Source: Candidatus Heimdallarchaeota archaeon
GTDB taxonomy: Archaea > Asgardarchaeota > Heimdallarchaeia > Heimdallarchaeales > Kariarchaeaceae
Assembly: GCA_030149205.1 (NCBI GenBank)
Contig: JASBSB010000001.1
Location: forward strand, 134,357 to 198,356
Length of the DNA: 64,000 bases
Reading direction: 5' to 3'
In this document: in pieces, positions 1 to 64,000 of the stretch
Numbering within the stretch: the stretch's first letter is position 1
Layout of the letters: each line of letters begins with the position of its first letter
Notes under the pieces: model-generated
The model's database searches: none
Seen by the model: only the letters and a program-made list of their open reading frames with translations
Told to the model about the DNA's origin: nothing
Program-made: the position numbers and the translations under genes

Positions 1-552
1 TCAATAGTAGATTCTTATCAACAAAAAGCTGCGAAATTACCACTCCCTAAAATTCTGCTCAAGTTAATCAGTTTACTGATAGAGGGAGTACAAGCTAAGA
101 TAAAGATTCTATAAATTATAATTGTAAAATCATATTTGCTCTAATGTCGATTTTTGATTTTAAATTTGTTCATGAAAGGTATTGTCCATTGTAACCAGAA
201 CATCCCAATGAATTTGGGATTAAAATGAAAGAAATAGTTATTGATCGTAAAAAGAGAAGAGAAGAGTTGAAAACCAATATGGGTAGTTATCTAATTTAGT
301 GGTTTAGGTAGTTTACTTTACTAAATTAATACAATATTACAGAAGATTACAAAGATTAGATGTTTTAATTGCAAATATCATAAAAAACATTTCATCTTAG
401 TAAATTTTTTAGTTTGTACTAAAGCAGAGTATTATTTCACAAAAAACAATCTAAGTTTGTTAGAACAGAAGATAAACAACCATTTTAAGGAAAAATATAT
501 GCAAAAAGAAATTTAAGTTCGGGTTAATTCTTTTCAATGACCTAATATAATT

Positions 553-1386
553 TCAAGTGTCAAACTCTAATAAATCTATAAAGTCACACAATTTACAAAA
601 TTGACATACCTTAGATGTGAAATCTTGTTCAGGTAACTTTTTTATATTATTTAATTGTTGTGATTTTTCGTATAAATTAGAAATCTCTTGCAATAATCCC
701 CCAATCGTTTTCTGGTCAATTTTTTGAATTTGATCAAATTTTGGTTTACTATACCAAAGTTCAAGATTTATTTGCTGGTCTGGAAAAGAACTGTATAATA
801 TTTCACCATAAATTTTTATTTGATTCTCATCTTCTAGTTTTGGAGTACCCGTTTTGTATTCAATTATTCGTAATCCACCTGTTTCAGAAAATGCTACCAA
901 GTCAATCTTACCACGTATTTGAAAATTGTGGTTAATTCTATTGATAACAGTAAATTCATCTTGAATTACAAGTGATGTTATCTCATTATTATTAATTGTA
1001 ACCAAACTTTCTGCCATAAGAGCAAGATTATGAAGTTGACTTGTAATTATATCAAAACTATTTGAAAATTCTTGGCGATGGTATTTCCATGGACCTGTAT
1101 TATTCATCCATATTTTTTTTATTGAATCTAATTCAATTTCCATTGATAATAATATTGCATCCTTTATATTCTTACTTTTACGGTGATAAAAAAATTCAAC
1201 ATTACTAAAATTTCTTAGGAATACTCTCTGTAAAATTAAATGTAAAAAATTTCCCGCGTATACAAATTTGTTAGGTGTAAATGGTATTTTTATCTCCTGT
1301 TGAGCATATAATACCTGTAACATTGTTCTTCTTTTACAATTAAATTCATTTACACTTGTAACTCCTAATCTTATTGATTTATTCAT
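553..1386 (-). CDS. Cas4/RecB-like PD-(D/E)XK nuclease with a predicted Fe-S cluster. It is the last gene of the Argonaute operon.
   Basis: Nuclease motifs are visible in the translation. Motif II is GKIDLVAF, motif III is IIEYKTG (E-x-K), and the QxxxY motif is QIKIYGEILY. There is one N-terminal Cys (NEFNCKRR) and a C-terminal CQFCKLC triad, the 1+3 cysteine pattern of Cas4/AddB-type nucleases. Its stop-start region overlaps the upstream gene by 8 nt. Confidence 0.6.
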   Translation of the reverse strand: MNKSIRLGVTSVNEFNCKRRTMLQVLYAQQEIKIPFTPNKFVYAGNFLHLILQRVFLRNFSNVEFFYHRKSKNIKDAILLSMEIELDSIKKIWMNNTGPWKYHRQEFSNSFDIITSQLHNLALMAESLVTINNNEITSLVIQDEFTVINRINHNFQIRGKIDLVAFSETGGLRIIEYKTGTPKLEDENQIKIYGEILYSSFPDQQINLELWYSKPKFDQIQKIDQKTIGGLLQEISNLYEKSQQLNNIKKLPEQDFTSKVCQFCKLCDFIDLLEFDT

Positions 1387-3157
1387 TTAATGTCCTCCTA
1401 TTTTCCAATAAAAATTCTGAAGAATAGTGCATAGCTAATCCAAGGATAAATGGAAATTTCGGTTTTGATAAACTGTATGGGTTTATGAAGGTTTGATAAA
1501 ATACATCTTGAAGTATTTCTTGGATATCATGCAATCCTTTGATTTTTTCAATAAATAATGGTTTGGGAATACCTTCAAATAAATCATTAGGATATCCATT
1601 TGTCATAATTAATGACTTGTTATCATTAATACTAACTGATAAGCCATCAATTGCTTTAGAAGTATTTTCGATCTGTCCATAAAGGATTGAGTGTGATGAA
1701 TTAACTAAAACTAAACAAAAATTATAATGGGAAATTTTATCAATTAAAGGTAATAACTGTCTGTCTGAAATTTGAATTAAGAAGTGGTCTGAATCACTAA
1801 AATTAATCAATTTTTGTAAGAAATCATTAATTTTAACTTTTTCATCGATATTTTTGTCTCTATCATTATAAAAAATATCATGTGAAATGTTAATATTTCC
1901 CTTATTAGAACTAACACCTGATAATATCATCCATTCTCCTGCATAATATGGTGTTATATGAAGAGCGATTATATTCTGATGATACTTCATTGATACATTT
2001 TGATATAATTTTCGAGTGTATCTAAATCTAATATTCAACCAAATTAGTTTTACAATTTTTCCCCAATCATCTTCTAATATTGTTGAAAATTTAATGATTT
2101 TATTTGGAATTACAATTTTTTCTTTAGTTTTATTGTATACATATCCTGAACCCTTTATTCTATCGTCGATACATATTATAGCTGCATCTGCCTCAAATTT
2201 ATGAAGCTTGGAGACATAATAGCTTTGAATTGTAATATTTAATCCTGTAACTTCTGCAAAATATGAAATAAAATTCTGAATCTTAATGGGGGTATTATCT
2301 GTCACAGATTTATCAATTAAAAATAATATATTGCTAATAAATGGATCAAATGAAATGTTATCCTCTAAAATATCTACTAATGGAGTAGTGTTTAAAGTTT
2401 CAATAGTGTTTGAATTGATTTTTATCGACGGACTATTTATTAAATCCCCTTTCAGATTCTCAATAACAGATAATCTTACATTTCCGATTTGATTTGTATT
2501 TATTACTTTGATTATTTTAAGGAATCTTTGTTCCACTGATTCAAAATTTCGATGTAATTGTAATACTTCTTTTTCTATTACACCAGGTATTAATTTATTA
2601 GATGTTAAGTTAAATGAATTTTCAGATATTTCATGTCTGGGATCATAAAAAACCATAACCTTATCATCTCGCATCTCATGGCATTCAAACCTTTCAGCTT
2701 GAAAAATCGAATACGTGAATGTTTCATTAAACTGTTCAACAGTTTTTTCTACGATAGGATTTATTCTTTGACTAGCTACTCCTTTAGATTTTCCAATAAA
2801 TGACAGTACCTCACTGGGTCTATAATAACCTTTGTTTGAAAATGTAATATATAAGGCTGTCAATACGAATATGTCAAGATTTTGTATTTCTTTCTTTTCA
2901 TTAATCTCTGTAGTACAGATTGAAACAGGGATTGTAGCAATCTCCAAATGTGAAGGTGGTTTTTGTGCGAAAAGGTAATATGAATCCTTTACATATATAA
3001 TTGTAAATGGAACATCTGATAAAAAATCACCATTTTTTAATGCAAAGGTCAGAAAGCTAAATTCATAGTTGTACTGCATGGAAACTTTGTACATTTTTAA
3101 TACAGCTGTATCAATTTGTGCTATCCAACCAAGTATTTTGCATATCATATAAACCAC
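1379..3157 (-). CDS. Hypothetical 592-aa protein, the fourth gene of the Argonaute operon. No recognised domain.
   Basis: It is a long uninterrupted ORF. It overlaps the upstream Argonaute gene by 13 nt and the downstream nuclease gene by 8 nt, which suggests translational coupling. I found no Walker A motif or other signature. The C-terminal approximately 100 aa (KPKFPFILGLAMHYSS) faintly recalls a PIWI C-terminus, but this is not convincing. Confidence 0.5.
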   Translation of the reverse strand: MVYMICKILGWIAQIDTAVLKMYKVSMQYNYEFSFLTFALKNGDFLSDVPFTIIYVKDSYYLFAQKPPSHLEIATIPVSICTTEINEKKEIQNLDIFVLTALYITFSNKGYYRPSEVLSFIGKSKGVASQRINPIVEKTVEQFNETFTYSIFQAERFECHEMRDDKVMVFYDPRHEISENSFNLTSNKLIPGVIEKEVLQLHRNFESVEQRFLKIIKVINTNQIGNVRLSVIENLKGDLINSPSIKINSNTIETLNTTPLVDILEDNISFDPFISNILFLIDKSVTDNTPIKIQNFISYFAEVTGLNITIQSYYVSKLHKFEADAAIICIDDRIKGSGYVYNKTKEKIVIPNKIIKFSTILEDDWGKIVKLIWLNIRFRYTRKLYQNVSMKYHQNIIALHITPYYAGEWMILSGVSSNKGNINISHDIFYNDRDKNIDEKVKINDFLQKLINFSDSDHFLIQISDRQLLPLIDKISHYNFCLVLVNSSHSILYGQIENTSKAIDGLSVSINDNKSLIMTNGYPNDLFEGIPKPLFIEKIKGLHDIQEILQDVFYQTFINPYSLSKPKFPFILGLAMHYSSEFLLENRRTLNE

Positions 3158-5346
3158 GGCTTTTTAAAATGGAAATTCGCCATATCTTTAGGAATTTTGC
3201 CCATACCTCTACTTGATGAATGAATTGGAACTGGGAGCTTAGTTTCAATTCTATCCCATCCAGAATAACAATGGCATAAATCAAAAATCTCATAAAGAAG
3301 TTTTTCAAATCTCTCCTCATCACATTTAATATTTCTTAATACAATTGGATTTTGAGTCCCAACATTTCCTTGTGTTGAAATTAAACCAACTTCAGTCTTA
3401 GATATCCAATAAAAAGTCCCAATATGTGGCCGAAATATTCTATTTTTTTCATTCTTTGAATAAATACGAAGTGGAGACGAAGAAATTACCTCAACAATTG
3501 AATGTTTTAAATTAAGAATATTAAGGCTATGTTCAATATCTTTTAATTCTCTATCATAAAATTTTCCATTCTTTATTAAAACTACTTCATCATTATTTTT
3601 AGTGAGTAACTTAAAAGCACTTTCAAAATTTTGTTGACGATTTTCGACGTTATCAGAAATGTAGTATCCTCCACTAAATCTACCCGAATTATAATATGAA
3701 TTTAGTAACCCCCGATATTTAGTTGCATCTAGTGAGATGTTTTGAGATTGCAAACCAATATATTTTACAAAACCATTTTCATTAACATTCAGTAACCATG
3801 AATGTAGACCTAACTTTGCAATTATACCCAAAAATATATTCCGAAAATACCCATTTTGTCTTGATTCAATTTTATCCTTCAGAACATTAAAATTAATTCC
3901 CTGATGAGGATATTCATTTTTTATTAATTCACCAGATACTAATTCTTTGAATTCACTATCTACACTATCATTATCAGAATGAACCACTATGATACAATTG
4001 TTGTTATTTACAAATTTATCCATATATTCTGATAAGTCTCCCTTTTTTTCGAGAAGTTTTATTTCATCAAACTCAATTTCTGTACTAAGAAATTGTTGAA
4101 GAATGATTATTTCTTTTGTTTCTTTTAGAAATGGCTTTTTTATTAATCCTAATTGATATTCATTATACTCTCGATATAATAAAATCGATATTTTTAACTT
4201 TTCGGGACCCTTATCAAATATCCCATATTTTTGAATTTCTAATGCTGGGTAATCAGTCCTATGTGAATTACCAATAATGTAATTATTCAAATCTAATAGT
4301 CCAGAGTTACATGAGTTCCAAGATTGAAAGTTTCTAATTGGATTTAGAGTTATTGAACCCACGGTTAAATTACCTATAAAACGCATATAATTCTGTGATC
4401 GTTTAAATCTAATCGGAGGGTCAGGCCTAATTTGTTTCATCAGGGCACCTCTATCATGATAATCCAAATGTGAAAATGTTGGTAATTCTCGAATTCTTTC
4501 TAAAGGGTATGAATAATACTCATCATTATCATTTTTATAGAATGATAACGCAATAGGTGGTTCATCTTGTATAAATTCACCAAGCACGGGTGCTCTAGGA
4601 CAAATGAATTTTTGTTTGTGAAACTCAATTATATCTAAATTATCAATTATTACCTCTGAAGGTTTCTTATTTACAATTTTTTTCAATTTCACAGTCTTCC
4701 CAGTTCCAGCATATCTACAGTTTGAGAAAGGATCCTGTTTTTCTGGACATTGAATAATTGGACAAGTATCTACATAATAATTTTTCGGATTTATTTCTAT
4801 ACTAGAATATGAAAGTTTCTCTCTCAATGATACGGATGAATGAAATTTATATTTGAGATCAACTATTACTCCAACTTCACCATTTTTAAGCAAAATTGGA
4901 GCATATTGAAATCCTGGGAAAACATCAATTTTTCCAAAACCCTCGATGGTCTCAGGGCTAGAAACCTCAAATATTGAATTGTAAGTTTCTTGTATCTTCC
5001 ATAATTTATTACTATGTCGTAAATTGACAGCAATAGCATCTCCAATAATTCTTTTCAATAGATCTAAATCATCATCATTTTGGGCTGAAACTAATCTACT
5101 AGTAGGAGGAAATAAATTTACTGCCAAATCTTTTTCGAAATCATCTTCAAGTAATTCGGTTGAAATTATCTTATCTCCAAATTGAATTATAATTTTACGT
5201 CGATTATCTGGAACTTTCCTAAGATTAAGTAATACATCACCAAGTTTTCGAAAGTTTATTTCTTCTTTTTTCCTATATTCAAAGACTGTAACTTTATCTT
5301 TGAATGGTGTTTTTTCAAATTTTAAAATATTAGTTATTATTTCCAT
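3145..5346 (-). CDS. Prokaryotic Argonaute (pAgo), a PIWI-domain protein that is predicted catalytically inactive (long-B-like).
   Basis: The C-terminal third aligns motif by motif to the PIWI domain of Argonautes. NIFLGIIAKLGLHSWLL matches NLCLKINVKLGGVNNIL. KYIGLQSQN matches FLGADVTH. VVLIKNGKF matches IIFYRDGVS. SIVEVISSSPLRIY matches ITFIVVQKRHHTRLF. PHIGTFYWIS matches IPAGTTVDTKI. The terminal KLPVPIHSS matches IPAPAYYAH. The DEDX catalytic positions are replaced (GLQSQ and KNG), so it is predicted slicer-dead. At 733 aa it has the size of a long pAgo. Confidence 0.6.
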   Translation of the reverse strand: MEIITNILKFEKTPFKDKVTVFEYRKKEEINFRKLGDVLLNLRKVPDNRRKIIIQFGDKIISTELLEDDFEKDLAVNLFPPTSRLVSAQNDDDLDLLKRIIGDAIAVNLRHSNKLWKIQETYNSIFEVSSPETIEGFGKIDVFPGFQYAPILLKNGEVGVIVDLKYKFHSSVSLREKLSYSSIEINPKNYYVDTCPIIQCPEKQDPFSNCRYAGTGKTVKLKKIVNKKPSEVIIDNLDIIEFHKQKFICPRAPVLGEFIQDEPPIALSFYKNDNDEYYSYPLERIRELPTFSHLDYHDRGALMKQIRPDPPIRFKRSQNYMRFIGNLTVGSITLNPIRNFQSWNSCNSGLLDLNNYIIGNSHRTDYPALEIQKYGIFDKGPEKLKISILLYREYNEYQLGLIKKPFLKETKEIIILQQFLSTEIEFDEIKLLEKKGDLSEYMDKFVNNNNCIIVVHSDNDSVDSEFKELVSGELIKNEYPHQGINFNVLKDKIESRQNGYFRNIFLGIIAKLGLHSWLLNVNENGFVKYIGLQSQNISLDATKYRGLLNSYYNSGRFSGGYYISDNVENRQQNFESAFKLLTKNNDEVVLIKNGKFYDRELKDIEHSLNILNLKHSIVEVISSSPLRIYSKNEKNRIFRPHIGTFYWISKTEVGLISTQGNVGTQNPIVLRNIKCDEERFEKLLYEIFDLCHCYSGWDRIETKLPVPIHSSSRGMGKIPKDMANFHFKKPWFI

Positions 5347-5348
5347 AT

Positions 5349-6035
5349 TTATCTCTCTTTGTTTTTAAGTAACTCAAATGAACTTATCACCGCAAGGTCT
5401 GTGTTAACCGTTTTTGTTAGTATTTTCTTACAAGCTGAATGCATTATGAAAAATCCTGTACCTAACGCAGTTTTCATTAACTCGTTTTTTGCGGATTGCA
5501 ATAAAATATCATTAACTATTATTTCAGGATGAACTGATGTTGAAAAATATACTTGGATTGTAAATGAACTCGTATCATCCAAAAACAAAAAAGAATTTAT
5601 TCCATCTTTTTTCCAATTACACTTCAGTGAAAAAAGATCTTCAATTCTTGAATTAAACCCGTCTAATCTATTAAATTCTTCGCTAATTTCTTTGATAGGT
5701 AGTATAATTGAAGATTTTAACAAATAATTCCCCATAACTCTCAGGTGCCAATTAGAATTAAATTTATCTACGTCTAATACTTGTATAGTTTGATTGGATT
5801 GATACAATCCTGTATCTTCTTCATAAGAAAGCAGATTATCTTTAGTTAATTGGCTAAGTATCATTTCAACTTCTACATTTGGTATATGATCAAAATATAG
5901 ATTACTTCTCCCAGAACTCATCCAAATATGTTTCACTATATTTGATTTTTTTGCACTACCATAATCTCGCAGGAAATCAAGAATTAATTTTTTAATTGCT
6001 TTCTCCATTGAATCTTTAGGTTTCATATCAATCAC
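5349..6035 (-). CDS. Hypothetical 228-aa protein with a putative N-terminal winged-helix domain, the second gene of the Argonaute operon.
   Basis: Its start overlaps the upstream gene by 4 nt, and it ends 2 nt before the Argonaute start. The N-terminal approximately 70 aa (EKAIKKLILDFLRDYGSAKKSNIVKHIW...ILSQLTKDNLLSYEE) has a wHTH-like pattern. The rest is unassigned. Confidence 0.45.
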   Translation of the reverse strand: MIDMKPKDSMEKAIKKLILDFLRDYGSAKKSNIVKHIWMSSGRSNLYFDHIPNVEVEMILSQLTKDNLLSYEEDTGLYQSNQTIQVLDVDKFNSNWHLRVMGNYLLKSSIILPIKEISEEFNRLDGFNSRIEDLFSLKCNWKKDGINSFLFLDDTSSFTIQVYFSTSVHPEIIVNDILLQSAKNELMKTALGTGFFIMHSACKKILTKTVNTDLAVISSFELLKNKER

Positions 6036-7072
6036 CTGACTATCTCCTTAATCTTTGACTTTAGTTCTTCAGAATTATCTACAATTACAACATTCTTAAA
6101 ATTGTAGCGTATTTCATCATAATATTGATTAGAATTGTTTAAAATAATAAAATGGGTAATATCAATAAACGAAGTAAAAGCAAAATTAATTTCATCTACC
6201 TCTTCAGAAGGTAAATGCATATCTACAATCCATAATCCAATTTTTAGGTTATTCAATTCAATGTAAATGGGAATTGTTATACTCTCATTCTGACTATTTG
6301 TAATCTTTATTTCCTTACGGATAAAAATTGGATTGAATTCTTGAATTACATTGAGGAAGCTTTGACCAATTTTCTCCTGTAAATACTTGAAATCATCACT
6401 GAAAGCCGGAATTCCAGATATTTCCTCAAAATCTTTTGCTGTGTATTTTGTTCTCATTTGAGAGCTTGATTTTGTAATTATTTGTTCTATTATATCTTGA
6501 AATATTTGTTTAGGATTACGAATTAGAATATTATATTTTGATAGCTCTTCAAGACATTTACTCTTAATATTATCGAATGGACTTGATGGATGATTGGGGG
6601 CAAAATAATTCCAAACAAATTCTATTTTTTTGAATACTTCAATTTTTTTCTGATCTGTGAATTTTCCTTTGAAAAGAGAATTTATTCTACCTTTATCAGC
6701 ATTTGAAATTTCTAAATTGTTCTGAAGGTTTTGTTGAATTTGCAGTAGTTCAGTAATTTCTGCATTCCAACCCGATTGAGTTGTAAATCGAAATTTAATT
6801 TCTTTTCCAGATAAATTTTTTTCATCTTCCTGTATGAACTTTGTTAAAATTGGTATCAAACTTGATTTATTCCAGACACTATGTTCTTTTTTCTTTACCT
6901 GTTCAAATATAAAGTACCCAGTATATTCTATGTTAATATCTTCTAATTCATCATCCTTTGATTCAAATTCAATTGATAAAATCTGATCTCCTTTAATGAA
7001 TTCAATGACTCTTAGTACTCCAACCATATTTTGGTAATTAATACCATAGTTTGTATCAATTCCACTTGGCAA
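6032..7072 (-). CDS. Hypothetical 346-aa protein, the first gene of the Argonaute operon, with a TTG start.
   Basis: It is a long ORF. The start codon at 7070..7072 is TTG and there is no in-frame ATG upstream. It overlaps the next gene by 4 nt. No recognisable motif. A weak PD-(D/E)XK-like D...EQVK patch lies near the N-terminus. Confidence 0.45.
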   Translation of the reverse strand: MPSGIDTNYGINYQNMVGVLRVIEFIKGDQILSIEFESKDDELEDINIEYTGYFIFEQVKKKEHSVWNKSSLIPILTKFIQEDEKNLSGKEIKFRFTTQSGWNAEITELLQIQQNLQNNLEISNADKGRINSLFKGKFTDQKKIEVFKKIEFVWNYFAPNHPSSPFDNIKSKCLEELSKYNILIRNPKQIFQDIIEQIITKSSSQMRTKYTAKDFEEISGIPAFSDDFKYLQEKIGQSFLNVIQEFNPIFIRKEIKITNSQNESITIPIYIELNNLKIGLWIVDMHLPSEEVDEINFAFTSFIDITHFIILNNSNQYYDEIRYNFKNVVIVDNSEELKSKIKEIVR

Positions 7073-7090
7073 TATTTTAAATCTAGTTTT

Positions 7091-7102
7091 CTTTATAATA
7101 AT
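7091..7102 (-). promoter_or_regulatory. Putative TATA box for the pAgo operon, implying a leaderless transcript.
   Basis: The minus strand reads ...gaattattataaagaaaactagatttaaaatatt-TTG. The TTATTATAAAG element lies about 25-30 nt upstream of the first codon. Confidence 0.3.
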
Positions 7103-7430
7103 TCAGAGATATTGTAATAATCAAAATGAAAGTTTTAAAAATTTAAATATACAATATGTGATATCAAAAAAATTTTATTGCAAAGACTTAAAATAAATGA
7201 GAACTCGAAGCTGGATAAAGACCTATAACCGTGATTTCCTTGAAATATCTCGGATATAATCAAGAAAATAAATTAGTAAATCTAAATCTTGATTGAAATA
7301 TTCTTCGTCTACTAATTATTCTTATTATATTGTTATCTTATAAGAGTTGGAAGTACACAGATATTCGACTTGCTAAGTCAGTATACAATATATATTCAAC
7401 CAGTATCTTTCAACTATGACTACCAATTCC

Positions 7431-7440
7431 AAAAAAAAAA
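7431..7440 (-). terminator. Oligo-T terminator downstream of the DUF4238 gene.
   Basis: A10 on the plus strand equals T10 on the minus strand. It begins 14 nt after the DUF4238 stop codon at 7455..7457. This is typical archaeal intrinsic termination. Confidence 0.4.
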
Positions 7441-7454
7441 TGAAATTGAATGAA

Positions 7455-8597
7455 TTAATCCAGGTGTTTATTGTTTTTCTTAATATGCTGCAATGTATCT
7501 TCATTGTGAGCTGCCAAATACTCAAAAGAATTGTCATACATAGTTTGATTTAATCTATGAATAATGTCACTTTTTACGAAAATACTATATTCAACAGGAG
7601 TTTTGTTATCAATTGTAGATAAATTATTTGTTATGTATTTCATAAAATTTTCCAGATTTAACAATCCTATCGCAATTGTGGGATTAATTGGTATGTAATA
7701 TTCTAACATAACTGATACTCCATTTACTATTAACTCTGCTATAATCAATGGATTGTCTGAAGTAATTAATTCTACAGGGTGGTCTTGAGGATTTAGTCCA
7801 GATAGATTAATTATGATGATCGGCCTGAGTTCAGTATGTTTTAGTGGTTTATCAACTGTTTCATCAGGCAATTTTTGTAAAACTTCTCTGATTTTATTTT
7901 CAATTTCGATTTGACTATCTTTATGATCTAAAGATTTCTTTATTCCGATACTAATATTTTTACTTATTAAGGATATCATACCTTGTAAGTCGTTTTTTAA
8001 AAAATACCCCTGTGCTTTTTGTAAAAACACCTCGTCATATTTAATATTACTTTGATATAGAATCTCCTGTGTTTCAGTGCTAATAAAACTAAAATCCAAT
8101 ATCTTACTAAATTTCATGTAATTTCTAAATGAAGGTGTTCTAAACGTTAGATGATTAATAAAATCACATAAAATTTCGAAATTTGATTGCAAATGCATAG
8201 CATCTATGAAAGTCTCCGCAAATTTTTTTATATCTAATGATTTTTTGAATATGTTATCTCTATTACTAGGGTTGTAAATTTTTATTTTCTCAGTTTGAAA
8301 ATTTAATTTTTCTAATCCAGTAAAGAACTTAGCGACTTTATCCTCAGCTTCACTCATCAAATCGTCAATCAGTTCCTCTAAAAACCTTGGAGAATAAAAA
8401 CTTTGATTAATCTTTTTTTTGTCAATATCCCCAGTCTTTTTGTTCAACCTAAATACTCTTTTCTTTTTGTTATCTTTTTCAAAATCCTCCTCAATAACAA
8501 AATTTCGTAGAAACCACTGAGGAATATAATGTTGTTTTCTGCCTGACATGAACATAACTGTGGAATAATTGTATATTATAGTATTTGAACGAGACAT
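7455..8597 (-). CDS. DUF4238-family protein, a candidate stand-alone defence gene.
   Basis: The N-terminal motif GRKQHYIPQWFLRNF is the hallmark HY(I/V)PQ(F/W)(Y/F)L+xF signature of DUF4238. It is a single gene with its own oligo-T terminator. Confidence 0.55.
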   Translation of the reverse strand: MSRSNTIIYNYSTVMFMSGRKQHYIPQWFLRNFVIEEDFEKDNKKKRVFRLNKKTGDIDKKKINQSFYSPRFLEELIDDLMSEAEDKVAKFFTGLEKLNFQTEKIKIYNPSNRDNIFKKSLDIKKFAETFIDAMHLQSNFEILCDFINHLTFRTPSFRNYMKFSKILDFSFISTETQEILYQSNIKYDEVFLQKAQGYFLKNDLQGMISLISKNISIGIKKSLDHKDSQIEIENKIREVLQKLPDETVDKPLKHTELRPIIIINLSGLNPQDHPVELITSDNPLIIAELIVNGVSVMLEYYIPINPTIAIGLLNLENFMKYITNNLSTIDNKTPVEYSIFVKSDIIHRLNQTMYDNSFEYLAAHNEDTLQHIKKNNKHLD

Positions 8598-8704
8598 TAC
8601 AAAATTAATCGATAATTAGATCATTTTCTGAAATTTCAAAGGTTTGTGTTAACAAAAATAATATTAGTCAATATTTCAGACTTGTGTTTCAATCAACAAC
8701 TAAT

Positions 8705-9319
8705 CTACGAATCGAAACCTTCAATTTCTTCAAGATCGTCATAGGTCTGTCTAACTGCTTGATGAACTTGATCTTCGGTCTTTGCACCAGTACACACAAG
8801 ATTCCCACTTTGGAAGAGCAACAATACTGTTTTAGGTTCTTTTAATCGATAGATAAGTCCAGGAAACTGCTCAGGTTCATACATTGATTGTTCTAACCAC
8901 ATGTTTGCGGCTTCAAGGTTAATCACCCTATTGTTGAAATTCCCAGAGGCAACAATATTTTGGACGATAATTTCAGGAGTCTCTTCAATGGTTGTGCCCA
9001 CAGTTCTTAGGATATCAATCATCTGATAAACACCTTGATGAACCATTTCCTCAGATTTTGCACCCGTTATAACCAGTTTACCACTTGAAAACACAAGGGA
9101 TGAGATTTTAGGCTTTTTAGTTTTTAAGATCAGACCAGGAAACTGTTCTGGGTTATAGCTTACTTCTAATTCATCATCATCAATTAACTGTTGAAAGATA
9201 CTGACTAAATCTATGTTTGTGAACAGGTTAACTGAAGCTACACAGTTTTGGATTATAATTTTGAAATCTAATCCGTCGTCTTTGTTTTTTTCTCTTGAGG
9301 GAAGTGTTTCTTGACTCAT
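8705..9319 (-). CDS. tbp: TATA-box binding protein.
   Basis: Two direct repeats are present (…LVITGAKSEEMVHQGVYQ… and …LVCTGAKTEDQVHQAVRQ…). The protein is 204 aa with an acidic C-tail. Confidence 0.9.
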   Translation of the reverse strand: MSQETLPSREKNKDDGLDFKIIIQNCVASVNLFTNIDLVSIFQQLIDDDELEVSYNPEQFPGLILKTKKPKISSLVFSSGKLVITGAKSEEMVHQGVYQMIDILRTVGTTIEETPEIIVQNIVASGNFNNRVINLEAANMWLEQSMYEPEQFPGLIYRLKEPKTVLLLFQSGNLVCTGAKTEDQVHQAVRQTYDDLEEIEGFDS

Positions 9320-9461
9320 CTTGATTCAAAATGATTAAGAACTTGCTCTTTTATAAGGCTTAGTAAAAATATCTTTTATTTTGTATGTTCTGATACATAA
9401 AAACACACGCTTGAATTGTAAAGAGAATGCATTTTTCTACAATTTTCCTACGACACAGTAA

Positions 9462-10007
9462 CTATTTTCTTACAAGCTTTTGGTTATCTTGAATCTTCCC
9501 AGCAATTTGCTCAATTTTTAATTCTAGAACCTTGATGATTTTTGTATTGTCGAACTCTTCAAGTGTTTCCCCACATTTTGGACAGATGAAATCATACTCC
9601 ATAGCTTCGTTGAACGTCAAACGGTAACACTCCTTCTTTCCACATGTGAAAAACATGTTTTCCTTCTCATGTTGAAGCCGTTCCATAAGTTTCCATTGTA
9701 TTGCCCTCTGTTTCTTAATAACGACAGAGTTTATGTTTTCAGTCAGTAGTTTCCAAAAATAAATATACCAACCTGTGTTTTTATCCCTGATCCTACGAAA
9801 ACTTGCTATCTCCAAATCATGGAGTTTATACAAGGATTTTCTAACCTCATCAAGTTTAATGTTTAGCTCATCTGCTATAAATTCATCTGTAACCTCTTCA
9901 TCTTGATCAATAAGTAGAATGGTTACTTTTCGGATCTCAGGTCCGGCTACATCCTCCACCATATCTAATAATGTTTGTCTTTCTTGCTCGTTAACTACCA
10001 AATCCAC
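9462..10007 (-). CDS. tfe: Transcription factor E alpha subunit (TFIIE-alpha homolog).
   Basis: It has an N-terminal winged helix followed by a C-terminal zinc ribbon (CGKKEC...CPKCGETL). The 181-aa size and its position next to tbp fit. Confidence 0.75.
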   Translation of the reverse strand: MDLVVNEQERQTLLDMVEDVAGPEIRKVTILLIDQDEEVTDEFIADELNIKLDEVRKSLYKLHDLEIASFRRIRDKNTGWYIYFWKLLTENINSVVIKKQRAIQWKLMERLQHEKENMFFTCGKKECYRLTFNEAMEYDFICPKCGETLEEFDNTKIIKVLELKIEQIAGKIQDNQKLVRK

Positions 10008-10175
10008 AACCTTTATCGAATTGATTACCAGAGGAATACCCTAATTAACATTAATTTTTGGTATTAAAACCCATATGATGTTGTACTAATCAATTTCACA
10101 TAAATTAGCATCAAGCTGAATAATAACTTTTTATTTGCAAAACTAACAAAGGTTTTAGATTTACCTAACAAATAT

Positions 10176-10766
10176 GTGGTTGTGTTAAAGCTAATTCATC
10201 TAAACATTATGAGGATGGTGGATGGAAAACCTCAGGGAGTGCCAATTTGGAAGACCCCACTAGATCCTGAAAAACACCCAAATTTGTCAGATGATACAAT
10301 CACAACGACGCTAGTGAGTCTTTCAAAGCGATTTGTACGACCATCCTTAGAGGGAAAAAATTATAATTTTGTAAAACTTTCCTTTAATAACATCATTTTT
10401 GATATTTACCTCCCTTCCAGTGGAAAAGATCAGTTTGCTTTAATCACTATCTTTCAATCTGAACCCCCAATAAAGACAACAGAAAAAGAAAGAGATGAAT
10501 TGATTTTAACCTTAGTCTCAAAGATTAAGAAGATAGAAGAATTTAGAAAGGTATTCACAAAAAGTTTTGGGGATCAAAGTTTAGAGATTGAATTCAATTC
10601 CACTCTGTACAAAAAAATCCTCAGTGTGGTCTTTGATGAGGTCGAAAAGTTCAACAACATTAAACTGCATAAACTGAAAGAGGAGATTGAAAAGAAAAGG
10701 AGGATACAGGAGGAGAAAATAGAAAAATTCATGTCAGATACTGAAAATACAGAGGATAATGAATAA
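10176..10766 (+). CDS. Hypothetical protein, possibly with a longin/roadblock-like N-terminal domain and a charged coiled-coil C-terminus.
   Basis: The ORF is 196 aa. The N-terminal beta-alpha-beta pattern and the lysine/glutamate-rich C-terminus are weak evidence only. Confidence 0.35.
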   Translation: MVVLKLIHLNIMRMVDGKPQGVPIWKTPLDPEKHPNLSDDTITTTLVSLSKRFVRPSLEGKNYNFVKLSFNNIIFDIYLPSSGKDQFALITIFQSEPPIKTTEKERDELILTLVSKIKKIEEFRKVFTKSFGDQSLEIEFNSTLYKKILSVVFDEVEKFNNIKLHKLKEEIEKKRRIQEEKIEKFMSDTENTEDNE

Positions 10767-10829
10767 ATCATCACTCTAAATTACCTCTGTGATGAAAATA
10801 TTTAATATAAAAGTGAATTATGTTAAGTA

Positions 10830-11672
10830 TTGAATCTTTTTGATAAGTATTCCCCGAATAAAAAGAATACAGAAATCAGGGTGGGGACTGTAGAAGAGAA
10901 TTTTGTTTTAGAAGAACAACCATCAAGGGAAATTGTTTTTAAGTCAGCCAGTGAAATATTAGAGGACTCAAAGCTCTCCCAACCAATAAGTACTGGGGTC
11001 TCGGGTCTAAATCAGCTTTTGCATGGAGGAATAGAGCGAGGTAGTATTACGGAAGTGTTTGGCTCTCCCACGGTTGGCAAATCTCAATTTGCCTTTCAAA
11101 TAACCAAGAATAATTCTCTTGGGAAGTATAAACCAATTAGCATTTTTATTGATACCGAAGGTACTTTTAAACCTCAAAGAATTGTACAAATGTTGAAACA
11201 TCAAAAAGCAAGTCAATCATCAACCAAAGATGTTCTTGACAATATTATGGTGTTCTCAGTGAGTAATTATAAGGATCAAATAAAGGTGGTTCAAAGCATT
11301 TTTCAAATGCCAAATCTGGAGAATGTTGGGCTAATTGTAATTGATTCTCTAACAAACCTTTTCAGAGCTCAATTGAGCTCAAAAAGCCAAATTATCAGAA
11401 GACAGCAACTTATTAATCTTCAACTGTCGAAATTAAGAAGTTTAGCACAGAGAAACAAAATCGCAGTTCTTGTTACAAATCAGGTCGGAATGGATTACCA
11501 AGCCCAACGAAATATTCCAGTTGGTGGAAATATTCTTGCACATGGGGTGACCCATAGGCTACAGATAGAGAGAATGGACGGTGGAAATAAACGATTGTTT
11601 AAAATCGTTAGCTCTCCTTTCATACCAGAAGGTGTAATTGAATTACGTTTGACTGAACAAGGGTTAATCTGA
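10830..11672 (+). CDS. RecA-superfamily ATPase, a RadA paralog/RadB-like protein.
   Basis: It has GGIERGSITEVFGSPTVGKSQ (Walker A in the RadA/RadB context) and a Walker B hhhhD (LIVIDS). There is no N-terminal HhH domain. Confidence 0.65.
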   Translation: MNLFDKYSPNKKNTEIRVGTVEENFVLEEQPSREIVFKSASEILEDSKLSQPISTGVSGLNQLLHGGIERGSITEVFGSPTVGKSQFAFQITKNNSLGKYKPISIFIDTEGTFKPQRIVQMLKHQKASQSSTKDVLDNIMVFSVSNYKDQIKVVQSIFQMPNLENVGLIVIDSLTNLFRAQLSSKSQIIRRQQLINLQLSKLRSLAQRNKIAVLVTNQVGMDYQAQRNIPVGGNILAHGVTHRLQIERMDGGNKRLFKIVSSPFIPEGVIELRLTEQGLI

Positions 11673-12020
11673 ATTCTCAAAGAAATCTGTAATACTCTTT
11701 TGACTCATCCTTTTTTCTAATCTCTCTAGCTTCATATCTTTGAATTCTTGAAGCAGTGAATTTGCTTCGTCATCCAATGCAAAAGCGAGAACAATTTGAT
11801 CTTTTAGAACATCCACATCAGCTAACTCCTCAATAAAATTGGTAAAAAAAAGATTGTTGTTATCGGTCAACTTGATAACACCATCCTTTGTGGCTTGTCT
11901 TAGTTTGATTGTTGCTTGAAGGAGTTCACCTAACTCTTCAATTAGTTTGTCTATCTGATGATTGATCCCAAATGTCTTGACTGCTTTTAAACTGATCTCC
12001 CGTCGTTTGTTAGCATCCAT
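11664..12020 (-). CDS. MazG-like nucleotide pyrophosphohydrolase.
   Basis: The EELGELLQA and EELADVDVL EExxE/D metal-binding helices are present. It is a 118-aa all-alpha protein. Confidence 0.55.
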   Translation of the reverse strand: MDANKRREISLKAVKTFGINHQIDKLIEELGELLQATIKLRQATKDGVIKLTDNNNLFFTNFIEELADVDVLKDQIVLAFALDDEANSLLQEFKDMKLERLEKRMSQKSITDFFENSD

Positions 12021-12143
12021 CTCTATTCATTTAGTATTTCCTTAAATTATAAAGTCATCTATGAAATCAAGGGAACATTAATTCAGTAACCAATTAATTT
12101 CTAATAATTTTATTCATCGTTTTATGAAACCCTTTATACTGAT

Positions 12144-12548
12144 TTATTCATATCTCCAGCTAATTACAGTATTATTAACAGGAACCATCTGGTCGACTGC
12201 TAAAGAACCCCGAACATTATTGAGGTAGTATATCCAAAATGCATTTGATCGATTAATGTTGTTAAACACTCCATCAATGGAGGTAACAAAATATCCCAAA
12301 TTAGGATACACCTTAATTGTAACGTTGTTATCAAGGATTGTCAAGTTATAAACTGTAAGTGTGGTGTTGAGGAGATAAGATTTTTGGATATCCGGTTTTA
12401 TTCCATTAAACTTGACTTCTAGAGAATAATAGATTAAACCAACCGAAACACCTCCTTTTTGTTGATTTTGATTAAAGAGATACAAAGCGCCAGTTAATGT
12501 AATTAAGATAAATAACAACATCACCAAGAACAATAGAGTTCTTTTCAT
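12144..12548 (-). CDS. DUF4430-like secreted/membrane-anchored protein associated with an ECF transporter.
   Basis: It has an N-terminal TM/signal segment. The C-terminal NAFWIYYLNNVRGSLAVDQ region resembles the W(M/I)YxVNGE motif of DUF4430. It overlaps the adjacent S-component gene by 4 nt. Confidence 0.4.
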   Translation of the reverse strand: MKRTLLFLVMLLFILITLTGALYLFNQNQQKGGVSVGLIYYSLEVKFNGIKPDIQKSYLLNTTLTVYNLTILDNNVTIKVYPNLGYFVTSIDGVFNNINRSNAFWIYYLNNVRGSLAVDQMVPVNNTVISWRYE

Positions 12549-13174
12549 TTATTGACCCCACGTGATTGAAGTAAATAATCATAGTTTATCTGTACGACGG
12601 GTAACACTGTTCTTTCTATATAGGGCAATGTGGCAAATAGATAGCTGTTTGCAACTACATGAATAATGGTAAAATTTATTCCAAATATAAATGTGGTCAG
12701 ATAGACCGAGATAAATTCAAGAGGAGTTGTAATGAAGAACAAGCTTGTTCCTAAGGTCACCACCATATCCCAAATAAGTGTAAAGAAGGCACCAATTATC
12801 AGAAATTCATAAGCCTTCTCGACTTTGAACTTATAACTTAAATGACCAGCAATCAAAAATAACAACCAGCCTATAACTTTAAGTGGGAATACAAGCAACC
12901 CTAACCCAAAAGTAAGTGAGGCTAATACTTCCCAGGAAAATATTATAACCAAACTCGTCACCAAGGCAAATTTTGTCCTAAATAAATACCCAATGAAAAA
13001 GATACTAAAAGAAATTATCTCCACATTTGGTATAGTGATGAGTAACCAGTTAATTCCAAGAACTGCTGCTCCAAGTTCAATCATTAATGCTTTGGTTTGC
13101 AGCTTCTCATCTGTGGACTCGAAATTTGAGATAATTTCATACGTATTTTCCTCTGTCTTAGTATGTGAATTCAA
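12545..13174 (-). CDS. Integral membrane protein, a putative ECF-transporter substrate-capture (S) component.
   Basis: It is a 209-aa protein with about 5-6 TM helices. It is co-operonic with the DUF4430 gene and divergent from the ecfA/ecfT genes. Confidence 0.4.
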   Translation of the reverse strand: MNSHTKTEENTYEIISNFESTDEKLQTKALMIELGAAVLGINWLLITIPNVEIISFSIFFIGYLFRTKFALVTSLVIIFSWEVLASLTFGLGLLVFPLKVIGWLLFLIAGHLSYKFKVEKAYEFLIIGAFFTLIWDMVVTLGTSLFFITTPLEFISVYLTTFIFGINFTIIHVVANSYLFATLPYIERTVLPVVQINYDYLLQSRGVNK

Positions 13175-13223
13175 TTGATTTCTTTACCTAGTTTAATTAA
13201 TAGGATTTTTAACCTATAACTTA

Positions 13224-14531
13224 GTGACAGGTTCAACTGAACCTAGATTAACAACAGAAGACCTAGGAATTTCGTATACTCACCCATCAGAGGTTAAAGT
13301 TTTCGAGCACGTAGATTTGACCATTACTCAGGGGAAGATTGTACTAATCACCGGAAAAAATGGATCGGGAAAGTCTACGCTAATTTCAACTTTACTTCAA
13401 GCACATGCTAAAGGCTCAATCAAAAGCTCAGGAAGAATAAAAATTCTAAAAGGTGAAACGTTAAACTATTTATCACAAAAACCGGCATTCCACCTTCTAA
13501 CGCAGCGGGTAGATGAAGAGCTAGCCAGCCCCTTAGGATTTAAAAGAGTCCCAAGGGAAGAAAGGAGACATAGAGTTATTGATGTAATAAATCAATTTAA
13601 TTTCAAACCGACTCTCGAAAGGAATCCATTAAAACTGTCTTCGGGTGAACAACAGCTTCTGTTATTGATGGTGGGAAAAATTTCAGATTCTGATATTTTT
13701 CTTTTAGACGAACCATTTTCAATGCTTGATAAAACAAACGAAGAGTCAGTCATCAGTGCGTTGAACGTCTTAAAGGGACTCGGGAAGAGTATAGTTGTCG
13801 TATCACATCGACCACCTTTAAATTTGCTAAAATATATTGACAACATATTTTTGATTGAAGATTTTAGATTAAAACAAACTTCAATTCCCACATTCAAAAA
13901 TCACTTAGAACATTTGCAGGAGTTTGTAAATAGCTTACTGTCCAAATCAACTCAAAAGGAAAGGAATTTAGCCATTTATTGGGACAGTATGATATCTGTA
14001 GGAAGAGCTGAGATGTTATTTCAATGCCCTCCCATGAATATTAACTCTGGAGAGATCGTATGTTTTAGTGGATCAAACGGTTCAGGTAAAACTACATTTT
14101 TGTTAACCCTACATGGAAGCATTTCACCATTGGAAGGGTCGGTAACCAAAAAAGCAAAGACAAAGTTTGTACCTGCTGATCCACTACTTTTCTTTATGGA
14201 TGGAGAAATAAAGTCCTTGCTTAAAGAATACAAAATTGATAAAATGGATATTCCTAACAAATTCAAATCTGTGGAGACAATATTCCAACTTTCAGAGGGA
14301 CAACAAAAACTATTTGGCTTGTTCTTGGTATTTTTTAGTGACACAGAGATTCTTTTATTAGATGAGCCTACGTTTGCATTAGATAGTGAAAACATTAAAC
14401 TCCTATTAAAATGGTTAAGTGAGACTGAAAAGACTGTAATTATCGCATCGCATGAAGTTTTATTGTTTGGAAAACTACCTAATAAGTCGTACACAATCAC
14501 TTCCAAAAAGGCAATTAAGATGAGGAGATAA
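13224..14531 (+). CDS. ECF/ABC transporter ATPase with two fused ATP-binding cassettes.
   Basis: There are two Walker A motifs (GKNGSGKST and GSNGSGKTT), two signature/Walker B regions (LSSGEQQ...LLDEP and LSEGQQK...LLDEP), and H-loops. Confidence 0.8.
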   Translation: MTGSTEPRLTTEDLGISYTHPSEVKVFEHVDLTITQGKIVLITGKNGSGKSTLISTLLQAHAKGSIKSSGRIKILKGETLNYLSQKPAFHLLTQRVDEELASPLGFKRVPREERRHRVIDVINQFNFKPTLERNPLKLSSGEQQLLLLMVGKISDSDIFLLDEPFSMLDKTNEESVISALNVLKGLGKSIVVVSHRPPLNLLKYIDNIFLIEDFRLKQTSIPTFKNHLEHLQEFVNSLLSKSTQKERNLAIYWDSMISVGRAEMLFQCPPMNINSGEIVCFSGSNGSGKTTFLLTLHGSISPLEGSVTKKAKTKFVPADPLLFFMDGEIKSLLKEYKIDKMDIPNKFKSVETIFQLSEGQQKLFGLFLVFFSDTEILLLDEPTFALDSENIKLLLKWLSETEKTVIIASHEVLLFGKLPNKSYTITSKKAIKMRR

Positions 14532-14536
14532 CTTAA

Positions 14537-15217
14537 ATGGAAGTTGAATTTCGAATAAAATTGCTGCTCGTACTGCTCCCCTTTGGATTAACATTTCTAA
14601 ACGTACTTCCCTCTCTACATTTTCTGCTTGTATTTTCTCTCGGACTTGCTCTCGTTAGTCTAGGTTATAGAAAAGTTATTTCTCTATTGTGGTCACTCAA
14701 ATGGATTATTTTGTTGGCCTCGTTGATTTTAATCCTAATTTCCCCCAATTTTTTAACTTTAAATTTCCTTGAGAAATTTTTGATAATGATTGGATTATTG
14801 GCTTTTTTAACAACTCAACTCAACTCTAGTGAGCTTTATGACCTGATGATTAAATCAAAGTTCCCTCATACATTTGCTTGGACAGTAACTCAAATTCAGA
14901 GAAATATGGAGTTTTTTGTTGATGAATTTCAAATTCTCCTTGAGATTCATAAAAGTAATCTAGATCAGGGATTCTTGTTACAAAGAATTAAAGCCCGTGT
15001 TAAATTTTCCACGTCGCTTTTAATCCTGGCATATGTTAGAGCTATACAAAGAGCAAAAATTCTTCCAATAACCTTACGTTCAAGAGGATGGAAGGGGGCA
15101 CACGAAAATTTATTTTTAAACATCACTCCAAAGCCTACAAATTGGCTAACAGTGCTGTTGATCTTTTCTGTCGAATTAATCGCAATTATTGGTACATATA
15201 CATTCACACTTACATAA
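14537..15217 (+). CDS. ECF transporter transmembrane (T) component, EcfT/CbiQ family.
   Basis: It is a multi-TM protein with the conserved AxxxRG-type coupling motif (RAIQRAKILPITLRSRGW). It starts 5 nt after the ATPase gene. Confidence 0.65.
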   Translation: MEVEFRIKLLLVLLPFGLTFLNVLPSLHFLLVFSLGLALVSLGYRKVISLLWSLKWIILLASLILILISPNFLTLNFLEKFLIMIGLLAFLTTQLNSSELYDLMIKSKFPHTFAWTVTQIQRNMEFFVDEFQILLEIHKSNLDQGFLLQRIKARVKFSTSLLILAYVRAIQRAKILPITLRSRGWKGAHENLFLNITPKPTNWLTVLLIFSVELIAIIGTYTFTLT

Positions 15218-15248
15218 AATATAGATAGAAGAAGATGGAATCTAAGTT

Positions 15249-16481
15249 ATGGCTGAAGCCCTTGATCAATACGAGATTGACCTGAGAATTTATGATGGTG
15301 TGGAGGGAAACTTCCTCTGGTACCAAAATTATTTTCAAACTCAGAGGGAAGATTATTTTAACAAGGGAATTGAAGGCTCGGTAACATCTAAGGTCATATC
15401 ATATTTTTTTGGTGGAATGGAGAACTTGGTAAAGGCTGATTCTTATTTTTGGAAGGGTGATTTCAAATCAGCTGTAAATGAATATACAAAGTCTCTCCGT
15501 GAGTTTAGTCTTTTTAAATCTTCAAGAGGAGCGAGCTTTAAACTTGATCTGTTAACACTTAAAAATATTCATTGGGTTAAAGGTATGATAGCTCTAAGCA
15601 GAGCCCTTCAAATGCCAGGTGACAAAAAATCCTTTGATTACTTCTCCGAAGCCCTGTTAGAATTTAACAATGAAGTTAATCAATCCACTGAAATGAAAGA
15701 AGAAATTAGTATGCTGGTGTCATTTTCGAGAGCTTCATTAACAGAAGCATTACTCTGGCAAGCGCGTGGAAACCAGGTAGAGATTGATAACAGCGCCGAA
15801 GCAAAAAGAAGATTGATGAAGGCAAGATCCGCAGTCCGACAGGCACAATACATTAACAAGTTAGTGACTGAATTTACCGAAAGTATAGAAGAAAATCTAG
15901 ATAACTTAACTCGAAAGCGGATTTTGGTGAAAGCAGATAAACTTGCGGTCCAAGGAACCATTGCGTCAGAAAAATCCGATTATCTTTCAGCAAAACAACT
16001 CTTTATTCAATCCAATCTTTTTTATAATAGAGCTGCTCAATTAGCCGAATCTGCGGGAAATAGAAGGATATTACTTTCAATGTCTAAGGTTATGGAAGCA
16101 TCAATTTTTGAATGTGACGCCAATGAGATGTATCGAAAAAATAACAATCTCAAAGAGGCACAGCTCAAATTTGATGAGGGCTCTTTGATAATAGATAAAG
16201 CAATCGCTTTATTGGGGTCATTGGGTTCATCGGAACTTAGAGACTCGTTCACTGCCCAAAGAGATTACTATTCAGCAATGGCTCTCTATTGTAAAGCAAC
16301 ACAAAGCTTTGATGAAGAAATTTATGATGAAGCTAAGGAGTTGTACCTGACTGCAAAGGACAAATTCCTCTCAGCAATTCAATTAGGTAAGAAATCTCAG
16401 AACACCACTATTGTGGAATTAACAGGTCAAGCACTTGCAGAAGTAGAAAGTTATTTACAACTGTGTGATACATTTCTTTAG
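15249..16481 (+). CDS. Hypothetical all-alpha (TPR-like) protein.
   Basis: It is a 410-aa ORF with a helical-repeat character and no specific motif. Confidence 0.4.
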   Translation: MAEALDQYEIDLRIYDGVEGNFLWYQNYFQTQREDYFNKGIEGSVTSKVISYFFGGMENLVKADSYFWKGDFKSAVNEYTKSLREFSLFKSSRGASFKLDLLTLKNIHWVKGMIALSRALQMPGDKKSFDYFSEALLEFNNEVNQSTEMKEEISMLVSFSRASLTEALLWQARGNQVEIDNSAEAKRRLMKARSAVRQAQYINKLVTEFTESIEENLDNLTRKRILVKADKLAVQGTIASEKSDYLSAKQLFIQSNLFYNRAAQLAESAGNRRILLSMSKVMEASIFECDANEMYRKNNNLKEAQLKFDEGSLIIDKAIALLGSLGSSELRDSFTAQRDYYSAMALYCKATQSFDEEIYDEAKELYLTAKDKFLSAIQLGKKSQNTTIVELTGQALAEVESYLQLCDTFL

Positions 16482-17332
16482 ATTATTTCAGATTTATTGG
16501 GGGGGACATACGGGGAATAGCCATTGGGATCAAAAGATACTTCTTTATACCCGAATTTCTTTAAAATTGATTTTATACGATCTATATTTGAGCTTAGTAT
16601 TCCAATTTCATCTCTGGACACTTGAATAAGTGCCTCATCATTCCCTAGATCACGAACACGGAGGATACGAAATTCAAAATTTTGCCTCAGGTACGATTCA
16701 GAGCTGTCTACTCTTTTTAATATATCCTGATCAATTTTGACGCCAGTATACACCCTACTTGCAAGACAAGGTAATGAAGGTTTATTCCAATTTGTCAATC
16801 CATTTTCATGAGCTATAGTTCGTATTTCTTCCTTTGTTAATTTGAAATCTGCAAGAGGTGTCGCTGCTCCTAATTCACTGATAGCTTTGTAACCTGGTCT
16901 ATGACCTGAAAGGTCAGAATAATTTGTTCCATTAACCACAACGTCATAAGAGAGTTCCACTCTTAACTGCTCTAGCTTTGAATGAAGAAGCTGTTTACAA
17001 TAATAACACCTGTTTGCAGGGTTTTGGGCATAATTAACACTTTCTTCAAATTCATTGTACTTGATCACATGTAACCCTAGATTCAATTGCTTTGCGACAT
17101 TTCGAGCATTTTCAATCTCACCTGATGCAAGACTGTCACCATCTTGAATAACTAGGAGAACAGAATTTGCTATTTTGGATAGTAGGAATGCAACTACCGT
17201 TGAGTCTACACCACCTGAAAAGGCTACAATTACCCTTTTGTTTTTGAACATATCCTGTAGTTTCTTTATTTTAACCTCTATAGCATCGCGATTCAGAATT
17301 TGTAACAACTTTACTTCTCCCAACCTGACCAA
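16478..17332 (-). CDS. larE: PP-loop ATP pyrophosphatase, LarE-like sulfur transferase (TIGR00268 family).
   Basis: The SGGVDS PP-loop lies in VIVAFSGGVDSTVV, with conserved cysteines (CYYCK). The size is about 284 aa. Confidence 0.55.
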   Translation of the reverse strand: MVRLGEVKLLQILNRDAIEVKIKKLQDMFKNKRVIVAFSGGVDSTVVAFLLSKIANSVLLVIQDGDSLASGEIENARNVAKQLNLGLHVIKYNEFEESVNYAQNPANRCYYCKQLLHSKLEQLRVELSYDVVVNGTNYSDLSGHRPGYKAISELGAATPLADFKLTKEEIRTIAHENGLTNWNKPSLPCLASRVYTGVKIDQDILKRVDSSESYLRQNFEFRILRVRDLGNDEALIQVSRDEIGILSSNIDRIKSILKKFGYKEVSFDPNGYSPYVPPNKSEII

Positions 17333-18375
17333 CCTAACTTTTTCTTTTTATCAGGTGGTACTGGAGCTCCTTCAGGTATGTCTTCTTTATCTATATGTTT
17401 TTCACTCTTCGATTTTTCAGGTTTAGGAATAGATGGAGCAGGGATGTTATACTTGTTAGTTTTTACCTTTCCAATATTTTGACCCTCAACATTTTTCTCT
17501 GGAAGTGAAGACAGAGGAATATTTGAATTTGGGGCAACTTTATCAGGTTTCATTTCCATCTGATCTGAACTGTTTGAAGATGTAGTATTCTTAGGCGATG
17601 GGATATCTGCGTTAATTAAGGGGTTAACTTTTGGATTTGGGGGACTCACAGCTTCGACTTTGTCCTCTCTTTGATGCTTTAAAATATCGGAGGGCTTTGC
17701 CCATTGATCATCAGTGTAATTATCCTCTGCTTTTGGTTCTTGCCATTCTATATTAGTTGAGCTTGCCTCTTCTGTAACGTACTTGTTATCGATCGGTTTT
17801 GGCTGTTGTTGGTTATTGGGCATATTTTTTTCTTTAAGCACATCTGAAAAAAGGTCTTCCTGTTCATCTACTGATGGTGTTGATGAGTCACCGTTCAATA
17901 AACTTGCCCAAATTCTCGGAGAAGGTTTTGAAAAAGCAGACACATATTTCCCTGATAAGACATGAGTATAGTTAACGTTAAGCGGCACCCTAGAGGGAAT
18001 TTGGCGTGATACTGTATTTATGGTTGTTGTTGCTTTAGGTTGTATGGGCTCAACATTGAGTATTTCTGAACTTTCCTCTGCAGTGACCAACTTTTCGTTG
18101 CTCATCGCAGCAGTTCTTAAATCAGAAGCATCTTCTGATTTTTTGGACAGCTCTTCCGGGATTTTCTCCCAATTAATTGTTAGACGAAGAAAATTGTTTT
18201 GTTCAGATTGATTTATTTCAAATTCCAGTTGAATATCCTTTGAAACGGATATAGATAATTTAGAGTCGCCAAGAGGTAGCTCAAGTGATTGATTTGTTCT
18301 GAGACTCTCAGAAAAGAGTGCAAACAACTCCGCAACTTCATTTGTGCTAAGATCAACATTCGTCTTTAAATCCAT
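17311..18375 (-). CDS. Hypothetical protein with a structured N-terminus and a long disordered, proline/lysine/serine-rich, basic C-terminus.
   Basis: It is a 354-aa ORF with low-complexity composition. It overlaps larE by 22 nt. Confidence 0.4.
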   Translation of the reverse strand: MDLKTNVDLSTNEVAELFALFSESLRTNQSLELPLGDSKLSISVSKDIQLEFEINQSEQNNFLRLTINWEKIPEELSKKSEDASDLRTAAMSNEKLVTAEESSEILNVEPIQPKATTTINTVSRQIPSRVPLNVNYTHVLSGKYVSAFSKPSPRIWASLLNGDSSTPSVDEQEDLFSDVLKEKNMPNNQQQPKPIDNKYVTEEASSTNIEWQEPKAEDNYTDDQWAKPSDILKHQREDKVEAVSPPNPKVNPLINADIPSPKNTTSSNSSDQMEMKPDKVAPNSNIPLSSLPEKNVEGQNIGKVKTNKYNIPAPSIPKPEKSKSEKHIDKEDIPEGAPVPPDKKKKLGWSGWEK

Positions 18376-18554
18376 CTATAATTTTTAGTATCCTTGAGTG
18401 TTTAATATCTTTCCTTCAAAGTCTAAGTAAAGTAATAAGCTTCTAAAAATATTTGCACACTTCTATACGGGTTTACATTTCGTTATCCCAATGTAAATAT
18501 TGCAATCCTAAGAAATTGTTTTATCTTAGTAATCCTACAGCAAAACGATATCCA

Positions 18555-19319
18555 ATGAAGTTTGCCGATTCACATGCCCACTTACATCCTCCTGAGTTTA
18601 CAAACAACAATTTAAATCAAATTGTAGCTGAAGCTCTAGAGGCAAATGTGACTACAATTGTAAATTGTGCATCATTTCCAAAGGATTATTTCTTTGTTAG
18701 GTCTTCTAGTAGTTTTGATGAAGTTTACTTTACTCTTGGAATTCAACCAACAATTGCTCAATATCATAGGGGGACAGATTGGGAAATATTGTTTGCAGAT
18801 ATTTTAAACGAAGAAGTAAAATTTAAAGGAATTGGGGAGGTTGGTTTAGATTATTACTGGGTGAAAACAGAGAAGGAGAGAAAAATCCAACAGGAGGTAT
18901 TTAAAACACTTATTGAGACAGCAAATTCATTGAATTTAAACCTCATAATTCATTGTCGAAAAGCTGAAGAGAAAACTTTAGAATTGCTTGAGATGCTCGC
19001 AGAGGTTCCTGTGCTTCTGCATTCATTTGAAGGAAATTTAGAAGCGTGCAACAAAGCAAAAGACCTGGGGTACAAAGTAACAGTTCCTACAAATGTAACC
19101 ATTAGAAAAAATCGTAAAAAGGTAGTTCAACGTATGGGACTGGAGAACATTCTTCTTGAAACAGATTCTCCCTATTGCTCTCCCTCACCAGAAATAAAGA
19201 TAAACTCACCCAAAACCGTTCCAATTGCTGCTCAAACAGTAACCAAGGTCTTAGGGGCGACTTTAGAAGATGTAGCGAATGTTACCACTAATAATTTTAC
19301 AAAATTTTATAAAATTTGA
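18555..19319 (+). CDS. tatD: TatD-family metal-dependent hydrolase (DNase).
   Basis: The sequence MKFADSHAHL (HxH) is present, followed by the conserved E and H residues of the TIM-barrel hydrolase. The start is placed at the ATG at 18555 inside the longer ORF called at 18453. Confidence 0.75.
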   Translation: MKFADSHAHLHPPEFTNNNLNQIVAEALEANVTTIVNCASFPKDYFFVRSSSSFDEVYFTLGIQPTIAQYHRGTDWEILFADILNEEVKFKGIGEVGLDYYWVKTEKERKIQQEVFKTLIETANSLNLNLIIHCRKAEEKTLELLEMLAEVPVLLHSFEGNLEACNKAKDLGYKVTVPTNVTIRKNRKKVVQRMGLENILLETDSPYCSPSPEIKINSPKTVPIAAQTVTKVLGATLEDVANVTTNNFTKFYKI

Positions 19320-19502
19320 GAATCACAAATTTCTAAAATTCATCGAACTTATTGATAAATTCATAGGTCACTGTATTCTGATAATAATATTTTACATTTT
19401 AATATATTGATAAGTATTCTTAGGATGAGTACTTTAAGTCTATCATTTCGACTAATACAAATGTAAAATAAGTTATAATTAATTAGTAAGGCTTCTTTTA
19501 AC

Positions 19503-20054
19503 TTATCTTTTTCTTTTGACCACTACGACGGATGTAACTAGTAATGCAAATAAGGCACCTAAAATTTCATAACCTGGAAGAAAACTACCTGCTACACTTC
19601 CCACAACCAATGTTCCCTTCATACCAGCATCTTTATGACCTGAGACTGTGCACCAAAAATCAGTTTTTACATCTACATTTGGCATCTGAATGTTAAGTGA
19701 ATTAACTGCACCATCATATACCGTCTTACCATTAACTGTTGTTTCCCCTTCAATCATAAACGCTTTTACGTCTTTGTTTGTTGAGTTTTGTACGGCAAAA
19801 TCATGAAGTTGAGTATCTTTATTTACAAGGGTGAAGGTTACACAAGCACCTTTAGGTACCTTAATCTCGCTAACATTATATTTTAACCCTGGTCCTGCCT
19901 GAATGGTAACAGACTCAGTTGGAGTAGTACAATTACTTTTCATTATATATCCTAAGCCCATCTGTGGTGTTGCAGAAACATTATAGTTTGAGAAAACCAA
20001 CAGGAAAAGGATCATTGACATGAATAATGATGTCTTTATTACTTTGTTGTTCAA
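19503..20054 (-). CDS. Plastocyanin/azurin-like blue (type 1) copper protein with a signal peptide and a PGF-CTERM-like C-terminal sorting/anchor segment.
   Basis: The copper ligands are present: His in QLHDF, and CTVSGH...GM supplying C, H and M. There is an N-terminal hydrophobic signal. The C-terminal PGYEILGALFALLVTSVVVVKRKR is a PG(F/Y) motif followed by a TM helix and a basic tail. Confidence 0.75.
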   Translation of the reverse strand: MNNKVIKTSLFMSMILFLLVFSNYNVSATPQMGLGYIMKSNCTTPTESVTIQAGPGLKYNVSEIKVPKGACVTFTLVNKDTQLHDFAVQNSTNKDVKAFMIEGETTVNGKTVYDGAVNSLNIQMPNVDVKTDFWCTVSGHKDAGMKGTLVVGSVAGSFLPGYEILGALFALLVTSVVVVKRKR

Positions 20055-20377
20055 TTTATCACCTGTTAAGATGAGCTAACTAAAAATTTGTTGTTTTTAA
20101 ATATATCGGGGATTGTCCTATTAATTTGTATTCAATCTATATTGATAGTAGAGACATAAGCATTAAATCTTTACTAAGTATAGTTGTTTTCAGGGGTAGG
20201 ATAAAAAAAATATCCACCCATTTGAAAAATTAAGACAATTTAATTTTTTTCTATTCATTAAGAGTTGAATAATATAGTGTGTAATATTTTCGATTTACCT
20301 AAATTTATAATATCTGAATTTCAATAAATTTCCCGTAACATTACTAAGATTTTAATCTTCAACTAATACCTAAGCTT

Positions 20378-22024
20378 ATGTCTGATCAAAAATCTTTACA
20401 GGAAGAGATTGTAGAGGTGTGCTTAAGAAGGGGGATAATATTCCCGACTGCAGAAATCTACGGAGGTGTGGCAGGTTTTTATGAGTTTGGCCCTGTTGGG
20501 CAGACACTTCGTCTACAGTTGATCAACCTCTGGAGACAACATTTCATTCAATCTGAAGAAAACATAGTTGAAATATTTGGTTCAACTATTTTGCCAGAGA
20601 AGGTTTTTGAAGCAAGTGGCCACATCGAAGGTTTTAGTGACCCATTAACTCAATGTGATAAGTGTAAATCAATGTATCGGGCAGATCATCTTCTTGAGAA
20701 TCATGATACTGAAACTATTAATTTTGATGTATTGACACTCCAAATGCTTGATACACGAATAAACGAATTAAAGATCAGGTGCCCAAGCTGTGGTGGTAAC
20801 CTTCTCCCAACTAAAAAGTTTAATTTGATGTTTGAAACCACAATTGGACCATCCTCAGATAAAAAGGGATATCTAAGACCTGAGACGGCACAAAATATTT
20901 TTATAAATTTCAAGAGAATTGCTAATTTTCTAAGAGATAAGTTACCTTTCGGAGTAGCTCAGATTGGAAAAGCTTACAGAAATGAAATTTCGCCAAGAAA
21001 TTTTTTGGTTAGGATGAGGGAATTTGAACAGATGGAGATTGAAATGTTTGTTAACCCAGATGAAATAAACGAACACCCAAGTTGGGATGAGATCTCTGAC
21101 CTTGAAATTAACATACTAACCAGAGAAAACCAACTGAAAAAACAAAAGTTCAAGAGAATGACAGTTCAAAAGGCATTAGACGATAATATCATTCCCAATC
21201 AATACTTTGGTTACTATCTTGCTCTTGAAAGTGAGTTTATAGAAATGTTAGGTGTAGAGACAAGCCAATTTTGGTTTAGACACCTACTCGAAGATGAGAC
21301 TGCACATTATAGCAAGGCAAACTTTGATTTAGAGGTTCAATTTCCTTTTGGCGTAGTTGAATGTGTGGGAAACGCTTACAGAACAGACTATGATTTAAAG
21401 AAGCACCAAGAGTATTCTAAGGCTAATCTCTTCGTGGTTACCCCAGAAGGAAAAAAGATAGTCCCTCATGTGATCGAACCATCTTTCGGTGTAACTAGGT
21501 TAATTTACATAATCTTGTTAAATGCATATCAAAATAAAAGCAGGGATTGGACCTGGTTCAAATTTCCCAATGTTCTTGCACCATATGAGGTACTGGTAGC
21601 GCCTCTGATGAAAAAAGATGGATTGAAAGAAGAGGCGTATAATTTCTTTTGGGAGTTAAAAGACGAAGGAATTGATGTGATTTATGATGAGTCCGGTAAA
21701 ATTGGAAAACGGTATGCTCGAGCAGACGAAGTTGGTGTCCTGTATTGTATTACTATAGATTACCAATCATTAGAGGACGAAACAGTTACCATTCGAGACC
21801 GTGATACTACTATCCAATATCGAATCCCAACGGATGCAACTGCTCAGGTGGTAAAAGAACTAGTTTTAGGATTGATCTCTTTTGAGGATCTACAGCAAGA
21901 ATTTGAAGAAATTAATGCTGGTGACACTAAAGGAGTAGAAAAGCGCAAAGTTGAAACGAACAAAACTCAACAGAATACAAAAAAAGGTAGAAGCAAGAAG
22001 AAACAAAACAAGAAAAGCTCGTAA
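20378..22024 (+). CDS. glyS: Glycine--tRNA ligase (archaeal/eukaryotic-type class II GlyRS) with a lysine-rich C-terminal extension.
   Basis: The N-terminus PTAEIYGGVAGFYEFGPVG, the class II motifs (FRNE, GxGxGxxR-like) and the C-terminal anticodon-binding domain are present. Confidence 0.85.
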   Translation: MSDQKSLQEEIVEVCLRRGIIFPTAEIYGGVAGFYEFGPVGQTLRLQLINLWRQHFIQSEENIVEIFGSTILPEKVFEASGHIEGFSDPLTQCDKCKSMYRADHLLENHDTETINFDVLTLQMLDTRINELKIRCPSCGGNLLPTKKFNLMFETTIGPSSDKKGYLRPETAQNIFINFKRIANFLRDKLPFGVAQIGKAYRNEISPRNFLVRMREFEQMEIEMFVNPDEINEHPSWDEISDLEINILTRENQLKKQKFKRMTVQKALDDNIIPNQYFGYYLALESEFIEMLGVETSQFWFRHLLEDETAHYSKANFDLEVQFPFGVVECVGNAYRTDYDLKKHQEYSKANLFVVTPEGKKIVPHVIEPSFGVTRLIYIILLNAYQNKSRDWTWFKFPNVLAPYEVLVAPLMKKDGLKEEAYNFFWELKDEGIDVIYDESGKIGKRYARADEVGVLYCITIDYQSLEDETVTIRDRDTTIQYRIPTDATAQVVKELVLGLISFEDLQQEFEEINAGDTKGVEKRKVETNKTQQNTKKGRSKKKQNKKSS

Positions 22025-22121
22025 AACACCCAATTAATTTAAGGGTCTAAAGGTTTTATATTTGTTTAAGCCTAGGGTCTCTACTGAAAAGTACATATAC
22101 TAAATTTCGAATACTTTAATT

Positions 22122-22265
22122 ATGACAGAATATAGATGTTTACGCTGTAGAACAAGGATCAATCCCACAGAACTTGTTGATGAGAAAATTCAATGCACAT
22201 ACTGTGGGTACAGAATTCTTGAAAAAACCAGACCTGCAGTTATTCATCGAATTAGAACTGATTAA
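22122..22265 (+). CDS. rpoP: DNA-directed RNA polymerase subunit P (Rpo12/RpoP). It is not in the supplied ORF track.
   Basis: The 47-aa ORF is MTEYRCLRCRTRINPTELVDEKIQCTYCGYRILEKTRPAVIHRIRTD. It has a CxxC...CxxC zinc ribbon with the conserved Y+C...RCxYCGxRIL.K.RP pattern of RpoP. Confidence 0.6.
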   Translation: MTEYRCLRCRTRINPTELVDEKIQCTYCGYRILEKTRPAVIHRIRTD

Positions 22266-23017
22266 ACACCTTCTCTGAAATTAGATAAAATATCATTTAC
22301 AACTTTCCATTCATCTGAATCGAGCCAAGGTGCTGACAATATTATTCCATCAACATTTAACTGGTTTAGATCTAACAATCTGTTTTTAAGATTATTTGTT
22401 GTCAGTTCAATCTGAGTTCTATCTCTTTTACCTACCATTCTTTTAACCCACCCATTATACTTTTTAAAAGATCTAGGGGGAAGATCCTTAAGCAATAGGG
22501 GTGCATATACCATTATTTTATTGAAAGAGTACCCTTCAGTAATTTTTTTGACTTCAACTGGTGATGACGTATTCAATACTACACCAAACCCCTGATCAGA
22601 AGACCATTTTAATACCTTCGAAGACATAGAACCCACTAAGACTTTATCTTTTGGGAGGCTCTGAATAATTGAATCTAGGGAGTAAATAAGTTTTTGACTA
22701 GGCGAGGAAGGAAACATTTCCAGTTTCTTCAAACGTTCAAAATCTCCTAAGCCCAATCCTAAATACATGTCCAGTGAATTTACGGTGCTTGAATACTGTT
22801 TTAGCAGGTTGGTGTTGTTTGCAAGTATTATTGCTGATGCAATAGCTACTCCTACTGGCTGTAAAGTCTGGGATAACCTTTTTCTTTCGATAATCGCTTT
22901 GATGACCTCCTCCTCAGAAGAAGAGAGAGATGTCCCAAACCAAACCCTATCGTGCACCAAGTCCTTGGGTAGATTGGAGCCAATAGATTGGTTTATCCCA
23001 ATTTCTAACCGTGGCAT
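22262..23017 (-). CDS. Hypothetical 251-aa protein.
   Basis: It is a long ORF with ordinary composition and no recognised motif. Confidence 0.4.
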   Translation of the reverse strand: MPRLEIGINQSIGSNLPKDLVHDRVWFGTSLSSSEEEVIKAIIERKRLSQTLQPVGVAIASAIILANNTNLLKQYSSTVNSLDMYLGLGLGDFERLKKLEMFPSSPSQKLIYSLDSIIQSLPKDKVLVGSMSSKVLKWSSDQGFGVVLNTSSPVEVKKITEGYSFNKIMVYAPLLLKDLPPRSFKKYNGWVKRMVGKRDRTQIELTTNNLKNRLLDLNQLNVDGIILSAPWLDSDEWKVVNDILSNFREGV

Positions 23018-23023
23018 GAAGAT

Positions 23024-23299
23024 CTATTTTCGTATCAAATCAATACTTTCCCTTTCAAAACCAATTTCTTCCAATAAGTCGAGAATTCTAAACTCATGAT
23101 TTCCCTGAAGCTCTATTAAATCTCCTTTTACGGTTCCCCCACAAGCGAGCTTTGTTTTAAGGGTGTTGGCAATTTGTTTTAAATTGAATTCTTTGGGATC
23201 CAGACCTGAAATTACAGTATAGATCTTTCCCCATTTTCTTTTTTCTAGGACTACCTTTAACCTTGCTTCACCTTTTGCGACTTCATCACAAATGCACAA
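23024..23299 (-). CDS. Translation initiation factor aIF1 (SUI1/eIF1 homolog). The true N-terminus probably extends to about 23350.
   Basis: The SUI1 core is present (...TVISGLDPKEFNLKQIANTLKTKLACGGTVKGDLIELQGNHE...). The called ORF starts at a TTG. The N-terminal zinc-binding motif CSVCGLPEELCICDEV continues in frame upstream of it, and the only possible upstream start is ATA at 23348..23350. Confidence 0.75.
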   Translation of the reverse strand: MCICDEVAKGEARLKVVLEKRKWGKIYTVISGLDPKEFNLKQIANTLKTKLACGGTVKGDLIELQGNHEFRILDLLEEIGFERESIDLIRK

Positions 23300-23467
23300 T
23301 TCTTCTGGTAATCCACATACTGAGCAAGTTTCTACTTCATCATCGAATATTGTTGTTCAACCTCTTATAATTTGTTTCCATCTTTTGATGTTAAATCATA
23401 GTTACAGTAATCTATAATAAAGATTACCTCTATGCACTTTATATAAGCCAAAAAAGTGAATAATTTT

Positions 23468-24445
23468 TCAGATTGTGGTTACCTTCGCGCCTGACTCTTC
23501 GATGATCATTGTATGTTCAAATTGAGAAATAACAGCCTTTGAATCTGTTGCTCTAAGAACATGATATTCTTGTATCCCTGCAACTTTTCGAAGTTCCATC
23601 ATCCCCATCTTTAGTTCTGGTCTGGTGACACCCTTTTCAATAAGCCATCGTTCTGCAAAGGGAAGCCCTTGAAACTCATGAATAGCAAGCTTTTGAATTT
23701 TCTTAGCTGGTTTTGTTCTCAAAGGAACTTTGAATGGTGCAACTCTGAAAATGTTAACTTTGGAATAGTCCTGCCCAAGACCTCCTGGGTGAGTGCTAAC
23801 AAAAGGTTCAATTGCGAAGACCTCACCTAACTCAACTTTATCCCCTTTTTCTACCCTCACATTCGGAACAGTTTTCCCAGCATGAACTGCGAATCTTTCC
23901 ACTGAATGACCTCTTAATTCTCTAATTGGATAAAATCCTTCATCTGTTACAATTTTCTCAATAATACCACCGATTGACCCAGTGTCAGCCCCTGGTCTCA
24001 TAAACTGAATCGCTTCATCCAATGCCTTTTGATTTACTTCCAGAAGTTTGGAATAACTTCCATCCAGGTCCACTGAAGTTGCTGTATCGGAAATATACCC
24101 TTCAAGTGATACACCTACATCAATCTTTACCACTCCTTTCTTAGGTATCTTCAAATCATCTTCTGGAGTACCTGTGTAATGAGCAGCCACATCATTAATC
24201 CCAATATTAATGGGAAAAGCTGGCTTTGCCTCATTCTCTCTAATGAATGAATCTGCGATATTACAAAGATCGAGTACGGATGCATTAGGTTTTACCTCTA
24301 ATGCCATTTTATCCCGCAATTGTTTTCCAAGATCACCAGCTTTTAACCAAAGTTCATGTTCTTCCTCCTTAGAGTAGTCTTTTACCTTAAGGCTGGGATG
24401 TTGAACCTCATTTTGTAGGGCTAATGCTCTCTTGATGCTATACAT
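23468..24445 (-). CDS. map: Methionine aminopeptidase, archaeal type 2 (M24 family).
   Basis: The pita-bread fold motifs are present: AKPAFPINIGINDVAAHYT, metal ligands D...D...H...E...E, and the C-terminal HTMIIEE pattern. Confidence 0.8.
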   Translation of the reverse strand: MYSIKRALALQNEVQHPSLKVKDYSKEEEHELWLKAGDLGKQLRDKMALEVKPNASVLDLCNIADSFIRENEAKPAFPINIGINDVAAHYTGTPEDDLKIPKKGVVKIDVGVSLEGYISDTATSVDLDGSYSKLLEVNQKALDEAIQFMRPGADTGSIGGIIEKIVTDEGFYPIRELRGHSVERFAVHAGKTVPNVRVEKGDKVELGEVFAIEPFVSTHPGGLGQDYSKVNIFRVAPFKVPLRTKPAKKIQKLAIHEFQGLPFAERWLIEKGVTRPELKMGMMELRKVAGIQEYHVLRATDSKAVISQFEHTMIIEESGAKVTTI

Positions 24446-24941
24446 AAATTATGTTATGAATATCAAAATTAAAAACCCTAGGTTAAATTCAAGGTGTTGA
24501 AAAGTAAAAGTAGTTGTTGTTTGATAGAAATTTTGGTGTATTTTTTATTTGGGGTCGTAAGATGAGCATTTCTTTACGTTTGGATAGTCTTTTTTGAGCA
24601 CCAAACATAGAAAGCTTTTCCCCTTAAAGGAACACGAAAGACACAATGAGTCTAATTCAACCAACTGCTCATGTACTCTGTCGATCATGTTTTGGTTTGT
24701 TATGATGTTTGTTACAGTCATTTTTGATTACCTTTGAATGTTTAATTCAACAGGTAGCCAACGAACCAAAGCTCGTCTATAGGTGTGATCAGAAAATCCC
24801 GTGGGATTTAATGTTAATCTTAGGTACGAATTAATCTTTATAAAGATTGTTTTTATGAAGAAATAACAGCATATTTTGTTATATAATAGCTAAATTTGTT
24901 GAACATTTTCCAGAAAATCTCGAAATTTATAAAAAATTTTA

Positions 24942-25700
24942 TCACTTAAATTTCGATTTGTCCTCGGTTAAATCATCATCATACTCATCATCATATGAGA
25001 GTGAAATCAATTGTTGACGTAAACTGCTTGCCTTTGTCTTCAACGTGGTAAGATCAATCCCGGTTAAAGCAATTTTTTCAAAGACTGTTAATACATTAAA
25101 TGCAGCCAAGTAGTCTGGAAGTTCTGGAATACAATCAGATAAAATGCTTATCACATTAATATCCTCAAGATAACCTTGCAATAAAGATAGAGCAACGGAA
25201 CCAAAAACTAAGCCTGATGTGGTAAATGATAGATTCGTCTTAGATAAAATTTCTTCTCTCAGTTTCTCATCTGATGTACCAAGATGATACGGGAGTTCAT
25301 CAGCGTCTCCTCGTCTCCCCGTTGGTAAACCTCCAAGAACATAAACTCTTGAAACCTCACCCTCTTTATAGGTTTTAAAAAGTAATTTGATTAGTGGTTT
25401 TAAATCAGATTTAGTAATATTTGCATTATTCACTACCGCAATATAACGATCGTTTTGAAAAATCCGCATAGGATGTTTGACAACCCCATCACGAACCACA
25501 GCAACATTTGGGATTAAATCACTCTCAATAAATGCCACCTCATCCAAGTCTAGAGATTGAATTAGATGATAAGAAGCCAAATTTCCAACAAATCCACTAC
25601 CCGTGAAAGATTGAAAGACTGTTTTACCCTTTAGAATTAACTCAGAATCTGAGATTTGGTTAATTTGAAGCTCCATGAAAATATTTAAAATTACTGACAT
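24942..25700 (-). CDS. PAC2-family protein (proteasome assembly chaperone-like, COG1938).
   Basis: The characteristic FTGSGFVGNLASYHL (FxGxGxxG) N-terminal motif is present. The protein is 252 aa with an acidic C-tail. Confidence 0.5.
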   Translation of the reverse strand: MSVILNIFMELQINQISDSELILKGKTVFQSFTGSGFVGNLASYHLIQSLDLDEVAFIESDLIPNVAVVRDGVVKHPMRIFQNDRYIAVVNNANITKSDLKPLIKLLFKTYKEGEVSRVYVLGGLPTGRRGDADELPYHLGTSDEKLREEILSKTNLSFTTSGLVFGSVALSLLQGYLEDINVISILSDCIPELPDYLAAFNVLTVFEKIALTGIDLTTLKTKASSLRQQLISLSYDDEYDDDLTEDKSKFK

Positions 25701-25753
25701 TAAAAGACTTAGATTGAACTGTCAAAATAGTTTATGATTTAAAGGTATGAAAC

Positions 25754-26755
25754 TCAATTTTCTCGTATGATTAATTCGTCCGATCCTGGTCCTGTAGATA
25801 GATATTTCACTGGTACACCTGTTTCAGATTCAACAGACTCAATAAATTTGATAGCTTCGGGAGTCAACTTATCCATTGTTGTTGCACTTTTGACCTCAGG
25901 AAATAGAACATCAAGCTTTGTCAAAGCGATCGCAGTTGCACCATTTAATCTTACTGATTTCTTAGCTAAAGTGTAATCAAATGGAGCTGCTCTTCTTAGT
26001 CTTCCAGTGACTGTACCATACTCGGTCCAACCTCTTTTTATTACCTCTTCCTCTGAAAGTTCACCATTCAATGGACCAGTTCCCACACGGGTTGTAAATC
26101 CCTTGAAAACGACTATAACCTCATCTACATAGGTTGGACCCACACCAACATCAGCAAGACATGTGGGCGCAGTGACATCTTTTGAAGTAACAAACGGATA
26201 GGTTCCGTGAATGAGACTGAGATGTGTTGCCTGTGATCCTTCGATAATTATGTCTTTACCTTGTTCAAGAAGATCGTTTAATTCATTAGAAACATCAATT
26301 AAATATTGTTTTAACTCTGGCATCTCTCTTGCCAATTTGAGCTTTCTTGATGCTCTGTCTTCATTAGCTGGACCACATCCAGTCCCAGTAGAACCAATTT
26401 TGTTATGGAGATGATCATCCTTGCGATCTCTATCAATATGATTTTGCTCAATGATCCCAGTGTGATAGTCCACGAAGACTCTCCCTGAAGTATTTGTTTC
26501 TTTTATCTCATTTAACAATATTGAAGGATTTACGAGGACACCCGCGCCAACGTATAACTTAAGATCTTTGTTGAAAAAGCCAGAGGGAAGTAACTGAAGC
26601 TTATAGGTTTGCCCATGATGAACCACAGTATGTCCTGCATTAGGCCCGGTTCCCGCTCTTGCAATTGCAGAGTATTTTGAACCAGTGGCAAGATATGAAA
26701 CTATTTTCCCTTTTCCTTCGTCTCCAAATTGACCCCCCACTACGATTGTGATCAC
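25754..26755 (-). CDS. purA: Adenylosuccinate synthetase (short archaeal form).
   Basis: The P-loop GQFGDEGKGKIV, GTGPNAGH, GTTxxGIGP-like and GxxxxxVGxGP motifs are present. Confidence 0.9.
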   Translation of the reverse strand: MITIVVGGQFGDEGKGKIVSYLATGSKYSAIARAGTGPNAGHTVVHHGQTYKLQLLPSGFFNKDLKLYVGAGVLVNPSILLNEIKETNTSGRVFVDYHTGIIEQNHIDRDRKDDHLHNKIGSTGTGCGPANEDRASRKLKLAREMPELKQYLIDVSNELNDLLEQGKDIIIEGSQATHLSLIHGTYPFVTSKDVTAPTCLADVGVGPTYVDEVIVVFKGFTTRVGTGPLNGELSEEEVIKRGWTEYGTVTGRLRRAAPFDYTLAKKSVRLNGATAIALTKLDVLFPEVKSATTMDKLTPEAIKFIESVESETGVPVKYLSTGPGSDELIIREN

Positions 26756-26939
26756 AGGTAAACAGTTACCTCATGATTAATAAAACTGTTAGTCGAGACT
26801 AGTCAAATTGTTAATAAATTAAAGTTAGACTTTATCAAACCATATAATTTAATCCTTATTTTTGAGAGTTTCAAGCAATACTTGTCTAGTCTTACAAAAA
26901 ATATTTATAAACTCACGAAAATGAATTTTTGCAAACCAA

Positions 26940-27506
26940 ATGAAGAGGTACATCTCAAAACTTGTGCTCTGTGGTGAAATGGCTGTAGGTAAGACCAGTA
27001 TCAGAAGAAAATATTTTGGTGAAAGATTTCTCAAAGAACACTTAGCCACACTGGGAGCAGATTTCAACATTAAGAGACTCACATTGGACGAAAACAACAC
27101 CTTAGAATTGCAAATTTGGGATATTGCAGGTCAAACCAACTTCCAAGGACTTCGAAAACGCTTTTTTAGAGGCGCCACTTGTGCGTTCATGATATTTGAT
27201 CTAACACGAAAAGATACTTTTTACAAACTTGAAAAATGGATTAATGAAGTTTGGGATGTAAATAAAAGCAAAGAAATGCCTATCGCGATAATTGGAAATA
27301 AGATGGATCTTGAAACTCCGGAGGTTAAAATGGAAGATGTCCTGCAATTTCTAAACAAAATTCGTTCTGAAAATGATCTGTCTGATAGCACCTTTCTGAA
27401 ATACTATGAAACAAGCGCTATGACTGGTGAGAACATAAATATCTGCTTTGAAGAAATGGCAAAGGCAGTAATAGAATTCAACAAAAAGTTTACCGAGGTA
27501 ATTTAA
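26940..27506 (+). CDS. Ras-superfamily small GTPase, Rab/Ras-like.
   Basis: All G motifs are present: G1 GEMAVGKTS, the switch I T in TLGADF, G3 WDIAGQ, G4 GNKMDL, and G5 ETSAMTG. There is no C-terminal prenylation motif. Confidence 0.75.
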   Translation: MKRYISKLVLCGEMAVGKTSIRRKYFGERFLKEHLATLGADFNIKRLTLDENNTLELQIWDIAGQTNFQGLRKRFFRGATCAFMIFDLTRKDTFYKLEKWINEVWDVNKSKEMPIAIIGNKMDLETPEVKMEDVLQFLNKIRSENDLSDSTFLKYYETSAMTGENINICFEEMAKAVIEFNKKFTEVI

Positions 27507-27556
27507 CAATTCTTCCATAGAACAAGCTTTTAAATAAATATCTTAGAATAAAATAC

Positions 27557-28378
27557 ATGAATACTCCCTTTTCAGTTTTGGATATATTGCAAGCAAAAAC
27601 TGATGGCAAAAAGCTTGTTGAAATAACAGCATATGACTATTCCTTTGCAAAACTAATTGATAAGACTTCTAACGTTGATATGATTCTGGTTGGAGACTCA
27701 CTAGGGATGGTTGTGCAAGGTAACCCTACACCTATCCCTGTGACAATAGACCAGATGGTCTATCATACCAACATGGTTAGTCGAGCGGCAGAACATGCGA
27801 TGGTCATTGGAGACATGCCTTTCTTGTCATACCAAATTGATGAAACCAGCGCAGTCAAAAACGCAGGAAGGTTAATTCAAGAAGGTGGAGCAAACGCAGT
27901 AAAATTAGAGGGAGCTGGAAGAATGACTCCTATTATTAAGCATCTCGTAGAAATCGGAATACCAGTTCAAGGACACCTGGGTTTGACTCCTCAATCTATT
28001 AACTTGCTCGGAGGTTGGAAGGTTCAAGGAAAAACAAAGTCTTCCGCAGAAAAAATCAGAGACCAAGCATTGGAACTTCAAGAGGCAGGTGTTTTTTCAA
28101 TTGTTCTCGAGGGACTACCAATTGACACCGCTAGATTTGTAACTGAAGCAGTTTCAGTACCAACTATTGGAATCGGTGCTGGATGGCACTGTGATGGTCA
28201 AGTTTTAGTAATGCATGACTTACTAGGTCTCTCTGAATTTTCACCTCGATTTGCAAAAAGGTACGCTGATCTTGGAAAGATGGTTAGTGATGCAGTTGAT
28301 GGTTATGCAAAAGAGGTTAGGGAAGGAATTTTCCCGAATGAGGAATATTCCTACAAAACCAGAGTTAATCTTTCTTAA
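27557..28378 (+). CDS. panB: 3-methyl-2-oxobutanoate hydroxymethyltransferase (ketopantoate hydroxymethyltransferase).
   Basis: The sequence VGDSLGMVVQGNPTPIPVT and the conserved K/E residues of the PanB TIM barrel are present. Confidence 0.85.
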   Translation: MNTPFSVLDILQAKTDGKKLVEITAYDYSFAKLIDKTSNVDMILVGDSLGMVVQGNPTPIPVTIDQMVYHTNMVSRAAEHAMVIGDMPFLSYQIDETSAVKNAGRLIQEGGANAVKLEGAGRMTPIIKHLVEIGIPVQGHLGLTPQSINLLGGWKVQGKTKSSAEKIRDQALELQEAGVFSIVLEGLPIDTARFVTEAVSVPTIGIGAGWHCDGQVLVMHDLLGLSEFSPRFAKRYADLGKMVSDAVDGYAKEVREGIFPNEEYSYKTRVNLS

Positions 28379-28481
28379 ACATAAAAATATATTGAAATCA
28401 ATAATAACTCTAAAAAGAGCTAATCACCTTAGTTTATTGCACGTGTCCCACAGCAAACACAGATTAAATATTCGTATCATC

Positions 28482-30398
28482 ATGCTGATTCTTGCAATGG
28501 CTGCCTTTGCCACTGGAATCCAAAGAACAGTGCTATCTAGTTATACTGGGCAGCTATCTACAGGTATCGCGGTTTTACTCGCCAGTGGTATTGGTTTGGT
28601 TATCTATGGTTCAGCAAAATCCTTAGGAAATATATTTGGTGGGTTTGGTTCTGAGCGTATTGGTCGCAAAATTACAATGATTTACTCTACTGTCATCATC
28701 TTTATTGCTTCTGGTATTATTTTCTTATTTCAAAATCTAACAATGTATCTAATAGGCCTCTTATTTTTAGGGGTAGGTACAGGTCTATTATTTGCATCTG
28801 CTTCAATTGCTCTATCTGATCTTTACGGTATAAATGGTAGAACTCAAGCATTCTCATCAATGGAACTGGCTGTTTACTCAGGAACTGCTGCAGGAAGTTA
28901 TCTTGCGGGGACATTATCAGCAGGACTTTCATTCTCATTAGTCTTTGTGGTCAGTTTAGTTGTTGCTGCATTTTCAATTTTTGTTGTGTTTTATTTTATA
29001 AGGGATACCTCAGAGGAACAAAAATTAGAGGTTGAATCTATGGAGATTAGCTCTATAGATATTAAAGAGCAAATAAAAAAGTCTGTGAATGATCTTGGAC
29101 TTACAAAGGGTTCAGGAGAAAAATTGTTAGAAAATATAAATTACGATCTAAGTGTTTCACCTAAAAAACTTAGAAAACTTTTACTTAATCCAACAATCAT
29201 CTTAACTTTTACATTAGGTACTTCCACGAGACTCTTTGACACTATCTTTATAATCTTAACCCCGCTTTATTTGTCATTGAAATTTTCGGAAAATATTTTC
29301 TTCTATGGAACCCTGAACACAATATTTCTCTTAGCATGGGGTTTAGGCATCTTAGTTTCACCTTACGTTGTCAATTTCACAGGTCGAAAATTCCCTGTGG
29401 TTTTTGGATTTATTATACAGGGTATTGCCTTATTTATGATTGAAACAGTTCCTGTAGAATTAATGGTAATGATCTCGGTTTTCTTTGCAGGGTTTGGAAT
29501 TGGATTGTATTATCCCTTAGGTAGTACAATTACAGCAGATCTATTTGCACCTGATCAAAAGGGAATTGTAGTCGGAATCTACAGACTATTTCTTGATGGG
29601 GGTTATTTAGTAGGATTTGCTCTGTTATATTTACTCAGTGAGTTTATTGTTCCTGCAATTACTCCAAACCTTTCTACTTTAAGAAATTACAGTTTGACTT
29701 CACAGATAGTAGCAGGAGTTCTAATCACTATAGGCATTCTACAATTTATGTTTATGAAAGACACAAAACCTGTGTGGGGGCAGCTTCCCTTACTTGTCAA
29801 ACATGCTCAAAAAGCACGTGAAACTATTTTGTACAGCCTTTGGGGTATTCTTTCCTTTTTAGGTCAGAATAATATGACCAACGAAAACTATATAGCTAAG
29901 GCGAAAAAGGCAGAAAGAGAGGCTGATATACTTCTTGATAATTTGACCCACATTACATACATGTATTCAATTCCAAGAAGGGACGCTGTTGAGCTATTAA
30001 ATACTGCATCCTTAATTGACAAGTCTGCCGGGAGAGCCTTTAGAGCCTTAAAGAGAATAAATCTATATTCTGGCCCAATTGGTGAGGACTTAAAGGAAAA
30101 TTTGATTGAATATTCAATTTTACTGCTAACTCAGATTGATTCATTTATTAAAACAATTGAAACAATGAATCATACTATTAGCCTAACTGGCTTGAAAAGT
30201 CAGGAGGTTTCTCTGTTTGAAGAGATGATGGACAAGCTCTATGAAAACATGTGGAATGAGATTAAAGATTTGCATATTCAAGATCTGTTTGATTTTAGGT
30301 CATTGACCGACACAGTTGATCTTTTGGAAAAATCAGCGAACATTATAGAAGATGCAGGTCAACTTGTGAAATTATTGACCTACAAATATTATGTTTGA
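28482..30398 (+). CDS. Major facilitator superfamily transporter fused to a C-terminal cytosolic DUF47 (PhoU-like) domain.
   Basis: It has the MFS motif A GFGSERIGRK and about 12 TM helices. The C-terminal approximately 230 aa (AKKAEREADILLDNL...IPRRDAVELL...) resembles DUF47/PhoU-like helical bundles. The start is placed at the ATG at 28482, because the longer called ORF (28251) would overlap panB by 128 nt. Confidence 0.55.
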   Translation: MLILAMAAFATGIQRTVLSSYTGQLSTGIAVLLASGIGLVIYGSAKSLGNIFGGFGSERIGRKITMIYSTVIIFIASGIIFLFQNLTMYLIGLLFLGVGTGLLFASASIALSDLYGINGRTQAFSSMELAVYSGTAAGSYLAGTLSAGLSFSLVFVVSLVVAAFSIFVVFYFIRDTSEEQKLEVESMEISSIDIKEQIKKSVNDLGLTKGSGEKLLENINYDLSVSPKKLRKLLLNPTIILTFTLGTSTRLFDTIFIILTPLYLSLKFSENIFFYGTLNTIFLLAWGLGILVSPYVVNFTGRKFPVVFGFIIQGIALFMIETVPVELMVMISVFFAGFGIGLYYPLGSTITADLFAPDQKGIVVGIYRLFLDGGYLVGFALLYLLSEFIVPAITPNLSTLRNYSLTSQIVAGVLITIGILQFMFMKDTKPVWGQLPLLVKHAQKARETILYSLWGILSFLGQNNMTNENYIAKAKKAEREADILLDNLTHITYMYSIPRRDAVELLNTASLIDKSAGRAFRALKRINLYSGPIGEDLKENLIEYSILLLTQIDSFIKTIETMNHTISLTGLKSQEVSLFEEMMDKLYENMWNEIKDLHIQDLFDFRSLTDTVDLLEKSANIIEDAGQLVKLLTYKYYV

Positions 30399-30568
30399 AA
30401 ATAGCACTTCTTTGCTTTGGGTTTATGATGAGTTGTATTATTTTAATAAATAATACAATTATTTGTATAGTTAGTATGGTGCAGAAAAATGAATTTTTTT
30501 ATCAAACTTCGAATTATTATAGCTAAACCTTTAATAATTTATTTTACCCACACAGTATTGGGCAACCT

Positions 30569-31321
30569 ATGACACAACTTGCAGATTTACTAAACATCAA
30601 GTTACCATGGTATGTTTACCTTACAATACTCATTTTTGGTATTATGTTTGCCGTTCTGAAAGAAGTTTTAGAAATCGAAATTCCTGGTTCTGCTGAGTTT
30701 AGTCTCTCACTTCCCTACGCGATGTTTGTTTGGGGCATTTTTGGACTTGCAGGTGTAACCGAACCCTCCTCTTTCCTCATGGGGTTTTGTGGAGTTTTGA
30801 TCATATTCTACATGGTTTATAATTCTGTCATCTATGATTATGATGCTGAAGCTGTAATCATAGGCACTGAAGCTGAAGTTACTGTACCATTCGGAGATGA
30901 ACGCTCCTCTGGTGAAATTAAGTTTATGTCAAGACAAGGGATGCAGTTCAGAATCGCAAAAGGTACCTCCGATAAAAAGGGAGGATTCAAGAAGGGAGAC
31001 TTAGTTTATATCCAAGCTATTGAAGGAGCATTTGCAGTTATTGGCTCTAATAAGGTGGACTACACCATTAAAAGAAAACCTGTTGAAAGAGTCAACACAC
31101 TTAGAAAATTGCTGAGAGAACTCAGGTTTAGACCTAACAAGGATGAACTTTGTCAGATCTGTTATTCTAAAGTCTCTTATTCAGAGCTGGTAAACTGTCC
31201 CTGGTGTGATGCAAAGTTTCATGAGAACCATCTAGCAGATTGGTTATCAGTGTCTCCTAGGTGCCCTAACTGTCGTCAAGGGTTATTAATGCACGACAGT
31301 TCAATTATCAAGAGAAATTAA
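30569..31321 (+). CDS. NfeD-like membrane protein (stomatin/flotillin operon partner) with a C-terminal RING/treble-clef-like zinc finger.
   Basis: It has N-terminal TM helices and a beta-rich OB-like domain (FRIAKGTSDKKGGFKKGDLVYI). The C-terminal CQICY-x11-CPWCDAKFHENH-x10-CPNC gives a C4H2C2 ligand pattern. Confidence 0.5.
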   Translation: MTQLADLLNIKLPWYVYLTILIFGIMFAVLKEVLEIEIPGSAEFSLSLPYAMFVWGIFGLAGVTEPSSFLMGFCGVLIIFYMVYNSVIYDYDAEAVIIGTEAEVTVPFGDERSSGEIKFMSRQGMQFRIAKGTSDKKGGFKKGDLVYIQAIEGAFAVIGSNKVDYTIKRKPVERVNTLRKLLRELRFRPNKDELCQICYSKVSYSELVNCPWCDAKFHENHLADWLSVSPRCPNCRQGLLMHDSSIIKRN

Positions 31322-31331
31322 GTGATATACT

Positions 31332-32669
31332 ATGACAACTAAATATTGGATGATAACAATCATCTTTGGAGCAACAGTGCTTGGATTTGCATATTGGGTT
31401 AATCCAGCATTGGGTGCTGGACTTACGATAGCCTTTATTATTGCATTTATCTTAATGCTCAGGTCGTACACTGTTGTGGATCTACAATCTATCCATGTCC
31501 TTTCAGGAAATGGAAGAGTTACTGAAAAAGTAGGGGGACAATCTTACATTTATCTACCCTTTGTAACCAAAAGGTCGATAGTTCCTCTTCAAGTATTGGA
31601 AATTGCAATTCCAAGAATAAAGCTTTTGGACATGAACAATCTACCATTTGGTGTTGAAATTAGCTGCAAGGTTCAAATTAGCGACGCAAGAACATCAGTC
31701 AGATCTTTAAATAGAACCACCCCTAATGAAATCAGACCTATTGTGGATGATACTATTCAGTCTGCTTCCAGAGCACAAGCCATGAAACAAACATTGCTGA
31801 AAATTATGCGAGAGAGAGATGAGGTTGAACAGTCAATTTTGACAGCAACGAATGACAGCCTATCCAGAATAGGAATAAGAGTAGTTCTATTCGACATCAA
31901 GAACATTGTGGATGTTCCAGGTTCAACTGTAATTTCTGATATGGAACGTGTGAAATCTGCTGAATTGGAGAGAATGGCTAGAGAAGCGGAAGCCCGTGAA
32001 AATAGCTCTGCAGAGATTGTTGAGGCGCAAAAAAAGGCTGAGGCAGAAATTCAAAGACAAAAAGCGTTCGAACAAAGTGAGCTTGCAAGGCTTAATCAAG
32101 AGATGATGATTGCTGATAAAGAGCGAGAACTTAAATTAAAGCGGATGGATATTATTAATGCTGAGAAGAAACGACAGGCAGAAATTGAGGCTGAGCGAAT
32201 TGAAATTGAATCAGCTGGTATTGCAAACAAGCAAAGAGAGCTTGCACAAGCAGAGGCAGACACCAGATTAATTAATATAAAAGCTGAAGCGGAGGCTATA
32301 GAGTTAAAAGCACAGGCTGACTCCACATCATTAAGATTGAAAGCTGAGGCAGAGGCAGAGGCAATAAATCTCAAACTTCAAGCGGAGGCCGAAGGTACTA
32401 CAAAATTAGCTGTTGCACTTAATAAATTCAATGAAAAAGCAATTAGTGTAAAGCTAGCTGAGATTCAGGCATCTGTACAATCCTCAGCAGCAGAATCAAT
32501 TGCAAGAGGTATCCAACATAACAGCAAACTAATTCTTCCTTCAAACGGTATGTCAAGCTTCTTTACAGAGATGATCACAGGGATAAACCTATTAAAAGAG
32601 AGTGGAGTCTCAATAGGCGATCTTTTCAATGGGAAGAAGAAGCTAGCCACACAAATTAAAGAAGAATAG
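31332..32669 (+). CDS. Flotillin-like SPFH/band-7 protein.
   Basis: It has an N-terminal TM segment, an SPFH domain, and a long EA-rich coiled coil (AEAEAIELKAQAD...AEAEAEAINLKLQAEAEG) typical of flotillins. It starts 10 nt after the NfeD-like gene. Confidence 0.7.
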   Translation: MTTKYWMITIIFGATVLGFAYWVNPALGAGLTIAFIIAFILMLRSYTVVDLQSIHVLSGNGRVTEKVGGQSYIYLPFVTKRSIVPLQVLEIAIPRIKLLDMNNLPFGVEISCKVQISDARTSVRSLNRTTPNEIRPIVDDTIQSASRAQAMKQTLLKIMRERDEVEQSILTATNDSLSRIGIRVVLFDIKNIVDVPGSTVISDMERVKSAELERMAREAEARENSSAEIVEAQKKAEAEIQRQKAFEQSELARLNQEMMIADKERELKLKRMDIINAEKKRQAEIEAERIEIESAGIANKQRELAQAEADTRLINIKAEAEAIELKAQADSTSLRLKAEAEAEAINLKLQAEAEGTTKLAVALNKFNEKAISVKLAEIQASVQSSAAESIARGIQHNSKLILPSNGMSSFFTEMITGINLLKESGVSIGDLFNGKKKLATQIKEE

Positions 32670-32752
32670 GAACCAAAAACCATTAAATTAATAATTTAAC
32701 TAGTTTTACTCAATTAGATAAATAAACAAAGCTGCTAAGCACATATTACGCA

Positions 32753-33532
32753 ATGATTCACCTCCTACTTTTAATAGACCGTAAAAAGAGTGTAGGATTG
32801 GAGCTTTTCAAAGATAACACAATCACATTTGATTCAGAACTGCTTATTCCCTTGATACAATCTATTCTATTAATATCACAGAGTTTTGGCAACTCTAAAC
32901 CGAAGGGCGAATTAAGAGAGTTAGAAATTGGCGACTACCAAATTGGAAGTTACGAGTTAGACAACCTTGCATATGTAATTATACAAGACACCTATGACAA
33001 TGAACCTTTCACCAAACAAATTCTTACATCGATAATTAATGAATTCCATGATAAATTTCTATCTATGGACTTTAGTAGAGAAATCCAGGGCTTAGGTTCA
33101 ATCAAAGAAAGGATAGTGGAACTCACAACGACAATGAAATTTCCAACCCAAGTCTTACAAAGTTTTCAATATAGGATTAAGGAGTTATTAACACGTGTTC
33201 AAGGGGTTGAGACTATATTTCTTGCAGACCTTGATGATGGTGTAAAACATATATGGCTTCGAAGAGAGAACAATATCATAACAGTTTTGATGGAAATTTT
33301 AAGTGAAATTCCTTTTGAAAGAAGTTGGTTGGGAGAAGTGAGACTTTTTAAACCCATCGAATTCAATGGTATAAGTTATACACACGAAGCTTGGATCATA
33401 GTGAGAATCGGTTTAACTGATTTTTGCATATTAGCTCGAGGATATTTTAACCAAAGTTTTAGAGATATCATGTTAAGCGAGTTTGAATCTCTTGCAGAAG
33501 AGTTTAACGAGGAGATATTGAAACACCTTTAG
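32753..33532 (+). CDS. Hypothetical protein with a possible roadblock/longin-like N-terminal domain.
   Basis: It is a 259-aa ORF. The N-terminal approximately 100 aa has an alternating beta/alpha pattern (IHLLLLIDRKK...LAYVIIQDTYDNE). This is weak evidence. Confidence 0.35.
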   Translation: MIHLLLLIDRKKSVGLELFKDNTITFDSELLIPLIQSILLISQSFGNSKPKGELRELEIGDYQIGSYELDNLAYVIIQDTYDNEPFTKQILTSIINEFHDKFLSMDFSREIQGLGSIKERIVELTTTMKFPTQVLQSFQYRIKELLTRVQGVETIFLADLDDGVKHIWLRRENNIITVLMEILSEIPFERSWLGEVRLFKPIEFNGISYTHEAWIIVRIGLTDFCILARGYFNQSFRDIMLSEFESLAEEFNEEILKHL

Positions 33533-33546
33533 AGATTATTCCCAAG

Positions 33547-34245
33547 TTAATCATCACCTTTTTCGATGAGATTTTTGATCTCATCAATATTCTTTGTATC
33601 CATTATTATCTCCCCCTTATCAAGTACGAGAAATCGTTCTACCATCTTAAGAAGTTCCCAAGAATTGGAAGTACAAATTAATGTGGTATTCTTCTTTAAC
33701 TGTCCCAGTATCCCAATCAGCTGTTTTTGTGTCCAAAAATCTAATCCTGTGAACGGATGATCTAAAATAATGATTTTCGGATCAATTACAAGTATACCAA
33801 GTAATGCAACCAATTTTTTCTCACCAAAACTCAATGATGAGATTGATCTTTCAAGTAGATGAGAGATATTTAGTAAATTTGCCTTTACTTGCAACCTATG
33901 TAGGCTTTCCCTGCGTGAGAACCCAAGGTTTTCTAACCCAAATAGAACATCAGAACTAACTTTTGGCATGAAAATTTGATCTTCTGGATTTTCAAATAGG
34001 TATCCTATCAAATGAGGAAGATTAGACTGTGATTTAACAGAACGGACATATTTTCCGATTTTAATCTCACCATGTTGTAATTCAATAGCCCCAGTTAACA
34101 GATGCAATAAAGTTGTTTTTCCCTGTCCGTATTTTCCAAGGATTGCAGTAAATTCCAGTTCAAATAGTTCAAGATTTAGTTTGTGGAAAACTGCCCCATT
34201 ACCATAGCTGAAGCTTAAATCAGAAACACTGATAATAGGCACCAC
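33547..34245 (-). CDS. ABC/ECF transporter ATP-binding protein.
   Basis: It has Walker A GKYGQGKTT, the signature LSFGEKK, Walker B IIILDHPF and an H-loop. Confidence 0.75.
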   Translation of the reverse strand: MVPIISVSDLSFSYGNGAVFHKLNLELFELEFTAILGKYGQGKTTLLHLLTGAIELQHGEIKIGKYVRSVKSQSNLPHLIGYLFENPEDQIFMPKVSSDVLFGLENLGFSRRESLHRLQVKANLLNISHLLERSISSLSFGEKKLVALLGILVIDPKIIILDHPFTGLDFWTQKQLIGILGQLKKNTTLICTSNSWELLKMVERFLVLDKGEIIMDTKNIDEIKNLIEKGDD

Positions 34246-34298
34246 AGATTCACTTCAATAGATGAGAGTCTTAAACCATTGCGAGTAAAATTAAATTA

Positions 34299-35684
34299 TT
34301 ACAAATTCCAGAATCTAGTACTAAGCAAGATTAAACAAATCAAGCATGTAACAGTGATGAATATTATTTCTGTGACGGTATAACTCGAATTATATGTATA
34401 CTCTGGATGTGAAATACCCCGGAGTTGAATCGCTAGGCTAATCTTACGGAAATAATCATTGGATTGTAAGAAGAGGTTCTTGAACAAAAGGTATTGATGA
34501 TAGAAAACCCTATAATCCCTTGATTTTAAGCTAAATCCGAGATTAATTCCCCTTACTTTAGCTGCTTTTTTCGTTTCACTAAACCACTCAATTTGATCAA
34601 AGATGATTTTGTTTGCAAATAAAACCACTAATAACAGGGTATTCGGTAATTTGAGTTCAAGAATTCCACTCAAAAGTTCATTAACAGACCCCTCAGAATC
34701 TAACAGAATTGATGAGTGAGTAATTGAAGTTAAATACCTTAATCCAAGGGTCATAGTCAGACCTAAGTTATTTAGACTTAGGTAAAAAGTAAATGTGACA
34801 AGGGTGATAATTGGAAGAGAGTAGACGATTCTCTTTACAAAAAAGGATTTAGGACGATAAAGAAAGTATAGAGGGAGAGACAGAACAAAAAGTAGAGATG
34901 CTTGTAAAATAGTTGTACTCACCCCAAGTGTGATCAAAATAGTAAAAGTCATAATGATTTTGAGTTTTCTACTGATTAGATGTTTATCCTCTGTCAAGTT
35001 ATCAGAAAGAGGGGGATTATCTTTTGAAAATGATGGTAACGATTGAAGCAATAGTTTATTTTCTTGGAATCGCAGTTTAGTCTCTTTTGAGGTGTAAAAC
35101 AAATTAAAAGCCACAATTGAAAGCACCCCCTCTAGAAGGGCAGCTAAGCTTATCCAGATTAAAAGGATAAGAAGTATTGAGGAATCAATCTGTAAATTTG
35201 ATAAATACAATTCAACTAGTATTATCAGAAATTGTGAATAAATAAAACCAACTGCTGTGATAAAAACAAGAAGAGATTTTAACTTCCTCGGTTTCACTCT
35301 AAGAAGAAGAGTTCTTAATGGAACAACCCAAATTATTGTTGTAATTATTAAGTTCATCCCTTGTACACCCACGGAGCCTAAAAACCCAGGAATTAATAAA
35401 CTGGTAATGAAAATTGAAACTAAGCTTACTAAAATCCCCCGAAAAATTCCAAGTATTAATATTGCCGCTGGGATCCCTGTTAGACCAATTGTGACAGGGA
35501 ATCCTAAAAAGGGGATATTGGCTAGTTGAAGTATTATTTCAAGAGAAACTAGTAACCCCATTTTACTGTAATCTAAAACTTCATAATTTTTTCTTTTGAC
35601 AGTTAAAATCAAAAGTATGATGATGTAAGTTACCCAGCCTATTATGATTAACTCACTAGAATATAATCCGTCAGGTATCCTCAC
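34299..35684 (-). CDS. Polytopic membrane protein, a putative ECF transporter transmembrane component (possible S+T fusion).
   Basis: It is 461 aa with 10 or more TM helices. The EcfT-like AxxxRG motif (LAIQLRGISHPEY) lies near the C-terminus. It is in an operon with the ABC ATPase. Confidence 0.45.
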   Translation of the reverse strand: MRIPDGLYSSELIIIGWVTYIIILLILTVKRKNYEVLDYSKMGLLVSLEIILQLANIPFLGFPVTIGLTGIPAAILILGIFRGILVSLVSIFITSLLIPGFLGSVGVQGMNLIITTIIWVVPLRTLLLRVKPRKLKSLLVFITAVGFIYSQFLIILVELYLSNLQIDSSILLILLIWISLAALLEGVLSIVAFNLFYTSKETKLRFQENKLLLQSLPSFSKDNPPLSDNLTEDKHLISRKLKIIMTFTILITLGVSTTILQASLLFVLSLPLYFLYRPKSFFVKRIVYSLPIITLVTFTFYLSLNNLGLTMTLGLRYLTSITHSSILLDSEGSVNELLSGILELKLPNTLLLVVLFANKIIFDQIEWFSETKKAAKVRGINLGFSLKSRDYRVFYHQYLLFKNLFLQSNDYFRKISLAIQLRGISHPEYTYNSSYTVTEIIFITVTCLICLILLSTRFWNL

Positions 35685-35747
35685 AGTGTATATTCTTTAG
35701 ATAGTTTGATTTTTAAGACGTTGTATGAAAAATTATTGAAATTCCTT

Positions 35748-38036
35748 TTATCCAGAAGAACCCATGATCAACGTTTGGAGTGTATCAATTAATATTTCAA
35801 ATGGGAAGGGTTCTGTCTTAACCCTGTCTCTCGTGGATTGTTCCATGTTTGCGAACATTGTCCCAATTGAATATACCTGTTGGGCTGTTCCTTCTGCATC
35901 AGGAGCTCCACTGGCACCTACTTGATCTGCACTAGAGTAAGCCAAGTCTTTGGCACTAGACCAGTTTGATATGGCTTCAGAATAATTTTTGTTAAGAGTT
36001 GCAACAGTTGCATTTAGTGCCTTTTCAATTGCTTCGATAAAGCTAATTGCACCAGTTAAGTTGCCCTTTAAGACTTTGAAAAAATCCCAGTTCACAAGAG
36101 AACCTCTAATTATTATGGGTGCTTGATTCTTTAACACTGCATCCAAGGCTACCAGAATATCTGAGAGTGCGGATTTAAAGGTATCGAGTTCCATTATGTC
36201 ATAAGCCATAATCCCCGGCTTTCCAGAACCCTTTCCTAAAGCGGAGCTCTCTATCAATACTGCAATTTTGTTAATGAAGGTGAACTGGATAAGAGCAGAC
36301 CTAAGCTGAATCTCAGCGATTAACCCCCTTAGGAGAGCATTTTTTGCAATTGGTTTTAATACGGTCTCAATTGTCTCCTGTAATGGCCCGGTGTTGTCCT
36401 TGGTACAATAGGAAATTGCATCAAAAATTAAAAAGTAAGATTTAGCCCTCATCATTAATTCTTTAACCGGGTTAGAACCAAATTCATTTTCTGCGATTGA
36501 TTGGATTTGGATTGCTTCAGTTGCTTCATTAATGGCATATAATTCTGCGACTGCCTGATCAGTGAATTCGCTTTGGTTAGGAAGTAGGAGAAATGAAACT
36601 AGAAGTAGATCAAGATGTCTGTTTATGTGAGTTAGTTGGCTGGGAGGTAACCCCTGTTTGAGAGCTTGCATCCACTGTGTTGTTAAGTGTTGAAAGGCCA
36701 CCTTAAGCCTCTCCTCCAAGGAATTGAACCGACTATTTATGAATTCCAAGTCTTTTTTACTGTTCTCTCCGTTTTCTTCATCTGCGATATGAGACACATA
36801 CGCAAATATATTATCATAAATCAAGGGAAAAGTCGATATAAACTGCAAATCTCCTTTTCCAAGCATTTCTTGTATGAGATTCTCTGAGTCTTTGATTTGT
36901 TTTTTGATACTCTTGAAATCCTTTTTCTGTATTAATTCCTCGATCCCTTTATATTTAATGTTAAGCTCGCAGATGGATTTGGAAAGGAAAAACAACTCAC
37001 GCTCTTCTTCAAGTGTATATTCAGTCCATCCATCAATGACCTCAAGTAATGCAGCTGGATCGTCCTCAGAAACGTTTATTAGGTTAAATGCCATTTGGAA
37101 GTAACTTCCAGCAGATTCTAAGTCTTTTGACGAAAGGGCATTAATTGCTAGAGTCTTGTAATGTTGAGCTAAATACGCGTTTGCAAGAAGTTCGGCACGT
37201 ACATGGTTAGCATCATAGACATCCAATATCTCTTTAGCCAAATCAGATGTAGTTTTCTCCAAGTTGTCTTTCATTGACTCCATATGGTTTAATGCATGAG
37301 ATACCATGGAATGCATTACGATTGGGTCTTGCCACCACCAACTAGTCAGACCAGAGGATAAACGTTTAAGCACGACAGTTAACAAGAAGTTGAATTGACC
37401 CATGTCATAAGTGCTTAGGAGTTGAGCTTTCTCTTCATTGAATGTTTTTGGGTCATAAATTTCACCTAAATAATTTAACCGTTTTTGGATTTGGTATAAC
37501 CTCAACAGTTCAATTAAGGAGGATAGTGCTTCTGGAGTGAACGAGGGTTGATCCTTAAAAGCTAATAATGTTAATTCATCTAACTTTAGTTTAGTATTAA
37601 CATATCCCTCTGTTTTTTTGTAAAGATTTGACTCTTTTAGAATTCCACTTCTCATCATAGTGGCATATGCATATCCCATTACATTTATATCAAACCAAAA
37701 ATCGGTAATAGATTGAATTCTTTTGAAATCTTCAGGTTTAACTTTTTCAGGAGACCTTTTCAATTCATCAATTATTCTATTGTATAATGATTCTGTTAAA
37801 TCCATTACAGATAACAGGTGTTCTACCACAGTCTGAGAAAAGTCATTCCAATCTCTTGCAATCTCACTTGTTTCATCTATATCAAGATAATTCTTGTATA
37901 ATAATTTATTTGCGTTAATCAATGATTCAAATTTCGAAAAAACAAGTCTTTCATCTAATTGAAACTTTAAATCCATCACTAGAATAATAGGATACTCTTT
38001 TTTTAATGTTTGGTAGTTTCTAATGTAATTCTGCAA
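35748..38036 (-). CDS. Hypothetical large (762 aa) all-alpha protein.
   Basis: It is a long ORF with helical-repeat character. It lies immediately downstream of rpoK on the same strand. Confidence 0.45.
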   Translation of the reverse strand: MQNYIRNYQTLKKEYPIILVMDLKFQLDERLVFSKFESLINANKLLYKNYLDIDETSEIARDWNDFSQTVVEHLLSVMDLTESLYNRIIDELKRSPEKVKPEDFKRIQSITDFWFDINVMGYAYATMMRSGILKESNLYKKTEGYVNTKLKLDELTLLAFKDQPSFTPEALSSLIELLRLYQIQKRLNYLGEIYDPKTFNEEKAQLLSTYDMGQFNFLLTVVLKRLSSGLTSWWWQDPIVMHSMVSHALNHMESMKDNLEKTTSDLAKEILDVYDANHVRAELLANAYLAQHYKTLAINALSSKDLESAGSYFQMAFNLINVSEDDPAALLEVIDGWTEYTLEEERELFFLSKSICELNIKYKGIEELIQKKDFKSIKKQIKDSENLIQEMLGKGDLQFISTFPLIYDNIFAYVSHIADEENGENSKKDLEFINSRFNSLEERLKVAFQHLTTQWMQALKQGLPPSQLTHINRHLDLLLVSFLLLPNQSEFTDQAVAELYAINEATEAIQIQSIAENEFGSNPVKELMMRAKSYFLIFDAISYCTKDNTGPLQETIETVLKPIAKNALLRGLIAEIQLRSALIQFTFINKIAVLIESSALGKGSGKPGIMAYDIMELDTFKSALSDILVALDAVLKNQAPIIIRGSLVNWDFFKVLKGNLTGAISFIEAIEKALNATVATLNKNYSEAISNWSSAKDLAYSSADQVGASGAPDAEGTAQQVYSIGTMFANMEQSTRDRVKTEPFPFEILIDTLQTLIMGSSG

Positions 38037-38060
38037 TCTTGAGATAATTCTTAGGGATAT

Positions 38061-38360
38061 TTATTTCTTGAATTTAACTAATTCTTCTTGTGGGTCTATT
38101 TGAGCAACGTATTGCCCATCTTTTAGCCATTGAATTGGGACAATTTGAAACCTTCCATTATTGAATTGCCGTCTAATTCCAATAGGTAGTACTCTTGCAT
38201 TCAACTCTTCAGTGGCGAGTTTGATGGGGGGCAAACTGATATTTTCCATCTGCATGAGTACAGGAGCTCCATAACTAATTTGTAGCGCTCTTGCTCCAAC
38301 AATTCTGGCTCTTTCATACCTAGTAAGATATGGTGGTCCAACCTCAACCTTATCAGACAA
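38061..38360 (-). CDS. rpoK: DNA-directed RNA polymerase subunit K (Rpb6/omega homolog).
   Basis: It has the sequence [25 protein letters not shown], the conserved RpoK/Rpb6 core. The downstream [13 protein letters not shown] matches the conserved IRR...dG tail. Confidence 0.65.
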
Positions 38361-38643
38361 AATCTCTTTAGAAATTAACCTTCACCTAATAGTTGAATAT
38401 AACATGCTTGTTTTTAACTTTTGCAAAGCTTTCAACACAAATTGAAAGGATGTCCCATTGACCTCAAAACAGAGATATAATTTTTTCTATTTTTTTGCCC
38501 ATTTTCATAAATTATTGCCTCAAAAACCGGTTTTTTTCTAAATATTTCCTCAATTTAAACATATTCAAAAAAAAACAGAGAATTTATTACGAAAATCACG
38601 TAAGTAGAATGGATATTATAAGCACTGTAAAATTTAGTCACTT

Positions 38644-40047
38644 ATGTCTAGGGTAATTTCTCATCTACTAAGAGATATATCCAGCTTAACAAGATACCAT
38701 CAGGATGCATCTTCAAGGTTATGCTTTCTACTTGGTGCAAGAGAAGCAATAAGATTAATGATGGCTGTTAAAGATGCAGCAGAAAATCAATTTCTTATAT
38801 TAAATGTTCCACCCAAAGAAAAAAACATGGAGAGAGTAATGGAGAAGGTCATAAAGGAAATCAAGATTCAAGGTTATGAGTTTGAATTGAGAGAAGACTT
38901 AGGCAATGTTATAAGCATAAAGACCCGAGATCGAAAACTTGAACTTGAAAGAAGAATTGAAGAGGCCGAAAACGAAGAAGAGAAGAGTGAGATCCTTAAC
39001 AGGTTTGATATTGAATATGTTAAGCAGAAGGGAATTCCCACAGCAGTTGTTCGAAGGGAAGCATCAATTGCTGCCTCATTAGGCGCCTCTATTGTCTCTG
39101 GAGATATTCTACAGGATTCAAATATTCAACCACAACAGGAAGTTGTGATTCAAAACATCTACTATGACATTGTTGCTTATGGTATAGCTGAGCTAAGCAG
39201 TGAAGAGATAAAAAGATCTCCAAGAAGAATTGCCATCAGAACACTAGAAGGAAGGTTTGACACCTTTAATGTTCATCATCAAAAAAGGTTCAGGAATGGT
39301 CTTTACTCCGTCACAACTTTACCTAGAATTTTAGGTTTAAATTTGCTCAAATTTAAAAAATCTACTCCTGCAAACGTCTTGGTTATCGCAGAGGATAAAG
39401 GTGAAATTGCAGTTGAGCTTTTTAAGAAAGTACCTGAAGAATCACAAATTGCTATCGTCATCAATAATGACGCCCACCGAAGAGATGTGGTGGAGACAAT
39501 AGAACGACTGGGATTTGAAGAAAGCAACTTTAAATTCATCATTGATGGGATCGATAGATACGCTAAAAGCAGACCAAGGCGAAAATTTACACACTTCTTT
39601 ATTGAGTTTCCTTCATCAAACACGGGTATCCGACCTAACCCCTTTGTTGATTTAGAAGAAAAGAATATCATCAGCTATGCCAGAGGACAATTTCAGGGTA
39701 TACGTGCATTATCATTGCTTGGAACAAACGAATCACAGGTTGCTTATGTTTCCCATTCGATAGATCCAAGTGAAAATGAAGATATTGTGGTTCAATCGTT
39801 CAGGCAGGGTTACTTTTCACCTTTGGTTTTAACTGATGAACTAAGAAAAACCTATCCAATAATAATGCGAGCACTTCCAGAAATTCCCACAATTTCTCAA
39901 GGAGGAACAATTGATGGTTCCAGATTAAAGCAAGAAGAAATGTTTGCCTCCTGCTGGTTAGCAGTGGATCCGGAGATCCATAAATCAGATGCAGGGTTTG
40001 TTGCTTACTTTGAATTACTCCTTAAACCGAGTGGAAGAAGAAGATGA
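38644..40047 (+). CDS. NOL1/NOP2/Sun-family RNA m5C-methyltransferase homolog with degenerate catalytic motifs. It is a likely pseudo-enzyme.
   Basis: Motif IV reads FFIEFPSSNTGIRPNPF, against the consensus LLDAPCSGTGVIRRNPD. Motif VI reads QVAYVSHSIDPSENEDIVVQSF, against LVYSTCS..ENE.vV..fL. Motif II (AIVINNDAHRRDVVETIERLG) is conserved. Both catalytic Cys are replaced, by Ser and by His. The glycine-rich SAM motif is degenerate. Confidence 0.5.
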   Translation: MSRVISHLLRDISSLTRYHQDASSRLCFLLGAREAIRLMMAVKDAAENQFLILNVPPKEKNMERVMEKVIKEIKIQGYEFELREDLGNVISIKTRDRKLELERRIEEAENEEEKSEILNRFDIEYVKQKGIPTAVVRREASIAASLGASIVSGDILQDSNIQPQQEVVIQNIYYDIVAYGIAELSSEEIKRSPRRIAIRTLEGRFDTFNVHHQKRFRNGLYSVTTLPRILGLNLLKFKKSTPANVLVIAEDKGEIAVELFKKVPEESQIAIVINNDAHRRDVVETIERLGFEESNFKFIIDGIDRYAKSRPRRKFTHFFIEFPSSNTGIRPNPFVDLEEKNIISYARGQFQGIRALSLLGTNESQVAYVSHSIDPSENEDIVVQSFRQGYFSPLVLTDELRKTYPIIMRALPEIPTISQGGTIDGSRLKQEEMFASCWLAVDPEIHKSDAGFVAYFELLLKPSGRRR

Positions 40048-40102
40048 AATCAAGGTTACTTATACATTTATTCAAATAGGAATTTACCATAGGTCACTTA
40101 GA

Positions 40103-40819
40103 ATGACATTATCTTTAGTGAACGAGGAAGATTCAAACGATGTCATTTCTCCAATATTAAAATCATTCCTTGCAAAAGATTTGGCAGAGGATATCGGAGA
40201 AACACTCCTAGACATGATAAAGTTTAATGAGGTTTCCTTGTATAAGATTTCAAATGATAAGAAATTAATTGGATTCCTGATCCTAAATGAACAGATGGAT
40301 TTTGATGATGATGATAAACCGTTTAAACTATTAGTCATAGATGAAATTTGGGTCTTACCTGATGTTGACACAGACGATTCTTCTCTTCAAGAGATACCTG
40401 GAGAGGTCCTTAAAATTGCAGAAACTAAAAAAATTAAATTTATTGAGATTGTTGTTAACGAAGGAAACATGTGGTTGAATAGATTCTTAGAAGAACAAGG
40501 ATTCTTAATAAGGGAAATACAAGGAAGAAAAATTGTGCCACATCCAGATTATGTAGCCGACATCATGTCACTTATTGAGAGCACATTACCTGATGTGGAT
40601 AAACTTGTTGAACTTTCATTTTCAAAAGATGATGAGAACATCAACGAATTTGGCATCAGTACAGATGAGATAATTGAGTACCGTAATGAGGGATGGATAC
40701 CTGAATTAGTCAATGTTTATTACGAGGTCAATTCAAAGGATGCAAGTAAAATAATTTCTGAGACCAGTCAAATTATTAATTGGGATGAGATTCAGGTAGT
40801 ATTTAAGAATATACAATAG
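40103..40819 (+). CDS. Hypothetical acidic protein, possibly GNAT-like.
   Basis: The ORF is trimmed to the ATG at 40103 to avoid overlap with the upstream gene. The weak GNAT-like pattern is LIGFLIL...LLVIDEIWV...KIKFIEIVVNEGNMWLNRFLEEQGF. Confidence 0.3.
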   Translation: MTLSLVNEEDSNDVISPILKSFLAKDLAEDIGETLLDMIKFNEVSLYKISNDKKLIGFLILNEQMDFDDDDKPFKLLVIDEIWVLPDVDTDDSSLQEIPGEVLKIAETKKIKFIEIVVNEGNMWLNRFLEEQGFLIREIQGRKIVPHPDYVADIMSLIESTLPDVDKLVELSFSKDDENINEFGISTDEIIEYRNEGWIPELVNVYYEVNSKDASKIISETSQIINWDEIQVVFKNIQ

Positions 40820-40828
40820 GTGAGCTAA

Positions 40829-42430
40829 TTGGAAACTGATGAAAAGGTCACACATTGGACCGATAAGATAATTGATGAAGCTACGACAAAATTTGGTGGG
40901 AAGCATGTGATTATGGGAGGGTGGTCTCCCTCCGGAATTTTTCATATTGGAAATTCTAGAGAGATAATCACAGCAAATGCAATTAATAGAAAATTAAAGG
41001 ATTTAGGAATAACCTCAAATTTTGTTTTTGTAATTGACGATTTTGATGGACTAGAAAAAATTCCATCAACCCTAAAAAAATATAAAGGAAGCTTAAAAGA
41101 ATATATTGGTCATCCCTTATGTAGGGTTCCTGATCCAACTAAGCAATTTGCCTCATATAGTGAATTGTTTGCAAGTAGTCTCAAAGCAGCATGTAAAGAA
41201 TGGAACATTGATGTAGAGTTTTTAAATGCCTCTGACCTTTACAAGGAAGGAAAATATGATAAATTTTACAGTCTATATTTACAGAACTACCAGAAAGTTC
41301 AGGAGATCTTAAAGGATGTATCCGGGTCTGAATTATCCTCTTTTCTGATTGTCATTTGTCCGAACTGTGGTTCAAATAAGTCAACTGAGGTTCTCAAGAT
41401 GGATGATACCAAGATAAGTATAAAATGCCAAACATCAGGTCAATACAAAGGGTGTAACACCACGAGTGAAGTTTCCGTTGAGAGTCACGAGTGGAAATTG
41501 AAATGGAGATTAGATTGGCCTGCTAGACAAACATTTTGTGGTGTGACTATTGAACCTGCAGGTAAAGACCACTCTGTAGAAGGTGGATCCATAGATACCT
41601 CAATAGCCATCCATCGAGAAATATTAAACCATCAACCACCAGTCATGCCAAGGTATGGCTTCATTACTATTAACGGGAAAAAAATGAGTGGTAGCTCAGG
41701 GTTAGGATTACCAGTGGAAAAATTAAGTGAGATTGTTGATCCTAGCAGTTATTTATACCTGGTCTACAAAACTAACTTGACTAGAGATGTTGATTTTGAT
41801 TATAAGAGCATGAACTTACTAAATCTGATTGATGAATACATAGGTATCTGGAGGGATGAACTCTTTGGGGACAAATATGAAGGAACTACTCAACAGGTTA
41901 CTAAACTAAAGGCTGCGTTTTTGTTAACTAAAACCCCTTACCATGAGAAAAATAACCCATTATACATTAAAATGACTGAATTGTTGTTGTTGTACCAAAT
42001 TAGCTTGGAAAATTGGGATAGACTTCTAGATAAGCTAAAAAGCTTAGGAAAGTTAGAAGAGGATATTTCTCTGGAAGAGCTTTCTCTAAGACTTAAAAGA
42101 GCAATGAATTGGTTAAATACATATGGGCCAGATAACCTTAAATTTAAAATAAATGAAATTCCACCTGAAGGGGTCAACAAATATTGGACTAAGACTTACA
42201 AAGACATCTGGTTAGAGACTCTTAATACCCTTGATAAGAACAGTACCAAGGATGATATCTCAACTATATTGAGAGCAAAAGCAAACGAAAAACAGGTCCA
42301 ACCAAAGGAGTTGTTCAAACCCTTCTATCAACTGATTATCAGTAAAGACCGTGGCCCTAATGCTTCTCAATTGATTGTGTCATTGGGTTCTGAAACAGTC
42401 CTTAAGTTAATTTCTAAAATCGAAGTCTAA
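40829..42430 (+). CDS. lysK: Lysine--tRNA ligase, class I (archaeal LysRS-I).
   Basis: The HIGH motif is HIGNSRE. The KMSKS-like motif is KMSGSSG. A zinc-binding Cys cluster (CPNCGSNK...C) is present. The protein is 533 aa. Confidence 0.85.
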   Translation: METDEKVTHWTDKIIDEATTKFGGKHVIMGGWSPSGIFHIGNSREIITANAINRKLKDLGITSNFVFVIDDFDGLEKIPSTLKKYKGSLKEYIGHPLCRVPDPTKQFASYSELFASSLKAACKEWNIDVEFLNASDLYKEGKYDKFYSLYLQNYQKVQEILKDVSGSELSSFLIVICPNCGSNKSTEVLKMDDTKISIKCQTSGQYKGCNTTSEVSVESHEWKLKWRLDWPARQTFCGVTIEPAGKDHSVEGGSIDTSIAIHREILNHQPPVMPRYGFITINGKKMSGSSGLGLPVEKLSEIVDPSSYLYLVYKTNLTRDVDFDYKSMNLLNLIDEYIGIWRDELFGDKYEGTTQQVTKLKAAFLLTKTPYHEKNNPLYIKMTELLLLYQISLENWDRLLDKLKSLGKLEEDISLEELSLRLKRAMNWLNTYGPDNLKFKINEIPPEGVNKYWTKTYKDIWLETLNTLDKNSTKDDISTILRAKANEKQVQPKELFKPFYQLIISKDRGPNASQLIVSLGSETVLKLISKIEV

Positions 42431-42455
42431 TGTTTTTAGTTAAATTTTACTAATT

Positions 42456-43553
42456 CTAGTAAGATGGAGGTAAAATTTGATCAATTTTTGAAATATATTC
42501 CCTTAATTCTTCGTTAATCTCTTTCACTTCAATCCTGTCTTTAACCGTGATTTCAAGTTTGTTCACTATTTCATCCAACCCTTGGATTATATTTCTTACT
42601 GCTTCCTGATTTAGTTGGTTGTTTTCAATAATCTGTTCAACATCAAAATTAATATCTGACCTAATTGTTGAATAGGACTCTGCGAACTTTATAGATAATT
42701 GCTCCAGATTTTTAAATACCTCTCGACTGTTGGATGATATTTCTTGGAATTGTTCTTGTTCAAGATTTGCCGATTCTATAGCAATATTGATTGTGATCAG
42801 ATTCAAGCTTTCTGTAATTTCACGCATTTCTTCAGCCATTTCACCAAATGAAATTTCATATTCCTCTCTCCAAGACTTGGTTTGATTATAAATTTCCCTT
42901 AGATCATTAAGAAAAATCTGTTGATTGGATAAAAACCCTGAAAATTGGTTCAGGAGTTCCTGATAATTAAAGGTTCTTTGGTTTGTCTCACTGATTTTTC
43001 TCTCAACATCATTCACCCTCTCTTTTAATTTGTCAAAATATTGGTTTGCCATGTCAATTCTGTTCGCAATCTCCATGGTTGCCGAGTTGAAGGTCTTGGC
43101 AAACATTCGAAATTCAAAAGCACCCAACTCTATAAATCTAACAAAAAGTGCCTTATTTCCATACATGTCTAAGGCAGCTGTGATTTGTTGTACCGGAAAA
43201 ATTAACTGTTCTTCTACACCTCTTTTGCTGATAATGAAAAACAACAATCCAATAACAATGAGTGACAAACTCAACGCTAAAACGTCCCAACCAGCAATCC
43301 ATGATAAAAATCCATTGCTTGATATAGTGTCAGGAGAAACCAGTCTATTATTGAGCAATTCGAAAATTCCAATCCCTAAAAGAATACCACCTACAAAATT
43401 AAGGAAGGTCAACCTCCTTTCTAACCTCTTTATTCCACCTGATGGGTACTTCATTGAATTTAGGATTGTAAATATTCCTACCACAATTAGCAATAAAAAC
43501 ACAATTACGGCAGTGATTTGAAAGACCATGATTGTTGTTAAGATAATAATCAA
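42456..43553 (-). CDS. Membrane protein with four N-terminal TM helices and a long cytoplasmic coiled coil.
   Basis: It is a 365-aa ORF with hydrophobic N-terminal segments and heptad-rich C-terminal two-thirds. No MCP signalling motif was seen. Confidence 0.45.
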   Translation of the reverse strand: MIIILTTIMVFQITAVIVFLLLIVVGIFTILNSMKYPSGGIKRLERRLTFLNFVGGILLGIGIFELLNNRLVSPDTISSNGFLSWIAGWDVLALSLSLIVIGLLFFIISKRGVEEQLIFPVQQITAALDMYGNKALFVRFIELGAFEFRMFAKTFNSATMEIANRIDMANQYFDKLKERVNDVERKISETNQRTFNYQELLNQFSGFLSNQQIFLNDLREIYNQTKSWREEYEISFGEMAEEMREITESLNLITINIAIESANLEQEQFQEISSNSREVFKNLEQLSIKFAESYSTIRSDINFDVEQIIENNQLNQEAVRNIIQGLDEIVNKLEITVKDRIEVKEINEELREYISKIDQILPPSY

Positions 43554-43608
43554 TTAAATTCTTTGGGTGAACCTTATGTGAAAGCTTGATTTACTCTTAT
43601 GAATTGAT

Positions 43609-44067
43609 TTATGTTGATGGTTGGTTCGGACGAATTTTACCTAGATACAAATAAATTATATTTACAATTGCTATAAAGTCGATACTTGATGTTATAAGTA
43701 TTGGAGGATAGAACAATAAGCCTTCATAAATAATCAAAGACATGTTTAATGTCAGATCAAAGACAAACCCCAATAGAAATCCAACACTTCCTATAAGCAG
43801 TGATCTGGTGGATTTCACCCTATCCCAAAATTGAGAAATGATCCCAATGAAAAAAAGCCCAACTAAGGAGACGAGGTAAATAACCTGTCCAATTGTCCAA
43901 GAGAATGTGGAAACATCCAGTATAACCACCAAAATGGAGTAATAGACCAATATTTGTCCTGTATCTGAGGTTTTTAGCCAAAGTATCCATAATCTTTTAG
44001 CCCTTGGAGGAAGGTTCCGTATGAATGTGAGTAGATTTTTGAGGAGAGACCTTAAAATTGACAACAA
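43609..44067 (-). CDS. Small integral membrane protein.
   Basis: It is 152 aa with about 4 TM helices. Confidence 0.4.
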   Translation of the reverse strand: MLSILRSLLKNLLTFIRNLPPRAKRLWILWLKTSDTGQILVYYSILVVILDVSTFSWTIGQVIYLVSLVGLFFIGIISQFWDRVKSTRSLLIGSVGFLLGFVFDLTLNMSLIIYEGLLFYPPILITSSIDFIAIVNIIYLYLGKIRPNQPST

Positions 44068-44109
44068 TTAAAATTTACTATACACTCTTTTATCTTTTTT
44101 GATGACGAT

Positions 44110-44439
44110 TTAAGAAGCTGCAACATTAATTCCCCATTTAATTGGCTTAGGAGAGTTAATAAAAATTGTTGGTAGTTTGATTAATTTAGCTTGAAGTAAG
44201 GTCAAAGTTGATGCCTTATAGATTGTCGAACAGGTAGGACATTTAAATAGACACCTCTCAATCGCCACTTGTCCCTCAGCTATCGCAAGCTCTTGATGTG
44301 TTCGTGGGAAAATTATTGGCGAAAACTCCTGGCCACAAGTGTCATTCTTGCAGTGAAATAATTCATCTTTGTCCAAATCAGGAGGTAGTTCCATTGGTAT
44401 ATTCAGTTTCAACACCTGAAGTATATAAACTTGTGCCAA
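44110..44439 (-). CDS. Small zinc-ribbon protein.
   Basis: The 109-aa ORF has two CxxC pairs (CKNDTC...CPTC). Confidence 0.35.
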   Translation of the reverse strand: MAQVYILQVLKLNIPMELPPDLDKDELFHCKNDTCGQEFSPIIFPRTHQELAIAEGQVAIERCLFKCPTCSTIYKASTLTLLQAKLIKLPTIFINSPKPIKWGINVAAS

Positions 44440-44603
44440 ATGAATTTTTATATCACAAAATCTTTCGAAATCCGCGCAGTTTAACCTTAAAAAGCGCTTT
44501 TTTTCAGGGTTTTTGACTGTAGAGCGCGCGCTTTGGTTTTTTTATTGAGAAAACCAGTAAAAAATGGGTCTAATCTTGTTCATACCTAATATGAAAGAAC
44601 TAG

Positions 44604-45062
44604 CTAGTGACCCTCAGTTTCGAAGTTTCTGGCTGTTTTTGACAGCACCACATAGGTGTTAGTGTCTTTAACACCAGGGATCCTTCGAATATCTTCTATT
44701 CCTCTTTTTAGAAGTACATCTTTTTGGGTATTCAAGATAACAAACAAATCAATTTCACCTGTAACCTCATAGATTGCCTCAATACCATCTCCAACCTTCT
44801 TAATAATTTCATCTTTGATAGTCGTTGGTTCAACAGTACCTCCAATCACAACACCAACTACTGCACGTATTCCAGAAAGACGGTCGGTCAGTTCTATGGT
44901 AAACCGTTCAATTACACCGTTTTCCTTTAGTTTTTTAATTCTCTTCCTCACAGCTCCCTCCGTAATATCTAACTGACGAGCAATAACAGTGTTCTTTTCT
45001 CTGGCATTTGAAGTGAGGATCTGTAGGATTTTCTGATCAATCTTGTCAAGCATCTCTGACAT
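44604..45062 (-). CDS. Lrp/AsnC-family transcriptional regulator.
   Basis: It has an HTH (DKIDQKILQILTSNAREKNTVIARQLDITEGAVRKRIKKL) and a RAM domain. The start is placed at MSEML, with a TATA-like TTTATATA about 28-35 nt upstream. Confidence 0.75.
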   Translation of the reverse strand: MSEMLDKIDQKILQILTSNAREKNTVIARQLDITEGAVRKRIKKLKENGVIERFTIELTDRLSGIRAVVGVVIGGTVEPTTIKDEIIKKVGDGIEAIYEVTGEIDLFVILNTQKDVLLKRGIEDIRRIPGVKDTNTYVVLSKTARNFETEGH

Positions 45063-45089
45063 TGGAATCAGTTGTTCATATTTGACAGA

Positions 45090-45097
45090 CATATATA
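45090..45097 (-). promoter_or_regulatory. Putative TATA box of the Lrp/AsnC gene.
   Basis: The minus strand reads ...aataatttatatatgtctgtcaaatatgaacaactgattccaATG. The TTTATATA lies just upstream of the chosen start. Confidence 0.3.
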
Positions 45098-45241
45098 AAT
45101 TATTTGAACTTACGAATTTCGTTTGTATGAAAAAAAAATGCATTGAAATCAACTGGTATGATACCTGTACATTTCCCAAATGAAGCACTAAAAGAATGAT
45201 AGAATACGATTTTCAGCCAAATGTGAAGTTTTTCGTAGTTT

Positions 45242-45475
45242 TTATACGATTTCAGACCTGATTCTAACAAGTTTGCTATGAGGAACAAAATTTATTCGAT
45301 TTTTTGCAATACGTGCCATTTCCTCAAAGGTAACACCTGCCAAATCGATTGCTAAGATTTTACAGTCAGATATAGAATTTACTTTACCAGCTTCCTCAAT
45401 GAAGATAGTGTACTCATTTTTCCTTTTCTCTGTTAGCTGTTGCATATGAACTGCACCATAATTCCCAGAAGTCAT
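45242..45475 (-). CDS. Hypothetical small protein.
   Basis: It is a 77-aa ORF with no motif. Confidence 0.3.
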   Translation of the reverse strand: MTSGNYGAVHMQQLTEKRKNEYTIFIEEAGKVNSISDCKILAIDLAGVTFEEMARIAKNRINFVPHSKLVRIRSEIV

Positions 45476-45603
45476 AAAATTTAGTTATTATATACGAATA
45501 AAAATTTTGTTAGGGAAGGGATACTATTTTTACAATTCATAGATGATATATGACAGGTTCAATTTAACAAAACTTCTAAACGCAATTACGGTAATCATGA
45601 TGA

Positions 45604-46530
45604 TTGAAGGCAAATTTACGCGCAGAGTACATCTTGCTCATTGGAATTCTAGCGGTCACTTCATCCAGCTTCATTATTCTTGCTGCTTATGAACCAAGTG
45701 GTGCACAGGTCGATAGGGTGAGTCTTGCTTTTGTTAGAGTTCTTTTTACAGCTTTGTTAAGTTTGACCATAGTTTGGATAAGAAGGAGCAAAACTCACAA
45801 ACTTGTGAAACATACCTACTCAAAGAAAGATTTCTTAGTAATCTCAAGCTCTGGACTAGCATTAGCTCTCCATTTCTCGTTTTGGTTCATTTCTTTGGAC
45901 TATCTCCCAATTGGTGTGTCTTTAGCACTTACAAACACAGCTCCAATTTGGATACTTGCATTTATGTTTATCTTTTATCGAGAAGTCCAAAAAGTTAAAC
46001 AAGTGATTGGGGTTTTAGTGGGAGTGGGAGGAGCAGTGGTGCTTAGTGTCAACAACTTGACATTGTTTTTAGACAAAGGACTTTCTTTGGGTGCACTCTT
46101 AGCTCTAATTTCTGCTTTTGGACTGGCTATATACTTGGCTCTTGCAAAGTATGGTGTGGACAAGTTTGGGCTATGGTTATATTTTGGGCAGGTTAATCTG
46201 GTTGCTGCGGTTGGGCTTTATATTTATTTAACAATTTCTGGAAATTTATCTCACGTCAGTCTTATGGCGATCACTTATGGACTTAGTCTGGCTTTAATCC
46301 CAGGACTACTTGGTCACGCATCATTTCAATATTCAATGAGCAAACTTCCCTCATCACTGGTGTCTATAGCAACTTTGGGAGAACCTCTTCTTGGAGCACT
46401 GTTTGCTTGGTTCATCTTCTCGCAAAAATTATCATTTGTTGAGGTCGTAGGGATGTTGTTAATCCCTATGGGCGTATTTTTAACACTTAATTTCAATGGA
46501 GATTCCCCCATTAATTATGAAGATCAATGA
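45604..46530 (+). CDS. EamA/DMT-superfamily transporter.
   Basis: It has ten TM helices arranged as two five-helix EamA repeats. Confidence 0.6.
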   Translation: MKANLRAEYILLIGILAVTSSSFIILAAYEPSGAQVDRVSLAFVRVLFTALLSLTIVWIRRSKTHKLVKHTYSKKDFLVISSSGLALALHFSFWFISLDYLPIGVSLALTNTAPIWILAFMFIFYREVQKVKQVIGVLVGVGGAVVLSVNNLTLFLDKGLSLGALLALISAFGLAIYLALAKYGVDKFGLWLYFGQVNLVAAVGLYIYLTISGNLSHVSLMAITYGLSLALIPGLLGHASFQYSMSKLPSSLVSIATLGEPLLGALFAWFIFSQKLSFVEVVGMLLIPMGVFLTLNFNGDSPINYEDQ

Positions 46531-46756
46531 GAGAATTGGCGGTACAATTATACCATTGGTAATTTACAAAAGGTATCAATCCTTCTAATTTCTAACAACT
46601 TCAGCCAATTTAGCTGTAAATTAGAAATTTAGTAAATTATTGCTTATTCATCATCACAATAATTTGGTTGAAGCTTTGCACCATATCTTTAAATTTAAAA
46701 TAGAAATTGATATAATTTAATTAGAAGTTCCAAAACAAAACTGTGGAGGATAAATT

Positions 46757-48385
46757 ATGAGTTTAACAGGACAACCAGTAATCATACTCAGAGAAGGCAC
46801 AACCAGAACAAAAGGAAAAGATGCTTTAAGAAACAATATTCAAGCTGCAAAAGTCATTGCAGAAGCTGTAAGATCTGCCCTAGGTCCAAAAGGTATGGAT
46901 AAGATGTTAGTTGATGGGTTTGGAGATGTTGTCATCACAAATGATGGTGCAACAATACTCAAAGAAATTGACGTTCAACATCCTGGGGCCAAGTTTGTTG
47001 TAGAACTTGCAAAAACACAGGATCAAGAGGTGGGTGATGGAACAACAAGTGTCGTTGTCCTCGCCGGTGAATTATTGAAGAAAAGTGAAGACCTTCTTGA
47101 TCAAAACATTCACCCAACAGTTATAGTTGAAGGATACAGACTTGCGAGAGAAAAGTCTCTGAACATTTTGAAGGAAAATTCCATCAAGGTGGATGTAAAT
47201 GACAGAAAACAATTAATTAATATCGCAAAAACATCAATGTCATCAAAGATAGTTTCTAATCAAAGTGACTTTCTTGCAGATTTAGTTGTAGACGCTATTC
47301 TTTCAGTTGCTGAGAAAAAGGAAGATGGGACATACACTGTAGATTTAGACAAAGTCGTGAAGGTTAAAAAAGTTGGTGAGAATTTAGAGAAATCAGAACT
47401 GGTTAAAGGATTAGTGCTTGATAAAGAGGGAGTTCACCCTGATATGCCTAACTATGTGAAGAATGCAAAAATTCTTGTGGTTAATTCTGCCTTAGAAATC
47501 ACTAAAACTGAATTTGATGCCAAGCTAACAATTTCTACTCCTGAAGAAGTTAAAAGCTTCTTGAAACGAGAAAAAGAGATGTTAAGAGAGATGGCTGATA
47601 AAGTTATTAACTCAGGAGCTAATGTTATCTTTACCCAAAAAGGGATTGATGATAATGTTCAACATTACCTTGCGGAGAAAAACATTCTTGCAGTAAGAAG
47701 GGTTAAGAAATCAGATATTTCAAGAATTTCTGAAATTAGTGGAGCCACAATTGTTACAAACATTAATGACATTGAAAAGTCTTACTTAGGTTCTGCTGGT
47801 TTAATTGAACAGGTTCCAATTGGTGGAGATGAGGTCATGGTATTAAGAGAAGCACCTCATGGTTCCGTAGTAACCCTTCTGATCAGAGGAAGTACAGAAT
47901 TCGTGCTTGATGAATATGAGAGATCAATCCATGATGCACTATCTGTAGTTCGAAACATTGTTGAGGATCAAGAACTTGTGTCCGGAGGAGGTGCAGTTGA
48001 ACTCCTTCTATCAAGAAAATTAAATGAGTTTGCAGATACTCAATCACCAAAAGTACAACTTGCAATTAGAGCATTTTCTCAGGCGTTACTGGCCATACCA
48101 AAAGCATTATCAGAAAATGCTGGTTTAGACCCCATTGAAATCATTGGTGAAATGAACAAAAAATTTGCCGAAGATAAAACCTCATTTGGTATCAATCCAT
48201 ATACAGGGAAAATAGATGATATGGCTGTTTTAGGTGTCTTAGAACCACTGAGGGTTAAATACCAAGCAATCTCTTCCGCTTCTGAAGCGGCTTCCATTTT
48301 GCTCAGAATTGACGACGTCGTTTCTGCAAAAGACCTTGGAGGATCTCCAGCCCCACCAGGTGGAGATATGGGAATGGACTATTAG
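46757..48385 (+). CDS. ths: Thermosome subunit (group II chaperonin).
   Basis: The sequences [18 protein letters not shown] and GDGTTS are present, and the C-terminal GGM-like tail is GGDMGMDY. There is a GGAGG Shine-Dalgarno 8 nt upstream. The local GC content is high. Confidence 0.9.
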
Positions 48386-49478
48386 AAAAAGCATATTTTT
48401 ATATCATTACAATTTCAGATTTATCATCCATCACAAAAAATCGTTTTTATTCTTAATTGTTCTTATCTTGCTAATCAGTCAAAACCCTTTACACGCTAAA
48501 ACGGTAGAAAAACTACAACCCATTTCGCAGGTTGAAATTACAAAAACCATGAAAAATCAGCTTGATTTTGGTCCAAGGTACCCTGGATCAGAAGGTATCA
48601 AGTTATTTAGAGACTATTTTCAATCATTCGTTGACCAGTACCCAAATTGGGTGATGCGAGAGGAACCATTTCAATATAAGGGAGTAACTCTAGTAAATAT
48701 ATTTGTACATGAAAGAAATTACCCTGAGTTGCCTCAAATTCTTATAGGAGCTCATTATGATACAAGAAAGAGAGCCACCAAAGACCCTAATTATCCCACT
48801 CTTCCTATCTTAGGAGCTAATGACGGTGCCTCGGGAGTCTCTTCAATTATGGAGCTAATTCGAGTGATGAATAAAACACAGAATGGTAAGATTGGATTTG
48901 TCCTGTTTGATGGGGAGGACCAAGGATTTGACACTGGATTTGGAATGGAAGGATGGGAATGGATTGTTGGCTCAACTCATTTTGTTGATTTTCATAAAAA
49001 TGAGATCAATAACATCAAGAACTTTATATTACTGGACATGATTGCGAACAAAAATCTTCAGATATTTTACGAGGGAGGAAGTAACCTGACCCTTGCATCA
49101 AAAATCTGGGATGTTGCACACAAATACAATTTCACTAAAGAATTTGTCAAAAAGGTGGGATATTATCTAATTGATGACCACACACCGTTTGTCAAAGCTG
49201 GGGTTAATTCTGTTGATATAATCGACTTCAATTACCCCGAACATCATACATTGGCTGATGATCTACAGTCTATATCAACATTATCCATAACAATAGTCAC
49301 TAAGGTTGTTTATGAATGGATAAACCTTGAACTACAACCAACAACCACAAAAATCTCACAGAGCTTATCAACCAAAACCCCTGCAACCCTATTTGAAGTG
49401 ATTGCAGCAGGTGCCTTAAGCTTGATTATAATTGTTAAGAAATCGGGTAAGCGACGAAATGGGCACGCTGCACATTAA
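48309..49478 (+). CDS. Secreted M28-family zinc peptidase/aminopeptidase-like protein. The start is uncertain.
   Basis: The motifs GAHYDT and ANDGASGVSS...LFDGEDQG match the M28 metal ligands. A signal-peptide-like KKSFLFLIVLILLISQNPLHA lies downstream of the thermosome stop (48385), but the first in-frame ATG is only at 48549. Between them only ATC/ATT codons are available. Confidence 0.5.
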   Translation: MTTSFLQKTLEDLQPHQVEIWEWTIRKSIFLYHYNFRFIIHHKKSFLFLIVLILLISQNPLHAKTVEKLQPISQVEITKTMKNQLDFGPRYPGSEGIKLFRDYFQSFVDQYPNWVMREEPFQYKGVTLVNIFVHERNYPELPQILIGAHYDTRKRATKDPNYPTLPILGANDGASGVSSIMELIRVMNKTQNGKIGFVLFDGEDQGFDTGFGMEGWEWIVGSTHFVDFHKNEINNIKNFILLDMIANKNLQIFYEGGSNLTLASKIWDVAHKYNFTKEFVKKVGYYLIDDHTPFVKAGVNSVDIIDFNYPEHHTLADDLQSISTLSITIVTKVVYEWINLELQPTTTKISQSLSTKTPATLFEVIAAGALSLIIIVKKSGKRRNGHAAH

Positions 49479-50006
49479 ACTAATTTTCTTTTGGCTGATT
49501 TTTCCTTTGTTTTGCTTCAGGTAGAGATACAATAGACCAGCAAAAATTGTGAGTGATTCTTCCCTAGAATTATTTGATGGTTGAAAATTCAACAGAAACC
49601 TCCTAAACTCAGGAACAAGGACATTTAATTTATTTAATGGTTGATCAAAAATCCAAATTAGGTCTACGAGAGAGATTTGGATGGGTTTGAGACCTAATTT
49701 GCTCATGATTTCAACATAGGCAGTATAAGTTTGAGGAGAAGACAATTGGTTTGCAATTTGATGAGGGAAAAGCAAATGGTTAGATATAATTCCATAGTAA
49801 ACTATTCCAGAAAAAATATCGCGATTTAAAGCGATGTTTTTCCTTTGTAGAGCTGAAGAGACCACAAGCACACGAACTTTGAGTCTATAACCCAAATATT
49901 GTATGGAATCCTTAAGATAACCATCCAGATATGGTTCATACTTTGAATACAGGGTGTGAAATTTTGATTCTATGACACGCAAGAATGCCAAAGAGTATGA
50001 AAGCAC
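49416..50006 (-). CDS. TFIIB-like cyclin-fold protein. It is a TFB core paralog lacking the Zn ribbon and B-reader.
   Basis: It has two cyclin-like repeats (IFSGIVYYGIISNHLLFPHQIANQL... and TIFAGLLYLYLKQNKGKISQKKISLMCSVPISSLTRFL). It is 196 aa. Its 3' end overlaps the peptidase gene by 63 nt in a convergent arrangement. Confidence 0.3.
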   Translation of the reverse strand: MLSYSLAFLRVIESKFHTLYSKYEPYLDGYLKDSIQYLGYRLKVRVLVVSSALQRKNIALNRDIFSGIVYYGIISNHLLFPHQIANQLSSPQTYTAYVEIMSKLGLKPIQISLVDLIWIFDQPLNKLNVLVPEFRRFLLNFQPSNNSREESLTIFAGLLYLYLKQNKGKISQKKISLMCSVPISSLTRFLNNYNQA

Positions 50007-50166
50007 GTAGGTCTAGCAATTAGATGGATTTTAAAAAAGTAAGCTTTCTCATTAAAATTATTCTCTAATTAGAACATTAATGGCTCTCAATTGTTTTCAG
50101 ATTTTAAGTTAGGTTAATTAAGGACAAGAGAAGGAAATAGTAAGAGACTTCCAGGAGGATAAATTT

Positions 50167-51165
50167 GTGAAAAATTTTATTATTATAGTTCCTCAGAGTA
50201 AAAAGGATGTGCTTGCAGAATCTCTTCAAGAAATGAACATCCCCTACCATCTTATTCTGGGAGAAGGTAATGCAACCTTCAACTTTATCATCCAAACCGA
50301 ATATTCTAACACCTTGCTACATGAACTTAAATTGAGGGGGGTCGGGACTGTTTTTGGTGAGATTGTTGTAGCACCAATAGTAACTCACCTTTCTCCAAAG
50401 AACCCATCACCGAGTATCAAGAAATCAGGGGGGGCAAATGTGGAAGAGATCAGATCAGTGTTACTTGAATCTGGGGACTTAAATATAAATTATATCATTC
50501 TTGTACTACTTTCTGCGATTTTAGCTAGTTATGGTTTGTATGCCAACAATGTCGTTATAATTATAGGATCTATGATTGTGGCACCTCTTATGGCCCCTAT
50601 TGCATTGACATCTTTGGGAGCAATTTTACCAGGCTCTAGACTTTTGCAAAAAGGATTAATAGCTGAAATTCTAGGGATTTCCTTAACTGTTATTGTGGGG
50701 TATATAGTTGGGATAGTTGTTAATGTTCATTCAACTCCAATTGATACCTTACCTGAGCTTAAGTCACGAGGTGTGATCGATGGGGTAGCATTAATTTTTG
50801 CATTGGTTTCAGGTCTTGCTGCCGGAATAATAATTGCAAAGGGGTCAAACCTATCTATTGTTGGTGTGGCAATTGCTGCATCATTAGCACCACCAGCAGC
50901 AGCCATTGGTCTATTCTTAGCGGGTACTATGTGGAAATATGCGTCAGAAGCATCATTGTTGCTCTTATTAAACATAGTAGCCATCAATCTAGCTTGCTCT
51001 TTAGTTTTCCTATTTTTAGGACTTGCTTCGACGACAGGAGAATCCAGGAGGTCAACTGAAATTGCAAGCCGTACGAATAAAATATTGATTTATGTTGCCA
51101 GTGTAATTCTGTTAGCAATTATTTTAGTAATTGCAAATAATAACAGGGTATTTGGACCAATCTAA
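50167..51165 (+). CDS. DUF389-family membrane protein.
   Basis: It has an N-terminal soluble domain followed by GSMIVAPLMAPI and repeated TM helices, characteristic of DUF389/TIGR00341. Confidence 0.5.
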   Translation: MKNFIIIVPQSKKDVLAESLQEMNIPYHLILGEGNATFNFIIQTEYSNTLLHELKLRGVGTVFGEIVVAPIVTHLSPKNPSPSIKKSGGANVEEIRSVLLESGDLNINYIILVLLSAILASYGLYANNVVIIIGSMIVAPLMAPIALTSLGAILPGSRLLQKGLIAEILGISLTVIVGYIVGIVVNVHSTPIDTLPELKSRGVIDGVALIFALVSGLAAGIIIAKGSNLSIVGVAIAASLAPPAAAIGLFLAGTMWKYASEASLLLLLNIVAINLACSLVFLFLGLASTTGESRRSTEIASRTNKILIYVASVILLAIILVIANNNRVFGPI

Positions 51166-51211
51166 ACATAGGAAATTTATTTGGATTTGTGCCGATATTA
51201 CATATTGAGTA

Positions 51212-52645
51212 TTAACGGCTGTTTCGACCATCTCTGCCTTTTTTTAACCTGCGTGAGTGGAGTAAGGACTTTAAATCTCTTGGTTTTTCTCTCTCTTCTT
51301 TGAGATTTTTAATTCTACGTTGGTTAAGATGTTCCTCCCAGAATTTCTTCCTCTCTTGAAAATTCATCCTAGACATATCATCAGGTTCAACTTTGTTTCC
51401 TTGAATTATGTTTCTTTTAAACCGTTTTTCCAAACTTTGACTTCCCTTAGAACTGGTTTCAGAACCCGTTTCAGAACTCGCAGCGGAACTAGTGGAAGAA
51501 GAAATATCAACCCTTGAAATTCTGTTTTCCCATAATTTCTTTCTCTCTTCAAATTGTTCCTTAAAATTTTTTAATTCATTTAACCTACTTGACTTTTTAG
51601 AGGTTACCTCAGTCTTTTGATTTCGAACACCTATTCTCGAAGGTGATCGGGGAGTAACAGAAATAGGTTCAGCCATTACATCCCCAATTTTTTGATAAAC
51701 CCTATGACTACCAGATATTGTTTTAAGAGTGTTTTTCCAACTTCCAAAAAGAGTTTCAGTTCTCCCAATGATTAAGAACCCACCAGGGTTCAATGATTCT
51801 ACAAATTTCTCAATTATCCTCCTCTGTTCCTGCTTATCAATATAAATTAAAACATTTCTGCAGAAAATTGCATCAAATCCCTTTGGATAGGTATCTTTAT
51901 TGAGATCGTGTAAAGAGAAGTTTACTCTATTACGAATTTCCTTATTTACCTTGTAATACCCTTCCCCTGTAAGTTTAAAATATTTTGTGGCTTCAATCTT
52001 ACGAGTCTCACTTAAATAAGAGCCATCGTAAGTCGCATGTCGAGCAATTTCGAGTAAATCTGGATTGACGTCTGTGGCTAAAATTCTCAACCTCAGGTCA
52101 TTTGTTCTTAATTTGTCTTCGAATATCATTGAGATCGTATAAGGTTCTGCTCCCACTGCGCACCCTGCTGACCAAATTTTGATTTCACTCCCTTTCCTCG
52201 AACCATTGGAAGTGATCTGTGGTACAATATGATCTCTCACAAGTTCAAATGTATCTCTGTTTCTGAAGAATCGAGTTACATTGATTGACAATGACTCCTT
52301 GATTTTCGAAATTTCACCAAAATTTCTTTTGATATAGGCCAAATACTCAGAATAAGAACTCATGTTTAACCTATTCATTCTCATCCTTATCCTACGAGTG
52401 ATATATCGCTCTTTGTAAGCTGAGGTTTCGATTCCTTGCTTTTTAAGATGAGATAGCAAATAAGGCAGGTTGGTCTCATCTAGTTTACGCTCTTTTGTAT
52501 TAATTGAAAATAGCCGTTCAGAAACAGTTGAATTACCCTTTCGAGGCGATTTACTTGAAGTTTTGTTCAAATAAGATTCTGGACCTAATCCCCGACCGAG
52601 GGTTGCTCCTTTTGCAACTTTTGGTTTATCTTTACCTGAGACCAC
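51212..52645 (-). CDS. CheR-type protein-glutamate O-methyltransferase homolog with basic N- and C-terminal extensions.
   Basis: The CheR N-domain is present (LPYLLSHLKKQGIETSAYKERYITRRIRMRM...TRFFRNRDTF). The SAM-binding core is present (IKIWSAGCAVGAEPYTISM; FDAIFCRNVLIYIDKQEQRRII...LNPGGFLIIGRTE). The C-terminus is serine/lysine-rich and about 170 aa long. Confidence 0.65.
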   Translation of the reverse strand: MVSGKDKPKVAKGATLGRGLGPESYLNKTSSKSPRKGNSTVSERLFSINTKERKLDETNLPYLLSHLKKQGIETSAYKERYITRRIRMRMNRLNMSSYSEYLAYIKRNFGEISKIKESLSINVTRFFRNRDTFELVRDHIVPQITSNGSRKGSEIKIWSAGCAVGAEPYTISMIFEDKLRTNDLRLRILATDVNPDLLEIARHATYDGSYLSETRKIEATKYFKLTGEGYYKVNKEIRNRVNFSLHDLNKDTYPKGFDAIFCRNVLIYIDKQEQRRIIEKFVESLNPGGFLIIGRTETLFGSWKNTLKTISGSHRVYQKIGDVMAEPISVTPRSPSRIGVRNQKTEVTSKKSSRLNELKNFKEQFEERKKLWENRISRVDISSSTSSAASSETGSETSSKGSQSLEKRFKRNIIQGNKVEPDDMSRMNFQERKKFWEEHLNQRRIKNLKEEREKPRDLKSLLHSRRLKKGRDGRNSR

Positions 52646-52680
52646 AATAATAATAAGATTTACTCAAATAAAACTCTTAT

Positions 52681-54189
52681 CTATCTTTTTAACTTTCTAA
52701 TAATTACCAAAATTAGTGTGAAAATAACGAATGAGATAATCGTAAAGGGAACAGGAGTAGTTTTGCTGTCAAACTGAGCGGACAAAATCCCTGAATTTTT
52801 GATTTGTCTAACCCATAGCCCATTAGAGTTTTGACTATCTAGCAAGGTAGTTGTTAATCTTTGAATTGTATTGTTGACTATCCCCGATAGTTGGAGAATC
52901 CGCAAAGTTTCATAATTTTTAGCCAAAACCTGCAATACCCCAGCTATACCTTCAGAATAGGAAAGATCGAAAAATCGATCTTCTTTATTAGACGAGTGGA
53001 TCAGATAATAATTCCAACTACCTGTTTGGACGTTGGTTACATTCACAATTTGTGAGTTAAGAAAGTCAAGAAAGGCAGATTTTAGAGATGTCTGTTGAGT
53101 CCGAGTAAGTTTATTATAACTACTCAAAAGGAAATCAAAAACACCAAGGACACCTGAACTTAGGGAGTTTAGTTGAATTGAACTGTTCGGTTGCACGTGA
53201 AAATAGGGGGAGACAGAGGAAAGTTTATTCATCACTAATTGGAGTGGTGTTTGTATCTCTTTTGAATAATCAGTTTGTGAGCTTCCTAAAGATTCAAGGA
53301 TACCAGAGACACCTGAATTAAGATTGTAATTAAGCTCAGTTGTATCGTTTTCCGTATTCCAAAGACCATTGGGTAGCTGCCTAGAGACCAAGTAGGAATA
53401 CACCTTTTTGGAAAAATCTAATATTGAGGAATTTTGACTTATTCCTGCAAAATTTTGAAGTGATAGGGCTATTCCTGCCATTCCCTTCCCATATCCGTAT
53501 ATTTCAACTCCAGCAAACCCCTTTTCAAATGGGTACCAAGGTATTGATATCCCCGATTGGTGTTTGGTTGAAATTGAATACAACCAATTCACTACTTTTT
53601 CTCCCCATTTAAGATAGGTTTGATTCTTTGTTAATTTATACAAGGAACCAACTGCTCCTAAGATTCCTGCTGAGCCGAATTCAAGTCCTGACAGAGGGAT
53701 GCCAAATGCTTTGCTCACATTTGAATCCGCATATCCCCAGAAAGCCTTGTTTCCATCCAAAATTGAGCGGGTAAATAATAAATTGAGGGCGGACTGAGCC
53801 TGGTCAAACCAAATCCTATTCTTTGAAAAATTGTAATAGGACAACAACGAATTAATTATTCCTGACTGACCATATTTATCACCAACATAAATTACTGAAT
53901 AATTATCAACCGTTTTTCGCCAAAGGGAGAGGGGGGTCCCATATAGGTCATTTATACGCTCATTTAAAAGGCCCTGATAAAATTGACTTAAGCTCCTGTT
54001 TACTTCACCCTGTAACTTAACTGGGAGAATAGGGTAGACTTTAATCAAAGTTTTTGCAATACCAGCCCCACCATATTCAAATCCCAGGTATGTTGAATAG
54101 TCTTGTTCTGGAAGCGGTGGTGCTTGAGAATGAACTGTCAGAGGCAAAATAAGAATTAATACTATAAATAACCCGGAAAATAACCTCAC
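52681..54189 (-). CDS. Secreted, C-terminally anchored protein with LanC-like (alpha/alpha-toroid) GxxG repeats.
   Basis: It has a signal peptide. There are about 7 spaced G-x-(A/S)G(I/V) repeats (GGAGIA, GQSGII, GSAGILGAVGSL, GMAGIALSL, SGVSGILESL, EGIAGVLQVL). A C-terminal TM segment is followed by a basic tail. The Zn-ligand C/H motifs of true LanC proteins are absent. Confidence 0.35.
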   Translation of the reverse strand: MRLFSGLFIVLILILPLTVHSQAPPLPEQDYSTYLGFEYGGAGIAKTLIKVYPILPVKLQGEVNRSLSQFYQGLLNERINDLYGTPLSLWRKTVDNYSVIYVGDKYGQSGIINSLLSYYNFSKNRIWFDQAQSALNLLFTRSILDGNKAFWGYADSNVSKAFGIPLSGLEFGSAGILGAVGSLYKLTKNQTYLKWGEKVVNWLYSISTKHQSGISIPWYPFEKGFAGVEIYGYGKGMAGIALSLQNFAGISQNSSILDFSKKVYSYLVSRQLPNGLWNTENDTTELNYNLNSGVSGILESLGSSQTDYSKEIQTPLQLVMNKLSSVSPYFHVQPNSSIQLNSLSSGVLGVFDFLLSSYNKLTRTQQTSLKSAFLDFLNSQIVNVTNVQTGSWNYYLIHSSNKEDRFFDLSYSEGIAGVLQVLAKNYETLRILQLSGIVNNTIQRLTTTLLDSQNSNGLWVRQIKNSGILSAQFDSKTTPVPFTIISFVIFTLILVIIRKLKR

Positions 54190-54275
54190 AACTTTACTTG
54201 AATTCTCATGCTTATTATTTTAGTCATAACTTCAAGACTTCACGAATAATTTTTTCTAAACTTGTAAGGTTTTCT

Positions 54276-54899
54276 CTAAATTGCCTTCAACCAATGGAGA
54301 ACCTGTTCTCCTAACAGATCAAAAGCCTCCTTAACGTTTAATCCGGTTTTTGCAGAGGTATCAAGGTAATGTACTTCAAACTTACCTTTACTGTATGATT
54401 TGTTCAAATTGGAAATAAAGTCTTCTATTTCTTCGGCTGGAACGCCTGTCCCGTCCTCCACCAAATCAGCTTTGTTTCCAAGGATAATTAGAGGGACATG
54501 TCCTCTAGAGCTATGTTTAGATAATTCTTCTAGCCAATGTTTCAAATTTTGAAATGAGGATGGTCTCGTTCTATCGAAGACTAATATTCCACCAAAACAT
54601 CCCTTGTAATACATCGATCTCACCGAATTAAATGTTTCCTGACCTGCAAGATCCCAAATTTGAAAAGTTACATCATATTTCTTCCCATTAAACTCGTACT
54701 TCACAGATTTAGCAGCGAAATCCGCACCAATTGTTAAGATGTGCTCCTCAGTAAACCCTACACCAAGGTAATTTCGTCTTAGGCTAGTTTTTCCAACTGC
54801 ACCATCTCCCATAAGCACGAGTTTTATAAAGTAAGCAGATGGATCATCTTTCTTTGATTTTTGAGTGGTGGGTTCTGAGGACTTCTTTTTCCAAAACAA
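54276..54899 (-). CDS. Ras-superfamily small GTPase, Rab/Ras-like, with a basic N-terminal extension.
   Basis: All G motifs are present: G1 GDGAVGKTS, switch I TIGADF, G3 WDLAGQ, G4 GNKADL, and G5 DTSAKTG. Confidence 0.75.
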   Translation of the reverse strand: MFWKKKSSEPTTQKSKKDDPSAYFIKLVLMGDGAVGKTSLRRNYLGVGFTEEHILTIGADFAAKSVKYEFNGKKYDVTFQIWDLAGQETFNSVRSMYYKGCFGGILVFDRTRPSSFQNLKHWLEELSKHSSRGHVPLIILGNKADLVEDGTGVPAEEIEDFISNLNKSYSKGKFEVHYLDTSAKTGLNVKEAFDLLGEQVLHWLKAI

Positions 54900-55166
54900 A
54901 CTAATTCAAACCTCCGTGTAATCTGAACTATAAAAAATTACTCTATTCGAAGATAAGAATTTCTAAAATTATTTAGCAAGCTTCACAGACTTAGTAACTA
55001 TTTTAAATTGACTAAAAATCACCTACAATAAACTTTTATAGCCAATTATGATAAATACATTTGTTTACAATAGAGGTATGTAACTATTCTTTGTCCTAAA
55101 TGTCAGTCATATTTTGTAAGATACCCATGTCCGGAATGCGGAGCCACTGAGGCAGATGCAGACAAA

Positions 55167-55739
55167 TTGATGGAACAATCCGTTGATGAAGCAATAGAGA
55201 CTAAAGCCGAAGAAGTGGAACATGTTTTAACACCAAAGGAATATCTTGCCAAAAAAAAGCAGGAAGCTAACCCAGAGCCTGAAGAACGATTGCTTAAGCC
55301 TTCTGAATTGATGAAAACAAAAGAAGATATGCCAGAGCCTGAAGAATCAAAGGAAATTCAAAAACCAACTGCCAAAGAACTACCAGTGAAACCGTCAGAT
55401 GTTTATCAGAAAGCTATGGAAGAAAAATATGGGAAAGATGAGAAAAATCTCAAACCCTCTGAACTTATCAAATCACAAGACTCAAGGTTTGGAACCCCAG
55501 AATCAACTTCAAAGGATACGCTAAAGAAACCATCAGAAATTGCCAAGCAAGGTGTGATACAAAGACCCGCTCAACCTCCAAAAAAATATGACCCCGTCAT
55601 TACAGATACGCGATATATTGATGGAGACTTACCAAACCATATTGAGAGAAAAGATGGGGAAACTGATGAAGAATACAAAGAAAGAGTAAAGGACACTCTA
55701 CAAGAAGTGGTTTCATTACTTGAAAAGCTGTTAGATTAG
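55167..55739 (+). CDS. Acidic/lysine-rich repeat protein (KPSEL repeats). It probably carries an N-terminal zinc ribbon encoded upstream, from about 55083.
   Basis: The called ORF starts at TTG 55167. The in-frame upstream sequence encodes CPKCQSYFVRYPCPECGATEADAD (CxxC-x9-CxxC), with no stop back to 55074 and no canonical start. The body contains four or more (L/V)KPSE(L/I/V) repeats. Confidence 0.45.
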   Translation: MMEQSVDEAIETKAEEVEHVLTPKEYLAKKKQEANPEPEERLLKPSELMKTKEDMPEPEESKEIQKPTAKELPVKPSDVYQKAMEEKYGKDEKNLKPSELIKSQDSRFGTPESTSKDTLKKPSEIAKQGVIQRPAQPPKKYDPVITDTRYIDGDLPNHIERKDGETDEEYKERVKDTLQEVVSLLEKLLD

Positions 55740-55747
55740 GTGGTCTT

Positions 55748-56002
55748 ATGGTCTATAAAACCAGAATTGCTTTTTCCTGTCCAGAAGAATTGAATCAAGA
55801 ACTATTTAGGCTGGCTAAACAGCAAGGAATCCCCAAAGGAACTTTAATTTCAGAGCTTTTGGAATACGCGATATCTGTTAAATATGACTTTGAAATCGAA
55901 AAATCAAACCTCAAGAGGATCAAAGAACTCGAAACGGACATTAGAGAACTTAAGAAATGGAAACATGAAACAGAAAAGATTCTTAAAAAGCTGTCAGAAT
56001 AA
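55748..56002 (+). CDS. Ribbon-helix-helix (CopG/Arc-like) DNA-binding protein with a coiled-coil tail.
   Basis: The sequence TRIAFSCPEELNQELFRLAKQQGIPKGTLISELLEYAI has a beta-alpha-alpha pattern. The start is 9 nt after the upstream gene. Confidence 0.45.
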   Translation: MVYKTRIAFSCPEELNQELFRLAKQQGIPKGTLISELLEYAISVKYDFEIEKSNLKRIKELETDIRELKKWKHETEKILKKLSE

Positions 56003-56068
56003 GAAGTAATGTGCTAAAATCTTTCAGTGCTGAGATAGTTTTAAGTTCCTTTAAAAATTATAATAACT

Positions 56069-56368
56069 ATGGTTAAAACCTTGTATTACTCCGGGGGAGA
56101 ATTTAAGGAACAAGTTAAGGGAGAAGCACTAGCCACTCTAGAGCTTATTCCTGATGGAAGCGATGGTATAGCTAATTTAAACTTTAACGGAAATGTAGGA
56201 ATCGTCAAACAAAGAACCATTATTAGACAATCAAATAACCTATGTGTCAGTGGATTCAAATTAGGTAGTGGAGAAATGATTGGAAGAAATTTCAAATTGG
56301 TGGTTCTCAATGAGGCTGAGGTTGAGGACAAATTAAAGGGTGCAAGAGACAGCTTTAAGGCGAGATAA
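56069..56368 (+). CDS. Hypothetical 99-aa protein.
   Basis: It is an ORF immediately upstream of the eutA-like gene, with no motif. Confidence 0.35.
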   Translation: MVKTLYYSGGEFKEQVKGEALATLELIPDGSDGIANLNFNGNVGIVKQRTIIRQSNNLCVSGFKLGSGEMIGRNFKLVVLNEAEVEDKLKGARDSFKAR

Positions 56369-56445
56369 ACCTGATTTAATAGAAAGTAGATGGAGCTTAT
56401 TGGTTAATTAACAAAGATTTTTGAAAACACTAAAACTTGAAGCCT

Positions 56446-57897
56446 ATGAATGACGATCGAATTGTCTTGCTCAGTGTAGGAATTGATATTGGGTCTTCTA
56501 CCAGTCACTTGGTATTTAGTAACATTACATTAGAGAGAAATGAGCATTCTTACTCAAGAAGGTTTGAAATTGTAGACAGAAAGGTTGTATTTTCATCCAT
56601 TATAATCGATACCCCCTTACTGAATCCCACAACAATAGATGTAAAACAATTGGTTAAATTCTTACAAGATCAGTACGAACTTGCAAAAATTACAAAAGAG
56701 CAGGTACAGACTGGTGTGGTCATAGTTACCGGTGAAACAGCAAAGAAGGAAAATGCAAAAGAAATAGTTGAAACCTTGGCAGAAGATGCAGGAAGCTTTG
56801 TTGCTGCAACAGCTGGACCAAATTTTGAGTCACTAATTGCAGCATATGGAAGTGGTGCAGTTCAAAGGTCAGAACGGGAAGAAATAGCAATTCTTTCATG
56901 TGATATCGGAGGAGGCACCTCGAACATTGCCATTTCTAAAGGTGGCTTAGTCCAAGAAACCTCCTGTATTTCAGTCGGAGGTCGACTCATCGCATTTGAC
57001 AAGGATAGGATTATAACCAGGATTGATGGACCAGGAAGACTGGTACTTGATGAACTGGGACTGAATCTAAATATAGGTTCTGAGATAACAGAGACCCAAC
57101 AGAAACAGGTTGCTGAAAGGCTTGCGACTGCATTACTAAATAGTATTACTCGAAACCATTCGGATAAGCTTGTTGATAAACTTCTGATGACGGAAAACGT
57201 TTCAATACCTATTTCAGAAATCGACGAGGTGTTCTACTCTGGTGGAGTCTCAGAGTTTGTTTATGGATCAAAAAGAGAGTACTATAATGATCTAGGATAC
57301 GAGCTAGGTAAAGCAATTAAGGTCAAAACAGAAGAATTAGGGATCCAAATGTTTGAACCAGAAAATAAAATTAGGGCAACGGTAATTGGTGCTGGAAACT
57401 ATACACTTCAGGTGTCAGGTTCTACCTGTTTCCTAGATGATATGGATTTTCCAATAAAAAATATACCCGTCTTGGAAGCAAACATCCAAAGAGAATTCTT
57501 GAGTGAAGATCATGTAATAGAAGAGATTTCTAAGGCTTTCAAGAGATTTGACTTCATTGAAGGAGAAGAGATAGTAGCTTTTCACTTTAAAGATCCTGTG
57601 AGAGCTGCATATCAAAAATTGAAGACCTTTGCGATCTCATTAGAGAAAGCACTTCCTAACACAATAAAGTCAGGGATACCTGTGATCTTGATTTTTGAAA
57701 GAGATATTGGAAATTCGGTTGGGAATGTAATCAGACGTGAAACAGCCATTGAAGATAATCTCATAAGTATTGATGAGATACATGTAAAAGAAGGAGATTG
57801 GATAGACATTGGCAAACCAATGGTAAGTGGTCAAGTTGTTCCAGTAACTGTCAAATCATTAGTCTTCTCCAAAACAAACAATAATAATGGAAGATAA
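56446..57897 (+). CDS. eutA: EutA-like ASKHA-fold ATPase (ethanolamine ammonia-lyase reactivase family).
   Basis: It is collinear with E. coli EutA in three regions. LLSVGIDIGSSTSHLVFSNITLERN matches LLSVGIDLGTTTTQVIFSRLELVNR. VIVTGETAKKENA...FVAATAGPNFESLIAAYGSGA matches IIITGESAKTRNA...FVVASAGPHLESVIAGRGAGA. The C-terminal GDWIDIGKPMVSGQVVPVTVKSLVF matches GDYIDIGTPLFGGSVVPVTVKSLAF. The start is placed at the ATG at 56446 (MNDDRIV). Confidence 0.75.
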   Translation: MNDDRIVLLSVGIDIGSSTSHLVFSNITLERNEHSYSRRFEIVDRKVVFSSIIIDTPLLNPTTIDVKQLVKFLQDQYELAKITKEQVQTGVVIVTGETAKKENAKEIVETLAEDAGSFVAATAGPNFESLIAAYGSGAVQRSEREEIAILSCDIGGGTSNIAISKGGLVQETSCISVGGRLIAFDKDRIITRIDGPGRLVLDELGLNLNIGSEITETQQKQVAERLATALLNSITRNHSDKLVDKLLMTENVSIPISEIDEVFYSGGVSEFVYGSKREYYNDLGYELGKAIKVKTEELGIQMFEPENKIRATVIGAGNYTLQVSGSTCFLDDMDFPIKNIPVLEANIQREFLSEDHVIEEISKAFKRFDFIEGEEIVAFHFKDPVRAAYQKLKTFAISLEKALPNTIKSGIPVILIFERDIGNSVGNVIRRETAIEDNLISIDEIHVKEGDWIDIGKPMVSGQVVPVTVKSLVFSKTNNNNGR

Positions 57898-57919
57898 ACA
57901 AATTACACCTAAGACCTAT

Positions 57920-58405
57920 TCACTTTGAGTAAGCTGTTTTGATAGTCTCCCGAATATCCTGTCGAACATTCCCCGGGAGCTCTTTTAACATTTCAAGAAC
58001 GGATTTAACCTCCGTTGGAATGTCTCTTTTGACGAAATTGTCATAGCCAACAACAACTCTGGAAATGTAGCCTGACGCACAGATCTCTCCAGTTTCTTTG
58101 TTCACAATAACATGATTTGTTGTGAAGGAATGATTTCCAATCCTAGAAACATAACACAAAACTTCTACCTCATCACCAAATTTCAACGGATGGTGAAAGC
58201 TGGTCTTATGTTCAATTATTGGTAGCAAAAAATCCAACTTTTTGTGAGCTTCCCAATCCAATCCATAATACCGAAGAATTCCTAAAAAATTCTCATCAAA
58301 GTAAGTGGCAAATGACCCAAAGTACAGTATACCAGCTGCATCCGTGTCACTGAATCTCACTATCTCAGTTGTTTTATACATAGTAAATAGTCTCGAGAAG
58401 GTCAT
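57920..58405 (-). CDS. Hotdog-fold acyl-CoA thioesterase (4HBT/YbgC-like).
   Basis: The sequence VRFSDTDAAGILYFGSFATYFDE carries the conserved D of 4HBT thioesterases. The protein is 161 aa. Confidence 0.7.
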   Translation of the reverse strand: MTFSRLFTMYKTTEIVRFSDTDAAGILYFGSFATYFDENFLGILRYYGLDWEAHKKLDFLLPIIEHKTSFHHPLKFGDEVEVLCYVSRIGNHSFTTNHVIVNKETGEICASGYISRVVVGYDNFVKRDIPTEVKSVLEMLKELPGNVRQDIRETIKTAYSK

Positions 58406-58460
58406 ATAAATTTAGCTTAAGAGATAAAGTTTGATGTTTACTCAACTAAATTTCCATTGA

Positions 58461-58802
58461 TCAGATTGACTTTTCTCTCAGAGTTGATATCTTTACGATG
58501 CGAGGTTTCTCAATCGTAATTGATTCTACTACCTGTCGGGAAATCCACTTTGAGATAGTCTTAAACTGTCTGATATCGTTGACTATTTCCTTTCCTCGAT
58601 TAGTTAGCTTAAACAGACTAAACCTTTGAACTACCAACCCATCATCCATAAACTCTTTTAAGAAGCGATTTGTGGTTTTAGCCTTAAGCCCAAATTCCAT
58701 AAGCTCTTTAATTGTTCCAAGTCCCAGTGAATCTAGTGCAACCAAAGTTTTTGCCCTTAATGGTGTTCGAAGGCTATAGGGATAATCATCCTTGTCGAAC
58801 AT
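58461..58802 (-). CDS. Winged-helix transcriptional regulator-like protein.
   Basis: It is 113 aa with an HTH-like KELMEFGLKAKTTNRFLKEFMDDGLVVQR. Confidence 0.4.
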   Translation of the reverse strand: MFDKDDYPYSLRTPLRAKTLVALDSLGLGTIKELMEFGLKAKTTNRFLKEFMDDGLVVQRFSLFKLTNRGKEIVNDIRQFKTISKWISRQVVESITIEKPRIVKISTLREKSI

Positions 58803-58843
58803 GACATCAAATGAGTTTCAAGATATAAAAACTCATGACTAAT

Positions 58844-60520
58844 TCAACTGGGTGTTAGTATATACCTAGTAAACCAATCAAATACTGCTTCAGACGAACT
58901 AATAGGATCATCTTTGGCTTTCCATGCAAGTGTGCTTATCGTATCCTCATCATTTAGGGTAAATTCATTTGAAAACAAGGATTTTCGTGTAAATTTGTAA
59001 TCTGATTCTAATATATTCCGATTTAAAAAATTTGAAAAGCTGGATTTAGCCTTAGAAAACAATGAATCAGTACGTTCGATCTCTATTTCAGAGTGGTTAA
59101 CATCACTCATTGCCTCCAGCAATTCGATAGGTGAAGCATCAAAGCTTTTGAAACTAAACATGCCCTCTGAACTCTTGTTAATTAGCAAAGCAATTGCACG
59201 AGATAAATCTAGTTCAGTTATCCATGAAATTTTATTCTTACCAGAGCTTGGTAATGAGATCCTCTGAAGTTTCACACCTTTGCAAAATTCAAATGTAAGT
59301 TCTCTATCAAAAGCACCGAAGTAGAATCCTGGTCTTAGTATGCTTAATTTGGGATAGTAGGGTTCTTCCTTTTCACTAGGCTGATCTGAAAGGTCTGGAT
59401 CAAGAGATTCTTCAACTGTATTACTTAAATTAGGGACATTGGGTTTACCATCTAAGTTAGGGACACTGGGTTTACCATCCAAGTTGGGAACGCTCGATTT
59501 ACCATCCAAGTTGGGGACATTGGGTTTACCATCTAAGTTAGGGATACCAGGCTTATTGTCTAAATTGGGGACACTGGGTTTGCCATCTAGATTAGGGACA
59601 CTGGGTTTACCATCCAAGTTGGGGACACTCGGTTTGCCATCTAAGTTGGGGACACTCGATTTGCCATCCAAGTTGGGGACACTGGGTTTACCATCTAAGT
59701 TAGGGATACTAGGCTTATTGTCTAAATTGGGGACACTCGGTTTGCCATCTAGATTGGGGACATTGGGTTTACCATGTAAATTGGGGACACTCGGTTTGCC
59801 ATCCAAGTTGGGGACACTCGGTTTGCCATCCAAGTTGGGGACACTCGGTTTGCCATCCAAGTTGGGGACACTCGGTTTGCCATCTAGATTGGGGACATTG
59901 GGTTTGCCATCCAAGTTAGGTGAAGAAGTAGAGATTTTTATATTTTTATCAGATTCCGAAGGGTCTTCATTTGTGTTTGATTTGAATCCTGTTCCTTCGG
60001 AGGACCTTATAGAATCCATCCATTCATCGTAATTTGAAGGTGTTCCAAAGTCTGAATGAGAGAAGTAGTTTTTACATACTTCAATTGCTCCAATCAAAGA
60101 CAAATGATAAGGGTCATTCGTGTCATAATCAGAGTCGGGAGAGATAAATTTCATAGAGTTCCAACTTAAGAACATTGGAACCACGCTTATGACCTGTTTG
60201 ACCTTTTTCTCCTTTGCAATAGCCAGCAAATTGATTAACCCCTGTCTATGTAGTATCATAGAATCCATTGATGAAAGTCTTGGATTCAAGGAGAAATCAA
60301 CTTGGCCGTTTACCACAATATCATTTTCTTGAAATATATGTTTTAAGCTCTCAGGATATCTGACATCTGCAAGATGTAAATCAAACCTTTGAAATATCCC
60401 TCGTGGAGCAGACCCCTCAGAGCTGCAAAATACCAGATCCTTAATTGGCATCCGTGGAATGAGATATCTTGCAAAGATACTTCCCACCAAATAATCCACT
60501 CCAAGAATGACAACTCTCAT
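58844..60520 (-). CDS. NAD(P)-binding Rossmann (epimerase/NmrA-like) protein interrupted by about 18 tandem PNLDGKPSV nonapeptide repeats.
   Basis: The N-terminus MRVVILGVDYLVGSIFARYL is a GxxGxxG-like dinucleotide fold. An epimerase-like C-terminal domain (LRPGFYFG...) is present. The central approximately 165 aa is low-complexity repeat. Confidence 0.55.
   Translation of the reverse strand: MRVVILGVDYLVGSIFARYLIPRMPIKDLVFCSSEGSAPRGIFQRFDLHLADVRYPESLKHIFQENDIVVNGQVDFSLNPRLSSMDSMILHRQGLINLLAIAKEKKVKQVISVVPMFLSWNSMKFISPDSDYDTNDPYHLSLIGAIEVCKNYFSHSDFGTPSNYDEWMDSIRSSEGTGFKSNTNEDPSESDKNIKISTSSPNLDGKPNVPNLDGKPSVPNLDGKPSVPNLDGKPSVPNLDGKPSVPNLHGKPNVPNLDGKPSVPNLDNKPSIPNLDGKPSVPNLDGKSSVPNLDGKPSVPNLDGKPSVPNLDGKPSVPNLDNKPGIPNLDGKPNVPNLDGKSSVPNLDGKPSVPNLDGKPNVPNLSNTVEESLDPDLSDQPSEKEEPYYPKLSILRPGFYFGAFDRELTFEFCKGVKLQRISLPSSGKNKISWITELDLSRAIALLINKSSEGMFSFKSFDASPIELLEAMSDVNHSEIEIERTDSLFSKAKSSFSNFLNRNILESDYKFTRKSLFSNEFTLNDEDTISTLAWKAKDDPISSSEAVFDWFTRYILTPS
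59415..59915. repeat. Array of about 18 near-identical 27-nt tandem repeats (unit ggggacactcggtttgccatccaagtt) inside a CDS.
   Basis: The repeats are directly visible in the sequence. Units differ at only 1-3 positions. They are in frame and encode PNLDGKPSV on the minus strand. There are no unique spacers, so this is not CRISPR. Confidence 0.85.
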
Positions 60521-60634
60521 AAATTAAATATTAGCTTTACGCTTAAATTTATTTTGGAAAGGAATAAACATTTGTCCGTCCAAGTTTTCCAAAAAACTTT
60601 TAATTTAGACTATGAATCATAATACTATTTTGGA

Positions 60635-60919
60635 GTGAACTTATTGGAACAAAACGATTCTGATCTAACTACTTGGTTGAGACTCGGGGAACTTGAAAAA
60701 GTGAACTTATTGGCGGTTCATTCAGATTTACCCATCGAAATATTAGTAACTGCAGCTAAAGACTCGTCTCTAAGTGTGAGGATGTCCCTACTGTCACACT
60801 TACACTCCATTTCTCCTTTAAATTTTAATATAGTAAGAATTCTTCAGATGGTTGAAACAAAAGACCCCGAAGACATTGTCAGAAAATCAGCAAGCCATAT
60901 ACTTAAGAAGGTCAGGTAG
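60635..60919 (+). CDS. Hypothetical small protein.
   Basis: It is a 94-aa ORF and weak. It could be spurious. Confidence 0.25.
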   Translation: MNLLEQNDSDLTTWLRLGELEKVNLLAVHSDLPIEILVTAAKDSSLSVRMSLLSHLHSISPLNFNIVRILQMVETKDPEDIVRKSASHILKKVR

Positions 60920-61604
60920 ATTTAATTAAATTCGCTATACGTACAGCTATAGCAGCAGCAGAAATACCATTCCCTATGTTGACCACTGATAAACCAGGGG
61001 AACAGGATTGTAGAGCAGAAAACAAGGCTGCCTCACCTTGTCCTCCTTTCCCATATCCAACAGGAGAGGGTACTGCAATTACAGGTATTGAAAACAAAGA
61101 ATTAACAACTGAGAACAGAGCACCCTCAAAACCTGCAACTACAATAACTGAGGTGAAATCTGCCTCATCAATGTTAGAATAGAGAGACGAGAGTCTTCTT
61201 AAATTTGCGACACCAACATCTTGGTAACTTTCAAAGCCTAAACCATGAAATTCTAAAGCTAATGCAATTTCTTCAACAACAGAAATATCACTTGATCCCC
61301 CAGATAGGATTAATACTTTACCTGTTCGTATCTTTGGTTTACCACCCCCAATAATATAAGTTGACCCAAATCTGGATTTTTTGTAAACTGTCACATTTTT
61401 CTCTTTTAATAGATAAGCCTGTTCCTTAGTCACTTTAGAGAGCAGAAAAAGAGTATCATTTAGATTGTCTGTGATTTGATCTAATATTTCTAGAAAGACC
61501 TCATTTGGTTTTCCTTCACAATAAATTACCTCAGTGAACCCTTGACGGTTCTCCCTATCAAACTCAAAATTAAAGTATTCACTCATTTTATTCACGACCT
61601 CCAT
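60912..61604 (-). CDS. larB: LarB-like PurE-family protein (pyridinium-3,5-biscarboxylic acid mononucleotide synthase; COG1691).
   Basis: It has a PurE-like fold with GKVLILSGGSSD...VIVVAGFEGAL...VIAVPSPVGYG. It is adjacent to the DUF111 larC-like gene. An alternative ATG at 61586 would abut the larC stop. Confidence 0.6.
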   Translation of the reverse strand: MEVVNKMSEYFNFEFDRENRQGFTEVIYCEGKPNEVFLEILDQITDNLNDTLFLLSKVTKEQAYLLKEKNVTVYKKSRFGSTYIIGGGKPKIRTGKVLILSGGSSDISVVEEIALALEFHGLGFESYQDVGVANLRRLSSLYSNIDEADFTSVIVVAGFEGALFSVVNSLFSIPVIAVPSPVGYGKGGQGEAALFSALQSCSPGLSVVNIGNGISAAAIAVRIANLIKST

Positions 61605-62835
61605 CTTTAACTATATCTTGTTTCTTAGTTTTCTCCTTATTTGATTCAATCTTTTCAATAGCTTGATCAAAAGAGAGTCTTTGTTGAAGCTCTAAAGGAG
61701 TAATACCAAGATGCTTTGCTGCATTCTGAAGATCTTCAAATTCATATTTCTTGGAATATAACCCACGTTTAATTCGTATTTGTGGGTTCATGTCAACAAC
61801 AGATTCAACTTTTCTACCGCTGATATGACGGAATGCTGTCGTTATTCTAACACCTAATGTCCCAGTTTCCCTCATCACCAGTTCTGAGACCTTATCAACA
61901 TCTTGAATTTTAGTTAGTACTCTTAAACACCAACCTGGCCTGTTTTTTTTCATAATTAGAGGATAGTAGGAGACATCCAATGCACCAGCGGTTGCTAAAC
62001 TTTCAAAACTGTGACCGAGGAATTCTCCAGAGATATCATCCAAATGTGTCTCTATAACTGCAATTTCAGAGGGAGTTTGTGCTAAATAGCCAATTCTAAG
62101 TCGAAGAAAGTTTGAAAAGTTCTCGAACTCTTTGACCCCAAATCCTAATGCAGATCCAGTCCAAATTACTTGGTTCACAGATTTGAAATTCTGAAATAAT
62201 GAGCGAATAATTGACGCTCCGGTTGGTGTGAGGAACTCTCCTGAAACGATGGAGGGTACTGTCTGTAGTGGAACTCCCTCCAAAATTTTCAGAGTAACTG
62301 GACTGGGAACAGGAACGACACCATGAGAGGTTTTAACTCTTCCAGATCCGACATTAATTGGAGAAAACCCAACAAATTGAACGCTGAGAAAATCTAAGAG
62401 GTATGCTGTTGAATAAATATCAAAAAGAGTATCTAAAGTCCCAAGCTCATGTAAATGAAGATGCTTGGTTTCAACACCATGAACATCCTTTTCTGAACTT
62501 ACCAACAAATCTAGTGCTTCCTGCCCAAATGACCTGTATTTTTCTCTTAAATTAGTACTAAATTCAACTAGGTTGTTCGATAATTCTTGAACCGTTTGCC
62601 TTTTTTCGAGACCAGTTAACATGAGTTGGTAACCAGAAAATCCGTGACTATTGACCTTTTTAAGATCAATTGTTACTCCTTCGCTGACCTTTGAAAACTT
62701 GGTTAAAATGTTCTCCAAAACCTTAATTCGATCAGATTCAGATAACAGACCTAGTAAGGCTGAAACCACCATATCACCCGAAGCCCCAGCCACAGCGGCA
62801 TCAACCCAGAGAACCAAATTTGTAATTTTCTTCAA
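61588..62835 (-). CDS. larC: LarC-like DUF111 protein (nickel insertion into the pincer nucleotide cofactor).
   Basis: The N-terminus LWVDAAVAGASGDMVVSALLGL matches the DUF111 hallmark xhDxxxGhSGDMhhgAL. The protein is 415 aa. Confidence 0.7.
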   Translation of the reverse strand: MKKITNLVLWVDAAVAGASGDMVVSALLGLLSESDRIKVLENILTKFSKVSEGVTIDLKKVNSHGFSGYQLMLTGLEKRQTVQELSNNLVEFSTNLREKYRSFGQEALDLLVSSEKDVHGVETKHLHLHELGTLDTLFDIYSTAYLLDFLSVQFVGFSPINVGSGRVKTSHGVVPVPSPVTLKILEGVPLQTVPSIVSGEFLTPTGASIIRSLFQNFKSVNQVIWTGSALGFGVKEFENFSNFLRLRIGYLAQTPSEIAVIETHLDDISGEFLGHSFESLATAGALDVSYYPLIMKKNRPGWCLRVLTKIQDVDKVSELVMRETGTLGVRITTAFRHISGRKVESVVDMNPQIRIKRGLYSKKYEFEDLQNAAKHLGITPLELQQRLSFDQAIEKIESNKEKTKKQDIVKDGGRE

Positions 62836-63012
62836 TATGTCTGCTTATTTAGATTTTTGAAAAAATTATCTAAAGGGGGACACGAATAGAGGAATTTTAT
62901 AACACGACACTGTATTTTTGGACTCTTTTATATATTAAATTTTATATTATACGATTCCAAAGACGATAAGAAATAAATACACCTGTAGGGGAAGGTTCGA
63001 GATTGAGAATTT

Positions 63013-64000
63013 ATGGTCAGAGACTTAATCGAAAGAGTGAAAAATTTTTATTCCTCTGAGCACCCATTCTCCGAATTAACACTTTCTGAGTTTGATATTC
63101 AATTAAAGGCAGCCTTTGAAACCAGACAATACTTCTCTTTAGGAAAGAATTCTGTTGTGGTTCCGGGATGGATACTTGAGCAACTTGCCCCTGGTGGAAA
63201 GGCAAAGCATGGTTTAGCTGCACTGCCAATCATTTCAAACAATGAGTATAGAGATTACTATGCGGTGGGGTCTCCTGATTCTAGTATTGAACCTGTAATA
63301 GACCATAGAGGAGGTATAATCCCAAAACCTGACTCCTACACTCTCGTTGTAGGGACAATTGTAAATGATAAACCAATTTACTCCTCTGAAGCAGGTAAAA
63401 TTGATATTCAGCTCCATGATGACGGATTCCCTATAGTCATGGTGAATTGGAAAGTTGACGGAGATGAATGCTCGTATGAATGTGTTGCAGACAGAGATGA
63501 AGAAGGAGTAGAGACTCTCGCTATCAATGTTGTTAGAGGTTTTGCTAATCACCAACTACTTCTGACACTCACACCACTTGATCAGGTGAAACTTACAAGG
63601 GTTGAGACCCTTGAATGGATGGATAAGTCCCAGACATTAATTGTCAATGGGAAAGCACAAATCAAAGTTTCAGAAAAGCCCCTCAACGCTGTTGCATTAC
63701 CTATTGAAAGAGGTCATGCTGGAAGGTGGGTCAATAAGCTTGAACCATCACACGTAGCGACTTGTAAATCTCAAGCTGCTTCGTGGGCCGTAAGGTTTCC
63801 TGTAAGAACCAGAGTTTCAATTCTTGTTAACTTGACTGAGGGACAAGAATTTGAGATGGTTGACTCTGATGATGTAGAGGATAAATGGATAGAGGAGATT
63901 GAAAACTTTCCAATAATCCACACTGGAGACCCTTTAGTTGACACTTTGTTTAAGAATAGTGCAATAACACTGAGATTACTCCTCGATAAAATCAATGATG
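63013..64000 (+). CDS. Hypothetical protein, partial (3' end beyond the window). It is not in the supplied ORF track.
   Basis: An open frame from ATG 63013 runs to the window edge without a stop. I verified this codon by codon, giving 329+ aa beginning MVRDLIERVKNFYSSEHPF... The called minus-strand ORFs at 63017..63995 are its antisense shadows. Confidence 0.5.
   Translation, partial: MVRDLIERVKNFYSSEHPFSELTLSEFDIQLKAAFETRQYFSLGKNSVVVPGWILEQLAPGGKAKHGLAALPIISNNEYRDYYAVGSPDSSIEPVIDHRGGIIPKPDSYTLVVGTIVNDKPIYSSEAGKIDIQLHDDGFPIVMVNWKVDGDECSYECVADRDEEGVETLAINVVRGFANHQLLLTLTPLDQVKLTRVETLEWMDKSQTLIVNGKAQIKVSEKPLNAVALPIERGHAGRWVNKLEPSHVATCKSQAASWAVRFPVRTRVSILVNLTEGQEFEMVDSDDVEDKWIEEIENFPIIHTGDPLVDTLFKNSAITLRLLLDKIND

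Follow-up and report, generated by a model that had tools for sequence, protein, structure and literature searches.

What does an Argonaute that has lost its catalytic residues do in the middle of a tightly packed archaeal operon, and what are the four proteins encoded with it? The window analysed here, a stretch of 64,000 nucleotides from a Candidatus Heimdallarchaeota archaeon, raises this question with five genes on its minus strand. A preliminary description had given the lengths of their products as 346, 228, 733, 592 and 277 aa, and the ORF listing returns exactly these. The genes, here named A to E from the 5' end of the operon, and the putative promoter are as follows.

6032..7072, minus strand: gene A, 346 aa, TTG start; the position-1 effector, a predicted Cap4-type PD-(D/E)xK nuclease with a C-terminal adaptor domain
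5349..6035, minus strand: gene B, 228 aa (possibly 225 aa from ATG); conserved small partner
3145..5346, minus strand: gene C, 733 aa; full-length, catalytically dead long Argonaute
1379..3157, minus strand: gene D, 592 aa with the GTG start or 589 aa with an ATG start at 3148; predicted diverged second Argonaute paralog
553..1386, minus strand: gene E, 277 aa; predicted Cas4-family (ACE-like) Fe-S PD-(D/E)xK nuclease
7073..7110, minus strand: putative promoter, with TATA-like TATTATAAA at 7100-7092, read from the sequence

The junctions from A to E are a 4-nt overlap, a 2-nt gap, a 13-nt overlap and an 8-nt overlap in the ORF listing, as first described, with one refinement: in the orthologs and in the public gene call, D begins at an ATG at position 3148, which gives a 4-nt ATGA overlap with C. 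With junctions this close, and with the same gene order in 12 further loci, the view of the operon as a translationally coupled unit built round a slicer-dead long prokaryotic Argonaute (pAgo) stands. A TATA box had been placed before the first gene, and a TATA-like TATTATAAA does lie 20-28 nt upstream of the TTG of gene A, at a position compatible with a leaderless archaeal transcript, but it is indistinguishable from chance at 27% GC.

The middle gene encodes a complete long Argonaute without slicer residues. The AF2 model of C (pLDDT 91.8) gave full-length Foldseek matches to KmAgo, CpAgo, CbAgo and TtAgo (TM 0.67-0.70; E down to 1e-33), and two PADLOC pAgo models matched the protein at 1e-39 and 9e-29; together with a family profile reaching 5e-46 against the PDB, this bears out its identification as a PIWI-domain Argonaute. 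The top matches of that profile were long-A pAgos (CpAgo 5e-46, against 4e-12 for the long-B RsAgo), the best solved relatives of the family were all long-A (CpAgo, CbAgo, AaAgo, CtAgo and KmAgo), CtAgo (9IAD) was the best single-sequence PDB match, and the PADLOC Class II (long-B) models scored 1e-16 or weaker, compared with 1e-39 for another model. By these profile affinities, C appears nearest to the long-A pAgos among solved structures.

The proposed loss of the catalytic tetrad was likewise upheld. The catalytic D, D and D/H positions of C are occupied by Q533, N593 and S712, and Asp is absent from positions 533 and 593 in 11 orthologs, which have Q, S, N or H at the former and N, H, Q, L, R or A at the latter. 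Orthologs keep Q482, N503 and K511 together with the C-terminal WFI, and because it retains Q482, K511 and the C-terminal carboxylate motif, C may still bind guides by itself. The near clade of C does not conserve the MID Tyr and first Lys, which distant members of the family keep. One further conserved feature lies in the PAZ lobe.

4600..4764, minus strand: four cysteines, C195, C200, C210 and C249 (C residues 195-249, PAZ-lobe region)

These cysteines, invariant in 26/26 family members and 11/11 near-clade orthologs, probably bind a metal.

The 346-, 228- and 592-aa partners of the Argonaute had all been described as proteins of unknown fold. This held for B, which gave no match, and fell for the other two, D being assigned by its profiles as an Argonaute paralog and A as a Cap4-type nuclease, which makes the system more unusual than first claimed. 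For D, hhalign aligned its family with the pAgo family over 251 collinear columns (probability 98.6%, E 9e-16), hmmsearch of its profile against the PDB retrieved CtAgo (4e-9), KmAgo (3e-6), TtAgo (1e-3) and short pAgos (~4e-3), and single D orthologs matched PADLOC pAgo models at up to 4e-19. These alignments argue that D is a second, highly diverged Argonaute-family protein with a MID-PIWI region. Its AF2 model had a pLDDT of 33, and no homology was detectable for its N-terminal 320 residues. Two features were placed in the remainder of the protein.

1421..2191, minus strand: D MID-PIWI region (residues 320-576 in the 589-aa numbering; the hhalign span, collinear with C residues 449-715)
2021..2137, minus strand: D MID-pocket equivalents Y338, K342, K350 and R376 (D residues 338-376)

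Y338 and K342 lie within the canonical MID Y/K segment, while K350 aligns with Q482 of C and R376 with K511. All four are invariant in 10/10 orthologs, and D has just 10 invariant columns in all, so that the likely equivalents of the MID 5'-phosphate pocket appear to be the most conserved part of D; its slicer positions are variable. D may, on the other hand, have a regulatory or decoy function. It could also be a degenerate pseudo-Argonaute that acts, like APAZ or N-L1-L2, as a scaffold or adaptor linking C, as the sole guide and target binder, to the effector. Variable slicer positions and ~320 N-terminal residues unrelated to known Ago lobes suit such a role, as does a C protein with Q482, N503, K511, the C-terminal WFI and a complete, confidently modelled Ago fold; moreover, short and pseudo-short pAgos as a rule form heteromeric complexes with a partner (PMC10954474, SiAgo preprint). 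However, the concentration of invariant columns in the MID-pocket equivalents is unexpected for a mere scaffold, and the corresponding Tyr and Lys are lost in the clade of C. We therefore consider a scaffold unlikely and favour a D that takes part in holding the guide.

The last gene had been called a Cas4/RecB-type PD-(D/E)XK nuclease with Fe-S cysteines, and E indeed matched Pfam PDDEXK_1 (5e-11; 43.4 bits, cut-off 22), PADLOC Cas4c (2e-7) and Aga_Cas4-like_Nuc. Its motif residues, D162, E176-x-K178, QxxxY (Q189, Y193) and an N-terminal C17 with the C-terminal C261/C264/C267, are invariant in nine orthologs, as are H49 and Q53, and predict an intact Cas4-family Fe-S nuclease. The sole PDB match of E was CtACE1 (9iab), and it was weak (E 1e-3). 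A CRISPR Cas4 ortholog was considered for E and rejected, the NCBIfam cas4 equivalog scoring 22.7 against a cut-off of 65. B gave no Pfam, PADLOC, NCBIfam or PDB match. The winged helix (wHTH) that had been ascribed to this 228-aa protein found no Pfam or PADLOC match among eight orthologs; the partner at its position in a sister clade has HTH_45 (1e-4), but the profile-profile comparison of B with that wHTH partner, although collinear, was not significant (E 0.013, probability 3%), which leaves the wHTH without support from any profile and only plausible.

At position 1, the A protein divides into two parts.

6473..7072, minus strand: A nuclease domain (residues 1-200; Pfam match at residues 3-202, profile positions 2-200 of 200)
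6035..6310, minus strand: A C-terminal adaptor domain (residues ~255-346; common to A and the caspase-type effector of locus L013)

The N-terminal part matched Pfam Cap4_nuclease (PF14130; 1e-9, 39.4 bits against a cut-off of 26.2) with the whole domain covered, and gave weak matches to the PADLOC LmuA and HamA models. E37, D45, Q58 and K60 are conserved across five orthologs, and A orthologs occur in loci L001, L004, L012, L015 and L018; A is accordingly predicted to be an intact Cap4-type DNA nuclease. The position-1 gene is exchanged among five unrelated enzyme types: a profile-confirmed Cap4 nuclease in six loci, a Peptidase_C14 caspase in L013, an HD protein in L020, a metallophosphoesterase in L021 and a protein with two transmembrane (TM) segments in L016. 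The first gene on the P0011 contig encodes 355 aa and is without annotation. On the C-terminal tail of the L013 caspase the adaptor profile scored 16.2 bits, a score reached by 0/300 shuffles (shuffle maximum 8.0). It was not detected by profile in the HD, metallophosphoesterase and TM effectors, so a common docking mechanism is unproven for those three.

The preliminary description had proposed a search for the partner genes beside pAgo genes elsewhere, and the same gene order was found in at least 12 further archaeal loci (L001, L004, L012-L016, L018-L021 and the P0011 contig). The pAgo identity is 23-64%, and this recurrence is far beyond chance. C, D and E were all found in 10/10 loci long enough to show them, including three complete loci held out of profile building (L018, L020 and L021). 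Called-gene junctions were 26 nt or less in every locus, except between B and C in L020, which has a truncated B. Pairwise distances (closest pair excluded) correlated at r=0.91 for C-D, 0.83 for C-E and 0.72 for D-E, and those of B at r 0.53-0.67 with C, D and E. B-C-D-E is a conserved core that co-evolves as a unit.

A position-1 gene that varies by locus beside a constant C-D-E might also suggest two independent neighbouring systems, for example a Cap4-nuclease/B pair and an APACE-like pAgo/D/Cas4 set, which travel together in defence islands, and defence genes are known to cluster. This is highly improbable in our view: B lies directly upstream of the pAgo gene in every locus, whichever gene precedes B, in most loci A and B, and likewise B and C, overlap or are separated by just a few nt, and the distances of B track those of C, D and E. 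Furthermore, the nuclease and caspase effectors have a system-specific C-terminal domain in common, and the A-type protein is without a partner for a stand-alone system, since no cyclase/CD-NTase, SAVED, LmuB/LmuC or HamB partner was found in the window or the 12 related loci. The five genes are better understood as a single module.

Its genomic setting bears on what the module is for. The module region is a low-GC island (~27% GC compared with ~34% in the flanks) with mobility- and defence-type neighbours (transposase, TnpB, DNA methyltransferase and MNT genes). The window also holds the archaeal genes TBP, TFE, thermosome and class-I LysRS; the genome had been likened to that of an ammonia-oxidising archaeon (AOA), and no AOA marker genes were found in the window. 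All hosts of the module are uncultured archaea, the pAgo family, with 65 representatives in 1.84 billion proteins, is rare, and known plasmids, phages and viral contigs yielded no relatives. The best reading is a horizontally mobile module of uncultured archaea. In two loci it directly adjoins HerA-Mre11-Rad50(-NurA), in different relative orders, which could indicate an accessory of DNA repair or recombination in which the dead Argonautes recognise DNA ends or gaps for processing by the Cas4-like and Cap4-like nucleases together with HerA-NurA-Mre11-Rad50. Both A and E are DNA enzymes by prediction, and Cas4-family nucleases are structurally related to the nuclease domains of AddAB and AdnAB (PMC12094033). 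A repair role nevertheless seems very unlikely given the extremely patchy distribution, the low-GC island with its transposase, TnpB and methyltransferase neighbours, and the 11 other loci that are not beside Mre11-Rad50. The replacement of the position-1 nuclease by a caspase, HD protein, metallophosphoesterase or membrane protein is also hard to square with repair, and is typical of defence effectors.

As a defence module, the operon had been held to be unlike the catalogued pAgo systems, and we concur: no PADLOC model reached a membership-level score on it, and no description of this architecture was found in the literature searched. To our knowledge, the sensor of every characterised pAgo system contains a single Argonaute-family subunit, which either acts alone or has a partner that is not an Ago, and we know of ACE guide processing only with active long-A slicers in bacteria. 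APACE1 and APACE2 (CtAgo/CtACE1 and MaAgo/MaACE1; PMC12094033) resemble the module in co-encoding a Cas4-family Fe-S nuclease with a long pAgo. E is of ~277 aa, has CtACE1 (9IAB) as its only PDB match and stands in the operon in 10/10 sufficiently long loci, and CtAgo (9IAD) is the best PDB match of both the C sequence and the D profile. The ssDNA endonuclease ACE1 heterodimerises with its pAgo and trims siDNA guides (PMC12094033), and guide processing by the nuclease is the logic the two systems are likely to share. APACE pAgos, however, are active, siDNA-guided DEDD slicers able to act alone and are encoded in two-gene bacterial operons, whereas in the module C has lost the tetrad, D varies at these positions, a second Ago paralog, B and a swappable effector are added, and the hosts are archaeal.

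The activation of co-encoded effectors by inactive pAgos is established for long-B and short pAgo systems (PMC10620215, PMC13535254, SiAgo preprint). The long-B systems BPAN (nuclease), BPAS (SIR2) and BPAM (membrane effector) (PMC10620215, PMC13535254) share with the module a full-length inactive pAgo and a co-encoded effector that varies by locus and includes nucleases and membrane proteins. In them the inactive pAgo is the sensor and abortive infection the outcome, as we propose for the module. They differ in having two genes, with no second Argonaute, Cas4/ACE-like or B-like gene, and C is unlike their pAgos in its long-A profile affinity. SPARTA/SPARSA/SPARDA, SiAgo-Aga1-Aga2 and AfAgo with N-L1-L2 (PMC10954474; bioRxiv 10.1101/2021.12.09.471704) have a sensor of two polypeptides, as proposed here, one of them a MID-PIWI protein; their separate effector can be a membrane protein, and the SiAgo system is, like the module, multi-gene and archaeal, all of its components being required. 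Their partner is APAZ, N-L1-L2 or Aga1 and not a second MID-PIWI protein, whereas the module would pair a complete, full-length long Ago with a second Ago-family protein; no PADLOC Aga or APAZ model matched A, B or D. A, finally, has its PD-(D/E)xK Cap4-type domain in common with Cap4 (CBASS), LmuA (Lamassu) and HamA (Hachiman), in which this domain is an activatable non-specific DNase. It differs in its system-specific C-terminal part, common to the caspase effector, and in having no CBASS, Lamassu or Hachiman partners nearby.

Taken together, we read the module as a defence system directed by guides, in which two Argonautes form the sensor, an ACE-like enzyme processes the guides and position 1 supplies an exchangeable effector, and put the probability of this reading at roughly 60%. 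E would act on the ends of invader DNA to make or trim small 5'-phosphorylated DNA guides, the part played by ACE1 with APACE1 pAgos, and these guides would be loaded onto a C-D hetero-complex. D would anchor the guide 5' phosphate, since the pocket of C itself appears to be without the Tyr and Lys, C would contribute the N/PAZ lobes and the target-binding channel, and B may stabilise or regulate the complex. Pairing of the guide with invader nucleic acid would then bring about a conformational change or oligomerisation, and the changed complex would activate the position-1 effector docked through its C-terminal adaptor domain. In the window this effector would be the Cap4-like nuclease, which could degrade DNA indiscriminately, leading to abortive infection or invader clearance. 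More tentatively, the module may hold the first obligate pair of Argonaute paralogs in prokaryotic immune sensing, with D holding the guide 5' phosphate, C with its four-cysteine PAZ-lobe metal site forming the channel for the 3' end and target, the ACE-like Cas4 supplying guides, and the adaptor relaying to interchangeable DNase, caspase-like protease, HD, phosphoesterase and membrane effectors. That would be a modular design like that of CRISPR type III, reinvented on an Argonaute chassis in archaea, and we hold it possible rather than probable.

An operon with two such paralogs poses the question of whether Argonautes can act as hetero-oligomers that split guide handling between them, the more so as the two look complementary: C seems to lack the 5'-end pocket residues (Tyr/Lys), and D appears to conserve their equivalents more than any other part. 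ACE guide processing and the activation of effectors by dead pAgos, until now regarded as separate branches, come together in this system, which also extends the candidate pAgo effectors by a caspase-like protease, an HD protein and a metallophosphoesterase. If the mechanism is confirmed, its modular sensor-adaptor-effector design could serve programmable nucleic-acid detection. Known only from uncultured archaea, a group whose defence systems have been little described, the module looks like a new way to build a nucleic-acid-guided immune system.

The ORF listing of the window returned five consecutive minus-strand ORFs, with exactly the overlaps and gaps given in the preliminary description; they are referred to here as A to E in order of transcription:

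6032-7072, minus strand: A, 346 aa, TTG start, Cap4-type nuclease
5349-6035, minus strand: B, 228 aa
3145-5346, minus strand: C, 733 aa, prokaryotic Argonaute (pAgo)
1379-3157, minus strand: D, 592 aa, predicted second Argonaute
553-1386, minus strand: E, 277 aa, Cas4-family nuclease

An ATG at 3148 is a more probable start of D than the one giving 592 aa: it is the start used in the public gene call and in every ortholog, and it creates an ATGA overlap with C. A TATA box had been proposed before the first gene, and a TATA-like motif, TATTATAAA, was indeed present 20-28 nt upstream of the TTG start of A, in a position compatible with a leaderless archaeal promoter, but at 27% GC it was indistinguishable from chance. 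The operon and the DUF4238 gene upstream of it form a low-GC island (~27% GC versus ~34% in the flanks), at the borders of which neither a tRNA nor flanking direct repeats were found; an Rfam search of the window gave no matches. The DUF4238 protein (380 aa, window 7455-8597, minus strand) lies within this island and is absent from all related loci, and its gene may be separate island cargo or a defence gene. Downstream of E lies a stretch of ~940 nt (window 1-552 and L002 14795-15735) without an ORF of at least 60 aa, unusually long for so compact a genome, and in which no tRNA, Rfam match or RNA-structure signal (z -0.4) was detected.

The assignment of C as a PIWI-domain protein was upheld by matches to PADLOC pAgo models (1e-39 and 9e-29) and by a confident AF2 model (pLDDT 91.8, pTM 0.89; 26-sequence family alignment) which superposed full-length on KmAgo, CpAgo, CbAgo and TtAgo (TM 0.67-0.70). 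The solved relatives scoring best with the C family profile were long-A pAgos (CpAgo 5e-46, CbAgo 6e-41, then AaAgo, CtAgo and KmAgo), with the long-B RsAgo at 4e-12. Loss of the slicer site, also claimed previously, was borne out, with Q533, N593 and S712 at the catalytic positions of C and Asp at the two Asp positions in 0 of 11 orthologs, so that C is predicted to be catalytically dead. C conserves Q482, N503, K511 and a C-terminal W-F-I; in MID, conservation of the Tyr and Lys is lost from the near clade (the loci carrying the A-B-C-D-E module) but persists in more distant family members. Four cysteines of the PAZ-lobe region (C195, C200, C210 and C249; window 4600-4764) were invariant in all 26 family members, including a distant sister clade, and form a probable site for Zn or another metal; to our knowledge no metal site is known at this position in any characterised pAgo. 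Among the catalogued models, PADLOC PDLC02428 'PprPIWI' scored best on C and on several of the D orthologs; its name was traced in none of the papers of the searchable literature (open-access PMC, bioRxiv).

Word-indexed searches with C, D and a seven-sequence alignment recovered only the query itself and one ortholog, and an exhaustive representative search was needed, which yielded 65 pAgo-family representatives at E ≤1e-3 among 1.84 billion proteins, ~20 of them full length. The genome-collection scan returned the L001 contig only, and no relatives were found in viral contigs, plasmids or phages. Near-clade loci numbered 12, located through look-ups of gene neighbourhoods and a metagenome scan:

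Near-clade loci, with identity of the pAgo to C and protein lengths (aa) in the order A / B / C / D / E; position 1 is the slot held by A in the window
L001: 64%; 346 / 230 / 733 / 589 / 276
L012: 38%; 342 / 232 / 742 / 598 / 293
P0011 contig: 33%; 355 / 227 / 744 / 604 / 273
L018: 30%; 346 / 231 / 742 / 600 / 286
L013: 30%; caspase 392 / 237 / 738 / 612 / 288
L014: 30%; ? / 235 / 748 / 657 / at least 257
L015: 26%; Cap4 at least 367 / 234 / 745 / 630 / 290
L016: 25%; two-TM protein 250 / 236 / 775 / 653 / 304
L020: 28%; HD 395 / truncated B / 764 / 635 / 286
L021: 23%; metallophosphoesterase 443 / 238 / 737 / 624 / 299
L004: 37%; A / B / C, truncated
L019: 28%; C / D, truncated

Family HMMs detected C, D and E in 10/10 loci extending far enough, a count that includes the held-out L018, L020 and L021. 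Junctions between called genes were ≤26 nt at every locus, with the exception of B-C in L020, where B is truncated, and sequence identity between pairs of loci co-varied among C, D and E (r = 0.91, 0.83 and 0.72, closest pair excluded).

The identity of D, previously regarded as a protein of unknown fold, emerged only once orthologs from these related loci were pooled. As a single sequence D gave weak matches to the C-terminal part of PIWI only (PprPIWI 1e-5, short pAgos 0.11), a two-sequence D profile had no significant match to a two-sequence C profile and none in the PDB, and the AF2 model from the two-sequence alignment reached a pLDDT of 33. A seven-sequence profile was collinear with the pAgo family over its MID-PIWI half (probability 98.6%, E 9e-16, 251 columns) and matched CtAgo (4e-9), KmAgo (3e-6), TtAgo (1e-3) and short pAgos (~4e-3) in the PDB, and individual orthologs matched PADLOC pAgo models down to 4e-19. 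On these profile matches, D is assigned as a second Argonaute. The slicer positions of D are variable, and no homology was detectable for its N-terminal 320 residues; comparison of the N-terminal half with the pAgo N/L1/PAZ/L2 region yielded nothing significant. Within the MID segment, Y338-x3-K342 of D aligns to the segment holding the canonical Tyr and Lys, K350 aligns with Q482 of C, and R376 with K511 of C; all four residues are invariant in 10/10 D orthologs (18-50% pairwise identity), making up four of the ten invariant columns of D. A role for D as a mere scaffold is a serious alternative that we judge rather improbable; it fits poorly with the selective retention of these pocket residues.

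The first gene product, A, had also been listed as of unknown fold and proved to be a Cap4-type nuclease, matching PF14130 over the full domain at 39.4 bits (cut-off 26.2), with E37, D45, Q58 and K60 conserved and a further C-terminal region of ~90 residues. The last, E, was correctly described as a Cas4/RecB-type PD-(D/E)xK nuclease with an Fe-S cysteine set (Pfam 5e-11; PADLOC Cas4c and Aga_Cas4-like_Nuc), with C17, H49, Q53, D162, E176, K178, Q189, Y193, C261, C264 and C267 invariant in nine orthologs, C17, C261, C264 and C267 being the cysteine set. Its sole solved relative is 9IAB, which is CtACE1, an Argonaute-associated Cas4-family enzyme (ACE), the CtAgo structure being 9IAD (PMC12094033). 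Derivation of E from a CRISPR adaptation module was rejected, with no cas genes nearby and an NCBIfam cas4 score far below cut-off. For B, the wHTH read from the sequence earlier found no profile match (none in Pfam, PADLOC, NCBIfam or PDB), and comparison with the wHTH protein of the sister clade was not significant.

Position 1 was exchangeable between loci. Profiles identify it as a Cap4-type nuclease at six loci; the first gene of the P0011 contig (355 aa) has no annotation. At other loci the slot is taken by a Peptidase_C14 caspase (1e-15), a protein with an HD domain, a metallophosphoesterase or a product in which two TM helices are predicted. When a profile built from the last 90 residues of the Cap4-type proteins was run on the caspase protein, the C-terminus of the latter scored 16.2 bits, a score reached by 0 of 300 shuffles (maximum 8.0), which indicates that the Cap4-type and caspase effectors share a predicted C-terminal adaptor domain. 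This domain went undetected in the other three effector types (TM, HD and metallophosphoesterase), which belong to the most divergent loci. The constant adjacency of B and C, the coupling and co-variation of the genes and the shared adaptor domain make it unlikely that the operon comprises two independent neighbouring systems; the data support a single conserved module in which two Argonautes are accompanied by an ACE-like nuclease and an exchangeable effector.

The contexts of the module look archaeal, with TBP, TFE and thermosome genes in the window and FtsZ and Rpr2 in L016. Annotation of 20 further window proteins turned up no marker of ammonia oxidation. The thermosome, TBP and LysRS (window 46757-48385, 8705-9319 and 40829-42430) were singletons at 90% identity among 15 billion proteins, suggesting that the source genome, whose contig spans 995 kb at ~34% GC, belongs to a poorly sampled lineage. 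Elsewhere in the window a CheR-type methyltransferase adjoins a LanC-like protein (51212-54189, minus strand), with no chemotaxis genes among the annotated window genes.

Genes of NurA-HerA-Mre11-Rad50 lie beside two loci, the HerA-Mre11-Rad50(-NurA) end-resection operon directly adjoining the module in the P0011 contig and L018 (263-5885), with the module upstream in one locus and downstream in the other. The proximity may reflect a functional tie to the production of guides from DNA ends, or it may be coincidence. The same adjacency would suit a repair role for the module, a reading disfavoured by the rarity of the family, by the island context and neighbouring mobile elements, and by replacement of the nuclease with a protease or membrane protein in other loci. 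Genes of mobile-element or defence type neighbour the module at L001 3-482, L020 7478-8946, L004 507-1367 and L016 5330-6509; they comprise the C-terminal fragment of a transposase, an IS605 OrfB/TnpB split across two ORFs, a DNA methyltransferase of type II, and a minimal nucleotidyltransferase after which comes a 263-aa protein without annotation, the last two possibly being a toxin-antitoxin pair.

The sister clade (pAgos of ~775 aa, loci L005-L011) is without A, B, D and E, and has instead an upstream wHTH protein of ~250 aa directly adjoining the pAgo (HTH_45 1e-4) and a divergent gene pair of ~176 aa and 454-480 aa without annotation, together with a dCTP-deaminase-like gene (L005 2784-5901, L006 3004-6128, L009 6585-12319; also L010, L011 and L008). 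Some of its pAgos retain the first catalytic Asp and the MID Tyr/Lys, and this neighbourhood may be a second undescribed pAgo architecture.

By sequence, the closest relative of the module is APACE1 (CtAgo + CtACE1), of the APACE systems that pair a long-A pAgo with an ACE; by logic, it is closest to long-B BPAN/BPAS/BPAM and the short-pAgo heteromers. Defining features of each are missing from the module, so that it is none of these: it lacks the active slicer of APACE, its pAgo is not of the long-B type found in BPAx, and with five genes it departs from the two-gene operons of both; the pAgo of SPARTA, SPARDA and SiAgo is short and paired with an APAZ or Aga protein, whereas that of the module is full length and has neither partner. 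None of the 26 family members scored at membership level against the PADLOC pAgo models (best 6e-74, proteins of ~750 aa), and searches of open-access PMC and bioRxiv found no description of a tandem-Argonaute operon, among other sources in the 2018 census, the 2009 Makarova analysis, the 2025 APACE paper and the 2026 archaeal immunity survey; prior mention elsewhere is possible. Within this scope, the view that the architecture matches no known pAgo arrangement is retained.

ACE1 is an ssDNA endonuclease that heterodimerises with its partner pAgo, for which it trims siDNA guides (PMC12094033). In long-B and short systems, catalytically dead pAgos respond to the pairing of guide and target by activating effectors encoded alongside them, with abortive infection as the outcome (PMC10620215, PMC13535254; SiAgo preprint). 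Combining these precedents, we consider guide processing coupled to a dead-pAgo sensor to be the best-supported reading of the module. What the protein identities are, which residues are conserved, and that the genes co-occur, co-evolve and exchange their effector is shown by the sequence comparisons; the physical interactions, guides and phenotype are inferred. E would make or trim guides, and C and D would assemble as a hetero-complex, in which the invariant pocket of D may anchor the guide 5' phosphate, C may contribute the N/PAZ lobes and target channel, and B may stabilise or regulate the complex. Target binding would then activate the position-1 effector via the adaptor domain, the effector in the window being a putative Cap4-like DNase. 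The interpretation in the preliminary description is supported overall and is sharpened to that of two Argonautes in one module, together with an ACE-like nuclease and an effector that can be exchanged, as a candidate form of pAgo-based immunity.

What the first reader, a model, noticed from the sequence alone, without database searches (positions are those of the whole stretch)
3145..5346. PIWI domain with all catalytic positions substituted (a long-B-like inactive pAgo).
The C-terminal approximately 250 aa aligns block by block with Argonaute PIWI. The KLGG-like block is present as KLGL. Both the GxDVxH and RDG blocks are present but mutated. The C-terminal IPAPxYYA block reads LPVPIHSS. The first Asp of DEDX is Gln (GLQSQ) and the RDG Asp is Asn (KNG). 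This implies guide-directed binding without slicing, which usually means signalling to a partner effector.
Basis: partly seen in the sequence, partly recalled or inferred. Interest (0 to 1): 0.7.

Follow-up and report, generated by a model that had tools for sequence, protein, structure and literature searches.

The report
Dead archaeal Argonaute paired with second Argonaute
The gene encodes a full-length archaeal Argonaute that has lost its cutting residues and sits in a conserved five-gene operon with a second, degenerate Argonaute copy and two intact nucleases, so it most likely works as a nucleic-acid sensor that switches on partner nucleases in defence against invading DNA.

Summary

"Long-B-like" is not supported. 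Sequence profiles and fold searches put it closest to long-A pAgos (CpAgo, CbAgo, CtAgo, AaAgo), well ahead of long-B RsAgo and EcAgo. The nearest relatives outside its family are canonical DEDX pAgos.

It belongs to a rare, apparently archaeal family: 65 clusters among 1.84 billion representatives. All 26 full-length members aligned carry four invariant cysteines inserted at the L1/PAZ junction.

The new information is the context. In 12 loci (20-64% pAgo identity to the window's protein) the pAgo is flanked by:
- a small upstream protein;
- a second, highly diverged catalytically dead Argonaute paralogue (hhalign 98.9%, E 1e-17), which keeps a basic 5'-end pocket that the long pAgo here has partly lost;
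- a Cas4-family nuclease with intact motifs.

A variable upstream slot holds a Cap4-like nuclease (as here), a metallophosphatase or a membrane protein.

Best reading: a guide-directed sensor that activates a swappable effector. I found no paper describing a two-Argonaute operon.

The parts
3145..5346 (-). Long, catalytically inactive Argonaute (733 aa; N-L1-PAZ-L2-MID-PIWI)
3148..3849 (-). PIWI domain (about residues 500-733). Catalytic positions: Q533 (nt 3748-3750), N593 (3568-3570), S712 (3211-3213). Glutamate-finger region: E568 (3643-3645) and Q571 (3634-3636). Conserved C-terminal PWFI.
   Evidence: Alignments to CtAgo, CpAgo and CbAgo. Per-member residue table. Codons verified. Secondary structure agrees with an RNase H-like fold: strand 527-536, helix 567-581, strand 587-593, helix 706-717.
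3814..3948 (-). MID 5'-end pocket positions: K467, S471, Q482, K511, in place of the canonical Y-K-Q-K. This is a partly degenerate pocket.
   Evidence: Alignment to the CpAgo motif SYNPFK...PSQ. Family table: distant members without a paralogue keep Y-x3-K, while most near-clade members have lost the Tyr. Q482 and K511 are conserved across the family.
4600..4764 (-). Four-cysteine insertion at the L1/PAZ junction (C195, C200, C210, C249); presumed metal-binding site
   Evidence: The four cysteines are invariant in all 26 aligned family members at 19-64% identity. They are absent from the nearest DEDX-complete relatives. Query residues 185-221 correspond to only about 15 residues of CpAgo. Metal binding itself has not been shown.
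1379..3157 (-). Second Argonaute paralogue: 592 aa from GTG 3157, or 589 aa from ATG 3148 as in the public gene call. An unassigned N-terminal region of about 200 aa is followed by a diverged L2-MID-PIWI. It is catalytically dead. Conserved pocket: Y341-x3-K345...P351-x-K353 (nt 2099-2137) and R379 (nt 2021-2023).
   Evidence: hhalign of the 9-member family against the pAgo family: probability 98.9%, E 1.3e-17, 352 columns, paralogue 233-590 against pAgo 344-722 (98.1% with 6 sequences). PADLOC pAgo models hit 3 of 9 members, best E 4e-19. Invariant residues. dN/dS 0.27. It overlaps the pAgo stop by 4-13 nt.
553..1386 (-). Cas4-family PD-(D/E)xK nuclease (277 aa) with intact motifs
   Evidence: Pfam PDDEXK_1 E 5e-11, above the cut-off; Dna2 5.8e-5. 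PADLOC Cas4c, Cas4 and Aga_Cas4-like_Nuc. Invariant C17 plus C261/C264/C267, D162, E176-x-K178, Q189, Y193 in 6 orthologues. Weak PDB hits to Cas4 (SSO0001, Pcal_0546) and to ACE1 9iab.
5349..6035 (-). Small conserved partner protein (228 aa; 225 aa in the public call); possible N-terminal winged helix
   Evidence: A gene of 219-274 aa lies immediately upstream of the pAgo in every locus whose upstream flank is held, including distant ones without the paralogue (L010, L015, L019; L014 holds only a gene cut by the contig end). It is poorly conserved. Winged-helix Pfam hits occur only in two distant members (DUF7347 6.6e-6, HTH_20 5e-5); the window protein itself has none.
6032..7072 (-). Cap4-like PD-(D/E)xK DNA endonuclease (346 aa); candidate effector. 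First gene of the operon.
   Evidence: Pfam Cap4_nuclease E 1e-9, 39.4 bits against a cut-off of 26.2, residues 3-202. Weak PADLOC LmuA and HamA hits. PDB best hit is AbpA 8zue, E 1.6e-4. Invariant E37, E44, D45, Q58, K60. Other loci have a metallophosphatase or a 2-TM protein in this slot.

Best explanation
The 733-aa protein is a full-length Argonaute that cannot slice. It is the sensor subunit of a five-gene archaeal defence operon.

Proposed mechanism:
1. The long pAgo, probably in complex with the adjacent degenerate Argonaute paralogue and the small upstream protein, holds a short nucleic-acid guide.
2. The complex recognises complementary invader nucleic acid.
3. Target binding activates the co-encoded effector. 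Here that is a Cap4-like PD-(D/E)xK DNase; in sister loci it is a metallophosphatase or a membrane protein. The effector degrades DNA or kills the cell, as in long-B BPAN/BPAM and short-pAgo systems.
4. The conserved Cas4-family nuclease most likely makes or trims guides, as ACE1 does for the structurally closest solved pAgo, CtAgo. Alternatively it helps degrade the target.

Shown here:
- the fold;
- loss of D1, D2 and the fourth catalytic residue;
- long-A affinity;
- the conserved operon;
- intact nuclease motifs;
- purifying selection.

Inferred, not shown:
- complex formation;
- guide use and guide type;
- which nuclease is the effector and which processes guides;
- the defence role.
For: Identity and inactivity:
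-.

Operon structure:
- The five genes lie on one strand with 2-nt gaps or 4-13-nt overlaps.
- The order small protein, pAgo, paralogue, Cas4-like nuclease recurs in 12 loci at 20-64% pAgo identity. These are the window plus L001, L003, L004, L006, L007, L011, L012, L013, L016, L017 and L018.
- The upstream slot varies. It holds a Cap4-like nuclease, a Metallophos protein (L017, L018) or a 2-TM protein (L013). This is the effector-swapping pattern known from long-B and short pAgo systems (PMC10620215).

Nucleases and selection:
- Catalytic motifs are invariant in both nucleases.
- All five genes show dN/dS of 0.16-0.27.

Context and precedent:
- The operon lies in a low-GC stretch, 0.27-0.29 against about 0.35 in the rest of the window. 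This is consistent with horizontal acquisition.
- Surveys report that DEDX-less long-A pAgos are enriched for operon-encoded nucleases, including Cas4 (PMC6299218).
Against: - There are no experimental data for any member of the family.
- The canonical 5'-phosphate pocket of this pAgo is half gone (K467/S471 in place of Y/K), so normal guide loading is not assured.
- No known sensor or adaptor domain was found on the Cap4-like nuclease. The three alternative effectors share no detectable common domain.
- The window's small protein has no detectable domain.
- The roles of the two nucleases cannot be told apart from sequence.
- The neighbourhood within the window shows no other recognised defence genes apart from a DUF4238 gene. 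The flanking genes are housekeeping genes (TBP, TFE).
Confidence: 0.55

Rival explanations
1. The two Argonautes form an obligate heterodimer that divides the guide-binding work. The short paralogue anchors the 5' end with its intact Y-K-K-R pocket. The long pAgo supplies the N/PAZ lobe, the 3'-end binding site and the cysteine module. Neither is functional alone.
For: - All four pocket positions (Y341, K345, K353, R379) are invariant in the paralogue across 9 sequences at 20-50% identity.
- The long pAgo here has K467/S471 at the first two positions. Most near-clade pAgos have lost the Tyr.
- Cys4-family pAgos from loci without a paralogue (P0020, P0024, P0045) keep the canonical Y-x3-K.
- The two genes overlap and are always adjacent.
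Against: - The correlation is imperfect. P0016 keeps Y-x3-K yet has a paralogue-like neighbour. Several near-clade pAgos keep K or R at the second position.
- The long pAgo keeps Q482, K511 and the conserved C-terminal PWFI, which normally completes the pocket.
- No structure or complex prediction was possible for the paralogue.
- No split of this kind between two Argonautes is known.
Confidence: 0.2
2. The system is not immune. The inactive pAgo and its nucleases act in host DNA transactions such as repair, recombination or replication termination, or serve a mobile element.
For: - Some pAgos have been linked to replication and recombination (cited in PMC11217426).
- Cas4/RecB-family and Mre11-like metallophosphatase enzymes are classic repair enzymes.
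- Sister sub-clades of the same pAgo family pair with a primase-like protein or an RNase_H_2/HHH protein.
- The locus is flanked by housekeeping genes.
Against: - The family is extremely rare and patchy: 65 clusters among 1.84 billion.
- The locus has low GC relative to its surroundings.
- The effector slot is swappable and includes a membrane protein. These are hallmarks of defence modules, not core repair.
- No integrase or transposase lies beside the operon in the window.
Confidence: 0.15
3. The pAgo still cleaves nucleic acid, using a non-canonical active site (for example E568 plus other residues) or a metal centre at the cysteine cluster.
For: - An acidic residue is frequent at positions 567-569 in the family.
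- The distant member P0024 has D at D1, E at D2 and D at position 4.
- The four invariant cysteines could hold a redox or metal cofactor.
Against: - Both metal-binding aspartates are replaced by amides in the window protein (Q533, N593), and by S, H or other non-acidic residues in near relatives, without any conserved substitute.
- All studied Argonautes lacking these residues are inactive (PMC6299218).
- The cysteine module lies at the L1/PAZ junction, far from the PIWI site in sequence.
Confidence: 0.05
4. It is a decaying relic: a pseudogenised Argonaute with no function.
For: - Loss of catalytic residues and part of the MID pocket.
- No Pfam hit for the protein itself.
Against: - The 733-codon frame is intact.
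- dN/dS is 0.16 at saturated dS.
- Fifty invariant positions across 11 near-clade members.
- A confident AF2 fold.
- Operon synteny is conserved down to 20% pAgo identity.
Confidence: 0.02

Closest known systems
APACE1 systems: cyanobacterial long-A pAgo (CtAgo, MaAgo) plus the Cas4-family enzyme ACE1 (PMC12094033)
   Same: - Both are full-length long-A-type pAgos.
- Both are co-encoded with a Cas4-family nuclease of about 277 aa that has one N-terminal and three C-terminal cysteines and a D...(D/E)xK motif.
   Different: - APACE1 pAgos have an intact DEDX tetrad and cleave DNA themselves. This one has Q533, N593 and S712.
- APACE1 is a two-gene, cyanobacteria-only system. This is a five-gene archaeal operon with a second Argonaute, a small partner protein and a separate swappable effector.
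- The match of the Cas4-like protein to ACE1 is only marginal (E 0.11).
Long-B pAgo effector systems: BPAN, BPAS and BPAM (Song et al. 2023, PMC10620215)
   Same: - An inactive full-length pAgo is co-encoded with a toxic effector that differs between loci (nuclease, or membrane protein).
- The mechanism proposed here copies BPAN: guide-directed target recognition activates a PD-(D/E)xK DNase, leading to collateral DNA degradation.
   Different: - This protein is not a long-B pAgo by similarity: RsAgo E 7e-5 and EcAgo E 1e-7, against CpAgo E 1e-29.
- The effector nuclease is of the Cap4/HamA/LmuA type.
- The operon has three extra conserved genes, including a second Argonaute and a Cas4-family nuclease.
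Split and heteromeric Argonautes: AfAgo with AfAgo-N, short pAgo with APAZ partners (SPARTA, SPARDA), SiAgo with Aga1/Aga2
   Same: - The Argonaute function is spread over more than one polypeptide and coupled to a separate effector.
- SiAgo uses a membrane effector, as locus L013 may.
   Different: In those systems a MID-PIWI protein pairs with an N-L1-L2 (APAZ) protein, which together rebuild one Argonaute. Here a complete long Argonaute pairs with a second MID-PIWI-containing paralogue, giving two PIWI modules per system.
DEDX-less long-A pAgos catalogued by Ryazansky et al. 2018 (PMC6299218), and the PADLOC models PDLC02428 'PprPIWI' and PDLC02436 'pAgo'
   Same: - This is the same class: a long-A lineage with PIWI* and MID* variants.
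- 53% of such operons carry nucleases, including Cas4.
- The two PADLOC models each recognise 25 of 26 family members, so relatives were already present in defence catalogues.
   Different: In the papers I could search I found no description of the four-cysteine insertion, the paired paralogue or the five-gene architecture. The origin of the PADLOC model name could not be traced.

Membership tests
Argonaute/PIWI superfamily (long pAgo) | MID and PIWI (RNase H-like) domains with Argonaute topology | tested here: met
   [not shown]
Argonaute/PIWI superfamily (long pAgo) | N, L1, PAZ and L2 domains present (long rather than short) | tested here: met
   [not shown]
Argonaute/PIWI superfamily (long pAgo) | Canonical MID 5'-end pocket (Y/H/R-K-Q-K) | tested here: not met
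   The positions read K467, S471, Q482, K511, so only the last two are canonical. This corresponds to a 'MID*' variant in the sense of PMC6299218. It is not disqualifying for the superfamily.
Slicing-competent Argonaute | DEDX catalytic tetrad | tested here: not met
   D1 is Q533, D2 is N593, X is S712; the E position is ambiguous (Q571 or E568). None of the 26 family members has a complete tetrad.
Long-A pAgo clade | Phylogenetic placement of MID-PIWI with long-A references | tested here: inconclusive
   No tree was built. The proxies all point to long-A:
- near-clade profile E 1e-29 to 8e-18 for CpAgo, CbAgo, CtAgo and AaAgo, against 1e-7 to 7e-5 for EcAgo, AfAgo and RsAgo;
- the nearest out-of-family representatives are DEDX-complete with Y-x3-K.
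Long-B pAgo clade | Clusters with RsAgo-type proteins; always DEDX-less; usually a reduced PAZ* | tested here: not met
   [not shown]
APACE (long-A pAgo plus ACE Cas4-family enzyme) | Co-encoded Cas4-family nuclease with D-(D/E)xK and 1+3 cysteines | tested here: met
   Pfam PDDEXK_1 E 5e-11. C17 plus C261/264/267, D162 and E176-x-K178 are invariant. It lies immediately downstream in the same operon.
APACE (long-A pAgo plus ACE Cas4-family enzyme) | Catalytically active pAgo mediating siDNA-guided cleavage | tested here: not met
   The tetrad is lost. Activity itself cannot be tested with these tools.
APACE (long-A pAgo plus ACE Cas4-family enzyme) | Nuclease falls in the ACE1 or ACE2 clade of the Cas4 tree | not tested
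   There is only a marginal HMM hit to CtACE1 9iab (E 0.11), and slightly better hits to CRISPR Cas4 (E 0.011-0.033). No phylogeny was made.
Cap4-type nuclease (Pfam PF14130; CBASS Cap4, HamA, LmuA, AbpA relatives) | N-terminal PD-(D/E)xK domain matching PF14130 with conserved D...QxK | tested here: met
   39.4 bits against a cut-off of 26.2, covering 199 of 200 profile positions. E44-D45 and Q58-x-K60 are invariant in 5 orthologues. AbpA 8zue E 1.6e-4.
CBASS Cap4 effector proper | C-terminal SAVED or other cyclic-nucleotide sensor, with a CD-NTase in the operon | tested here: not met
   No Pfam, NCBIfam or PADLOC hit beyond residue about 213. There is no cyclase in the operon.

The most novel reading that the evidence does not exclude
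This may be a previously undescribed 'double-Argonaute' immune sensor of archaea. A full-length but catalytically dead, long-A-derived pAgo carries a four-cysteine metal site and a degraded 5'-end pocket. It works as an obligate heteromer with a truncated Argonaute paralogue that keeps the 5'-end pocket. Guide or target binding is therefore shared between two PIWI proteins. The complex is served by a dedicated Cas4-family guide-processing nuclease and is wired to interchangeable effectors (Cap4-like DNase, metallophosphatase or membrane protein).
Probability: 0.25. Interest if true: 0.8.

Novelty: new variant of a known kind. Interest (0 to 1): 0.62.

Why it matters
Inactive Argonautes that signal to effectors are now a recognised defence strategy. 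All characterised cases are short or long-B pAgos with one Argonaute per system. This locus matters for three reasons:
- The same logic arose independently inside the long-A, slicing lineage.
- It offers a conserved operon with two Argonaute paralogues, for which I found no precedent in the searchable literature.
- It links a Cas4-family nuclease, a likely guide maker as in APACE1, to an effector-type system.

If the two Argonautes do form a heteromer, this would be a new way of building a guide-binding machine. It would also be a natural experiment on which Argonaute parts are needed for sensing and which for cutting. The invariant cysteine cluster in the PAZ lobe is a second untested feature. 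Practical value is modest until biochemistry exists.

Tried and rejected
- **AF2 with two sequences:** the alignment of the two close orthologues failed (pLDDT 30). The 26-sequence family alignment was needed.
- **Word-indexed homologue searches:** these returned only the protein itself and one 64% orthologue, even with a family profile. The exhaustive representative search was what found the family.
- **Contig scans:** the genome-contig scan found only the known orthologue. It worked with the 11-member alignment.
- **AFDB fold library:** not available.
- **Paralogue N-terminus:** no significant similarity between the paralogue's first 200 or so residues and the pAgo N/L1 region (0.6% probability). 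No solved-structure hit for the paralogue beyond its PIWI C-terminus.
- **Small 228-aa protein:** no hits in Pfam, NCBIfam, PADLOC or PDB. The winged-helix idea rests only on distant homologues.
- **Shared docking domain among effectors:** none found.
- **MID-pocket complementarity:** the idea that this pocket is always lost when a paralogue is present was weakened by P0016.
- **Literature searches that found nothing:** 'PprPIWI', 'PNTD1', the SRA run, Nitrososphaera pAgo, zinc/PAZ, and two-Argonaute operons. The pAgo-associated PrimPol paper concerns bacterial long-B loci, not this family.
- **Other scans:** plasmid tblastn gave only a distant haloarchaeal Piwi protein. tRNA and Rfam scans of the window were empty. 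The bacterial promoter/terminator scan is uninformative for an archaeon.
- **Host lineage:** could not be determined beyond 'archaeon'.

Full report
**1. What is at the coordinates**

ORF 3145..5346 on the minus strand is an uninterrupted 733-codon frame. It is the third of five co-directional genes:
- 6032-7072, 346 aa
- 5349-6035, 228 aa
- 3145-5346, 733 aa
- 1379-3157, 592 aa
- 553-1386, 277 aa

The genes are separated by 2 nt or overlap by 4-13 nt, so they form an operon. This stretch has 27-29% GC against about 35% in the rest of the window.

The window is an archaeal chromosome. TBP and TFE lie just upstream, and a thermosome subunit, class I LysRS and other housekeeping genes lie further on. 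I could not fix the host lineage. The same contig is in NCBI (995 kb) and in a Logan assembly.

**2. Check of the observation**

Pfam does not recognise the protein, but other evidence for a PIWI domain is strong:
- PADLOC Argonaute models score E 1e-39 and 9e-29.
- phmmer against PDB finds one Argonaute, CtAgo 9iad (E 2e-5). Its alignment places GLQ under GLD, KNG under RDG, and the third serine of HSSS under the catalytic Asp of FGSD.
- A profile of 26 family members hits CpAgo (5e-46), CbAgo (6e-41), AaAgo (4e-38), CtAgo (3e-33) and KmAgo (1e-30), with the same register.

The catalytic positions in this protein are therefore:

| Position | Residue here |
|---|---|
| D1 | Q533 |
| D2 | N593 |
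| Fourth (X) | S712 |
| Glutamate finger | Q571 by alignment; E568 nearby |

Transferring CbAgo E577 through the profile alignment gives Q571. E568 lies three residues upstream, at the N-terminus of the helix that follows strand 557-566. The loop alignment is not reliable enough to decide between them. So 'all four substituted' should read 'three of four certainly'.

None of the 26 family members has a full tetrad.

**3. Structure**

AF2 with two sequences failed (pLDDT 30). With the 26-member alignment it gave pLDDT 91.7 and pTM 0.89.
- Foldseek matches full-length Argonautes: KmAgo 3e-33, CbAgo 1e-32 with TM 0.70, and CpAgo.

The protein is therefore a complete N-L1-PAZ-L2-MID-PIWI Argonaute. 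The mutated positions sit on the expected RNase H-like elements: strand 527-536, strand 587-593 and helix 706-717.

**4. Which kind of pAgo**

That is right as a functional analogy (inactive and full-length) but not as a family assignment.
- With a profile built only from the 11 closest members, long-A references score E 1e-29 to 8e-18. EcAgo, AfAgo and RsAgo score 1e-7 to 7e-5.
- The next-best representatives outside the family have GxD, RDG, (S/A)DK and Y-x3-K. They are ordinary active long-A-type pAgos.
- Surveys already note that 21% of long-A pAgos lost DEDX in several independent events, and that 53% of those have nucleases in their operons, including Cas4 (PMC6299218).
- No formal tree was built, so the placement is by proxy.

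**5. The family**

An exhaustive HMM search of 1.84 billion cluster representatives found only 65 clusters with E up to 1e-3, and 23 with E up to 1e-30.

All 26 full-length members aligned share four invariant cysteines: C195, C200, C210 and C249. Three of them lie in an insertion of about 22 residues between L1 and PAZ, relative to CpAgo. Outgroup pAgos lack them. A structural metal site is the obvious reading, but it is unproven. I found no mention of it in the literature I could search.

The C-terminal PWFI is also conserved.

The MID 5'-end pocket positions read as follows:

| Protein | Position 1 | Position 2 | Position 3 | Position 4 |
|---|---|---|---|---|
| Canonical pAgo | Y | K | Q | K |
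| This long pAgo | K467 | S471 | Q482 | K511 |

Distant family members keep Y-x3-K. An example is P0020, which is encoded in the public assembly GCA_000698785.1, record CP007536.1; I recall this record as Nitrososphaera viennensis EN76, but no tool output named the organism. Most near relatives have lost the Tyr.

**6. The neighbour is a second Argonaute**

The 592-aa ORF downstream gave only weak PIWI C-terminal hits on its own. A 9-member family profile, however, aligns to the pAgo family at 98.9% probability, E 1.3e-17, over 352 columns (98.1% with 6 sequences). Paralogue residues 233-590 align to pAgo residues 344-722, which covers L2-MID-PIWI.
- Three paralogue family members hit PADLOC pAgo models directly (E 4e-19). 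These are the same models that best match the long pAgo. This fits an origin by duplication.
- The paralogue has no conserved acidic residues at the catalytic positions.
- All four MID pocket positions are invariant and basic or aromatic: Y341, K345, K353 (in place of Q) and R379 (in place of K).
- Its first 200 or so residues match nothing.

**7. The other genes**

- **277-aa protein.** This is a Cas4-family PD-(D/E)xK nuclease: Pfam E 5e-11, with one N-terminal and three C-terminal cysteines, and D162, E176-x-K178, Q189 and Y193 all invariant.
- **346-aa protein.** It has an N-terminal Cap4-type nuclease domain above Pfam's threshold, with invariant ED...QxK. It is nearest to AbpA in PDB. 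About 140 C-terminal residues are unassigned, and there is no SAVED domain.
- **228-aa protein.** It has no detectable domain. A gene of 219-274 aa sits immediately upstream of the pAgo in every locus whose upstream flank is held, including distant ones (L014 holds only a gene cut by the contig end). Two distant homologues show weak winged-helix hits.

**8. Comparative genomics**

The block small protein, pAgo, paralogue, Cas4-like nuclease recurs in 12 loci at 20-64% pAgo identity. These are the window plus L001, L003, L004, L006, L007, L011, L012, L013, L016, L017 and L018.

The gene in front of this block varies:
- a Cap4-like nuclease in most loci;
- a calcineurin-like metallophosphatase in L017 and L018;
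- a 250-aa protein with two N-terminal transmembrane helices in L013.

This is the effector-swapping pattern seen in long-B BPAN/BPAS/BPAM and in short-pAgo systems (PMC10620215). More distant Cys4-pAgos lack the paralogue. They pair instead with a primase-small-subunit-like protein (L015, L019) or an RNase_H_2/HHH protein (L014), or have only the small upstream gene next to them (L010).

All five window genes are under purifying selection against the 64%-identical orthologous locus. dN/dS is 0.16-0.27 with dS of 1.2-1.5, which is near saturation.

**9. Mechanism**

*Best-supported model (confidence about 0.55).* The dead long pAgo, probably with its paralogue and the small protein, senses invader nucleic acid through a guide. 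It then activates the variable effector, which here is a Cap4-like DNase. The Cas4-family nuclease produces or trims guides, by analogy with ACE1 of APACE1, whose pAgo is the closest solved structure (PMC12094033).

Shown here: fold, residue losses, operon conservation, intact nuclease motifs and purifying selection. Inferred: all protein-protein interactions, guide chemistry, the division of labour between the two nucleases, and the defence role itself.

*Rival explanations:*
- An obligate double-Argonaute heteromer that splits 5'-end and 3'-end binding (about 0.2). The complementary pocket conservation supports it. P0016, which keeps Y-x3-K although it has a paralogue, weakens it.
- A repair or mobile-element role rather than immunity (about 0.15).
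- Residual non-canonical catalysis (about 0.05).
- A pseudogene (about 0.02), contradicted by the conservation data.

**10. Novelty and verdict**

The inactive PIWI by itself is ordinary. Inactive long-A pAgos with nuclease partners have been catalogued, and PADLOC models recognise this family.

What I did not find described is the following combination:
- a conserved two-Argonaute operon;
- an invariant Cys4 insertion in the PAZ lobe;
- a Cas4-family nuclease and a separate swappable effector in the same system.

I rate it a new variant of a known kind, with interest 0.62. The literature library is incomplete, so prior description elsewhere cannot be excluded.

Noticed in passing
window 7455-8597 (-): A 380-aa DUF4238 protein (Pfam E 6e-15) lies directly upstream of the operon on the same strand, in the low-GC stretch. 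It is absent from the orthologous loci examined, so it is probably not part of the system. Its function is unknown.
   Followed up: partly
window 1-8000: GC is 27-29% across the operon and the DUF4238 gene, against 32-39% in the rest of the window. This suggests a horizontally acquired island inserted next to the TBP and TFE genes (8705-10007). No integrase, tRNA or flanking repeat was seen inside the window. The left edge of the island may lie beyond position 1.
   Followed up: partly
L015 2370-6239 and L019 694-4570: A side branch of the same Cys4-pAgo family (P0045, P0024) has a different three-gene layout: a protein of about 240 aa with weak DUF7347 (winged-helix) hits, the pAgo, and a protein of about 293 aa with a DNA_primase_S hit. 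P0024 has D at D1, E at D2 and D at the fourth position, so it might retain activity.
   Followed up: no
L014 260-4060: Another family member (P0025) is followed by a 484-aa protein with RNase_H_2 and HHH domains instead of the paralogue and the Cas4-like nuclease.
   Followed up: no
L010 7189-14257 (public record CP007536.1, assembly GCA_000698785.1): The record CP007536.1, which I recall as the cultured ammonia oxidiser Nitrososphaera viennensis EN76 (no tool output named the organism), encodes a Cys4-family pAgo (P0020). This pAgo hits Pfam Piwi and has D at D1, E at D2 and N at the fourth position. Only a 269-aa gene lies directly upstream, and a 1120-aa SMC_N/AAA_23 protein lies downstream. 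If my recollection of the organism is right, it would be a tractable organism for testing the family.
   Followed up: no
L013 5330-6509: In the locus with the membrane-protein effector, a 122-aa nucleotidyltransferase (NTP_transf_2, E 8e-5) and an unassigned 263-aa protein lie just upstream. They may be a separate toxin-antitoxin-like pair or extra components.
   Followed up: no
window 3145-3157: The paralogue ORF can start at GTG 3157 (592 aa) or ATG 3148 (589 aa, the public gene call). The ATG overlaps the pAgo stop codon in an ATGA arrangement, which suggests translational coupling.
   Followed up: yes
window 51212-54189 (-): A CheR methyltransferase (E 1e-54) lies next to a LanC-like protein (E 5e-12) in an archaeal chromosome. 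This is unrelated to the finding and was only noted.
   Followed up: no
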